Both the position numbers and the translations under genes were made by a program. The notes beneath the pieces are model-generated. The model did no database searches. It was not told the DNA's origin and saw only the letters and a program-made list of their open reading frames with translations. 64,000 bases of DNA from Lingula anatina (taxonomy: Eukaryota > Animalia > Brachiopoda), in NCBI GenBank assembly GCA_051362555.1, contig CM120641.1:744001-808000 (forward strand), read 5' to 3'. Each line of letters starts with the position of its first letter. Within the stretch, counting starts at the first letter, position 1. Shown here piece after piece: positions 1 through 64,000 of this stretch.

Positions 1-180
1 TGTCTGTCATCAACATAACTCAAAAAGTTATGGACCGATTTTGCTGAAATTTTCGGGAACTGTCAGAATTGGGCCAAAGAGGACAATGATTAGTTTTTAG
101 TGGTGGTCTGGCTCAATAATCAACAATAATCAACAATTGCTGCCTTGGCAGAAGTCTGCACTCTCGGTGGTTTTCTAGTT
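1..180 (+). mobile_element. 3' end of a non-autonomous Helitron/Helentron-type element
   Basis: Has the ataactcaaaaagttatggaccgattttgctgaaattt core and ends gccttggcagaagtctgcactctc...ttttCTAGtt, a terminal pattern typical of metazoan non-autonomous rolling-circle elements. Truncated by the window start. Confidence 0.6.
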
Positions 181-284
181 TTGTTATGTTTTCCTTTACA
201 ATTTTTATGTACAGACACAGATGTGTCTGTACATATAGCCATCATCTGCGTCTGTCATCGCCGTCGTCGCCGTCGTGCACTTTT

Positions 285-900
285 ACCGATAACACGATAA
301 GTGGAACACCGTTTTTTCTTTTGGCTTGAAACTTACAGAACTGATGAATATTCGTAATACGCAGGTCAAGTTCGAAAATCAGCATGATCGGGTCACTAAT
401 AGGGAATTTATGCTGTTTTTTCGCTTTTTTCAGCATATATGCAGCACCGATAACACGATAAGTGGAAAACCGTTTTACCTTTTGGCTTGAAACTTACAGA
501 ACTGATGAATATTCCTAATACGCAGGTCAAGTTCGAAAATCAGCATGATCGGGCCATTTTTAGGGAAGTTATGCTGTTTTTTCACTTTTTTCAGCATATA
601 TGCAGCACCGATAACACGATAAGTGGAAAACCATTTTACTTTTGGCTTGAAACTTACAAAACTGATGAATATTCATAATCCGCAGGTCAAGTTCGAAAAT
701 CAGCATGATCGGGTCATTTTTAGGGAAGTTACGCTGTTTTTTCACTTTTCTCAGCATATATGCAACACCGATAACACGATAAGTGAAATAACATTTTACC
801 TTTTGACTTGAAACTAACAGAACTGATGGATATTCATAATACGCAGGTCAAGTTCGAAAATCAGCAAGATCGGGCCTTTATTTTTGAAGTTATGCTGTTT
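285..900 (+). repeat. ~161-bp tandem satellite core of the HINE (about 4 copies)
   Basis: accgataacacgataagtg recurs at 285, 446, 607 and 767. Similar arrays lie at ~1365-1970, 2366-3310, 3715-4340, 12808-13420 and 24430-24880. Confidence 0.95.
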
Positions 901-2274
901 TTTCACATTTCCTCAGATTCAATTATTAGGCATGTTAACAGTCTCATTATTTAACTAATAAGATACGTAAAAGTGTTTGTTAATTGTTAATTGATTGTGT
1001 AAAATTGATGGTAAACTTGTTATCGTGTATTGTGTAATAAAGTGTCAAAAATGGTAATAAACTCATCATTGCAGTTTGTCAGATTCAATCATCCACTATG
1101 TTCAGAATCTCAGAATGGAGGAAATTGGACATTAAACACTGTTCTATTGATATTTTCCCCATCTCATCAATTTTCTTAGTTGGTCATATAAAAATGGCAA
1201 CAAACTGTTTATTTTGTTTTATGTTTAAAAAATGTTAAAAATGGAAATAAACCCATTTCAGAACAGTGCTGTCTTGTTTACATTTTGGCATTTTTATGTA
1301 CAGACACAGATGTGTCTGTACATATAGCCATCACCTGCGTCTGTCGTCGTCGCCGTGCACTTTCACCGATAACACGATAAGTGAAAAACCGTTTTACCTT
1401 TTGGCTTGAAACTTACAGAACTGATGAATATTCATAATATGCAGGTCAAGTTCGAAAATCAGCATGATCAGGCCATTTTGATGGAAGTTATGTTGTTTTT
1501 TCCCTTTTTTCAGCATATTTATAACACCGATAACACAATAAGTGAAAAACCATTTTACCTTTTGGCTTGAAACTTACAGAACTGATGAATATTCATATTA
1601 TGCAGGTCAAGTTCGAAAATCAGCATGATCGGGCCATTTTTATGAAAGTTATGCTATTTTTTCATTTTTTTCAGCATATATGCAACACCGATAACACGAT
1701 AAGTGAAAAACCATTTTACCTTTTGGTTTGAAACTTACAGAACTGATGAATATGCATAAAACGCAGATCAAGTTCGAAAATCAGCGTGATCGGAGCAATT
1801 TTATGGAAGTTATGCTGTTTTTTCAGCATATATGCAATACCGATAACACATTTCAAGGAAAATCAATTGGCCAATTGTCTTGAAATTCACAGGGGTGATC
1901 AGTCTTACTGAAATACAGATGAAGTTAAAAAATAAGTTCGATCGGTTCAGTTTTGGTGAAGTTATGCCTTTTTTTGTATATAAGTGTTTTTTATTCAGAT
2001 TTAATTCTTAGGCATGTTAACAATCTCATTTGTGAACTAATTAAATATGTAAAGGTGTTCCTTTGACATTTTCTACATCTTAATATTGTTAGTTGATTAT
2101 ATAAAAATGATGGTAAACCTGTTATTGTGCATTGTGTTATAAAGTGTCAAAAAATGGAAATAAACTTATCTTTACAGTTTGTAAGATTCAATCATTCACC
2201 ATGTTCAGAATCTCAGAATGGAGCAAATTGGACATTTAAAATTGTTCTATTGATATTTTTCCTATGTCATCAAT

Positions 2275-5200
2275 TTTTATGTACAGACACAGATGTGTCT
2301 GTACATATAGCCATCATCTGCGTCTGTCGTCGCCGTCGCCGTCGTCGCCGTCGCCGTGCACTTTTACCGATAACACGATAAGTGGAAAACTGTTTTTTCT
2401 TTTGGCTTGAAACTTACAGAACTGATGAATATTCGTAATACGCAGGTCAAGTTCGAAAATCAGCATGATCGGGTCACTTATAGGGAACTTATGCTGTTTT
2501 TTCACTTTTTTCAGCATATATGCAGCACCGATAACACGATAAGTGGAAAATCATTTTACCTTTTGGCCTGAAACTTAAAGAACTAATGAATATTCATAAT
2601 ACGCAGGTCAAGTTCGAAAATCAGCATGATCGGGTCACTTATAGGGAATTTATGCTGTTTTTTCACTTTTTTCAGCATATATGCAGCACCGATAACACGA
2701 TAAGTGGAAAATCATTTTACCTTTTGGCTTGAAACTTACAGAACTGATGAATATTCATAATACGCAGGTCAAGTTCGAAAATCAGCATGATCGGGTCACT
2801 TATAGGGAATTTATGCTGTTTTTTCACTTTTTTCAGCATATATGCAGCACCGATAACACGATAAGTGGAAAACCATTTTACCTTTTGGCTTGAAACTTAC
2901 AAAACTGATGAATATTCATAATACGCAGGTCAAGTTCGAAAATCAGCGTGATTGGGTCATTTTTAGTGAATTTAGGCTATTTTTTCTCTTTTTTCAGCGT
3001 ATATGCAGCACCGATAACACCATAAATGGAAAACCATTTTACCTTTTGGCTTGAAACTTACAAAACTGATGAATATTCAAAATACGCAGGTCAAGTTTGA
3101 AAATCAGCATGATCGGGCCATTTTTAGGGATGTTATGCTGTTTTTTCACTTCTTTCAACATATATGCAACGCTAATAACACAATATAAGAAAAACAGATA
3201 GGCCAATTGTCATTATACTCACAGGAGTAGTCAAACTAACTAAAAAACGCAGGTTCAGTTCCAAAATCAGCATAATCGGGCCATTCTTTTAGAAGTTATG
3301 CTGTTTTTTCACATTTCCTCAGATTCAATTGTTAGGCATATTAACAGTCTCATTATTGAACTAATAAGATACGTAAAAGTGTTTGTTTGACATTTCCTGC
3401 ATCTTAATAACATTGTTAGTTGATTATGTAAAAATGATGGTAAACTTGTTATTGTGTATTATGTTATAAAGTGTCAAAAATGGAAATAAACAAATATCAT
3501 TGCAGTTTGTCAGATTCAATCATCTACTATATTCATTATCTCAGAATGGAGGAAATTGGACATTTAACACTGTTCTATTGATATTTTTCCCATCTCATCA
3601 ATTTTCTTAGTTGATCATATACAAATGGTAGAAAACTGTTTATTTTGTTTTATGTTAAAAAAGTGTTTTAAAAATGGAAGTAAACCAATTGCAGAACAGT
3701 GCTGTCTTGTTTCAGCATATATGCAGCACCGATAACACGATAAGTGGAAAACCATTTTACCTTTTCCCTTGAAACTTACAAAACTGATGAATATTCATAA
3801 TACGCAGGTCAAGTTCGAAAATCAGCATGATCGGGTCATTTTTAGGGTAGTTATGCTGTTTTTTCACTTTTTTCAGCATATATGCAGCACCGATAACACG
3901 ATAAGTGGAAAACCATTTTACCTTTTGGTTTCAAACTTACAGAACTGATGAATATTCATAATACGCAGGTCAAGTTCGAAAATCAGCATGATCGGGTCAC
4001 TTATAGGGAATTTATGCTGTTTTTTCATTTTTTTCAGCATAAATGCAACACCGATAACACGATAAGTGAAAAACCGTTTTACCTTTTGGCTTGAAACTTA
4101 CTGAAATGATGAATTTTCATAATACGCAGGTCAAGTTTGAAAATCAGCCTGATCGGGCCATTTTTATGGAAGTTATGCTGTTTTTTCACTATTTCAGCAT
4201 ATGTGCAACACTGATAACACATTTCAAGGAAAATCAATTGGCCAATCGTCTTGAAATTCACAGGGGTGATCAGATTTACTAAAATTAAGATGAGGTTCGA
4301 AAATAAGCTTGATCGGTTCAGTTTTGGTGAAATTGTGCCTTTTTTTGTATATAAGTCTTTTTTCCTCGGATTTAATTCATAGGCATGTTAAGAATCTCAT
4401 TTGTGAACTAATTAGTAATGTAAAGGTGTTCTTTTGACATTTTCTGCATCTTAACAATATTGTTAGTTGATTATATAAAAATGATGGTAAACCTGTTATT
4501 GTGCATTGTGTAATAAAGTGTCAAAAATGGAAATAAACTCATATCTTTAACAGTTTGTCAGATTCAATTATTCACCATGTTCAGAATCTCAGAATGGAAC
4601 AAATTGGACATTTATAATTTTTCTATTGATATTTTTCCTATGTCAACAACTTTCTTAGTTGATCATTTAAAAACGACAGTAAATTGATTATTTTGATATA
4701 TATATATATGTAAAAAAAAGTGTTGAAAGTGGAAAGAAATTCATTTCAGTACAGTTATCTCTTGTGTACATTTTGGCATTTTGAATTTGTGACTCTGAAC
4801 TTCCATGGCCCTGAAGACCTTTCCATATCAATTTTTCTGAATGTCCATGATACTTTTATTTCATTATTAAAAATTGATGGTCATTATGCTGTTAAGCATT
4901 ATAGTTTTTTGTTACAATTAAATTTTTCACATATGGACATTTTCAAGGTGTGACTTAGTCTTTGAACTTCCATTGGCTTGAATACCATTGCTAGTCACAT
5001 CTTTTGAATAGCTATGATACATTTACTTTATTATTAAAAATTGATGACCATTGTGCTGTTAAGCATTATGTTAAATTGCATAAAAGATGAAAAAAACCCT
5101 TTTTTGGACATCGCTGCTGGGATGACCATTAAGGAAAAACCATTTTACTTATGATATTCTAACTTACTGAAAAGTTTCATAGGACTGAAGTGTAGCTTGT

Positions 5201-6197
5201 GTTGGAAATCAGTGTGATTGTTTTCTGTTTTGGAGGCAATGCAGCTCTATGGAGTGCTATATGGGGCTACTGTTTATGGATGGTGGTAATTGTCCCTTGG
5301 GATAATCACTAGCTAAATTCAGAGCTATAAAATTACTTGCCTAATTGATTTTCAAGTGCCCATTAAATAAGATTACATAAAACACACGTTGAGATTTCCC
5401 ATTCAAGTCTTATAGGTTAAGCTCTCTTAACTGTGTCACATAATTAGGAATTGGTGATAATTATGCAGGTAAATGTTGTTTACTATTGCAAATAAGTTTA
5501 CAAAAAAAAAAATTGTGTAATGCCAACATTAATGCTATAGATGAATAACAGTGCCTTATTATCCTCAAACACATTGGGATTATTCATATCATGTTAATAC
5601 AGCAAGATTAAAAGTTTGAATAGCAGCTTTATTGGATTTTTTTTTGTTGTGTTTTCTTTTTAATTTTTTTCTAAACACAGGCATTTTCAACTCCCATCCA
5701 CCTGAAGCTCTTCAGATTTTCTGTATTTCCACATAAGCAGTTGCATAGGTTTTTATGTCTTTAAACAATATGTAATATTATTTTATGCACTGTCAACATT
5801 TTTCAAATATTGGGATTTTCATTATGTGAATTTGAACTCTCATGGTCCAGAAACTGTAATCTTATTGCAGGGGTGGATTGAGGCCATCTTCTGGGTCTTT
5901 CAGATGACGGTCAGATTTTAAAGTTTACATTGACTGGTATCAATTTTTTTCTGTTGGAAGACCATCAAAAGTGTAGGATGGATCAACAAATATAATTTGG
6001 AATACTGTCAGAAAATACCTCTGGATCTGCTCCTGTTATTGAGCATGTTACCTGTTGTGCATGATTAAAAATCAGTGTTAACTGACTGTGTTATTATAAG
6101 CATTATTTATTATTGCATCAAAATTGACAAAATGACCTATTTTGCATCTTTATTTTCTGTTTTTTGTCTGTACATTTGACAGCTTTGCTGCCTTGTT
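2275..6197 (+). mobile_element. HINE copy 3, inserted in copy 2 (~3.9 kb)
   Basis: 5' palindrome at ~2278 and 3' terminus at 6165-6197. Removing it rejoins cctatgtcatcaattt|ttagttgttcatttaaaa, seen uninterrupted at ~4637-4672. Confidence 0.8.
2366..4340 (+). repeat. ~161-bp tandem satellite arrays of HINE copy 3 (about 6 + 4 monomers)
   Basis: Near-identical monomers ...gaaacttacagaactgatgaatattcataatacgcaggtcaagttcgaaaatcagcatgatcggg..., split by one ~400-bp non-core block. Confidence 0.95.
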
Positions 6198-9100
6198 TTA
6201 GTTGTTCATTTAAAAATGACAGTAAATTGATTATTTTGTTATATGTAAAAAAAAAGTGTTGAAAGTGGAAAGAAAATCATTTCAGTACAGTCATCTCGTT
6301 TACATTTTGGCATTTTGAAGGTGTGACTCTGAACTTCCATGGCCTTGAAGACCTTTCCATGTCACATTTTCTGAATATCCATGATACTTTTATTTTATTA
6401 TTAAAAATTGATGATCATTATGTTATATTGGATAAAAGTTGAAGAAAACCCTATTTTGGACATCGCTGCCGGAATGACCATTAAGGAAAAACCATGTTGC
6501 TTATGATACTCAAACTTACTGAAAAGTTTCACTGAAGTGCAGTTTGTGTTGGAAAATCAGTGTGATTGTTTTCTGTTTTGGAAGCAATGCAGCTCTATAG
6601 AGTGATCTATGGGGCTACTGTTTATGGATGGTGGTAATTGTCCCTTGGGGTAGTCACAAGCTAATTTCAGAGCTATAAAATTACTTGCCTAATTAATTTC
6701 CAAGTGCCCATTAAATAGGATTACATAAAACACACGTTGAGATTTCCCAGTAAAGCCCCATAGGTAAAGCTCTCTTAACTGTGTCACATGATTAGGAATT
6801 GGTGATAATTAATATTATGCAGGTAAATATTGTTTAATATTGCAAATAAGTTTACAAAAGAAAAAAAAATTGTGTAACGCCAACATTAATGCTGTATTAT
6901 CCTCAAACACATTGGGGTTATTCATATCATATTAATACAGCAAGATTAAAAGTTTGAATAGCAGCTTTATTGGAATATTTTTGTTGTGTTTTTTTTTTTT
7001 TTTTTTTAATCATTTTTCAAACACTGGCATTTTCAGCTCCCATCCACCTGAAGCTCTTCACATTTTCTGTATTTCCACATAAGCAGTTGCATTGGTTTTT
7101 ATGTCTTTAAACATTATGTAATATTATTTTATGCACTGTTATCTTTTTTCGGATATTGGGATTTTCATTATGTGAATTTGAACTCTCATGGTCCTGAAAC
7201 TGTAATCTTATTGCAGGGGCGGATTGAGGCCATCTTCTGGGTCTTTCAGAAGACGGTCAGATTTTAAAGTTCACAAGGATGGGTATCTGTTTTTTCTGTT
7301 GGAAAACCATTAAAAATGGGGGATGGATCAACAAAGATGATTTGGAATACTGTCAGAAAATACCTCTGGATCTGCTCCTGTTATTGACCATGTTACCAGT
7401 TGTGCATGATTAAACTTCAATGTTGATTGACAGTGCTATTATAGGCATTATTTATTATTGCATCAAAATTGACAAAATGACCCATTTTCTGCATTTATAT
7501 TTTCTGTTTTTGTCTGTACATTTGACAGCTTTGCTGCCTTGTTAAGATGTGACTTTGAAATTTCATGAGCCTGCAGACCTTTGCTAATCACATTTTCTGA
7601 ATATTCATGATACTAATATTTTATGATTAAAAATTGATGGTCATTGTGCTGTTAAACATTATGTAATATTGCATCAAAACTTAAAGAAACCCTATTTTGG
7701 GCACTGCTCCCATGATGACCATTTAAGAAAAACCATGTCACTTACTGTTTTCAAACTTACAGGAAAGAAACATAGGGCTAAAATACAGCTTCAGTAGGCA
7801 ATGCAGTCTGTTTGGTAATTTTTTTCAGGCAGTTAAACAGTTTTTTGTGAAAATTTAATTTTTCACATATTGGCATTTTCAAGGTGTGACTTTGAAGTTC
7901 CATGAGCCTGCAGACCTTTGCTAGTCACGTTTTCTGAATGTTCATGTTACTAATATTCTATTATTAAAAATTGATGGTCATTATGCTGTTAAACATTATG
8001 TAATATTGCATCAAAATTTGAAGAAACCCCTATTTTGGGCACTGCTCCCATGATGACCATTTAAGAAAAACCATGTCACTTACTGTTTTCAAACTTACAG
8101 GAAAGAAACATGGGTCTAAAATACAGCTTCAGTAGGCAATGCAGTCTGTTTGTTAATTTTTTCTGGCAGTTAAATAGTTTTTGTGAAAATTTAATTTTTC
8201 ACTTATTGGCATTTTCAAGGTGTAACTTTGAAGTTCCATGATCCTGAAGACCTTTGCTTGTCACGTTTTCTGAATGTCCATGTTACTAATATTCTATTAT
8301 TAAAAATTGATGGTCATTATGCTATTAAGCATTATGTAATATTGCATCAAAATAGAAGAAAACACAACTTTGGTGCTGCTGCTATGATGAGCATTATGGG
8401 AAAACCGTGTTATGACTGTCAAACCTTTAAAAAAGAAACACAGGACTAAAATGCAGAATGAGTTGGAAAAGCAGTCTAATTGGCTTCTTTTTCTGGAAGT
8501 TATACATTTGAGTGAAATATTCATTATCTTTTTGGCATATTCATTGTGGGACTCGGAGCTCCCATGGACATGAAGCCGAATGGTAATCAAATTTTCTACA
8601 TGTCCATGCTATTTATTGTCATTAATCAAAGATTGGTGATAATTATTCTATTATAGGTTAAGCTCTCTTAACTGTGTCACATAATTAGGAATTGGTGATA
8701 ATTATGCAGGTAAATGTTGTTTAATATTGCAAATAAGTTTACAAAAGAAAAAAAATTGTGCAATGCCAACATTAATGCTATAGATGAATAACAGTGCCTT
8801 ATTATCCTCAAACACATTGGGATTATTCATATCATGTTAATACAGCAAGATTAAAAGTTTGAATAGCAGCTTTATTGGAATATTTTTTTTTATTTGTGTT
8901 TTCTTTTTAATTTTTTTCTAAACACTGGCATTTTCAACTCCCATCCACCTGAAGCTCTTCAGATTTTCTGTATTTCCACATAAGCAGTTGCATAGGTTTT
9001 TATGTCTTTAAACAATATGTAACATTATTTTATGCACTGTCAACATTTTTCAAATATTGGGATTTTCATTATGTGAATTTGAACTCTCATAGTCCAGAAA

Positions 9101-9445
9101 CTGTAATCTTATTGCAGGGGTGGATTGAGGCCGTCTTCTGGGTCTTTCAGATGACGGTCAGATTTTAAAGTTTACATTGACTGGTATCAATTTTTTTCTG
9201 TTGGAAGACCATCAAAAGTGGAGGATGGATCAACAAAGATACTTTGGAATACTGTCAGAAAATATCTCTTGATCTGCTCCTGTTATTGAACATGTTACCT
9301 GTTGTGCATGTTTAAAAATCAGTGTTAACTGACTGTGTTATTATAAGCATTATTTATTATTGCATCAAAATTGACAAAATGACCTATTTTGCATCTTTAT
9401 TTTCTGTTTTTTGTCTGTACATTTGACAGCTTTGCTGCCTTGTTT

Positions 9446-10260
9446 CTCAAACACTTGCATTTGTGACTTTTAACTCTCATCCGCTCGAGGCTCTGCACAT
9501 TTTCTGTATTTCCACATAAGCAATTGTATTGTTTTTTATGACTTTAAACATTATATAAAATTATTTTATGCACTGTCATCATTTTTCAAATATTGAGACT
9601 TTCATCATGTGACTATAGTCTCTCATGGTCCTGAAACTGTAATCTTATTGAAGGGGTGGATTGAGACCATCTTCTGGGTCTTCTTGAATCCAGGTTATTG
9701 AGTTTATATTGACTGGTATCTATTTTTTTCTGTTGGAAGACCATCAAAATGGAGGATGGATCAACATAGATACTTTGGAATACTGTCAGAAAATATCTCA
9801 GGGTCCGCTCCTGTTATTGACCATGTTACCTGTTGTGCATGATTAAAATTCAGTGTTGACTGACAGTGCTATTATAAGCATTATTTATTATTGCATCAAA
9901 ATTGACAAAATGACCTTTTTTTTGCATTTTTATTTTCTGTTTTTTGTCTGTACATTTGACAGCTTTGCTGCATTGTTTTAGCATATATGCAACGCTGATA
10001 ACACATTTCTAGGAAAACTGATAGGCCTATTGTCTTGAATCTCACAGGAGTGATCAGTCTTACTGAAATACAGGTCAAGTTGGAAAATGGGACCATTCTT
10101 AGAAAAGTTATGCAGTTTTTTTCCCTTTTTTCAGCAAATATGCAACACTGATAACACATTCAAGGAAAACCGATCAACCTACTATCTTGAAACTCACAGG
10201 AATGATTAATCTTACTATAATACTGGTTGAGTTGGAAAATCAGCTTGATTGAGTGTTTGT
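9446..10260 (+). mobile_element. More diverged HINE fragments, including a further 3' terminus near 9945-9977
   Basis: Diverged copy of the HINE 3' block ending tgtctgtacatttgacagctttgctgcattgtt, followed by two degenerate 161-bp monomers. Confidence 0.7.
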
Positions 10261-10319
10261 TTTGAGTGTTTTTTCTCAGAGCACAATGTCACAATATTCA
10301 GTGGTGAAAACAAGATGTG

Positions 10320-10670
10320 AACTAACTCCAAAATTAGCAGAGATTCACCCATAGTTATTATTGAACTTCAATAGGAAGTAATATACTGGCAATCTAACTG
10401 TGACCTTGAATTTGACCTTTTACCTACATTTTGCCATAAACTGCACTTCACAAATTTGGATTTTAACTTAAATTTTTTTTCCATGATTTTGTTTTAAATT
10501 GTAATTTTCAATGAAAATATTGAGAACTTGTTTACTACATTTTGTAGAGCTTGTCAAACACAGCATTGGTGGTGGTGGTGTCCCTTTTTTTGGTTTTCCA
10601 TACGAATGCGTTTACTCCTGCTGGTGGTACAATATCCGCAGGCAGTATCGCCTCACTGATCCTCTAGTTT
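10320..10670 (+). mobile_element. Second non-autonomous Helitron/Helentron-like family, 3' part
   Basis: Contains the ~150-bp unit (ctccaaaa..agcagagat...aataggaagt.atatactggcaatctaactgtgacc) and ends ...tgatcctCTAGttttt. A paralog lies at 11210-11543 and continues at 26379-26565. Confidence 0.55.
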
Positions 10671-11064
10671 TTAACTGAGACTTTGTGCAGTTAGCAATTT
10701 TTTGGTGGATAACTGATAAATTTGGTGACAGGTGCTTCTCTAAATTGTCAATTTTTTTCCTAGTAAATGTTTTAAGGTACTAATATGATGATTATAAAAC
10801 ACAAGCTAAAATATTATCATAGACTTAGCTTATGCCCAACTTGGACATAGGCCTTCATCAGACAGATGTGAGTAGATGCTCAGTTATGAGGTACTGATTC
10901 CTATATCTAATGCAGACAATAAGGACACTCCTTAGAATTCTCATTCCTTTCAAATCCTTGGAATTCTCTTCCATATTTCAGCACATGTTTCTGAATAGTA
11001 ACTTTTTTTCCAAAGTGGAAGTTAGTGTCACAGTATGTTAACTGATATTTTATTTTCATTCTAG

Positions 11065-11117
11065 GACAGGAATCGGAGGGATGGTCAAGAGTTGGGAAGA
11101 GAGAAGAATTACAGGAG
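11065..11117 (+). CDS. Putative internal exon of the upstream receptor paralog (cytoplasmic tail, xQESEGWSRVGKREELQE)
   Basis: Acceptor ttttattttcattctag, donor GAG|gtattt. Purine-rich unique island among repeats. Splices in frame to 26618, giving EELQEPLMEG... Confidence 0.5.
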
Positions 11118-11209
11118 GTATTTGTTATTGTGACCACTTAGAACATTCTTTTAACTTTTCTATTGTGTTTCTATCTTGTTTTTTTTTTTTTTTTTTTTTT
11201 TATCCATCA

Positions 11210-11543
11210 TGAACTGAACTTTGCAATGTTTCAGTCCTCATATCTCCAAAACTGGCAGAGATACGCTGAAAGTTACTAATTGAACTTGAATAGGAAGTCA
11301 TATACTGACAATCTAACTGTGACCTTAAAATTGAGCTTAGACCTACTATTTATCATGAACTGAACTTAACAACTTTTTTATCCAATATATCTCCAAAACT
11401 AGCAGAGATATGCCCAGAGTTACTACTGAACTTGAATAGAATGTCATATACTGGCAATCTAACTGTGATCATGTATTTGACCTTTACTTACTTTTTGCCA
11501 TGACCCACACTTCACAAATTTGGATTTAAACTTTTACTTTTCC
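11210..11543 (+). mobile_element. Second Helitron/Helentron-like family copy, interrupted at 11544 and resuming at 26379-26565
   Basis: Two ~150-bp units. Joining 11543 to 26385 restores the sequence seen at 10430-10670. Confidence 0.65.
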
Positions 11544-12548
11544 CAGTCTGCGACGTTAAGCACTAGCCCGAGGCAATTGCCCACCTAAAGTGGCACCGGC
11601 CTAGTAAAAAAGTTGAAATTTTATAAAGCACTAGCCCGAACGGGCTAGTTGTAATTTTGAACCTATTTTAACACTCAGTAACATTTCAAAAATATAAGTC
11701 GCCAGTCTTCTTTGTCCCTGCCTCTAATTTGACGTTTCTAGATAGTATAATATGCTTCTCAGTTGAAAAAACTCACACATAGCTCTAACTATTGAATATT
11801 GATTAGTTGCTATAAATAACTTTACTATAGTTATTTATAGCAGCAGTCTGTCTGATCAGTGTGTAGGCATCTTTTTATTCGACCAGTTTGTTGTCATGAC
11901 TACAAATTGCTGTCAATCAAGAAACTGGATCAGACCGGAATTCCTTGGTACTAGCAACAGGTTTTGTCAAAACAACACTGTCTCCGAAGCAAGTGTAATG
12001 TATGCATTATTTCATAGCACATTTAGGTTAGGACCACTTAGCAGACTGAGGGGTGGAGTATTCCATTTCCTTTTTTGTTTATATTTTTTATTTATAATTT
12101 TAATATCCACGAATAAATACATTTTCCTTTGCATATTGCCTTTTAAAAACAATAAGACCCTGGCAGTTACATAAATACCCTATGAACTATTCTTGACAAT
12201 GTGGGATAGTTCGGTTTATGTCATGGCTACCCCTCCACACTTTGTCCTGGTAAAGTCCTTGAAAAGTTGTTTTTACAAATATATAACTAAAAGAATTGTA
12301 ACCAAAAAAATGTAAGATGTTTGTTTAATTACCCTTACAGCACCTATGTATTTTAAATTAGAAGTAGCATTATATACCGATGTAATTGGAAATAAATTGT
12401 CAGAAAAGAGCCGTTGTCAATAAAAAGAATAGGAATTAAAAAAAAAAAACGATTTTGATTGCATATAATAAATGGAAAAAAAAAGGCATTATAAAAATAT
12501 AAAAAGTAAGGATAACTATATTCAGTTTTACAAATTTAAAAAAAGAAT

Positions 12549-14581
12549 TTTTATGTACAGACACAGATGTGTCTGTACATATTGCCATCACCTGCGTCTG
12601 TCGTCGCCATCACCGATGCCGGCGCCGTGCACTTTCCTTTTAAACACGATAAGTGGAGGGCAGTTTTACTTTTTGGCTTTATATTTACAGAGCTGATGAA
12701 TATTCATAAAACGCAGGTCAAGTTCGAAAATCAGCATGATCAGGCCATAATTATAGAAGTTATGCTGTTTTTATGTACAGACACAGTCGCCGTTGCCGTG
12801 CACTTTAACCGTAAACACGATAAGTGAAAAACCGTTTTACCTTTTGGCTTGAAAGTTACAGAACTGATGAATATTCATAATACGCTGGTCAAGTTCGAAA
12901 ATCAGCATGATCAGGCTATTTTTAGGGAAGTTATGCTGTTTTTTCAATTTTTCAGCATATATGCAACATCGTGAACACGATAAGTGAAAAACCGTTATAC
13001 CTTTTGGCTTGAAAGTTACAGAACTGATGAATATTCATAATACGCCGGTCAAGTTTGAAAATCAGCATGATCGGGTCATTTTTAGGGAAGTTATGCTTTT
13101 TTTCACTTTTTTCAGCATATATGCAACACCGTAAACACGATAAGTGGAAAACAGTTTTACCTTTTGGTTTGAAACTTACAGAACTGATGAGTATTTATAA
13201 TACCCAGGTCAAGTTCGAAAATCAGCATGATAGAGCCTTTTTTATGGAAGTTATGCTGTTTTTTCATTTTTTTCAGCATATATGCAACACTGATAACACA
13301 ATATAAGAAAAACAGATAGGCCAATTGTCATTGTACTCACAGGAGTGGTCAATCTTACTAAAACATAGGTTGAGTATGAAAATCAGCATAATCGGGCCAA
13401 TATTTTAGAAGTTATGCTTTTTTTTCACATTTCCGCAGATTCAATTCTTAGGAATGTTAATAGTCTCATTATTGAACTAATAAGATACGTAAAAGTGTTT
13501 GTTTCACATTTCCTGCATTTTTACAACATTGTCAGGTGATTTTGTAAAAATGATGGTAAATTTGTTATCGTGTATTGTGTAATGAAGTGTCAAAAATGGA
13601 AATAAACACATATCATTGCAGTTTGTCAGATTCAATCATCCACTATGCTCAGAATCTTAGAATGGAGGAAATTGGACATATAACACTGTTCTATTGATAT
13701 ATTTCCCATCTCATCAATTTTCTTAGTTGGTCATATAAAAATGGCAGTAAATTGTTAATTTTGTTTTATGTTAAATAAGTGTTAAAAATGAAAATAAACC
13801 CATTTCAGAAAAGTGCTGTCTTGTTTACATTTTGGCATTTTCAAGATGTGACTTTGAAGTTCCATGGTCCTGAAGACCTTTGCTAGTCACATTTTCTGAA
13901 TATCCATGATTCTAATATTTTATTATTAAAAATTGATGGTCATTATGCTGTTAAACATTATGTAATATTGCATCAAAATTTGAAAAAAACCTACTTTGGG
14001 CACTGCTCCCATGATGACCATTTAAGAAAAACCATGTCACTTACTGTTCTCAAACAGTACAGTAAATATGTACAGATGTGTCAAAAATGTGTCTGTACAT
14101 ATTGCCATCACCTGCGTCTGTCTTTGCCGTCACCGCCGTCACCTGCACCTTGCACTTTCATTGTAAACATGATAAGTGGAAGGCAGTTTTACTTTTGGGC
14201 TTTATATTTACAGAGCTGATGAATATTCATAAAACGCAGGTCAAGTTCGAAAATCAGCATGATCGGGCCATTATTGTAGAAGTCATGCTTTTTTTCACTT
14301 TTCAGTATATTTCACATATTGGCATTTTCAAGGTGTGACTTTGAAGTTCTACATGCTTGAAGACCCATGCTAGTCACATTTTCTGAAAATCCATGATACG
14401 TATATTTTATTATTAAAAATCGAGGGTCATTATGCTGTTAACCAATATGTAATATTGCATCAGAATAGAAGAAAACAATTATGGGTGCTGCTGCCATGAT
14501 GACCATTATGGGAAAACCATGTTACTTATGATTGCCAAATGTTCAAAAAAGAAATGCAGGACTAAAATGCAGCCTGGGTTG
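12549..14581 (+). mobile_element. HINE cluster (5' ends at ~12550, ~12768 partial, ~14068 partial), truncated at 14581
   Basis: Same palindromic 5' end, microsatellite and 161-bp monomers as copies 1-3. Confidence 0.85.
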
Positions 14582-15127
14582 TAGTCTAGTAGCCAGAACG
14601 CTAACCCTGCAATGTTTTTTCCTGTAAACTTTTTTCGCTGAAATGCATTCTTTAGGTCGAGAGAAGCAAAATTAGTTTGGTTGCTATTTCCTAGACCTTG
14701 AGCATTTTTCAATATGGCTGTCAATTTATGAGAAAAAGTAGAAAAACGAGCAGAAGTCGCCGGGTAAACTTTATTGACAGCTTTTTTGAACGTATATCCT
14801 ATCAGGAGAGCACAACAGTACTAGTGAATACACTTAAGCCCGTTACATATAGCAAAAAAGCCAAAATGGCCGCCAAAACATATGGCAGAAAGTAAAAACA
14901 GCTGCAAAATAAGTTCGTTTTTTGCAAATTAAGTCTTATTAAAAACATTTCCGCCTTTTCTATTTATGTCCATTATGATAATTTGTTAGTCATGATCCTA
15001 AACTCTCAGAAACTGCTTATTTGTCATTTATCAGATGGTGGCAGACGGTACCATCTCCTGAGAGTCCATTTGCGACTCTGACGAGCCCCATAGTCAAAGC
15101 TTGCTATGTTATATCTTGCAAGCTTTT
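14582..15127. mobile_element. Left end of a TAG-terminated DNA transposon (Academ-like), no matching right end seen
   Basis: HINE similarity stops abruptly at tagtctagtagccagaacg... Internal caatatggctg/aaaatggccgcc motifs occur here, and similar sequence resumes after 19633. The superfamily call rests on terminus style only. Confidence 0.35.
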
Positions 15128-15131
15128 TTAA

Positions 15132-15677
15132 GTGCCATTTCACGAGAGAATCAACCAAATAGCGGCAAGGTGGGGGTCAACAGATTCAACCCAAATTTTC
15201 TGTGTTTGATAACTGTTACAAAAGATGTTGAAAGCACACTTTAAAAAAATTCTGAAAATTCTGGAAAAAATAGATATTGCCATCTGAAATTTGGGGGTCC
15301 TGACTACACAAAATATCGTAACAAAAGTAGTGGAAGTTTGCTTGTAAATTCCATGAAGGATTTGACATTTCAGCCTTAACTATTCCCTTTTTCTAAGGAT
15401 CCATGCCAAGACCTTTCGGATGATATGTGACTAAATTGTCAATCACGTTGCTATAGTAACGAAATTGGCCCGTGAAAAGAGGGTACAAAATCAAGGTAAA
15501 AAATCAGCACTTGCCGATTGGCAAATTTAGCCTAACACGGCGTCAAATTTGAATAAAATAAGACAATTTTTGAACAGTTAAGCACTTGAGCTTTGTAATT
15601 ACGCAATAAAAAATACTGCACCTCGTCAGGATACGTTGGGGTGGACGTCTAGAATGAGGGGTGTGAGCGGTGAGTTA
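15132..15677 (+). repeat. Left TIR (~546 bp)
   Basis: Reverse complement of 19075-19629 with few substitutions and one ~9-bp indel near the outer end. Confidence 0.95.
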
Positions 15678-15870
15678 CGCGGTTGTTCATTTCTATGGTA
15701 CTGTTGAAATACGCCTGGTTTTTATTAATCGTACTTTTTGCTTATGTTAACACAAATGACAATACTCTAAATAGTTTTCCGAATGATTAGCGTCGTTGTA
15801 ATTGGTTTCAAGACCAAGAAAATAGTTCGAAACTTACGTCCATAACTCTGCGTGCTTCCTCACAATCAAC

Positions 15871-16890
15871 ATGGCGGAAAGATGTGGACGTCGGTGTGAG
15901 AAGTCAATATTTTTGATGCAGAAAAGGGAGCATGCGGACTTAAACCTGTCTACAAATATCAGACGAGTTGTATCTTGCTTCGGGAGTGAACCAGACATGT
16001 TGAGAATCATTTACGAAATCTGAATGTGCTTCGCGTCCAGGGTCAAATCAGGGATGATAGGGAGCACATTCTTCAGACGCTCCGAGTGTGAGCTACTGAG
16101 CCTAATGGTATATTTCGACTAGGGACGGAATAGACTCAATCCAGAGAGTGCCAACACCCACTTCACACAAAGAAAGGAAAACCCTTTGCTAACCAAGCGA
16201 CTGGCGTCTAGATTTCAAAGATTTGTTTGCCCTACTCACTAGGCCTAGGGTATGAGGTAAATAAGATTCTGTGCCATTCCTTAGATTCATCATCCTTTAT
16301 ATGTCTTATTAGTTTTACTGAAAAAAAAACCCTTCATTCTGCTTATTATATGCGTTTCTCTTTGAAAAATATTGTTGTTTAGTATTCCAATCAATGTTTG
16401 TTTCAATATCATTGATGTTTGTTGTGATAATTCTAAAGCTTGAAATGTGGATTTTATCATTGCTAGATAGGACCCTGCTAATAAAAAGCCTTTCATCTGG
16501 GTAAATTTTATAGTTTCCAGAAAATTGTAAGCAAGGATAAATATGTAAAATTATATTTTCATTTTGTTTTTCAGATTAACTGAGTGGAGAAAGCCAGTTA
16601 GAACTGGGTTGCAGTTATATTTCTGCTAGATAAATCTGTCTGCCAGCTGAAAACTAACATGGATAGCTTTGGAGAAATATTAGTTTAGATGTTGTTGGGT
16701 ACTATCACTGTGCTCCAACATTTTGTCCATAATGATACCAGCTTTATCTGAACAGACAGGCTTCTTTGTTCAGCACAAGCAGGAGAGGACAAATGTGAAC
16801 AAAAATTGCTCCCCTTGAAGTCTCATAAGAAAGGATGAATAAAAAACAAAGAAGAAACTGTTAAACAAGGATGCATAACTGAGTGTTCAG
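15871..16890 (+). pseudogene. Decayed Sola3-like transposase, left copy (exon 1 plus catalytic-core remnant, internally deleted)
   Basis: caacATGGCGGA at 15871. Frameshifted CGL...LLRE*TRHVENHLRNLNV...FRLGTE*...CQHPLH. Donor near 16258, acceptor near 16574. DVVGYYHCAPT at 16688-16720 and QAGEDKCEQKIAP/LKSH at 16776-16826. Confidence 0.65.
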
Positions 16891-17329
16891 CAAATCATTG
16901 GTTATTTTTCATGTTTTTAAAATCTGTTTATCTGTGGAGTTGGATCAACCTATGTGGGATAATATTTCATTGGGAACAAGCCATATGGCTGATGCAGAAT
17001 GTTATATAAGCATGCAATGTCAGCATCCCCTTTAAAAATATACATAATGCTCCACAGTGTTTCCATTGTAAACTATTACATTTTTATCTTTGGAGCAAGG
17101 TGGTACTTTTTATGTTACTTTTCATTTTTAAAAATTATTATTGAAGCACTCATTTCAGGTGCATGATAGCTGTTTTTATTCATTTCCATTTCTCATTCAA
17201 AGAAAATCAGATTGCTTAAAGATAATGATATATATTTTATTGTAATTTTGAAAATTTAAAAAAAGCACCAAAAAAATACACTGTACAACCTTTTATTAGA
17301 CTAAAAAGGTCTTGCACAAATATATATAA

Positions 17330-18874
17330 AGTAGCAGATTTATGTGTTTAGTTGTTCTTGAATCTGCACTTTCATAACAGGCTATCAGTGTGTTAATGGT
17401 ACTGCTTTCCTCATCTGCTTTCTGAATATCTCTCCATACAGCTTCTTCATGACCAGGTGACAAACAATTCAGAACCAAGTTGATGCCTTCTCTTGCTTTC
17501 TGTTTGTAATACCTTCTCGTTCTTGGGGCAGTTGACCTATAGCTGGTTCAAACCCACCACGAAGAAGAAAATTATTCAAATTCCCCAGATCCTGGCTTTA
17601 CAGGTGTAGAGGCCCAAGAAGCTTCGAGGTCTGTCCTCCCATTACTTTGTGAGCTGCTGCTGCCTGACACTGGCATGTCTAACCTTGCACGCTGAAAACA
17701 GAGATTCTTTGGTTATTGTAACCTTAATAATGGGAGAGGTGAAAAAAGAATTGGTGTGCCTAAATAAAAGAAGCTTTTCATATCAAATCTTCAATAAACC
17801 ATCTAATGGTCACAAACCTCAAAGTCCTGATTTACAAACTAACTCGATACTTTAACAATGTAAAAACAGACTGAGTGATTTACAAAATCTCTACTTTAAT
17901 ATGAAAACAGTGGAGGAATTGCTATATAGTTATATCAGTAGTGTGCACCTTTATAATTACAGTATTGCTAAAACTATGCATGGAAATGATATTATAACTT
18001 ACATCAGTTTCTTCTTGGGCTGAAGAAAGTTCAGACATAGAAGCCACAGTTGTATGTTTAGTTGCTGTATACTTCTCATGGTGACAAGGGGACCTTCAGA
18101 CTATCGAGACGTACCTGTGACGGGCAGTCTCTTTCTCTTTACACCTTTTACAGAGCTGAAAAAAGAATGGTATCACCTTTCAAATAAGTATCAGTCAAAT
18201 ATACTATTTAAATTTCTACAACATTAATAAAAAGTTGTTTCATAATATATATATATATATTTATGTATGTGCACAAACAATCATTGAATACATGCAAGTG
18301 AGTTACTCTAATATAAATGTTCCATTTCTCAATTATTTCGTATAAAAAATTATGCTAAACGATCTCCTATCATTGGAGAGTGTATATATAAACTGGTTAT
18401 AAAATTTGTTATGGTTTTTCCATTGTTGGAAAACTACAATTACATGTAGCTGACATAGCCATTATACTTACATGACCCTACTGGACCAACACACCAAAAT
18501 CTAGTTTCAGCTCCTTGGAAATCTCGAAGCCAATTGCTTTGTAAGAAGAGGGTTTCCCTTTCCCTTTGAGAAGTGGGTGCTGGGACTTTTTGGACGTAGT
18601 CCAGTTCGTCCCTAAACGAAACCTGTGTGCTGGACATATTGTTAAGTTGAGTAGTTGGGTCAAAGTCGAAATGGCCGAGCCTGAATAAGCTCCTTTAGCT
18701 TGTTTCTGGACATGAAGCACTTTCAGGTTTTTAAGTGGTTTTTAACGTCTCTGGTACACTCCCTAAGCAAAACACACCTCCTGTGGTATTGTATGGAATG
18801 CTGAGTCCGCACGGTATACTTTCTGCACCAGGAATATTCGCTATCTCACATCTAAGTCCGCCTCCTTCCGCCAT
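17330..18874 (-). pseudogene. Decayed Sola3-like transposase, right copy (three N-terminal exons, 3' truncated)
   Basis: caacATGGCGGA at 18874. Exon 1 runs to 18472 (CVLLRECTRDVKNHL...LTICPAHRFRLGTNW...HP...FGVLV/VGS). Exon 2 ~18155-18003. Exon 3 from ~17692 (LNNFLL...RTRRYYKQKAREGINLVLNCLSPG...TLIACYESADSRTTK). Frameshifts present. Confidence 0.7.
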
Positions 18875-19074
18875 GTTGTGTACATTTTGGGGTCAATGAC
18901 GCAGAGTCATAAACGAAAGTTTCGAAATATTTTCTTTATCCTCTAATCGTTACAATAACCTTTATAATTCGGAAAAAACTTTAGGATATTTTCTATTATG
19001 TTAATATAAACAAAAAAGTACGATTTATAAAGATGAGACGCATTTGAACGGCACTATCGACCGGAATCACTGTA

Positions 19075-19629
19075 TAACTCACCGCTCATACCCCTCATTC
19101 TAGACGTCCACCCCAACGTATCCTGACGAGGTGCAGTATTTTTTATTGCGTAATTACAAAGCTCAAGTCCTTAACTGTTCAAAAATTGCCTTATTTTATT
19201 CAAATTTGACGCCGTGTTAGGCTAAATTTGCCAATCGGCGAGTGCTGATTTTTTACCTTGATTTTGTACCCTCTTTTCACGGGCCAATTTCGTTACTATA
19301 GCAACGTGATTGACAATTTAGTCACATATCATCCGAAAGGTCTTGGCATGGATCCTTAGAAAAAGGGAATAGTTAAGGCTGAAATGTCAAATCCTTCATG
19401 GAATTTACAAGCAAACTTCCACTACTTTTGTTACGATATTTTGTGTGGTCAGGACCCCCAAATTTCAGATGGCAATATCTATTTTTTCCAGAATTTTCAG
19501 AATTTTTTTAAAGTGTGCTTTCAACATCTTTTGTAACAGTTATCAAACACAGAAAATTTGGGTTGAATCTGTTGACCCCCACCTTGCCGATTTTTGGCTG
19601 ATTTGGTTGATTCTCTCGTGAAATGGCAC
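19075..19629 (-). repeat. Right TIR (~555 bp)
   Basis: Reverse complement of 15132-15677. Confidence 0.95.
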
Positions 19630-20488
19630 TTAAAAGAAATTGTTTCATCTGGGTTACAAAACTTAGAGAAGCTTATAAGCTTGACTTTATTTGCCAGTTG
19701 ATACGTACGAGATATTGACAATTTTTCAAAATTCAAGATGGCCGTCAATTTGTTATGTGAATAGCGAGAGCCATACATTCAAATAAAAAAAATAATGCTT
19801 CACTCCATTGTTCATCATTGCATATTTATATTTATATCCATGCAAAGTGCGATCATTTATTTCATTTTTGCAAGTTATTTTAATAAAAAAAGGCCTCCAA
19901 AACATAATGGAAGGGCAAAGAAACAACTGTAAAACTACAAGGCTTTTAACTGAAATAGACTTTAACTGGAACAAATATAAATACATATATAAAGTGAAAA
20001 ACGATATACCTTCGTTCAAGACACAGCACACACTAAAACATATTTTTAGGTTAAATGGTACGAAAAACGAAAACCAATATGTCCGTCAATGCTGCTCTAT
20101 GATCAAACCAAACATTGATTGCTGATATCTCAGCCCTGACAACTAGTTTTTCATTCTAAATAAAAAATTAATAAAAGGTATTATCATTCTTGTATGTGTA
20201 AACTAAATCATTTTGCAATAAAAAAAGCGTCAAATCATTTTCTTCAGGTTGGATTATTCTTTTCCTTTTTTTGTAAACATTTTAAATATTTTAACAGCTA
20301 TGGGTAAAGGTATTTTTGTTGTTTAACAATGAATTTTATTATAAATAACCGAGATCCAAGCGGGGGTATACAAACCCAGAGGTTAGGGCCCATGAGGTCA
20401 GCTATTCTGGACAACGTGACATAGTACGGGGATATGCGAGGGCTATCCATCGACATCATGTATTCGAAATGTTGTTTTTGCCAATATA

Positions 20489-21686
20489 TACTTACAGATA
20501 ATGGAAGCTTTGAGATAGTAATGTATGCATTTTTCTACTTGTAGGGTAGATGTAATTATTCATTGTGCATGTATTGATGACGTAGTGCTCGGGTAGTTAA
20601 GATAATGATGAGTTGTCATGTTGCCATGGTTCATTGCACATGGGTAAGCTTTTTTTTTTTGTTGCAAAAATGGACCAAATACACATTGAGCAATACTAAG
20701 TGGGCATCTGCACATTTTGAGGATTGGTTTTGGAGGCCTATAAAGGCCCAAAATAGGCCACCGATGTTGTTAGTCCAGTGAACGGAATCATGCCATGTCT
20801 ATCATGTGAACAACGTACATCTCTGGGCAATGGGTGTGAAGGGAGTCTGATTTGAGCTATAATGTATGGGCTGTTCCCACCCCACAATCAGGAACCTGGT
20901 TGAATACCACAACATGCCAGGCTCTGTTAGCGATATACCGCAGCCAGGGCGAGAGAGTGTCAACTCCAGACCAGGATCGCTACACCAGGTTGTATCAGCT
21001 ACGGGTCCAGTTTCGCCATGCCAGTCTTACATACAAGAAGCACCCGGCAGGAACAACAACCGGAGCAGCAGCGCTTGCTGGCGGTCAACCGATGGTGGTC
21101 GTTGATGGCAACATGCCAGTAACTGCTCGTCACTACATAGATCAGATCCTGCAACCTCACATAACCTCGTTCATGCAGCAGAAAACTGATATCACCTTTT
21201 CCCAACAGGACATGACCCGTTCACATTGGGCAAAAATGATCCAAGTGTAGCTGGAGTCCCAAAGGTGGATGTCCTACCCCGGCCTGTCTATTTTCCGGAT
21301 ATGAATCCGATTGAACACTTCTGATACTACATATATCTTGTATCTTGGCCGTCCGTTGGCCAAGGCAGCAGCTGATCGAGGCACTACGACAAGGCTGGAA
21401 TAGGATTCCACACGACACCATCCCATCCACATTGATTGCCCAAGCATGCGCTAACAGATCGCGCCTGCATCGAAGCAAGCGGAGATCGTACCGGCTATTG
21501 ACCGTTGTGACTTTGTGTTGGGCTGGTGCCATTTTTGTTTTGAAACTATTCATGAAACTTCAGATTTTTGGTTCTGTATACCAATATCCTAAACAAAAGA
21601 TTCATATGAAAATAATCCAGTTTAGAGCTTCAAAATAACAATTATTTTGAAAAATATGGCCTCAAAAATTTTAATGGCTGTCAGTA
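20489..21686 (+). mobile_element. Degenerate Tc1/mariner transposon inserted at TA
   Basis: Ends ta|tacttacag and ctgtcagta|ta. The rejoined flanks match the uninterrupted paralogous sequence at ~12185-12300. Confidence 0.8.
20790..21500 (+). pseudogene. Tc1-family transposase remnant (HTH and C-terminal part of DDE domain, central deletion)
   Basis: GCSHPTIRNL...GSVSDIPQPGR/ERVSTPDQDRYTRL, GNMPVTARHYIDQILQPH, FSQQDMTRSH, PDMNPIEH, with stops and frameshifts. Confidence 0.9.
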
Positions 21687-22233
21687 TATAACCAAAAGAT
21701 TTGTAAGATGTTTTGCTTATTGACTCTTTAAAATGTAAAGTGAAAAAAGTGCTGTAATAAGAAAAACTAGAAATGCTGTTATATACTGATGAAATATTCT
21801 TACACGTGCCAATCTCAATAAAAAGAATGGGAAGTTTTAAAGCTAAATTTTATGTACATACTGAAAAACTTATGATAAAGATATAAAATCAAAATATTAA
21901 GGTATGATCAATATAAAAACAAAAACGAAAAAAAAAAGGTTAATATTTTGACAAAAGTTAAATTAAATTACACTCACCCCCCTCCCACCCCCTGTCCCCA
22001 CCAACAGACTTGGTTGGACTCCATGTAAATATAAGAGTCCCAATTGCAGTTTAACATTTTGGACTCCCTGTGCCCAAATTCCTGCAGAACCCCCTGTTGG
22101 CCCTTGATAAACTTTCTGTATTAAAAGGAGAACTTACGTAATGGTCAGTCCTATCAATGATCCTCTTTTATAGAGTCTTAGTATAACTGTACCTTACAAG
22201 TACACTTTTTCAATAAATAACAGGGTTAGATAT

Positions 22234-25200
22234 ATTTTATGCTGTTTTTTCACTTTTCAGCATATTTTTCACATTTCCTAAGATTCAATTCTTAGGCATG
22301 TTAACAGTCTCATTATTAAACTAATAAGATACGTAAAAGTTTTTTTGACATTTCCTGCATCTTTACAACATTGTTAGTTGATTTTGTGAAAATGATGGTA
22401 AACTTGTTACCGTGTATTGTGTAATAAAGTTTCAAAAAATGGAAATAAACTCATATCATTGCAGTTTGTCAGATTCAATCATTCACTATGTTCAGAATCT
22501 CAGAATGGAAGAAATTGGACATTTAACACTGCTCTTTTGATATTTTTCCATCTCATCAATTTTTTTAGTTGATCATATAAAAATGGCAGTAAACTGTTAA
22601 TTTTGTTTTATGTTAAAAAATGTTAAAAATGGAAAAAAACCATCACAGAACAGTGCTGTCTTGTTTACATTTTGGCATTTTCAAGTTGTGACTTTGAAGT
22701 TCCATGGGCCTGAAGACCTTTGCTAGTCACATTTTCTGAATATCCATGATACTAATATTTTATTATTAAAAATTGATGGTCATTATGCTGTTAAACATTA
22801 TGTAATATTGCATCAAAATTTGAAAAAAACCTATTTTGGGCACTGCTCCCTTGATGACCATTTAAGAAAAACCATGTCACTTACTGTTCTCAAACTTACA
22901 GGAAAGAAACATGGGACTAAAATATAGCTTCAGTAGGCAATGCAATCTGCCAGTTAAACAGTTTTTTTGTGAAAATTTAATTTTTCACATATTGGCATTT
23001 TCAAGGTGTGACTTTGAAGTTCCGCAGGCTTGAAGACCCATGCTTGTCACATTTTCTGAAAATCCATGATACGTATACTTTATTATTAAAAATTGATTGT
23101 CTTTATGCTGGTAACCATTATGTAATATTGCATCAGAATAGAAGAAAACACAATTTTGGGTGCTGCTGCCATGATGACCATTATGGGAAAACCATGTTAC
23201 TTATGATTGCCAAACTTTCAAAAAAGAAATACAGGACTAAAATGCAGCCTGAGTTGGAAAAGCAGTCTTATTGACTTCTTTTTCTGGAAGTTTTACATTT
23301 TCAAAGGGTGAACTCCCATGGGCCTGAAGCCTTATGTTTGTTACACATTTTACTTACATTGGTATTACCTGTTGAGCATAATTAGAATTTGATGTTGAAT
23401 TTGCAGTTTAACATAATGTACTTTTGCATCAGAATTGACAGTAGCCTATTTTGTTATTTCCTGCTTTTTGTCTGTACATTTGACAGCTTTGCTGCCTTGT
23501 TATTTTCTGTTTTTGTCTGTACATATGACAGCTTTGCTGCCTTGTTTCACTTTTCAGCATATATGCAACCCTGTAAACACATTTTAAGGAAAACCGTTAG
23601 GCCTGTTGTCATGAAACTCAAAGGAGTAATCAATCTTACTAAAACGCAGGTTGAGTTCGAAAATCAGCATAATCGGGGCATTATTTTAGAAGTTATGCTG
23701 TTTTTTCACATTTCCTCAAATTCAATTCTTTAACTAATAAGATCATTATTCTCATTATTTAACTAACAAGACACGTAAAAGTGTTTGGTTGACATTTCCT
23801 GCATCTTTACAAATTTATTAGTTGATTATGTAAAAATGATGGTAAACTTGTTATCGTGTATTGTGTAATATAGTTTCAAAAATGGAAATAAACTCATATC
23901 ATTGCAGTTTGTCAGATTCAATCATTCACTATGTTCAGAATCTCAGAATAGAGGAAATTGGACATTTAACACTGCTCTTTTGACATTTTTCCCATCTCAT
24001 CAATTTTCTTAGTTGATTGTATAAAATGGCAGTAACCTGTTAATTTTGTTTTATGTTAAAAAAAATGGTTAAAAATGGAAAAAAAAACATTTCAGAACAA
24101 TGCTGTCTTGTTTACATTTTGGCATTTTCAAGTTAAGACTTTGAAGTTCCATGGGCCTGAAGACCTTTGCTAGTCATTTTCTGAATATCCATGATACTAA
24201 TATTTTATTATTAAAAATTGATGGTCATTATGCTCTTAAACATTATGTAATATTGCATCAAAATTTGAAAAAACCTATTTTGGGCACTGTTCCCATAATG
24301 ACCATTTGAGAAAAACCATGCCACTTATTGTTCTCAATCAGTACAGTAAATATGTATAGATGTGTCTGTACATATTGCCATCACCTGCGTCTGTCATCGC
24401 CGTCACTGTCGCTGGCGCCGTGCACTTTCATTGTAAACACGATAAGTGGAAGGCAGTTTTACTTTTTGGCTGTATATTTACAGAGCTGATGAATATTCAT
24501 AAAACGCAGGTCAAGTTCGAAAATCAGCATGATCGGGCCATTATTGTAGAAGTTATGCTTTTTTTTTCACTTTTCAGCATATATGCAACACTGTAAACAC
24601 ATTTCAAGGAAAACCGATAGGCCTGTTGTCATGAAACTCACAGGAGTAATTGATCTTACTATAACGCAGGTCAAGTTCGAAAATCGGCATGATCGGGCCA
24701 TTATTTTAGTAGTTATGCTTTTTTTTCACTTTTCAGCATATACGCAACACTGTAAACACAATATAAGAAAAACAGATAGGCCAATTGTCATTAAACTCAC
24801 AGGAGTGGTCATTCCTGCTAAAACGCAGGTTGAGTCAAAAATCAGCATAATCGGGCCATTATTTTAAAGAAATGCCGTATTTTCACATTTCCTCAGATTC
24901 AATTCTTAGGCATGTTAACAGTTTCATTATTTAATTAGTAAGACACGTAAAAGTGTTTGGTTGACATTTCCTGCATCTTTACAACATTATTAGTTGATTA
25001 TATAAAAATGATGGTAAACTTGTTATCGTGTATTGTGTAATAAAGTTTCAAAAATGGAAATAAACTCATATCATTGCAGTTTGTCAGATTCAATCATTCA
25101 CTATGTTCAGAATCTCAGAATGGAAGAAATTGGACATTTAACACTGCTCTATTGATATTTTTCCCATCTCATCAATTTTCTTAGTTGATCATATAAAAAT

Positions 25201-26112
25201 GGCAGTAATCTGTTAATTTTGTTTTATGTTAAAAATTGTTAAATTTGGAAAAAAAAAAAAAAAACATTTCAGAACAGTGCTGTCTTGTTTACATTTTGGC
25301 ATTTTCAAGTTGTGACTTTGAAGTTCCATGGGCCTGAAGACCTTTGCTAGTCACATTTTCTGAATATCCATAATACTAATAATTTATTATTAAAATTGAT
25401 GGTCATTATGCTGTTAAACATTATGAAATATTGCATCAAAATTTGAAAAAAAAAAAACTATTTTGGGCACTGCTCCCAGGATGACCATTTAAGAAAAACC
25501 ATGTCACTTACTGTTCTCAAACTTACAGGAAAGAAACATGGGACTAAAATACAGCTTCAGTAGGCAATGCAGTCTGTTTGGTAATTCTTACTGCTAGTTA
25601 AACAGTTTTTTTGTGAAAATTTAATTTTTCACATATTGGCATTTTCAAGGTGTGACTTTGAAGTTCCACAGGCTTGAAGACACATGCTAGTCACATTTTC
25701 TGAAAACCCATTGAAAAATTGACAGTCATTATGCTGTTAACCATTATGTAATATGGCATCAGAATAGAAGAAAACACAATTTTGGGTGCTGCTGCAATGA
25801 TGACCATTATGGGAAAAACATGTTACTTATGATTGCCAAACTTTCAAAAAAGAAATTCAGTACTAAAATGCAGCCTGAGTTGGAAAAGCAGTCTAATTGG
25901 CTTCTTTTTCTGGAAGTTATACATTTTCAAAGTGTGAACTTGTTACACATTTTACTTACATTGATATTACCTGTTGAGCATAATTAAAATTTGATGTTGA
26001 ATTTGCAGTTAAACATAATGTACTTTTGCATCAGAATTGACTGTAGCCTATTTTGTGCATAGTTATTTCCTGTTTTTTTGTCTGTACATTTGACAGCTTT
26101 GCTGCCTTGTTT
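22234..26112 (+). mobile_element. HINE cluster (3' ends at ~23500, ~23547, ~26112; partial 5' end at ~24350)
   Basis: Same body blocks and tgtctgtacatttgacagctttgctgccttgtt terminus as copies 1-3. Confidence 0.85.
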
Positions 26113-26617
26113 CAATATTAAAAGAATTAAATATATTCTTAATTAATTTTACCACCCCATCAACTGGAAATTAACCTGATTGACTTTGTTATTCACTTGC
26201 TCTACTTCTTTAATACGTTTTATAAGAAAGTTCAGTATGGTACCACAACTCTTTACAACATCTGCACAAACTTTTTTAATGAATTATTTAAATTGGGCTA
26301 GTGTTTTTTTGGTTCGGGCTAGTAAAGTTTGAGAGTCTGCTAGCCCGAAGTAGTCTAAAAAGTTTTTGGCACAGACTGTTTTCCCCATGATTTTGTTTTA
26401 AATGGTAATTTTTAACAAAAATACTGAGAACTTTTCTTTACTGCATTTTGTAGAGCTTGTCAAGCACAACACTGTAGATGGTGTCCCTTTTTTTCTGCGA
26501 ATGGACTTGCTCCAGCTGGTGGTACAATACCTGGAGTCGGTATCACCTGTCTTATCCTCCAGTTGCTTTTCTGGTGATTATTTTTGTTGATTTCTTAAAT
26601 ATTTTTCTCTTTTTCAG

Positions 26618-26665
26618 CCACTAATGGAAGGCATCAGCAAGAACAATGGGTCTAATAAAATCTGA
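26618..26665 (+). CDS. Terminal coding exon of the upstream paralog (PLMEGISKNNGSNKI*), followed by ~2.5 kb of 3' UTR
   Basis: Acceptor tttttctctttttcag. Acceptor context, stop context (tgaagt..) and catgctttgtg.ataacta are homologous to 34985-35128. Confidence 0.6.
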   Translation, partial: PLMEGISKNNGSNKI

Positions 26666-28386
26666 AGTTACTGTATACTGAATCTGAGCCATGCTTTGTG
26701 GATAACTAAGAATTAACACTTTTTGCAAATGTTACACAAAATTTATACATTTTTTTTTGTTATTTACAACAGGCTGCAGGTTATTTTCTTATAGAACTGC
26801 TGACAAACTAACTTTGTTTAATCTTGCTGCCCTGAAAAAGATACCACAGAAAACTGCATATGTGGCTGTAAGGTTAAGGGCTAGGCTGCTTCTCGGATTA
26901 TTGAACTGAAGATGGTCATGATTTTATCAGGTGTTCTGGCCTTGGCAGTGCTTCTGGAAAATGATTTTGCCTGTTAGAAAATAACAACAAAATGTTGAAT
27001 ATATTGGGATCTTTGGCTATATTTACCTTTTTTTATAGAATGATTTTGATTTCAAAATGATACAGGTTGTTTCACAGAAGGAGACCAATTTATCTATGCA
27101 GAAAAATATTGTCGATGTTGACGTGTATCCTAAGGGTTAATTCCCACAGACACCATCAGTCCAAGAAGATCCATCCAACTCTGTGGGGACTCTTACTGAG
27201 TGCAGTGACTCTCCTCTTGTTTCCATCGGACTTGTATAATCATCAGGGCCCAGTTTACTAAACACTAGATACTTTTGTCTCTAGTGGTTAAAAATGCTGC
27301 TTTTCTCAGGATCACTGTCCAGAGGACAACAATTTTATTCAGTGGATGGGGTTAATGAAACTGGGCCCAGCTTTTTCCTATTCTATTCAATGTCAGGAGG
27401 CTTGTCATTTGGTTAAGCTGATTGCACTCAGCAAAAGTTCCCTCAGAGTTCTATTGATCTATGCAGACCAATGACATCTGTTGGAATGCCCCCTAAAACA
27501 GACCTTGTTAATTTAAACTTGTTCACAAAGCATGTTTCTCTTCAGTGTACCAATGTTACTCCTGTGTGAGAACCAAGAACATACACAGGACTAGTGCAAC
27601 ATTTGGCCATGAAGTATACTTAATTTATAGTAACTTAAAAATTAGTTCTGTATAAGTCCAAAGCATATACAGGATTTCTGTGAACAGAAGTGAAAAACAA
27701 ATTGTTCACTAATTTTTTTCAAATAATTTTTTTAATGGCTTGTTGCATATTATTTATGAAGAGGCCTTTTGTCATTTTATTTTTTTTTTATTTATTTTTT
27801 TTTTGGTTGTAGTTTTAGATCATCTAGCTGTGTAATACAATTTTTAAAATGTTTCATTCTGCGTATAAATTGTTGACTTAAATTGTTACTTAAAATTTGT
27901 GAAATTATTTGTCCTGAATTTATTACTTATCAAGTTGACTACTGAGTTATTCACATTTTGGCCATGAAGAACTTAAACTGTGAGCACATTCAGACAAACA
28001 GATCTGCAGATCAAATATGGCTTATCCACTGTTGATCTGTGTATTAACTAAGATTGTAACCAAATGCCACCACTTGTAACCTGTTTGATCTGTTACAGTC
28101 TATGGCTTTACATGGCAAATTATGTACTGTGCCAAGCACATTAAGCTTCATTGTAGTTAGTGCTTTTACATAATTGTGAGCGTTGTAAATGGTCACATCA
28201 AAGACAGGATAAACATTTTATTTCTTACACAAAGTTTCATATGTAATATTATTCAGTTTGAAATTACATATATTGTATCTTAGTGTTAGTAACATTGTAT
28301 CTTTGTTCTCTTTTAAGTGCAGACACATGGAATCTGACTGTGTGATTTTGTTTTTATTTACTTTGTAATATTTAAATTAAATTTAA

Positions 28387-28694
28387 GGGATAACAACTGT
28401 TCCTATGAAATTCACGTTTCACAGTAAATACATTGTAAACAATTCAAAGAAATATTATAAATTCTATTTTACCACCAAAACAGCAGTTAACACAATAATT
28501 CTTGAATTTGTGCTTGCTATCACATCATGTGACCTCCATAGATGGCTACACTTGGTAATAATCTCTTAGAATATTAGAAAAAAAATGGGGACTAACTTTG
28601 AATGTTGGAATGAATTCATTGACCATTGGTCAGTAAATTGTCTTTTACCCCAGGAAAATCCATTTTTTAGCCAAAATGTACAGTTGTTATCCCT
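28387..28694. mobile_element. TTAA-flanked MITE (Kolobok-like)
   Basis: ttaa|gggataacaactgt ... acagttgttatccct|ttaa. The same right end recurs at ~42870-42936. Confidence 0.65.
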
Positions 28695-29110
28695 TTAAGG
28701 TTACTTAGGTTATCTGTCCTCACATTATGTTTTATAAGTTTTATGTAGGCTTACTCATGGTTTACTGATAAGGAATATTCCTAGTTTTAAATCTATTGTT
28801 TTGATATTTAGTAGATAATATTGTGAAAGTATGTTTCCATAATATTGTGCGTATTGATGATTGTTCAGAAAACTGAAAGAGCCCGGAACAGTGAAAACAT
28901 TTTTTAAAATTTTAGGCAGACCATACCTGTTGCTTTAGTGAACATTTTTATTTTTTTGCCTTTAATTCTTTTATTCTGAGTTAATTACCAAAGATTATAT
29001 ATATATATATAATGTTTCCCAGCTTGCTTTCCAGTACTTTGTAACAGTTCATATTAAACACATTAAGTAGTTTCTAGAAATGTCACTGTAACCTGTAGTA
29101 GCTTTCATGT

Positions 29111-29130
29111 AATAAAAACTGCAGAATAAA
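29111..29130 (+). terminator. Tandem polyadenylation signals of the upstream paralog
   Basis: aataaaaactgcagaataaa, identical to 36976-36995 of the downstream paralog. Confidence 0.6.
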
Positions 29131-30957
29131 ATTACATTTCTTTTCATTTAAATATAGTTTTAAAAAAAGTACACAGCACACTAGAGAGCATATTCAAACC
29201 GTATTTTCGTATTACTTTAAATTTACTGAGTGGCTTTGTTTGGTGAAGAGGTAGCATGAGAATTACAGCAATTTGAAATTGACATTTTTAATGTCTTAGG
29301 TGTTTTTATAATAAAAATTATAATTAAAATAGATAAGAATGACTAAAGGTACATTTGAACTGAGCTTTGTTGCAGTATGGGTTCCCAGTAACAAACAAAG
29401 ACAACACCTACCATTTTCTAATAAGACTCAAAGTTGACATGCCAAGGGATAAACAGTTAATCACATGATCAGCCATAGATATGCTTAATCTGCACCTTCT
29501 TAAAATTTTGGTTGCTAATTGACCTACTTATCTGCTTCATTTATATAAATCACAGAAAGCAAGCAGAAAAACCTGTTCAAATTTAATATAATTTTTCTGG
29601 TAATATGAAATGACATGTTTGGGTATTTCTCTAAGTAATACTATATGGTGGCATTTGATTGGTTTGGGGGTAATGATTTGACATGTGCATCTTAAATGTT
29701 TAACAGAATAGATTATAAGTATGAAAGAAAAAAAATGAAAACCTTGACACTGAAATCTCGTCTCATCATCATACACAATATCTCAGTGGCAGATGTATGA
29801 CAGAATCTGCTATAACATTTGACAAATCAAAGATTATATTCCCTGAAGCCAAGCAGATTGTAAAAGTTTACCAAAACAACTGGTGGTTCCAATAAACCTG
29901 CTGGAAAACAGATAAAAATAAAAATCGTGTAAAGTTCATATTTAACCACCAGCAAGAGAACATAAGACTGATCCTTTAAAAAAAAAAAAAAAGTTCCACA
30001 TAATTACAAAATGGTATAACATACAGGAAAGAAACATCTTACTTATCAAAGTGACAGGTGCATGCTGATAATACCATGATACAATTTGTAATCTCTTTAA
30101 ATTGATACTTTTTGCTTATTAGTACACGAACAAAACAGCCAACTCTGTTTTTTTTTTTCCTCCAAATTCTAAAATAAATATCAATTAAGCTTATTAACTT
30201 AGATCTACGGTTTATTAACTTATTACATATTATAATATATATTAAAGGTTCAGATAATAAACAAGACATCTTTTGATGTATGCCATGCTATAATCTTTAT
30301 TAAAAATTATCGTTTTTTTCGAGATTATTAATTGTTTAGTTCCATTGCCTCGCTTTCAAAAAATTAGAACTGGCGCTCCAAACACGACGGAGGAAGTTTT
30401 TTTAAAATATTTATATTGGCCCATTTTGCCTTAATTGGCATCAGAATATCCTCGCAGCATTGCTACAATTAACCTTCCTACGATTTTAATGCATTTTGCA
30501 ATATCATTTTCAATCTGCCACATGGAGCATTTTATTTATTCAGAGTGGGGGTGGAGTGGTGCCCCCCCCCCCCCCCCCCCCCCGGGGCCCGGGGTCCAGG
30601 GGCCACATATAACACTAGGATAAACACTTTCACATATAAGGTACAATCAATGACAGCACAGCTAACTATAACATAGCACAAATAAATAAATATAGATTAT
30701 CATAATGATGATATAAATGGCTATATAAACGGATACGTATGTCGCATTTCATAATCAATCAACGCTCTAAATACAAAGGGAATTCCCTTACATAAAGGCA
30801 AAATAAATGTTATTCTAAACAAAGACAAATGGTTTAATCTTTCCATACATGACATCAACAGTACACTTCCAATATACTTTCTCATAACGACACCAGAAAT
30901 CATATTAAATCAAATTAAACATTAACACACAGCAGGCAGATATTTTTTTTCTTTTTT

Positions 30958-31012
30958 TCGCGCACGCGCAGTTATTGCGTTATGTTGCGTAATTGAAGAC
31001 GGAAGTCAAACA
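30958..31012 (+). promoter_or_regulatory. Proximal promoter/5' UTR of the Ig-domain gene
   Basis: Local CpG enrichment, cgcgcacgcgca, and ETS motif CGGAAGT at 31000-31006 just before ATG|gtgagt. Confidence 0.5.
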
Positions 31013-31015
31013 ATG
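31013..31015 (+). CDS. Ig-domain membrane protein, exon 1 (ATG only)
   Basis: aaacaATG|gtgagt is a perfect donor. Phase 0 fits the next exon. Confidence 0.7.
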
Positions 31016-31712
31016 GTGAGTGTCAGTGTATTTTTTAAAAATTTCCCCTTTGACATGATTGTAGATTTTAGTAATATTTTCCACAATGAATGAAAAATCG
31101 TGGATTGGTATTTTTTTAAGCTTAATGGGTCATAATGGTTAAGTAGTCGGGCTATATCAGATGCTGTTTTGTTGAACCCCCCACCCTTCTTCTATTGAAA
31201 TAGCCGAGACATCTAAAATCATTACATAATTCAGAAAAAAAAAATAATAATTATTAACCATTTTTTTTTCGAGAGTGGCAGGTTTATGTATACATTTACT
31301 GTGACTAAGAGGGTTACAAGTGCCAAGTTTATCTCCCATGATTAAATGAATTTTGCTGAATCATTATTGTATTGTATTTATTTTAATAATAATATTTTTA
31401 AAAGCGAGTGCAAATGAATGAGTTGATCTTGACTCTCACAGATAGCTGTACAATAATATATCGTTAGATATAAGGCTATAGATCACTCAGTAGTAGTAAA
31501 ACAAGTTATGATACTAATAATAAGTTTGATAGACTATTAATAATAAATAAGTACACAAACAAAAAAGAGGGAGATAAACATGGAAAAGTCCATAACACAT
31601 ACAGTATATGCAACAAGTTTACCTGTTGTAATTTGAAGTAGTTCACATGTTTATTTATACAAGGAGAGCTTTAAGTATTTATATATACTTCTTTTCTATT
31701 CTCTATTCTTAG

Positions 31713-31782
31713 CAAATATGGCTGATTTTAATACTTGGCTCAAGTTTAATACTGCTAGTGGGGGCAGGAACATTAAAAAGAG
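31713..31782 (+). CDS. Ig-domain membrane protein, exon 2 (signal peptide QIWLILILGSSLILLVGAGTLKR)
   Basis: Pyrimidine tract + ag, donor G|gtaagt, hydrophobic leader, ends in phase 1. Confidence 0.85.
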
Positions 31783-32330
31783 GTAAGTTTACACTGACGT
31801 TGACATTTTATATTAAGACTATAATGCAATTGGTCCAAGTTTTAACTCTTTGTGAGCATGGTTTGTCATGAACGAACACAGTAGACTGTCAGTTATTTAG
31901 TATAAAAACCATAATATAGTACAAATTTAGAATAATCAAGGTGACGGCAGAGTGGTTACATTATCACCAATAGAAATAATGTTGACTGATATTTATGGTG
32001 AAGTTTTAATCTTAACATAGTTGTGTTAAGAGATTCTTGCTGCAACTTTTCATACAGTGTCATGCATTATTTCCCCCCAAAGCTTTTGATGGCTGTATTA
32101 AGTTCTTTACCATGATATTTTATTTATTATCTCCATCAAGGAGGATTTGTTTTTGGTTTCATTTGTTTGTCAGTAAGCTATATATTATCCACAACCTGGG
32201 GATGGATTTTGATTTAATTTTCAAAAATTGTGGTGAGGGGACCAAGTAGAAATTAGATTTTTTATCCATTGACAGATTAATTAGTTAATTATTAATAATG
32301 AAAACTGGTGGAGGTCTTTTCTAGGCCAAA

Positions 32331-32435
32331 TTGTCATATATAGTTACTTCAGCACAGGAGTTACAGATCTAACTTTATGTCTTGTCATATATAGCTACTT
32401 CAGCACAGGAGTTACAGATCTAACTTTATGTCTTG
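32331..32435. repeat. Direct tandem duplication, ~51 bp x2
   Basis: ttgtcatatatag.tacttcagcacaggagttacagatctaactttatgtc occurs twice. Confidence 0.9.
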
Positions 32436-32522
32436 CACTTGGGCTAACATTGACATTTCCTTCTCTTATTTGGCCCTTAATGTATACATATACATAACTC
32501 TTATTCAGATATCTGGAAGTAA

Positions 32523-32696
32523 GGGCGTATTCCCAGAGCTTTTAGATCGATCTATCTCCGTGGGGAGTCTCACTAGATTACTGTCAGATAATCCAGCTTA
32601 AATGTCCGTCCCGCTCGGCTGACAGCTATTTAGTGTGAACCCCCAGGGAGTTAGGTCAATCTAAAGTAGATTGATCTAATCTCTGGGACTGGGGTC
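32523..32696. mobile_element. PIF/Harbinger (Tourist-like) MITE
   Basis: TAA on both sides. Inverted ends ttcccagag..ttagatcgatcta / tagattgatctaatctctggga. Second copy in opposite orientation at 63062-63287. Confidence 0.75.
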
Positions 32697-32745
32697 TAAG
32701 AGTACCATAATCAACAAGTAAATAGAGATTATAATTTTCTTACAG

Positions 32746-33078
32746 CAGATGTCCAGATTATCACAGCACATAGTGGAGACAACGTCACCTTTAACGTAAG
32801 TCTACCAGTGAAGCCACACCCCAAGCTCCCTGTAGATTTCTGCAAGGATTCAGAGTGTCTAATTCAGTATGTGCTGAGTTCTGACAAACCTGTAGAATGG
32901 TTAACCAATAATACTAACGGGTTGGAAAACAGAATGGGCCTTGTGATTCCGAAGAATGGCAACGTAAACATCAGAATAAGAAACATAAGACCAGAAGATA
33001 GTGGAACATACACATTCCGGGTGACACCTCCAGATGAGTTCCCAGTGAACATTTCTTTGGAATTGAAAGTTCTTAATG
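32746..33078 (+). CDS. Ig-domain membrane protein, exon 3 (V-like Ig domain)
   Basis: 333 bp, phase 1-1. ADVQIITAHSGDNVTFNV...NRMGL...GNVNIRIRNIRPEDSGTYTFRV...LELKVL matches the Ig A'/B, D, E, F and G strand pattern. Confidence 0.9.
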
Positions 33079-33498
33079 GTAAGTGTAAGTATTTGTTTAT
33101 ACAAACCTGAATACTGCAATTTAAGATGTCATTAAGATATACCTTACTGTTCTCGTAATGGATTGATTTAAGGTCATCACAAGATCAGCTGAGTACACTT
33201 GATAATTCTCCTTAATCAAATGTTAAATCATCTTAACTTTAACATTGTATACTTATTTTGTACAAGGCTTGCTCCGGGTGCTTATATTAGTCACAGTAAA
33301 TGTATACATAAACCTGCCACTTCATAATGTATTTTTGTTGAACTCAGACATGTCGTTCTTGTCTCTTCCTTGATCAGAACATTGGACCTGATTAAGTGCC
33401 ATCATTACATTTATATTTACTATGAATTTATGATAGTTATTGCCAACCAATTTATGGATTTAATTATCAAGATGTGTAATTTTAACATTTTTTTTCAG

Positions 33499-33555
33499 CA
33501 AAGTTCAGTAGCTCCTTCCAAGACATTCCCTCATTTCCTGCTGATGATGACTGGG
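33499..33555 (+). CDS. Ig-domain membrane protein, possible stalk exon (AKFSSSFQDIPSFPADDDW)
   Basis: Strong tttttttcag acceptor, G|gtaggt donor, 57 bp, phase 1-1. Confidence 0.5.
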
Positions 33556-34529
33556 GTAGGTACTGACCCAGCACCACAAATATGTACTCAAACAGTAACA
33601 AATAGTTCGAAACATTTTGAGAAACAAGATTTTTGGTAAAAAGGCAGATTACTTTAAAAATTGGCATGATCGGTTTTCAGTTGGCATGATCGGTTGTACA
33701 GTAATAAATAATTTTTTTTCACAATTTTGGTGATGTTTGCCCCATAACTTTCAAACCATATTTTGGTTTTACCTTAAATTTACTGAGTGGCTTTGTTTGG
33801 TGAAGAGGTAGGTTGCTTTATTTATTATTTATTTATTTATTATTATTATTTTATTTATTTATTTATTTATTTATTTATTTTTTTTGTGAATTTTTCCATT
33901 TTTCACTCACTAGCATTTTCTGTGGCTTTTATAACCCTAATTTTTCAATGTCCATGTTACCTGTAGTACATAATGTAGGAGTGGTTATATGCTGTTTTAA
34001 ATCATTATATTACATTGCATCAAAATTGGCTAAAACATTATGTGGAGCACCTTTTTTTGTGTAATGTCTAAACATTTGTCAGCTTTGCTGCCTTGTTTCC
34101 TATATGGTGTCTGTATATTTGTCAGCTTTGCTGCCTAGTTCCCATTTGGCATTATTTTAAAATCCTATTGGGCTGGAACCCTGTGCTATTTATATTTTCT
34201 GGATATCAACGTTACCTCTAGAACATACTCAGTTATGAGAAATCAGTGAATAAACTGTTAAACATGTTATAGTGCATTAAAATTAAAAAAAAAAAAAACA
34301 TTTTGTGTACTCGCTTCTGTCAGCATTATTTTTTGCTTTAATATGTCTGTACATTTGACAGCTTTGCTGTTTTGTTAAATCATTATTTCTCGTGTATGAC
34401 CGATAGTTTTGCTTATGAATTAGTATAATGTGATTATTTCTTAACTGTTTGATTTTAATTGATAATGCTTCTGTATTCATAAGACAAAAGGCTCTGTTAT
34501 GACTGCTTGTTTGAATACTTTTTTATCAG

Positions 34530-34645
34530 GTTCATTTTTGCCTCCAAACAGAAATTGGATAGGGATTTTGGGGCCTGTTGCTGTCATCATTGTCATTGCA
34601 GTTGCGCTTTTGGTTAGCTATCCTTGGAGATGTTTAGGGAAAGCA
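34530..34645 (+). CDS. Ig-domain membrane protein, transmembrane exon (GSFLPPNRNWIGILGPVAVIIVIAVALLVSYPWRCLGKA)
   Basis: Acceptor ttttttatcag, phase-1 entry, ~22 hydrophobic residues, donor gtaagt. Confidence 0.85.
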
Positions 34646-35023
34646 GTAAGTTGATAAGGCTATCCGAAATATCATACATTTAATTTAAATTATTTGTTAA
34701 GATATTGTCCTAAGCTTCTATTCCTTATCTCTCTTTTCTTTTTGCTTTTCCATCTCCCTCTTTCTTTATTATGAAGATGTATGTTTGCATATCATGTTTG
34801 AAAAATATTTTGAATAAATTGGTTGTCAAGATTTTTGGCAAATATTCTTTACATTTACAAAATTGTCTTGTTCTACATGTTGTCTGCATAAAAAAGTTGG
34901 TATTATGGTGCTAAAACCCAAATGCCACAGCAAAGAATAGAGGATGGAAACACAAAAAAGTCCTGCTCATTTCTCTACTTAATTTTTTGTTAATTTCTTA
35001 GACACAATTTTTTTCCTTTTTAG

Positions 35024-35096
35024 TCCCCTACTTCCAGTGATAACTTATAGGAAGAAGAAGAGGAAAAAGAAGAAAGAGAGGCGTATTGACACTTGA
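35024..35096 (+). CDS. Ig-domain membrane protein, terminal exon (frame ambiguous: SPTSSDNL* to 35050, or PLLPVITYRKKKRKKKKERRIDT* to 35096)
   Basis: Acceptor ttcctttttag. Homologous to the 26618 exon. Confidence 0.55.
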
Positions 35097-35939
35097 AGTA
35101 CTTTGAAACATGCTTTGTGAATAACTATGGTGTAAACCTGAGTCAGTAGGCGCCGACCGTACACGTAGTTTTAGTTCAACTAGCACACATATACATCCAT
35201 ACTTTCCTTTAAACTTAAATGCGCTTACTACCTCGGGTCTTCATTTCATCTTTATTTCACAGCCTAACTGAAATTTCTTAATATTTGTCTCCACTCGAAC
35301 CTTTCCTTTTACTCATACTAACAATCTTGTATATCTCTTTTAAAGTACCACTAAATGCACTTAACTGTTGAAAAGAATCTCCTACCCTCTTCTTTTCTTT
35401 ATAAATTGTGCCTCCCCCACCCCCCATTTTTGGTTATTTGTAAAAATTGTTCAAACACCCAGATATGTATGTTATTGCATTTGTATTGTTGGAAGTAATG
35501 GATAATATACTATAGCTGTTTCCCCTTTTTTCTTTCGTTATGCCATAATTTTTCTTCACTAGCTATTATTATCTGGCTTATTTTCAAGCCTTAACTATGT
35601 TAAACCCTGCTTTGCACCATTTCTTCAATACAACACAAGGAGGTGGTATCACCTATATCAGATCCCCTAGTTCAAAATTGATAATTATGTCAAAAAAATT
35701 TGATTTATCCAGTTACATTGTACTAAGATAATGGAAAAATTAATTTTAATAGAATAGATTTGTTAACTTCACAGTGAAAGTTTTTGTTCATCCAGTTATA
35801 TCATACTAAGATAATGAAAAAATATTTAATTCTGGTTCTTGCATTCAAACGGTTAGACCTTATAACAACACCTTCTTCAGGTGAAATAATTTTGAGTTGC
35901 CATTGGTGTTAAGTGGGGAGCAGGCCTTGGGAGACAACT

Positions 35940-36772
35940 CTTATCCTAACCTTAAAGCCTACTATATATACTTGTTCATGAAGCATGTTTCTATTCAACA
36001 TTGTAAATATGAATCACTTTTTTAAAGTGTTACAGTCCAAGACCCTTTTTGCATGGTGAACTCTGAGCCAAGCTATTTAGTACTTTAATTATGTTTGATG
36101 CCACTTGAGCATTCTTTAGTGTAAGGAAACAGTATGTGACTATATATGTAACATGGTACAAATGTTTTGTATCTCAGCTTCATTGTAGTGCTTTTTCATT
36201 GAAGTGCATAATCAGATCCAAGACAGATCAAAATATCTTGAACAAATATTCAAATGTAAATATACATTCAGGAATCTATTATATATAGGATATATTTGTG
36301 TTTTCACTCTTATGTACAATAAAGTTCACATTTCCAAATCATTTTAATCCCTTTTTCCTTCTTAATTGGGATACAAATCTTATCTTAACCTTTTAGACTA
36401 CTATACTTGTTCATGAATTATGTTTGTATTCTACATTGTAAATATTTATCACTTTTTAAAAGTATTACAGTCCAAGACTCCTTGGCATAGTGAGCTCTGA
36501 GCCAAGCTATTTAATACTTTAATAATGTTTGATGTCACATGAGCATTCTTTAGTGTATGGTATGTGGCTATATATGTAACAGTAGTAATATGGTACAAAT
36601 GTTTTGTATCTCGGCTTCATTGTAGTGCTTTTTCTCAATTTACAGCCTTAGACATAATCAGATCAAAGACGGGATCAAGCATATATATATATATACATAT
36701 ATATATAATAAAGTAATCTATTACATATATATGTGTGTGTTTTAATATGATTGTATGTTTTCACTCTTATGT
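35940..36772 (+). repeat. Diverged ~440-bp tandem duplication in the 3' UTR
   Basis: 35940-36316 aligns with 36379-36772 (ttacagtccaagac, ctctgagccaagctattta, gagcattctttagtgta, tttcactcttatgt). Confidence 0.9.
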
Positions 36773-36975
36773 TCAGACACAGCCATTGAATCTTGGGAAT
36801 GCCACACCTGTTGGCAAGGTGAAAATTTCCCATTTATCTTGCTAATAAGATTTGTTAATAAGAAATTAAATGTTTTTTTTAATTTGTTGCATATTTTTGG
36901 CTGTTTAGAGTCTGTGTATTTGCCAGTTTTGTTTACCAGTTCTGTGGTAGTCTCTGGAACTTGTAATTTTTATGC

Positions 36976-36995
36976 AATAAAAACTGCAGAATAAA
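36976..36995 (+). terminator. Tandem polyadenylation signals of the Ig-domain gene
   Basis: aataaaaactgcagaataaa, conserved with the paralog. Confidence 0.6.
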
Positions 36996-38303
36996 ATGAT
37001 GTCTTTTCATTTAAAATAGTGCTCAGTCCAATAGATTGCACATTCTGGGCATGAGAAATACATCAATTACATCTGGTTAAAAATAATTTTTAATGTCTTT
37101 GATGTTAAAATAATAATTTAAATGGATAAGAATGATTAAGAAATACAAAATTTAATTTTGACAACAGAAAAAGCAATGAACAGAAAATATTGCAGGACCT
37201 CGCTAGATTATAAGATAAAATGTTTTCCTAAAAGTCCACCAAATGACGTAGTACTGTATGAAACTTTAGAAAATTATATGTTTAATATTTTCCAAACAGA
37301 AGCAATTACAGGAAAAGTTTCTATAAAGGTACTTAAGGTCTGACCTATATATAGATACTAAGATACAGTATACTATGAGACTTAACAGATACGTACAACT
37401 ATTTGAAATAACAGTCAACTATATAACAACCTTCAACTTGAAGTAAAAAATTATCAAAATGTCACTGACATTCAACACAAAAATCTGAATAAACTAACTC
37501 ACAGTTTTAGTATAATATGTTGTTTTCTTTGAGGCATATGAAAAACTGAAGAAATTGAAATTAACTGTTAAGTCACTCTGCTGTGATGAGTTAGGGACAG
37601 CAGTTTCAATACTTGTAAATCGTAAAGTGGTAACTGAATTTTTTTTTTTAGCATTTCCAAGATATGAAACGTTAATAAAACACTGAACGGGTTTCAAGTA
37701 GCACCCCAATTCATTGTATAACTACATACATGAGAGATGCTGCCATTAAGAAAGCATGTGATATATTTAAACAGACAGTGAGATATCAGTTCTGCTTGGC
37801 ATGGCAATTAAACTGTAATGGTTAGAAAGGATAAACATACCCCTGTAGCTGGAGAGACGCTGGTTGGAATCATACAAAAATCAAAGAAATAAATTGCTGT
37901 GAAACATAAATGTTGAATATTTATCCTTTTCCAAAAATAATGAAAAAAAAAATAGGGGAGACATTACATCCCATTCACTGAAAAGAACCACAAGGATGCA
38001 TCTATCTTGGACATTAATGAAAAATGCCATTAAATTCAGCTCCAAGAGTTGTTTAACGCAGTTATGACTGCCATCTTTTAAATAACCTATCTGCATGCCA
38101 CAATGCATGTGTATTTTGGTTTAACGATATGCATGTTTGTGCACCTGCACAGAATCTTGAGAACCCTAACTACTCCAATACTTCCTTTGTTTTTCTGAAA
38201 GTTTGGAACAGACAGAATAACAGTAAAACCTTCATGTCCCAACAAAAAATTAAAGTCATCTTAAGAAATTGAGCTCCTTGGGGTAAATGCTCCTCCAAAC
38301 ACA

Positions 38304-38428
38304 TCAAGTTACGTCTTTGGTATCTGACGCCATCTTGTCAAACATGCCCTTGTACACCTGTTTCATTTTCTGGTCCTGTTTTGCAATTTCTCTCTCACAT
38401 AGCTGTAACTGATGCCTGATATTTGTAT
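38304..38428 (-). CDS. TTC9C: TTC9C-like TPR protein, exon 3 (DTNIRHQLQLCEREIAKQDQKMKQVYKGMFDKMASDTKDVT*)
   Basis: Acceptor ttttcag, phase 1, C-terminal YxGMF motif of the TTC9 family, TGA stop. Confidence 0.9.
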
Positions 38429-38592
38429 CTGAAAAATATTAAGCATATCACATTAACCCCAGGCTGACTGGAATACAAATTTTGATCTAGAAAATTTGGA
38501 CACATTGTAACCATTAATCTGACTTGAATGCTACAAACATAAATAAAGTTTGAAAAGGCTACGGTTGAGGTAAACCACTTTACTTACATATT

Positions 38593-38761
38593 ATCAAACA
38601 CAAACCAAAAAACTTTCATACAATAGCTTACGGCCAACCTAGACTTAGACCTTCATCAGATTGATGTCAGCAGATGTTGACACCTACTGATCGCTAGGTG
38701 GTATACATGTCCAGGTTGGCCGTAAGCTAAGGGTATGAAAGTATTTCGGCAGGTGTTTGAT
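38593..38761. repeat. Imperfect ~170-bp foldback (probable MITE) in TTC9C intron 2
   Basis: atcaaacac..actttcatac..tagcttacggccaacct pairs with aggttggccgtaagcta..gtatgaaagt..gtgtttgat. Confidence 0.8.
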
Positions 38762-39172
38762 GATTTTCATTTATGACCCAACTACCAAGCTAATGAACAT
38801 TTTTGCCCACTTAACTTACTATTACTATTATTACAATTATTTCTATTAGTTCTTTTACCATCATTATCACTAATATGGAAGCATTATGACTTAAATCTTT
38901 TGCCAATAACAGAACAGGCAGAGTTTTAATATGAATTCTGCAATCTACAATCTAATTTGTTTTTATACATCAGAATTTTGCAATCTCAAATTTAGTAATG
39001 AAGTAAATGGTGAAACTGGAAATGATTAAACAACATCTCACATCCTTCTGAAAAATAAATAAATGAATGGATAAATTAATTAATTAATTAATAAACTTAA
39101 AACAAAACATTGTGATAAATGAGTGTATGTAGTATGTGATGGTATTGTAGATATCAGGTGAACTATTCCAAC

Positions 39173-39361
39173 CTGTGTCTCCTCCTGGCAAGGAGCAAGC
39201 TCTGGAGAGCACCTGCATGGCACTGTCAAAGTTCTTCAGATGAAAGTAGGCAGTGCCTTGTCTGTACAGAGCCTTCACATTGTGTGGACTGGCCTCAAGA
39301 ACACTACTGCAATATTCCACAACTTTCTGAAAGTTTGGCTCAGGTTGCAGAAGAAGACAGG
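39173..39361 (-). CDS. TTC9C: TTC9C-like TPR protein, exon 2 (ACLLLQPEPNFQKVVEYC...NVKALYRQGTAYFHL...)
   Basis: 189 bp, phase 1-1, canonical splice sites, TPR motif KALYRxG. Confidence 0.92.
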
Positions 39362-39462
39362 CTGGAAAAGGGTATTTTATTTATCATATATATTAAGCAA
39401 CTGTGGTTCAATATTTTGATTCCATATAAAATTTCTATTGTTGTTTCTGAAAATGTTTAATT

Positions 39463-39469
39463 ACACACT

Positions 39470-39516
<47 letters not shown>

Positions 39517-39520
39517 ACAC
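39463..39520. repeat. (AC)n microsatellite
   Basis: Seen directly. Confidence 0.95.
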
Positions 39521-39939
39521 AATACAGTGGAAATAATATATTAATGCAGATCATGTGCCAAAATACATGTAGCTATATCTGCCAAAATAAGTGCTGTATG
39601 GTGATTAACAATAACAAGAATGAAAAGCAAATTTAGACTTTGTTCAGCAAAAGCTCTGTTTCAAAACATATAAATAAATCTAGATAAAGTCTTAATGGGG
39701 TTGTAAAAAATGAGGGGTGTTATGACAATGGTTTACATATCTTACCAGTACACTCAGTCATACTGTACAAGCCATGGTGTTTCTCAAAATTTTATTTAAA
39801 GTTCAAGTATTCATTTCAGTGTCATTTTATTTGGCAGTTATCAGTACAATACACATCTGAAATATACTGAGTATCCACTATTATTCTGACAGGATGTTTC
39901 GGCGGGACACATATAATTGAACTGAAATTGGTGTGAGTG

Positions 39940-39942
<3 letters not shown>

Positions 39943-40000
<58 letters not shown>
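39943..40000. repeat. (GA)n microsatellite next to the TTC9C intron 1 donor
   Basis: Seen directly, about 29 units. Confidence 0.97.
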
Positions 40001-40003
<3 letters not shown>

Positions 40004-40005
40004 AC

Positions 40006-40276
40006 CGGCCAAATTATTGTAACAATCACTTTTCAGCTTCGTCACTTCTTCCTGTACCTCTGGAGGTAAAATAGGTTCTTGCTCTCCCGTTAGCTGCGAA
40101 AATGGATTACTTGCCCCAACACCTTTCAGATACAGCAACGCTTTGTGATAATTACGAATGGCGTTTTTGTAATTTTTCTTCTTGTACTGTTCATTGCCTT
40201 CATTTTTGAATGACTTTGCTTGATTCAGTTTATCAGCTGTATTGTTCTGATCTTCTACTTTTGCAGACGCCATCAT
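40006..40276 (-). CDS. TTC9C: TTC9C-like TPR protein, exon 1 (MMASAK...FKNEGNEQYKKKNYKNAIRNYHKALLYLKG...DCYNNLA)
   Basis: Family motifs and donor G|gtagg. The three exons join to 585 nt (194 aa). Confidence 0.92.
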
Positions 40277-40354
40277 CAAGAAATTTTCTTCTGTGCAAAC
40301 AATAAAAAACTAATAATATAAATGAAATATAGTCATGTTTCCATAAAACATGGG

Positions 40355-40415
40355 GGCTGCCATATTTTTGGTCACATGACAAGCATGTGACTTGATTGAC
40401 GCACACCTGGCGCAA
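40355..40415 (-). promoter_or_regulatory. TTC9C proximal promoter motifs
   Basis: YY1-like gctgccatattt, and inverted E-box pair gtcacatg-acaag-catgtgac (40371-40391), ~100 bp upstream of the ATG. Confidence 0.45.
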
Positions 40416-43400
40416 TCAACACAGTAACGACAAAAAGTATTTTCCAATGCATGTCATTGTTTCCAACATTTCATGAGTTACAGACGCATGCTCTATTAGG
40501 ACACAAAAATCTTCTGGGAGTGTATGTCAGTGATCTTTTGTGAAAAAGAAAAGGTGTTTATCTAGGACCATTAAACTAATTCCTAAACTATTTTAAAGTA
40601 AGTAAGTAAATATATGGTGGTAAGGAATATAAGAATAAAATTGCCCAGGGCTTTCATATTTTATCGTATAAACATATGTATGGATTTGTCAGAGTAGTTT
40701 TTAGAATGTAATTATTCATTTTAAAGTTAGATATGACAGATATTATTTATATTGTTTATTCGTTTATTTTGACGCTACTAAATTTTTCGTTATCGGTAAC
40801 GTTCTGGTTTCTTCAGTCACGTGCTGAGATTACATGTACAGTACTCAGTGATGCTGACAGGGAATTTTGATGACACTAAGTTTGGGGTCTTTCAGCCAAG
40901 GAAGATTTTACTCCCTGCTATATGATCCACGTAATTTGCATTTTTTTTTTTTTTTTTTTTACTTATTGTGCCACTCCATGGGATTTGCCCGCCCAAAATG
41001 AATTTCTCTCAAGGCTTTGAACCCTGCCCCACCGTCATATTCATGTCCTGTAAGGCTGTTACATTTCCCAATTGAGACTCTTAAGATAATGAAACCCTTT
41101 AAAGAATTAATCTGAAATGTTTTTGTGTCGTTATAATCTTCTTATCCTCAGGTAGTCATTGCCGGCTTGCAACATGTGTATTATGCATTGCACAGGGCCA
41201 TGATACCCCCCCCCTTTTTTATGAAAATGAGACAGTTGTGACTGTCCAGTCATTTAAAACTTAAATATTAAAATAAAATTGGAATAAAACATCGAATCCA
41301 AGTGCAGAGCCAGGTCAGGCAATAATTTGAGTGTAGGTGAAAAATTTTGTTATTCCTCTTTACCCTGAGAAAATTCATTTCCCATGGAGTGTTCCTTTAA
41401 AGTTTTTATATCCACCAAATTAGAAAATAAAAATAAAACACCAAATCCAAGGGAGAATCAAACAGTGATGCATGAGAAAGAGAAAATTGCTATTTTCTTA
41501 AGGAAAATGTGATGTGGTTGCCATGGAAGAAGAGGGGCTAGGTGCTCAGCAGATATTCTTTAACATAATTATTTTTATTCTTTATATAAATTATATATAA
41601 TTATTAGAAATGTACTTTTTCCAATTAAGCCCATAAGGATTCTTTTTCTTAATTTTCCAGCATCTATAGATGAGCGCCCATGCAGTCAGTAGATGTCACT
41701 GCTTGTATTGCAGGCCTTAGGCAGCTGCCAACAGCATTTCTCAGAATACAGCCCTGGTCCTGCTGTGTCAGCGGAGTTGGAGAGATGATTTGTGTGTTGA
41801 GGGAGGCTGATTGCAATACATCACTTCCAGCTTCAGTTGGTAGTGGTGTGGGCTCTGCAAATGTGCCCAGCAATGAGGTCACTACATTGTCACAACCAGA
41901 CACAATGGACAGAGGGACATCTACTGCAATTGTTATGGAAATTTGAACAAAATGTGTCTTATCTTTTCTTGACAAATTTAACAATGGTAGTATGGACTTA
42001 TAATTATAAATGACACATTTATGCACATTTTTATTCATATATTTTAGTATTTTCTTTTTATTTGGGGTCTAATTGTAAAAAAAAATATTAAGCTAAGTGT
42101 GCGCTTTATTTATTCAATAATATTTATAACATTGATTTTATTTAAACCTGAAGCTACATGCCCAAACTTGCCATCAGAAACAAGTCCAGTCTTGAAGACC
42201 CAGATAAAAGGTGGAATGGAGAACTGCTCCCTCAAAGATGTGTGTTCCGCCCTCTGGTAAGTCATCTTTTTGATTAAGTTGTGATCCCAATTTTATGAAA
42301 TTATCTTCATGTTTAATAAGTTAAGTAACATGCATATTTGTTTGGGGTTTCAGTTAAATGACCCTGGGGTAAAATTTTCACTATCCTTATGAAGGGTTTA
42401 GTAATCAAGTCTATCTGTTCACAGACATTAATATATGTCATAATCATATTTGATTTAATTCTGATTGGTTTGTATTGCACTTCAGAACAGCAATATAATG
42501 CCAACTGTACAATCTTTGAACTTACAGTGGTGATTTCTATGTTCACACTAAATTTTGTGTCCTAATCTTTACCAGGGACAACATACAAGATCATCGATTG
42601 CTGTCTTTTAATCTCTCAAGTGCAATTAATTGAAAAAAATTCTTTAAGACTATTCAATGGAAGCACCATTAAAGAGATAAGAATTCTGTGTTTTGGCAGG
42701 AAAAGTGCCATTAAACAGATTTTCCTGGAGTAAATGATGATGTTGCACCTATACATGTAACCAGTAGTTGATAAATGCATTCTAACATTCAAAGTCTTTT
42801 TTTCTGTATTAAATATCTCTTAAGAGATTATTACGGAAGGTATCTATCTACTCCATGTGGTTGTTGTTGTTTACCCCAGAAAAATATTTTTTGTGACATT
42901 TTTCCCTGCCAAAATGAACAGTTGTTATCCCTTTAATTAATGAGAAACTAGCATTATTAAAGGGTCAGTCCCCAGTATGTGCAATGTGTCCCAGAAACAA
43001 ATCATGATAATACCCTCATTACCTCCCCCACAGTGATGCTCCCCCACGCCATTACTGCTACTCTACCTTGTCATTTTTAAATGATTAGCAAATTTTGTCA
43101 CATTTGGGCCCTGGTAATTACAGAAAGGTTTCCATATTAAGAATTTGTTATATGTCACATTTTTACCAGTGGGAGTAACGATGTGGGCGGAGAAAGAGTG
43201 GGGGTGAAATGATGCACTTGGAATGCCTGAACACAATTTTTTACCAGTCCTTGTAAGATTTGAGATTAGTAACGACTGGTAGAACAGACAATTTCAGCTT
43301 GTCTAGCTGTCATCCCTTCCCTTCTGTAATTACAACAATGACAACATAATTAAGGGAGAATTCTTAGTATGGTATACTAACATTAAAGATGGTAACAGAT

Positions 43401-46400
43401 GAATTTTTAACTTATGTTTCACTTACATGACGTTTAATATGTGTACTTAAAAACATCTCAAATTTTCAAAAAAAGACAGCTGTTTCACTGTAAGATTTTC
43501 TTTTCAGGACGACCATAGACAAAGTTGTCTGCTCTAAATATATAATAAATTTTCCCACTAACAGATTGTAATGACTTAACCTTAATTTAATGACATTATG
43601 CTACACATCCTGTCAATCAGAGAGAATTAATATGTATCTATGTGTGTGTGTCACATTTATGGTTTCTGTTATATGTTTATACACTGTTTGTAGGATAGAC
43701 TTTGGGCTTATATAAAGTTCTGTTTGGAACTAAAATAATATGAGATTTTAACATGAATAGATGGTTCCTAACTTGGGATAAAAATTAAAGGTGCAGAGGA
43801 CCCCTGTCTGATTCGATTGTCTTAAAGCCAGCAAGACTATTTTCTTAAACATGAGAATGACAATACTTTTAAGGTCACCCAACAGAAAAGATAATTTTAT
43901 AAAATCCAGCTTCGAAGATTTTTGAAGAAAGTCGTGGCAGGTTAAACGGAGATTTCTGTATGCTTCAGGTGTGAGTAGAAAGGACTTTCTTATCTGCCCA
44001 CAAACTAACAAAAGAAATATTTTTGTAAAAAATATGTCAGCAACAGGTTTCCCTGCTGTTTTAATGAAAAGTCAACAATTTTCATGTAGAGGCCATGACA
44101 GGTTCAGGATTTTCCACGGTATCGATAATCTCCAGACGCAGTATTTGGTGTCACTTGTTGGAGTTGGATTCCCTTCTGCTGAGAAAACTAGACTGTGTGT
44201 GTGACATGGGTGTCCTCAGCAGATGGAGGAGAAAGGCTGGTGACATCTGTTTGGTGACAACCCTTGCTTAGTTCGATTTAACAGGCTTAACTTGCTCTAT
44301 ATTTAAGTAATGTGTTTTTTTTTTTTGTATAATATATGACTTATAAATTACTTTCAAGTAAAGAAAAAAAAATACTTGCATTTCATGACCTCTCTCTCTC
44401 TTTTAATTTTTTTTCTGTAAAATTTTGATGATTTTGATGAAAAGTTCGTTGAAAATATTTGGAAGTGTATGCGAAGAGGGCAGGTTATTTGAAACTTAAA
44501 ACTAGAAAAAGATTGATCACTTCAGTCACAAAGAACAAAAAAAGTCTTTTTTCATTGAACAACTAGATAGTGTTGTCCTTGTGATCTCTGATGGAGAAAA
44601 TACTATCTTTGGGGACATTTCATTTCTGCATTCCTGTTGGTAAAATTTATGTATAAGCATGCCTTCTTTTCTTGATGACAACTTTAAAAAGGGACCTCAT
44701 ATCTGTTGTAGGGTATCATTGATTCATGTTTAGAAAATACACAAAGTTGGTGTATATTTTCAATGTAAAATTTTAATTGATTAACTTGTTTAAATGATTA
44801 TGGCCAAATGAAACTTCTTACCTGGGGAGCATACTTAAGTAGTAAACTAAGTATTTAAAAACCAATTTCACTTTCCTTTTTCTCTTGTCAATTTTTAGTT
44901 TCAGTTCATAAGAACTAAAATTTAGATAAACATGAAGTTTTCAGGATTTTTTCCAGAAAATTGGAAATATTCAGCCAAAATTGTTATTACCAATTCTATA
45001 TAAAAAGTACTAACAGTTTAGCACTGATAGCCTTTTTAAAATACACTGTAACTTAGATTATAGAAAAGAGAAACTTTGGAATAAAGTGCAATTAATAGAT
45101 CTTAAGGTAGAAGAATCTGCCTAAATATCCGTGTGTTCTAAATAATATATCAACTTTAATCATCAGATTTACATGTAATTGGACAGCTAAGGTTTTGTAA
45201 TGTCTATCTTATATAAAATGCAAATTAAGACTTTATCCCCACTTATCCCCTTATCCCCCTTATATCCCACTTATCCCCCTTATATTTCTTGAATTAATTG
45301 ATCAGCAAGATCACAAAGTGATAACAATTAAGCTGGGTGATGTCACCAAGCTATCACCAAGATGTCACCAAGCGTCTTCTTTTCAGAAAACAGTTTTGCT
45401 AAAACTGTGGTAAATACTCTCTGACACCTGACTAATTATTACAGGTAAATCTTGAAGATTTCATGATTAAAGGGCTACGGACTTGGCACCTTCCAAATGT
45501 GACACAAACTATGAAGCAATTAAAGCTCTGTACATGACTGATGGGTAATTACTACTGACCAGCTGATTAGGCAGTTAAGACCACAGCTTGGTCAAAAACA
45601 TACCAGTTATTTACATGTAGTAGTAGTTTGAAATCTTTTCTGACACTTCTGTCTTCAAGATATCATTGAATAGAAAATGATATTGACTTTTTGCTATCAG
45701 GTCTTGATCATCATCAAATCAGGTCTTGATATACTGAGTATGTAGTGTTTTTAGCTTCTGGGACTATTAACCAATGAAAAGTAAGCACCTTTTAAAACCA
45801 AAAGTTGGTCCATTTGGTGGTGTCAGAATAAATGTAATAAGTCTTGGAGGATAAGGTGTATTTGTGTCATTGGATATTTCTGAAAAATTCTGAAATGGCT
45901 AAATTTACTTGTAAGTTTTGTCAATAATATTAGATTGCAAAATTTCTAAAGTTATCAAAAAGTATAAAATATTATAAGTTTTTGACAAAAAATAATTTAC
46001 AATATGGATAAAAGCACATTTTGTAATGGTTTGATGATCATAATACAACTGAGCATATTTATAAAGAAAAAAAACGACTTACAGAATTTTAATATTATAT
46101 ATCCTGTTAACATGAACACATTTTCTATGGTTTTATTTCCATAAACACCCCCTTCCAATAGAAACACATTTTACCTGTAATTCTTTTTGTCTGAGGGAAC
46201 ATTTATTGAATTGAAAATGACTGAAGACAAAGAAACAGATCATTATTGCACCTATTTGTATAAAAATAAATGACTTGGGGCCCAATGCATTCTTGTATGC
46301 AATTATATAATTTGAGGTTTTTAATGAAAGGCTTTAAAAAGGGGTAATTTTCCTAGTGGGATGAACAGTTACAGTGTGCATCTTTTCAGTAGTTAACTGA

Positions 46401-48328
46401 CTCGTCAGGCCAGAACTGGTTTTCACAAGGACCTGCTCTTAACAGCCCCTCCTTTCAATATCGTAATTAGTAAGATCAAAATTATAGGGGAAATGTAATA
46501 TTATTCCATCTCAGCAGTTTATGAGTTTCAGGTGACAGTTGCTTAATTTTCAGCTGTTAATTAAGGGTATGTGCAGAACATTATTTCATGTTGAACTTTC
46601 CACTTCATGTACCTGGGCAGAACATAAGAAATGTTTTTAATTTGTTTGTGTTTTTATTTTGTATGTTTAAGTTTAATCTTAGAAGGGGTCCTTCATTTAA
46701 AATCCATTTACCTCAGAAATTTAGTAAACCTGATTTGTTCTCTTTTATAGAAAACTACTCTTTTAATTTGAAAATGTCAGTTACATGAAACCTACAACAC
46801 CAAGTTAAAATCTGCAGACCAAAATACTTTTATTTATCTTTTCATTAGGCAAAGGGTTGGTAAAACAAATAATTATGTGTTTGACTTGGGCAAATCTTCT
46901 CTTCATATTCTTGTCATGCATACTGGACAAGGCAAATTGGATCTGCACTTCTTTGCAGGACAAAAAACATCTTCATACCTCAACTCATAAAATATAGACA
47001 AATCAAGCCAAATGTACTGGAGTTGTGACTCTTTCTTTACTGCCAAACCTCTTTTGTTCAATTAAGTATTCAAGTATGCCCAATCAAATACCTATCCATC
47101 CACTAGGAGTGAAAGCATCCAAAATGATTGAATAAAACCATGCAGAGTCAGTGGTAGAAAACTCTGAGGCTCTTCATGAATATGGATTAATGTTCATTAA
47201 AGCTTCGCAGCAGCTTAAAACCTTTAAAGTGAACCTGGTACACCTTTATGCTAAAGTTGGAAGAAAATAAGAATAAGCACAGGTCTACCTGGTGCAGCTT
47301 GTTTGTATTGTTATCGCTGTGTTATCAGTTAAGAAAAGGAAGGTAGTGTTAAAGAGGTGCAGCAAGCTGAGGAGCAACCAAGCGTGTCCCCTCCCCACAG
47401 CTATGCCATCCCCTGGGGACGTATTAGCTAGGTGACAGGATCTGACAGAAGGTGACGCTATTAGTGGAAGGTACCATGTGACGGGGACAGTTAACAACAG
47501 ACCAGGGAACAGACCAGAGGGACAGCAGTTGAGCTAGAGAGATAGGAAAACTGCTGTGAGTGTACTTTAACTCAGTGGAAGATAGAGTTACTCTGGAGAT
47601 GGAGAAAGAAAGGACATATTAGAAGAAGGATCCCAGAAAACATGCTGTAAAATCTATTAGAAAAAATTATTGGAAGTTTTGAGCTGAAATATTTTAAAGG
47701 ACAGATTACATTAGAGCTTTATTTTTTTTCTTGGACATTGAGATCTGTGGAGAAAAAAAAAGACAGAACCATGAAGCACAGTAACCTTGTTTACAGGAAA
47801 GTCTGAGATAAAAAAAGTTGTCATCCTTCATAACCCAATTCCCAGCTATTCCCAGGATTAAGGCTGTGCTAGGATTGGTGACAGCTGTTGAGATCTGAGG
47901 TGATTGTATCAAGGTGTCACCAACAGATACCTCAGTACAGCCAGGCTACCCAGGCAAAGTGACAGATTGAGCCCACCTTGAAAAAACGGCTGCTAAAACC
48001 TCAGGATCCATCCTCTGCACCTGGAAGTCCAGTGCCACCAGCCCCATTAACAGCCACTGATTGGACGACAGTGGCTCGATATGATCATAAAATTCTAATT
48101 ATCACCAGAGCAGTCGGAGGGGAATAGCCGTTCCGCAAATCTTGAGATTATTGTTATTGGCACCATGTAGTTGATGTGTTTTATGGAAGACATACAATTG
48201 TGAGGACACGTTGGAAGTGACATTTCTAAGAATTTGTTTTCATGTCTTAGAATGGGGGGAATTTCTGAAAACTAGAATTAAGAACACTGTGTCATTTTTG
48301 TAAGAAAGCAGGAGACAAGACGGACAAG

Positions 48329-48548
48329 ATGGCAGCAGTTTGTAAATTTGTCATGTGTAAAAGTCTGTCAGTATCACTGTGTGTTTTTCTATCTTTACTA
48401 ACAGTGGGAAGTAGTGGTTGTGATTTTGACTCTGACTGCGGATGGGAGAGTCCTCGTACTGTCAATGGAGAGGATGGCTTCAAAATCGTGGTGGCCAGCC
48501 ACCATAAGCATGGACCACACTTGGATCACACGAAAAACACGCGTCGAG
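48329..48548 (+). CDS. MAM-domain receptor (probable ALK/LTK-like RTK), exon 1: signal peptide + start of MAM (CDFDSDCGW...GPHLDHT)
   Basis: caagATGG start context, hydrophobic leader, MAM motifs CDF..C.W and GP..DHT, donor G|gtaggt in phase 1. Confidence 0.85.
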
Positions 48549-51500
48549 GTAGGTTGATACTTTATCCTCACTATATTCATTGTTGTCATTAATAATGAAT
48601 AAATCAATGATTTGATACATTTCTCTCAGATGATAATACCTTTATAGTTTATGCTTTATGTATGACCTGTGGTTTTTCTCATAAGAGAGTGCTAGTACAG
48701 GGAGGAATATTTAATTAATTGATCTGTTGAGTCTGGAATGTTATTGTGATATATAAATATATAAAGGATATATGCAAAGTCCAGTTTTAAATAACATAAT
48801 CGCAAAGTTATGTAATCAACAAGTGGTTCTATTTGCTCTTCAGATTGCCACTTTATGTTTGCTAATTCTTCTGAATTTCTGGAGTGATTAAAAAATGAAC
48901 TGTTTTATGAATGGGGTTAACTCAGATTACAGTGTTAAATCTCTCTTAGAGACGGGGGAAAAATGAAAAGTTTATAAGTTGTGTCTGATAGAGTCTATCA
49001 AAATCTACAAAATGTACACAGTGATAAATGTATTGGACTGGTAAACATGTTGCATCCGTCAAGCCCCTTTCACCCTCTTCACCGATAAGAACCCAGATCT
49101 CCAGACTTTATACTATCATCTTCTTGTACATTGTCTGTATTGTAAGGGGGGCCATCCCTTTCAGTGAAAGGTTTCCTCTGTCACTGAGTGCCTTTGTAGA
49201 ATTTTCCTATCGAGGGACCTAATCTAAGAAAGAATAACATTCTCATTCTCCTTTTCCCTGTTTGTTTGTTATTGATAATGTTTGTCTCGCACGCATTGAT
49301 GACTACATTGAGGACATTGATGAAGACCCAGGTGTTTGGTTTTATCCAGCGCCACGCTGGTGCTCATGATTTTCATTTGAACAGAATTCTTACCCATGTT
49401 TTATTCTATATTGTGTAACTTTTACTAACACTGGAATGGGATTCAAGTATCAGTTTGATAGGAGGGTGGTCATTATCTGGACCTTCTGGGTTTAAGTAAT
49501 ACCCTTGCCTCTCTGTGTGTAATAACAAGGTATTAGTCACAGAGAATTGAATTAGTTCATCCCATTCAAGGGACAATCACCAACAAAGGGTTTCTTCCAA
49601 CAATGGCCTACCTGTTGTAGCCTCTACTGGAGAATTCTGGTCACTGGTGGAGTGTTAAGTAATGGTGTTGTCATATTTTCTACATCACATTTTCTACCTC
49701 ACTAATTTGTGGCTCAGCTCATTTGTTGACCAGAAATAATGTTCTTAGATTTGTTAGCATCATTTTATGTTTAATTACTTCGGAAAGTTTTGTTAAGTGG
49801 AAGTTAATAAGTGACCCCCCCCCCCCCCCATATGTAATTGATAAATAAAAGAATGTAACACCAAAGTTGCTACATATTTAGTATATATAGTTTCCCTTTA
49901 AAATTATAAAATAAGAAATTTCTGATTGAACTCTGACACAGGGCTCATTTAAAAACTAAATTATGAGTTGTCATTGAAATTAAGAGCAACCACTTTATTT
50001 ATTTCTGAACACCATTTAATAATTGTTTTTGACTGAAGTATTTGATTAAAACAATGCAATACTTGTTGAATCTCTATTTTAAAATGCAACAAAATTCTAC
50101 AGGGTACAGGGTAAAAACTTTTTACCTTGCGCACTATCTTAACTGTCCAAACAAAAAATCACCTTTAGAGCGCAGAGAGTGTAATAGAATCTGTCCCTAA
50201 AATACAATCCCTGTATGAAAATGACAAATGGGCTTTTTACAGGGGTGCCTCCTTCCCCCTTGCTTTGAAGTGGTGTTCTTTGATAGACCTTCTTGATTTC
50301 CATAGAGGAGTCCTATTAGCAAGAGAATAGGGGGAATCTTAGCACAAGAGTGCAGTTCAATAGGTAATGTGTTGTTGGGCCGCATATTAAACTGCAATAT
50401 TTTATAAGGTGATGTCAGCTTACACGCGTGGGGCGTATGGGGGAAGCTACAACTTGCCATTGGGTCTAGCATGTAGTGTAGAATTTGATATGGGTTCAGA
50501 TTTTTATTATTAAGTCACTGTTTTTTATAGTGGAAGTCATCAGTGATAAATCACACTGGTGTTGGTTAGATGTCCCCACAGTGCATGACAATTTGTGTGG
50601 GAAGTGACAATTAAAAGAGCTCGCTATATTCACCTTAAAGTCTGATATCGGAAATTGTTAAAAGTGTCAGTGTGAAATTGTATAACAGACCTTTCAGATT
50701 TAATTAAGGTCCTGTAGAATGTATATGGAGGTATTCCAGTATTAATATCTGGCCAAAATATCAAATTGCAAACCAATTCTTTATGGATTTGATGAAACCT
50801 TTAGGTGAACCATAGGCACTGTCATTCTTATCACAGTACAGACAAATATGACTCTTTTCTTGAAAAATGATTCTGGGTATATTAAAGTAAACAAAGTAAA
50901 AAAACTGGCTCTCTGGATGAAAAGGCTAGACAATAATGATTAATATAACAAAAATCTCTCGGCTTATTGGTTTTCACAGTGGCAGCTGCATGGTGTGTTG
51001 CTAGTACTAACCAGTAGACGGTGTAAGAGCAATAAAAGTTGTTTTTAAGAACAGCCCTGAGGCTCCAACAGGAATTTTTGACATCTGTAATTTTCCCGCC
51101 ATGCATAAAATACAAGTTGATATATTTTCTAGCACTTCCTTTTGATTTTTTCAGTAGTGTGTGTGTGGGGGGTGGGGGGGGGGGTTTATTGGCAATATTT
51201 TGGGCTACTAAGGAAAAAATGGGTGTAGATTTCCTTAATGCTTAAGGCAGTTGATGCATCTCCACAGCAATTAGCAACAAAATCACCAGAAGCACTGGGT
51301 AATACAATACATCAAGGTGGATTTAGCAATAAGTTGAGGATGAAAACAATCCTAAGAGAAATCAGATAAGACCTCTTCTGGATCCTTATCTCCTTTAATT
51401 GGCTTGTTTCTAACAGGTTGTAGAGAAGGTAGAATGTTATTAAAGTTGACCTCTCCTTGCGTCACATGGGTCCTCCGTTTCCTCTCCCCCTGCCAGGTTA

Positions 51501-51822
51501 ATTAGCATGCACTGGGGGTGGGGAAACCTGTGATGTTATGTTAACTGCAGTCATTAGTATACAGGGCACCCCTTCCTACTTCATTAACTCTTGTCAACTG
51601 ACCACATGATCAGCTGGCTACTTCCTCAGGAGAGGTTGGGTCAGGTAGTTTGATGGCTGTTAGGGACTTACCTATGTGACTGTTGTCATACCGTGACTGG
51701 CGTGATACCATGTGATGAATGAAAGAAAAACATTTGTCTTTTGACACTTAGTATGCTGAAGCAAATATTGTCTTGAACAGATGTAGTATAATATCTGAGA
51801 AAATACCTTTATCCCTGGTTTA

Positions 51823-51882
<60 letters not shown>
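51823..51882. repeat. (TAT)n microsatellite
   Basis: Seen directly, about 20 units. Confidence 0.97.
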
Positions 51883-54800
51883 CAATGCAGAGCTGTTATA
51901 TAAAACTTTTGCATAGGTCATTGGACATAATTTTGATCCATGAACAATCGGCATTATTGTTTCATTAGATTAACAATTAAAATTTTAATTCAAGACTTTC
52001 TAATTTGTACATATCTAAATTATAAAATGTGTTCACTTTTACAGTGTATGATATAACTTAGCCAAACATCATTTATTTTGTACTTGGTAGCAGTCAGCTT
52101 GCTTTGGACTAGCCTTGATTTTATATCTTGAAGGTTAAACATGTTATCATTTCAAGAGATAAAACTGAGGAAACTATTGATAATTAAGCAAGAGTGTCAA
52201 CTAGTTGCTAACAGCCTATCTGTGTGAAGTGAGTGTTTTATTAGCAGCACTTCTCAGTCCCTTAAAATATTATCATAACATGACACAGATGTTGTGTGGA
52301 GAAATTTAGGCTGATGCATTAAAGATTGAGTCGTTGCGCGAATTAACAAGTTCAAAGTTTCAATGATTTAAGGATTTAAACATTTTTGTCTGAATCCCAA
52401 AAGGTAAAACTGTGCCCTTCAAATTACTTGTATTGAGTGTTTATATCTCAGTTGTATTTATAGTCATCAAATGCACTGTTGAAATGAAGTAACAACGGGG
52501 CAAACATTATCAAGGCACTAATAAACACAGCAACTTAAGCTCCACTATCACATCATTTGATAAATGAAATAGAAATAAAGTGATTTCATTCTAAGTGTTA
52601 TATCTAAAAGCTCACTTCCTCTGGTATGGTATATAGAACTATATTTGTGAAAAGAAGACACAAGATTTTATCTCTCACCAAGCTAGATAATTAAACCATG
52701 TGGAGGTGTTGGTGGAAGATGATGTAAAACAATAATAGACTGATCATCAAGCCTAATGACTTCCCCTTCCTCTCCATTCAGCTATACACAACTACATACA
52801 CACACAGTGATTAAAAAATAGCAATAATTATGACTGACACATGCCAGTTTTTGCTCTGTTCAATCCCGTCTGAATGATTTAGATGATCTGTATACGGGAA
52901 TGAATTATGAATATTTCCTAGATCTTGACATAAGCAATCCTAGGAATGGTTTGATGTGCCGAGAGCAGCTGTTGTCTCAGTTAACTGCAGGGATGTCACA
53001 CAGTGGATGACAGCAAATCGTCTGTAATTGTACATGTGACAGCAACTCCACCCATAAAACTAGACTCAGTTAAAAGGAGGATTTTTTTTAAAGTAACAAT
53101 TACATTGGAGATAGGTTACCTTTCTGAGTACAACTCAGATGCTGCAATGAAGCTGGTGCTGAAAAATAATGTTGCCAGACACTGAAACTGTTTGAAAATG
53201 TTTGCGCAAAAAGTTGCAAGGAAAATATGAAATAATCAAGAAATTTATTTATATATTTATTTATTTTTTTTCCAAAAAGTTATTTAGCTATTTTCATCTC
53301 TTAATGAGACACTAGATAGTTTGCAGCAGCTTTAACTTTCAAAGGGTTGATGGTATTTGAAATATCATGTCTTAATTACCCTTGTCCCCAGAACAGAAAC
53401 ATAGTGCCAGCTGTAGACTGCAATCTAGACTACAGCTGAAAATAAACGTGCAAAATGCAAAGAATTTGTCTATAGTACAACAGTTCTTAATTAAGGTTTT
53501 ATTACATGTACATAGGCCACTACTCTGGGTAATGCTCATGACATTTATTGTTTTCATTCTTCACTAAGCCAATAAGTTAGTACCTGGATGTTTTGAAACC
53601 AATTCTACATTATGTTTGCTTAATAAATAAGAGATCCATTCTCTGTTAGCGCACTGGTATTCTTAGTAATATCAGAAGTATGGCACATTTTGATTAGTTG
53701 CGGTAAGTGCAGAGGAAATACCATAAAGCTGGCAATTGGAATGAAACTGGTCAAAGAGAACTCAGTGCTTTTCACTCCATTGTAAGTGTTATTTGACTGA
53801 TATTAAATTAAAACCTCACACAAATTAATACGCACATTAAAATTGACACAGAAAACCTTGGCTTAAACAATTGTCTTTAGTAAGTTAGGAGTAGTCAAAC
53901 ACTTTGTAATTGGAAAGTAGCATATATACTCATTTAAAATTACATTTATATTGTCATTTGTCAGGTGGATGCATATGTTACAATTAATAAACTTTAAACT
54001 ATAAAATGCATAATACATCTTAGCAGATTGATCACAAAATATATTGAAACTTCTCTCCTTGTACCTGCAGTATCAAGGTAGACATGATGATGCAATTGGA
54101 CTGTCGAGTATCAAACACTTGATTCAGGACATGTCAAAGCTTGTTAGTTTGATGGGTTCTAGATTTTAGAGAATAAAGATTCATTAAATTAATTATAAAA
54201 TATAGATTTATAGAATTGTTAATGCATATGTTAAACACATGGGGTAGTATATACCAGTGGATCGCACAAATAAGGTCCCACTTTTTTGACTGTCATATCC
54301 CCTACACACATACTGTTGGTTGCATTATTTTAATTTAAGCACTTCAAATTCAGTAAATTATTCAATGATGAAATGTACTATTGCAAAGTTCTGGTAATTT
54401 TGTTGTTATTTAAAACCTTGAATTGAAGTGATCACTACTTCACTGTAAGAATGAAGTCTTCTTAGTTATTAGGTGGGTTATATATTTCAGTTGTCAGGTA
54501 TGAATCCTTCTCCAATTTCAATTTAATTACACTTACTGACAAATGTGTATTTTTTTTCATATTTTAATGATAGGTTTTGAGTTCCAGTCTATAATTTTGA
54601 TTCAATGCAATATTCAGTTGTATTCTATACGTAACCAGGGGATCGTCAGACTGAATACAGATGCTACTGTTATAGTGTGTGAACTGGGGTTATGTAATGT
54701 GTGCGTTGATCAGTATCAAAGTTGTCAGCCTGAATATTAGCCACAAAACTGTGATTCTTTACTTCATCAGTATTTCCATTCTTGATATGTCTTAATCTTT

Positions 54801-56338
54801 CTTGTGGGGTTAAAACTTAGGGTAATGTTGCTGTCATTTGAGGGTGAAGAAATCTTATGTTTAAATGCATATGTTTGAGTATGTTTGAGAGACACAGGAG
54901 TGGGGGGGGGGGGGGGGGGGGGCGAGTAGGGAACCCTTTGCATGGACCACATAGAGATTTCTTCACAAGAAATTAATTCATAACTGGCTTTTGGAAGTGA
55001 GTTAAAGAGAAGGGTGGAGATGGTGTTTTGTGTGTGTGTGTGTGTGTGTGGGGGTTACAACCAGTGTAGAAATCTTACCTAAAGTAGTATCTTTAAACCC
55101 AAATGAAAAAATGTTTTTTGAGTTTTTGACAAAAATATTAAAGGACAAAAGTAATAGGCTGTAGAAAGTGTAAACTGTTGCATCATTCAGCCTTGCATCA
55201 TACATTCCACCTTGGTACAAATTTATCCTAAGGTAGAAATATATGACAGCATGGAGATAAGAACAGTACGAGAGTCCACTTCTCAGCCCTTCCCTCTTCC
55301 TTCCACTGTTCCTTCATTAGTCAGAAATGGGGGTGACTCCCTACAAGGCTTAAGAATCTGGATGTCTTTATTTACTGCACCCGAACTCTGTATTACTGAT
55401 ACCTGTATTACAGGTTATCACCATATTTCACACACAATTTATGGAGTTGTACCATTCTTGAAATGTTGTACCCTGGGGCAGAAGGAATTCATCTGCCTGG
55501 CTCCCCTGTGGTTTGTGGGATTCTGTCTCAGCCCATCCTGTCTATAAATTAGAACCAACCAGCCCCTCCCTGGATGAGAGATAAGTAACCATTGGTACTT
55601 GGGTGAACAATATGGCCGTCAGCAAAACACGTTAAAAAACAGACAGGCATCACAGGGTGACTTTGAAACACCAATACAGGGCCAGCCCTCCACACCTCCA
55701 AGATTTCATCAAGATCCAAGATAAAAACCTGTGGTATCTAGACAATCTCTTAGGAGATAATCCTTGATGACAGAGGAGATACAGTCAGTGGCGGGGTGGC
55801 ACTATTCAATACTATCACCCCACAACTGTCTCTGATGGACAAAAGGGATAGAAGTGAAGAAGATGAATGGGGCAATATGGTGTAGTTGAAGTACACATCA
55901 TCATGGCTTAGAACTATTAATTTCAAAGTTCTTTTTACAGGGTTTATACTATGTGCCCTGATTTTATTATCTACATATCTACCCCTACATCAAAAACTTC
56001 TTTATAAATGTATTGACACAGTAGGTTTGTCCCAAAGTGATACACTCAATGCACTGTGTTCTCTTTGGTAATTTGAACTTCAATGTTATCCTCTTTTCCC
56101 CTATTGATAATATATAGGTTTATCTCTAATGCCAAAATAAATATAAAAAAATACAAATAAGATGCAAGAAAGCTGATATCACGTCTTTACTGATCAAGTT
56201 TATTGTACATACTGATCACCTATTTATTATCTGTTTTCCTTTTATAAAAATGTAATGTACAGTTTTCAAAATTTAACTTATTATAAACACATTGTTAACA
56301 TTTCTCAAATTTATGCAAATCTATTATTTTTCTTTTAG

Positions 56339-56531
56339 GTCGTTATGCAGTTGCTGATGCTAATGTGACAGGGGCGGTGTTGAAGAGCCCCTGGTTTGAT
56401 CAGAGTGGCCCCCACTGCCAAGTCCACTTCTTTATGCATGTGGTTGGGAAGCAGGTTTTAATGATAAGGATACACACGGTTTCCAATGGCACCAAGACAC
56501 TGAAAAATGTCACGGCTTTCTTGGAAAATAG
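56339..56531 (+). CDS. MAM-domain receptor, exon 2 (GRYAVAD...AVLKSPWFDQSGPHCQVHFFMH...)
   Basis: Phase 1-2, canonical ag/gtgagt, MAM motif A.L.SP.....C.v.F..H. Confidence 0.9.
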
Positions 56532-57769
56532 GTGAGTTGAAAAAGAGAGAGAGTGAGAGAGATGAGTCGATCACTTGATGTTTCACAAGGATAATAGAAC
56601 AACAAAAAATATATTTTGGGGGAAGATATTTGATAAATTTAGTTTTTCACATTTTAGATAATGACTTTTTGAAAAAATGCTGTGAATGAGGCATATTTTC
56701 TAACATGTCTTCATATTTCAAAAAAAAAAAAAAAAAAACTAACCACAGGGGCAAAATAAGCCATTAATAATTAAGGTAGTGAGCTGTAGTAGTATTGGTG
56801 ATACTCTGTTGCAATTTGCCTAAGAGGTGTGAGAAATGACATCGTAACCAATTCCCAGTATACAGGGGGGTCTTTATGTGAAACAGCGCTGCCCGGTACT
56901 TCCTAGCACCATTAAAAAAAAAGAAACGACAAGAACAAAGCTGGGAAAATAAAACAGAGGCAAAGATATTAGGATAAAAAGTAAGAAAAATGAATGACCC
57001 CAAGCAATGAAAAAGATCATACTGAACTGACACCGTTTAACAAAGCAATACATAAAACGACATGACAGGAACTTGTAGATTGTTACTACTTCTCTGAAAG
57101 TGCACTTGACTTGTTATAAGTACATCAAAGTTCGTGGCAGATCTTTACAGACTTTACAGAGAGATTGGCTTTTGGCTGTGGGCATACAACTGAATAATAT
57201 CTTTCTCCCCCTAGTCTGTTATTATTGTTATTATTATTTGTGCGAGTTCTGCCATGGGAATGTACATGTACAAGTGTTACTACATTGACTACACTACAGT
57301 GCCACAAGGCGAAAATCTCTAAAAGAATATTTTTATGACCAGACACGGGCTAACACTTTTATAACAACAGGTGATGTAATTCATTGTAGTTCCCTTGCAG
57401 CTATCGTCAGTCACTGGCCCATTGCGTGTTAAGATGAAGTCTTAATAGCTTCCGTAAAGAAAGGGGATCTCGTGTCTGTCTGGAATCTTTACTAGTGCAT
57501 TCTCATAAAGGTTTTGACACTGTTAATGGAAACTGTCTGGAATTAATGTCAAGAAAAAATGAATATTTTCTTTAGTTTTAATGTACTTAATCAAGAGGGT
57601 TTTGCATTTGGTTTGGCCATATTAATTACAAACCTTCTGTATCTGCTATATCTAGCCTCTGCCTTGTCATTTCCATGCAGCATGATGTGTGTTCTGATGA
57701 AAGACAGAGAAGACATTAATATAGCATTTTTGTTGAACATAATTTCAAGAATTTTTTTCCCAAATGTAT

Positions 57770-57825
<56 letters not shown>
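57770..57825. repeat. (CA)n microsatellite
   Basis: Seen directly. Confidence 0.97.
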
Positions 57826-57829
<4 letters not shown>

Positions 57830-59683
57830 ATATATGCATTTACAATGCACGGCCACAAACAAAAATTTAAACTCTCTCAAAATGTTTAGTTTGTGAGTGT
57901 GTTGTTGGAGGATTGATGGATGTTTTGATATTAACTGTAATACATTTCTTTTAACATATCACAGCTTTTAACAGAAAACCACACATATTAAATTTCTACT
58001 TCAAAAAGTGGATCATATTTTGTTGTAAATAATCAAATTTTATGTGGACAAATATTAATGTGGCATTTACTGCTAATAGTTTTGCCAAACATATCATGCA
58101 CAAGTGTTCAACATTGGCTACGAAGTGCTGACATCAAGACATGAAATGCACTTGACATTGGACGACTAATTTGTACACGTACACGGTGTTCTCAATTTTC
58201 CTTCAAGCTATCTTCTGGGTTATGAAGAAATGCAACATGGGCTGGTGTCCAGACACTCAAAATACTGCACAAAAATGATTGACACACTTCCAAAGTTAAC
58301 TGGAATGATTATTATTGTCATAGGACTGTATTTAAATATAGATTTACAGTCCAAAATACCATTAGTTATCAATCTGTTACCAGGCTGAGTTTCTGGCCAA
58401 GATACGGGTAATCCAAGTACCATTTTTGAAACTTCCTCACAAACTTTTCTTTAATTAGAATACTGCCCTAATGAAGCAAGCATTTCCAGGTTTCAGTCAT
58501 CTCAATTCTAAATTAGATGATATTTCCTGATACTTTTAATTGTCCTAAATAGGGTGAAATGAGGAATTAGCTGTTTGGTGTCACTGAACTTAAGCGTGAG
58601 GTACGCAGTCAAAAAACAAGGTGATGTTTTGTGGCTGCAAGCAGAAACAAGCTACTCTGAAAATGTTGTAAACATGTAGAATGATAAACTGCTTAACACC
58701 TGTGAAAGTATTGGAAAATGCAAAGAGATAATACGTAAAACACTTTGACTGAAGTCAAATCTGCAGACGTTGAGTTTTATTGTTTGTTGCTAAATCAAAT
58801 ACAGAGTCTTGTGAAGGAAAAAATAAGCCCATAAACCTAAATCAAAATCAGTGCCAACTAAGACTGTCATCTGTAAAAATTATGTAAAATTTAAATTAAA
58901 AAAATCATTACACATATTTTGATTTCACATCACATGCACTTGCATACATCTGAGAAAAAAATGATTTCATTTGGAACTGACTTGGCTAAAGTATCTTTTA
59001 AAATGATGCCAACTTGTAATCATCCTCATCACAATGTAAGGTGCTATTCCACTTTGGCCTTGACTGTGGCACGCTGGGCAATGCACATGTGGTGTATGTG
59101 CCAAGATGTCCCTGGCATGGCGTACTGGTGTGGCACCAGTCCTAGATCTTATCTTACAGAAGTGACTGTCTGATGAAATGAAAAGTTTCCACATTCCAAT
59201 AACTCTGTGAGATGCGGAATAGATTGTTCTATTGAATTTTGAATCTATCTGCACAACTCCTCTATATCCCCTTACCTGATTGCAAGAAGAGATGGAGATC
59301 TTTATTGAAAGTCAAGCCTAAGATGATTTGTAGCTATTTATTTATGATCAGATTAATACCAGTGAACAGACAGTGATGTAATGATGGACTGGTAACAGAT
59401 TTTGATTAAGACCCTGGATGAATTGAAAAGAAATTTAGTCCATTTATATTTGACCATTTTTCCATATCTACTAAATTCTCTCATCTCCTATCCCTCTCTT
59501 CTTTTAGATGCGGTATGAATGCATATCCTATGATGGTTTTAAATGTAAAAATTGCTGTCCTTGAATTTAGTTTGAGTCCTTAGGTTTTTTCTAATGGTTA
59601 ACAGATTTTTCCATTGACTTAATGTATTTTAAGTTGACTCAGTGCATTTATTGATTTTAGTATTATTTTGGGAAATTTTTCAG

Positions 59684-59817
59684 CTGGGAAGAACAAGTAG
59701 TGAATATCGGCCACATCAGCGAGCCTTTCCGTCTTTTCTTCATAGCCCTGAGAGTGGAGGGAGATGATAGAGCACATATTGCAGTGGACACCATTACCCT
59801 GCCCAACTGTCACCCAG
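59684..59817 (+). CDS. MAM-domain receptor, exon 3 (SWEEQVVNIGHISEPFRLFF...AHIAVDTITLPNCHP); gene continues beyond the window
   Basis: Phase 2-1, completes the MAM domain (W...IG....F...IAVD.I.L..C). Confidence 0.9.
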
Positions 59818-62800
59818 GTACGGAATTTTGATTAATTTTGATGTATAATTCTACGAATAAAACAAATCAATTTACTGTATCTTGCAACGATAGGTTATCT
59901 CAGCCAGTTTTCGTTATGATTGAAAACTTGCTGATATGAAGGCAGTAAAATTGCTGGGCTTAATTGAGTGGTTTGCGGCAGGTTTAAGGTATAATATAGA
60001 TGGATGGATTTATTTGAAATGTATGATTTATATGATTTAAATTGAAGGTCAGTTTGTAAAAAAAAGTGAAAAATATTGATGGAGTTTGTGTAAAATAATA
60101 TGTTGTTGAATCATGCTCTGATCTTAGGTGAGATTCAGATGCTCATTATCCTTAGCTACAGCTGAAAATATGTTCAGTTTATCTTACATTTATGAGATAA
60201 CATATTTCAAAATTGAAAAAAAAAAAAAATATAAAATGCAATAGGTAATTGAAAAAAGTCTCAGTAGGTGCAAAGAAAAAAAATTAATGGCCTATATTGA
60301 CGGTAATTTGTCCGTAAAGGGAGTGACTCCATTCATCAAGTGTAAGTTGTAAGAGGATCTGCGGATGAGTAAAGGTAGTAGTTTACCTGTCTTCAGTGTC
60401 AAAACTCACTTCCTACTATGTCCTGCTGCAGGCGTAGGAGGCATGAACGGATATGTGAAAAGGAATTCGTGAGAGTTAATACTGGTCATATGACATTGTG
60501 AAAAGTGAACATTAGTGTTTAATTTGCGAAGTTTAACACTTTGGCTTCCCTCATGTGGTATATGAATAAAATATGACATTGTAATTATAGTGTATTTTCT
60601 AATCTGCTGATATATTATATAACCAAGGCAAAAGCTTGGTCATCCATTTTTTCTACTTTCTTTTTAGCTTTAATCCACCTTTCTTTCTGTTTCTTTCAAC
60701 GTTTCTCAGGAGAGACAAAATTAGAGTTGATTCACTATGGGACCAGATTGCCTATGGCAGATTTAGTTTACAGTGAAAAAGTCTGAATAGTGTGTGGTTT
60801 GCGGTGTCCTGGATGTATGATTATCATTTTTTCAGCAATGTTAGAATTATAGTGCCTGCCTCCTATGGAGCTACTGTTAGCAATGAGTTGTACTGCCGAG
60901 TTCGGAATTTTGCCTGCAAAACATATTTTCATTGACTGTTATACACTGACACTCTGCGTTGGGGGGCCTAAGCTTCATTAAACAAACCAGTCTATGCTAA
61001 TGGCCAGGTGCGTTGAGATGGAAAAGCTCAGGCGCTTAGAAGAAGTATTTTTATCTTTCCAGCTTGAAGCAAATCTTTGGAGACTATAGGTGACTGGGAG
61101 AGTCAAGCTTTTTAACCTTATTTTATTACTATGTTCATTATAATAGACATGCAATAAGGCCGTAGTGAATCACAGGCAACTGCATCAAAAAGATTGAAGG
61201 TATTATTAGGTGCAGAGCAGCCCTTATTTTAGCTTTTAATTTATATTTCATAGCCAGGGTAATTCTCACTTAGAACAGCAAGAAAGAAATTAATTTTGGA
61301 ACTAATAGGGCACAGAGAAAATTACTGGAGAGTTTTCATGTGGTGGAATATAAAGTAGTATATTACTGATGTAAAAGGTTAGGAAGGGGGATCATATTAC
61401 ACTGATCTACAGTAATATCTCACCTTGATTTGAATGCTTTTTAAATCAATTTTACAACCCCAAAAAGGGTTTATTTATATTCCTTAAACTTTTATAAAAG
61501 TAATCTGTATAATGAGTGGCTTTTAATTCAGAATCTTGATTAGGGTCAGTAACAAAAATGTAAAAATCATGAAATAACTGAATGTTGGGTAGATTAGTGA
61601 AGTGCCTTAGATTTCTGCGCAATTTCTGTATTGGATAAGTTTAAATTGTTGACGGGTAAAGGATCCAAAATAAAAATTGAGTTGATTGGTAACGAGTGCT
61701 GCATCATTTCAGGGTTAGATACCTTTATATCAGAATTATGTTGTGGTGGTAAATTATGAAAAATCTACAGAGAAAAATATGTTCATAAGAAAAAGTGCAA
61801 GAAACTATGCAGTTCAGTATTTTTCAAGTGTTGTTTGAATTTTTTACTGCCATTCTGGTGACAATTTCTATTTCTTCTTTTCATTATTTTTTGTAAATGT
61901 GGTTTCAAAACTATTTCTGCTATTTCTTCCTGGTTATACTAAAAATCTCTCATAACAAATTTGTTATTATGCTCCTTTAAAGATTATCGTTAATACTTGA
62001 AGGATGTGTCGCAATATTGACACTTGCCTCGCAGGCTGTTTAATGCCTACGGCCGAGACGTGTGTCAGTTTCTTTAAGTGTCACTTTATGAGGCAGATGT
62101 CCCCATAAAGTCTGGTAATTTCTCCTTTTTCATTTTATTTTCACTTCACACCTGCGTGCTACAGAAAAAAAAATGGTGTCCCCTTTTCAGGGTCCAAGCT
62201 GTGACACATTCATGACCTCTTGCTGTGAACTCCGCTGTCAAGTTAGAATGTGATTTATTCAGTTTGATTTATTATCTGAATGTAAATTTTTACTACAGTC
62301 TAGCAAATATTGAGTTATTAAAAAGCATAATAAATAACATAGTGGTCTTCAGTATAGAATGTTAAATTTGTTTTTGAAGCAAAATCAATATGAAAATCCT
62401 AACCATTATGAGAGAGAGCGAACAACACTTAAATGAATTTTGTTACATATTGACGTAATATATGAAATGTGACAGAAATCAGCGTCAGCTGTTGGTGAGA
62501 AATGTTTCCTAAGTGTGATAACATGAGCTGGTTTCATGAAATATTGCCTTCAGAGATTTATGACAAGTTTTCTTGCCTAATTTTACAATATTCCAATACA
62601 CCATGTGTTGATTATTCACCAAGTTTGTCACATACAGATTTTTGAAAAAATAGTCAATCTTGGTTGGAGGTATGAAGTAATATTTGTTGACAAGGTAGTG
62701 TACTTGTTTAGTCATTTTAGTCACAGTGAATAATGTTTATAGTTGATTGTTCCTAGTAATATCTCAGGTCCAGCAATATTTTATATATATGTGCTATTTT

Positions 62801-63061
62801 CATAGATGTTATGACTACAGTAATATTTGGTCACAGACTTAATGACAGCTAAACACAATCTTTCGTCAGTTGCAATTAGCCTGTAATTAATTGCTAAAAT
62901 GTTTTTCTGCCCCCTCCCCACCCCCACCTAACATCTACCCTCTTCTTGGAATCCCCCATTCAATCTGGCAGTATTCCAAAAAGTCAATTTAGAAACCAAA
63001 TCAACCATTTTATATTACTTTATTTTTACTGTCCTGTAGAAGAACTAGTTTAGTATTCTAA

Positions 63062-63287
63062 GGGTGCTTTCCCAGAGATTTAGATCGATCTAAAGATTAA
63101 GTTTTAGATTGACCTAACTCCCTGGGGGTTCACGCTAAATTGCAGTCAGCCGAGCAGGCACCATAGTTAATTACCCCCTTACAGCTTTTAGTAGGCAGGA
63201 CAGACGCTTAAGCCGGCCAAGCTGACAGTAATCTAGTGAGACTCCCCACAGGGATAGATCGATCTAAAAATCTATGGAAATGGGGTG
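63062..63287. mobile_element. PIF/Harbinger (Tourist-like) MITE, inverted paralog of 32523-32696
   Basis: TAA flanks. Shared interior (ctaactccctgggggttcac, ctgacagtaatctagtgagactcccca) plus a ~40-bp extra segment. Confidence 0.75.
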
Positions 63288-64000
63288 TAAGCTTGCCGTT
63301 GTGGTGTATGGTGGTGGACTGGCCCTCTTCATTTAACCTCTTTTAGAAATAGTTTCTATGTATGCAGGAACATGTTCCTAATACAGTACAATTAAAAGTC
63401 TTTGTGGGTTTTCTTTGATCACTGATTGCTGAGTTCACACATATATTTCTATAGATTGCTGAGGTGCAGGGAGTAAAATTGATGCCCTTTTTCTTGATCA
63501 AATGTAAATTTTTCAATGTCTAAAAATCAGTGCAGTTTTCAGCTTAGAGTTCTTTTGCAAAACAAGGCTCGGATTCATTATTGCATGATATAGGAAAGTG
63601 CCAGAAAACTGTGCAATTGTGTTAAGTTCGTTGACAAAGACATGGAACATTTGCCTTAAGGTGTGATTGCCAGTAATAGCCATGTTCTTGGAATTAAAAC
63701 AAATCCCCAGAGATCTGGTGTTGTTTCATCAAAGTAAAAGTGGGCAGGAGAATGGACATTATGCCACCTTAACTGAAAAACATTCTTGAAAATATGAACA
63801 TAAAAATTCACCTTCTTGGAATAGCATCCCACAATTAATTGGTGTGATCTTTGAAACTAAAAGCTTTAGATGTACATTTCACGTTGAATTAATGCTGTTT
63901 TTAGAAGGATTACCTTTATGGCCAAATCTAGGTAATGAATGGTGGGTAAATATATCCTTTCCCCTTTATTCTTGTCTATTTCATTAAGGCACCATGATTA

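What the first reader, a model, noticed from the sequence alone, without database searches (positions are those of the whole stretch)
15132..19629. Two-headed Sola3-like transposon with convergent paralogous transposase genes, one starting from each TIR
Seen: beyond the near-identical ~545-bp TIRs the inverted symmetry continues in diverged form for ~600 bp more. Both arms lead into caacATGGCGGA (15871 +, 18874 -) and homologous first exons (CGL..LLRE.TR.V.NHL.NL.V..FRLGT...QHPL..KGKP). The right gene keeps three N-terminal exons. The left gene keeps catalytic-core remnants (DVVGYYHCAP, QAGEDKCEQKIAP). Known: Sola3 elements have TTAA TSDs, long TIRs and normally one transposase gene. Inference: this is either a hybrid of two 5' halves from different subfamilies or an old foldback duplication. 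It may instead be a real two-gene architecture. Convergent transcription could make dsRNA that silences the family.
Basis: partly seen in the sequence, partly recalled or inferred. Interest (0 to 1): 0.8.

Follow-up and report, generated by a model that had tools for sequence, protein, structure and literature searches.

The report
Two-headed, still-transcribed broken Sola3 transposon
This is a broken animal jumping gene whose two ends each start a related transposase gene, and both genes are still transcribed and spliced towards each other; it most likely arose when the normal right end was replaced by an inverted left end from a sister element, as seen before in maize and flies.

Summary
A 4,498-bp element (15132-19629) lies between TTAA duplications, with 545-bp arms 98.9% identical and ~580 bp more at 73-75% that covers promoter and first exon. 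An empty site occurs in three runs. Both arms derive from a Sola3-type DDE transposase; the nearest named proteins are from Lingula anatina. One correction: the left gene is a whole gene with two large deletions and the right is its paralogue's 5' third, not two 5' halves. Stranded RNA shows both genes transcribed convergently and all three introns spliced. The transcripts abut near 17150-17230 and hardly overlap, so the dsRNA idea gets no support. Neither window gene has an ORF above 57 codons. None of 82 related loci has a second head, though several mirror their promoter in the right end. Best reading: a non-autonomous derivative formed by left-end capture, as in maize Mu killer and Drosophila Galileo. 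A true two-gene lineage with a truncated regulator is not excluded (about 0.2).

The parts
15128..15131 (.). left TTAA target-site duplication
   Evidence: sequence; empty-site joint 15128>19632
15132..15676 (+). left near-identical TIR, starts GTGCCATT
   Evidence: 539 of 545 identical to the right arm; same first 8 bases after TTAA in loci L013 and L044
15677..15870 (+). left promoter zone, diverged mirror of 19075-18875
   Evidence: 73% identity; RNA begins near 15875
15871..16256 (+). left gene exon 1 (N-terminal Cys/His region), with stops and frameshifts
   Evidence: RNA depth up to 49 on one strand only in X15
16257..16574 (+). left intron, GT-AG, likely a fusion of intron 1 with a later intron across a deletion of about 600 codons
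   Evidence: spliced joints in X15, X18 and X6; the next exon maps to residue 586 of P0033
16575..17150 (+). left exon 2: remnant around the second catalytic Asp and the following GKD-type motif (16604-16826), second deletion, C-terminal remnant (16854-16911), 3' tail
   Evidence: RNA depth falls in the bin 17075-17229; 3' end approximate
17230..17691 (-). right gene exon 3; homology to the family ends at 17276, then AT-rich tail with AATAAA at 17241-17236
   Evidence: RNA on the opposite strand down to about 17230
17692..18002 (-). right intron 2, GT-AG
   Evidence: spliced in X12, X15 and X6
18003..18155 (-). right exon 2
   Evidence: RNA depth 47-50 in X12 and X15; holds the start of the 139-aa proteins annotated in Lingula
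18156..18471 (-). right intron 1, GT-AG
   Evidence: spliced in X12, X15, X18 and X6
18472..18874 (-). right gene exon 1, paralogue of left exon 1, frameshifted
   Evidence: N-terminal profile E 8.5e-13; 50% amino-acid identity to left over 106 positions
18875..19075 (-). right promoter zone
   Evidence: 73% identity to left; RNA begins near 18875
19076..19629 (-). right near-identical TIR
19630..19633 (.). right TTAA target-site duplication
   Evidence: sequence; empty-site joints

Best explanation
This is a non-autonomous Sola3-type DNA transposon with a deleted transposase gene on the left and an inverted 5' third of a paralogous gene on the right, both transcribed and spliced; it likely formed when the normal right end was replaced by the left end of a diverged sister element. 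Inferred steps: break repair or nested insertion plus deletion copied TIR, promoter and exons 1-3 in inverted orientation; both genes then decayed; exchange between the arms and the need for transposase binding kept the outer 545 bp almost identical; a transposase supplied from elsewhere moved the unit into TTAA. Both promoters sit just inside the TIRs and still fire. The two RNAs end next to each other, so the element most likely makes two non-coding, pseudogene-like RNAs rather than dsRNA or protein.
For: Shown: TSD, arms and gradient; empty site in X1, X5 and X18, so the unit entered one TTAA as a whole; strand-specific convergent RNA and three spliced introns; no ORF over 57 codons in the window's spliced genes; the three annotated Lingula copies give only 139-140 aa from exon 2 and share a frameshifted end; 0 of 82 related loci carry a second head; 7 of 15 single-gene relatives mirror the region up to the promoter but not the coding part. 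For a donor that had evolved apart as a working gene: left-right dN/dS 0.48 (bootstrap 0.25-0.93), neutral simulations reach the observed excess in 3-9% of runs, and intron 1 does not align. Precedents: Galileo TIR extension and chimeric copies (PMC3573991); Mu killer (PMC3440606).
Against: No parent subfamily with a right-type head and a complete gene was seen (no genome is held). The dN/dS signal is weak, and differences by codon position are not skewed (22/91, 21/93, 27/93; p 0.31). The intron may fail to align only because the left deletion starts near the donor. Left and right are sisters on a long shared stem (98/98), which fits a duplication inside one lineage as well. Promoters and three splice junctions still work after about 26% divergence, and many expressed right-gene reads lack some of the window's frameshifts, which could mean longer selection on that gene. 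The 82 comparison loci do not come from the Lingula subclade.
Confidence: 0.5

Rival explanations
1. Old foldback: one element copied its own left 2.4 kb onto the right end, making a giant TIR, and both copies then decayed almost neutrally while only the outer 545 bp stayed homogenised.
For: Promoter zone (73%) and exon 1 (74-75%) are equally diverged and there is no codon-position skew; working single-gene controls show a strong skew (pS 0.22-0.35, pN 0.06 in 5 pairs); left and right are sisters; Galileo TIR1-F1-F1-TIR2 copies arise this way (PMC3573991).
Against: pS 0.38 against pN 0.22, neutral simulation 3-9%; no alignable trace of intron 1.
Confidence: 0.22
2. Real two-gene lineage: an autonomous ancestor carried a full transposase and, from the other TIR, a truncated paralogue of about 370 residues without the catalytic core that acted as a repressor or helper; the window holds a decayed descendant.
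For: The right gene stops well before the first catalytic Asp and has its own polyA-type end; its exon 3 is well kept up to the conserved helix and more ragged after it (by eye); it is less decayed than the left in the tree (0.42 against 0.84); dN/dS 0.48; two collinear sequence types 5-10% apart cover both halves; truncated P-element proteins repress transposition (PMC7776569).
Against: No intact ORF in the window; annotated copies give only 139-140 aa; 0 of 82 relatives have the layout; the ragged tail still resembles the next stretch of a full transposase, as a truncation would; DNA binding by the N-terminal part is not shown (low-confidence model).
Confidence: 0.2
3. The element works as a Mu killer-like silencer: read-through across the whole unit folds the 545-bp arms into dsRNA, or convergent RNAs pair, and small RNAs silence the family. 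This is a claim on function and can hold beside any origin.
For: Same anatomy as Mu killer (PMC3440606); low-level reads on the TIRs in X12 (up to 1.5) and X18 (up to 8), and a trace of opposite-strand reads at 17385-17539 (0.9 of 22 and 1.7 of 54).
Against: Mature transcripts abut; TIR depth is 0 over most bins in X15; the diverged arms share no perfect match over 13 nt; the family is transcribed in three studies. PolyA-type libraries would miss diced or unpolyadenylated RNA.
Confidence: 0.08
4. Assembly artefact or a single rearranged site that never moved as a unit.
For: No listed contig spans the whole element or the 17150-17276 junction in one piece; the flanks are multi-copy too.
Against: Exact TTAA at both ends, an empty site in three runs, cover across the junction zone in all four runs, two sequence types at 16974-17146, three annotated copies on three scaffolds.
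Confidence: 0.03

Closest known systems
Sola3 DNA transposons (Repbase Sola superfamily; Sola3 RNase H profile in the supplement of PMC5751038)
   Same: DDE transposase family; intact relatives match the published Sola3 profile consensus by eye at positions 17-40 and 69-93; TTAA duplication and long TIRs (these two family traits are recalled, the founding paper is not held).
   Different: Two paralogous convergent genes instead of one; no intact transposase; termini GTG..CAC (recalled Sola3 termini are GAG or CAG; relatives L013 and L044 also start GTG).
Maize Mu killer (PMC3440606; passages read)
   Same: Both TIRs derive from the transposase-side end, with two partial transposase copies facing each other.
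   Different: Mu killer's duplicate is a young copy of the same gene at one locus and silences MuDR; here the heads are about 26% diverged, each has its own working promoter and splicing, the unit is multi-copy, and silencing is not shown.
Drosophila mojavensis Galileo extended-TIR and chimeric copies (PMC3573991; passages and second part of the Discussion read)
   Same: Internal sequence behind TIR1 recruited in inverted form before TIR2; TIRs of one subfamily around the interior of another; such forms can found a subfamily.
   Different: In the passages read the recruited part is the non-coding spacer; here it covers three coding exons with introns and remains transcribed. Different superfamily.
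Maize MuDR (mudrA and mudrB; PMC3440606 passages)
   Same: Two convergent genes, each driven from a promoter at a TIR.
   Different: mudrB is a separate protein of unknown function and MuDR is autonomous; here the second gene is a paralogue and both are broken.
Kolobok (PMC9587614; passages read)
   Same: TTAA duplication; some lineages carry a second gene.
   Different: Kolobok termini are 5'-RR; this element starts GT; KolX is not a transposase paralogue; the protein matches Sola3.

Membership tests
Sola3 | Transposase belongs to the Sola3 DDE family | tested here: met
   Window exons hit intact relatives (E down to 1e-16); those relatives match 49 read positions of the published 131-position Sola3 profile consensus by eye. 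The profile was not run and the Sola1 and Sola2 profiles were not read. The best-matching stretch is deleted in the window itself.
Sola3 | TTAA target-site duplication (trait recalled) | tested here: met
   TTAA both sides; empty-site joints; the contig form differs by one base from an exact single-TTAA join
Sola3 | Long TIRs (trait recalled) | tested here: met
   545 bp at 98.9%
Sola3 | Terminal GAG or CAG (trait recalled) | tested here: inconclusive
   Window starts GTG; two related loci start with the same GTGCCATT after TTAA; the founding paper could not be read
Sola3 autonomous element | One intact transposase ORF with the catalytic triad | tested here: not met
   Longest ORFs 50 and 57 codons; first-Asp region absent from both genes
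Sola3 (Repbase/Dfam consensus set) | Canonical consensus sequences have one gene | not testable with these tools
   Repbase and Dfam are not on hand; proxy: 0 of 82 related loci have a second head, 14 of them show both inner TIR ends
Kolobok | 5'-RR termini and Kolobok transposase with KolX | tested here: not met
   Termini GT..AC; definition from PMC9587614
Mu killer-type silencing locus | Two same-side ends with facing partial transposase copies | tested here: met
Mu killer-type silencing locus | Hairpin or antisense RNA that yields small RNAs and silences in trans | tested here: inconclusive
   No overlap or read-through in mRNA-type runs; no small-RNA run was listed

The most novel reading that the evidence does not exclude
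A lophotrochozoan Sola3 lineage once ran as a true two-gene transposon: a full transposase from one TIR promoter and, from the mirror promoter, a catalytically empty paralogue that tuned its activity, a eukaryotic counterpart of built-in transposase inhibitors. The mirrored promoters left in single-gene relatives would be eroded traces of the same left-end capture, so this element would be a snapshot of how Sola3 rebuilds its long TIRs.
Probability: 0.2. Interest if true: 0.75.

Novelty: new variant of a known kind. Interest (0 to 1): 0.42.

Why it matters
It shows, with RNA support, that an animal transposon with two left ends can keep both promoters and all splice sites, spread to several copies and still avoid overlapping transcripts. 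Together with the mirrored promoters in single-gene relatives it gives a testable model for how long TIRs arise in a little-studied superfamily. It also explains three 'uncharacterized' Lingula gene models as transposon fragments. If an intact two-gene parent exists, it would be a new regulatory design for eukaryotic DDE transposons.

Tried and rejected
No genome is held for the window, so no copy census. Word-indexed protein search with right exon 3 found nothing; the exhaustive search found 13 hits. Pfam has no family for the window pieces or the intact relatives beyond weak C2H2 hits. Viral contigs: no relatives. No RNA holder was listed by index; raw RNA runs of the same species label were laid instead. 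A weak tblastn match at 17259-17366 (+) to the catalytic region (E 0.04-0.06, best of 123 queries) was not recovered by the family profile and is rejected as chance. No conserved second ORF in the right arms of 38 related loci (1 unrelated-family tblastx pair). The fold of an intact relative has low confidence (mean pLDDT 53.5) and only weak integrase/RNase H matches (best E 0.005); it says nothing about the N-terminal third. The Atlas gave only leads under 0.9. Contig depth was not used as copy number. The founding Sola paper and one alignment paper were not held (ids recalled). The Majorek supplement gave no Sola3 sequences in the part searched; 21 of 33 supplement files of PMC10294476 were not searched. 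Literature searches listed no report of a two-gene Sola3; most subscription papers and Repbase Reports are outside the library. Earlier findings: none bore on this element.
Full report
Observation. The element spans 15132-19629 between TTAA at 15128-15131 and 19630-19633. The arms match at 539 of 545 aligned bases with one 9-bp indel, then drop to 73% over the promoter zone and 74-75% over exon 1; the diverged part scores 396 against at most 20 in 200 shuffles. Similarity ends at a shared splice donor, and the first introns align no better than shuffles.

Identity of the genes. An exhaustive search with right exon 3 gave 13 hits. The best cluster holds three Lingula anatina gene models of 139-140 aa on three scaffolds; they differ from the window at 4-6 of 58 residues in the in-frame block. 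The host is therefore likely Lingula or a close relative (inference). These led to long proteins from limpet, ribbon worm, mussel, corals and amphioxus. Their core matches, by eye, the two stretches I read (49 of 131 positions) of the Sola3 profile in the supplement of PMC5751038. A predicted model of one relative resembles integrase cores only weakly. That Sola3 has TTAA duplications and long TIRs is recalled; the founding paper was not held.

Anatomy. Frameshift-aware alignment shows that the right gene covers roughly the first third of the transposase in three exons and ends at 17276, far before the first catalytic Asp. The left gene has exon 1, then jumps to the region around the second catalytic Asp (score 58.5, shuffles at most 21.1; also E 5.5e-5), then jumps again to the C-terminal end (20.5 against 14.6). 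It is thus a whole gene with two large deletions. Spliced, the window's genes have no ORF over 50 and 57 codons.

Mobility and copies. A joint from 15128 to 19632 appears in one contig each of X1 and X5 (2 of 4 runs) and in 7 reads of X18 (1 of 4 runs). The contig form is one base off an exact single-TTAA join. Because nothing lies between the flanks, the unit entered one site as a whole. The flank is itself repeated, so the empty form may be a paralogue rather than an allele. Contigs show two collinear sequence types in both halves and near the junction, for example 2 against 15 differences in 250 bases (X1) and 1 against 9 plus an 8-base gap at 16974-17146 (X9). One X9 contig carries a TIR end about 87% alike followed by other sequence. 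I could not show two-headed copies at different sites directly. No listed contig spans the element, and both lay outputs were cut to the best-supported rows. Some window letters differ from every contig laid, so the window's own copy or individual is probably not among the runs.

Transcription. In two stranded runs from different studies (X12, X15; about 6% of each read) left exons are covered on one strand only (up to 7.6 and 49 against 0) and right exons almost only on the other (up to 61 and 52 against at most 1.7). The splice signals fix the directions independently: GT-AG on plus for the left intron, on minus for both right introns. RNA starts cluster at 15875 and 18875. In the bin 17075-17229 depth is under 2 on both strands in both runs, and most TIR bins have 0 in X15. 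The unstranded run X18 agrees on exons and shows low TIR cover. An unlabelled contig run, X6, shows the same three joints. Most reads are 90-99% alike, so they come from other copies or individuals, and left and right RNAs cannot be tied to one copy. Many expressed right-gene reads lack some window frameshifts (for example at 18788: 34 of 62, 52 of 75, 126 of 154 reads). Whether any expressed copy is fully open is not shown; the annotated copies are not.

Is the layout canonical? I fetched the best 80 of 314 confirmed metagenome matches and 2 genome-collection matches. None of the 82 has an opposite-strand hit by tblastn or by an N-terminal profile that finds the window's right head at E 8.5e-13. 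Fourteen show both inner TIR ends around one gene; they fall into about five families, and the profile sees the forward N-terminus in 9 of the 14. In 7 of 15 loci tested the right end mirrors the left within 350 bases of the coding start, grading from near 100% to 55-65%, but not into coding sequence (z at most 5, against 28-30 in the window). So the graded mirror is ordinary, and the mirrored exons are not. These loci are not from the Lingula subclade.

Origin. Left and right are sisters in a tree of 23 rows (98/98; 21 relatives chosen to drop near-duplicates). Over 90 codons pS is 0.38 and pN 0.22, dN/dS 0.48 (0.25-0.93); neutral simulations reach this excess in 3-9% of runs; five control pairs of single-gene relatives give pS 0.22-0.35 and pN 0.06-0.07. 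Raw codon-position counts show no skew (p 0.31). The simplest reading is a period of separate evolution as working genes followed by decay, which fits capture of a sister element's left end (0.5) or a real two-gene ancestor (0.2); a mainly neutral foldback stays possible (0.22). The much higher identity of the outer 545 bp needs later homogenisation in every case (inference).

Silencing. The mRNAs are alike in the same sense and do not overlap; the diverged arms share no perfect match over 13 nt. Only read-through of the whole unit could pair the TIRs, and mRNA-type runs do not show it. Small RNA was not available.

What is known. Mu killer has two same-side TIRs and facing partial transposase copies, and MuDR has convergent genes driven from its TIRs (PMC3440606, passages). 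Galileo recruits sequence behind TIR1 in inverted form and makes chimeric copies (PMC3573991, passages and part of the Discussion). Kolobok shares TTAA but has RR termini (PMC9587614, passages). Truncated P-element proteins repress transposition (PMC7776569, passages). PMC5751038: passages and two supplement parts. PMC10294476, PMC5199201, PMC8634313, PMC4455052, PMC3985635, PMC6446971, PMC5753468 and bioRxiv 2021.09.26.461848: passages only, none describing Sola3 layout. Ten searches listed no two-gene Sola3, but Repbase Reports and most subscription papers are outside the library, and bioRxiv supplements are closed.

Verdict. A real, transcribed, two-headed non-autonomous Sola3-type element: a new variant of a known kind of rearrangement. 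Interest 0.42; a two-gene parent, if found, would deserve about 0.75.

Noticed in passing
L024, L026, L028, L031, L042, L008 (right ends): Single-gene relatives mirror their left end, in graded identity, up to the promoter zone just before the coding start; the right TIR may carry an inward-facing promoter in ordinary Sola3 elements.
   Followed up: partly
L044:2555 and L013 (right end): Related elements begin TTAA then GTGCCATT, as the window element does, although the rest of the TIR does not align.
   Followed up: partly
window 285-4346, 12808-13427, 24500-24866; 7544-8361: Arrays of a 160-161-bp unit broken by other repeats, and a 336-bp tandem; the element sits inside this repeat-rich block.
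   Followed up: no
window 20840-21500: Decayed reading frames that look by eye like a Tc1-type transposase remnant; no Pfam hit.
   Followed up: partly
window 39881-40309 (-): Exon of a TPR protein (Pfam TPR_1 E 5e-4), TTC9-like by recall.
   Followed up: no
window 32700-33110 (+): Immunoglobulin V-set exon (E 4e-8).
   Followed up: no
window 15868-15877 and 18869-18877: RNA 5' ends fall almost on the ATG, inside an AACATGGCGG motif that resembles a YY1-type initiator site (label recalled; ends).
   Followed up: no
L081, L082: Two prokaryote genome-collection contigs hold this animal transposase, probably host DNA binned into assemblies.
   Followed up: no
window 31274-31308 / 33287-33321; 32540-32665 / 63103-63269: A perfect 35-bp inverted pair 2 kb apart and a longer, distant inverted pair; possible small transposons.
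   Followed up: no
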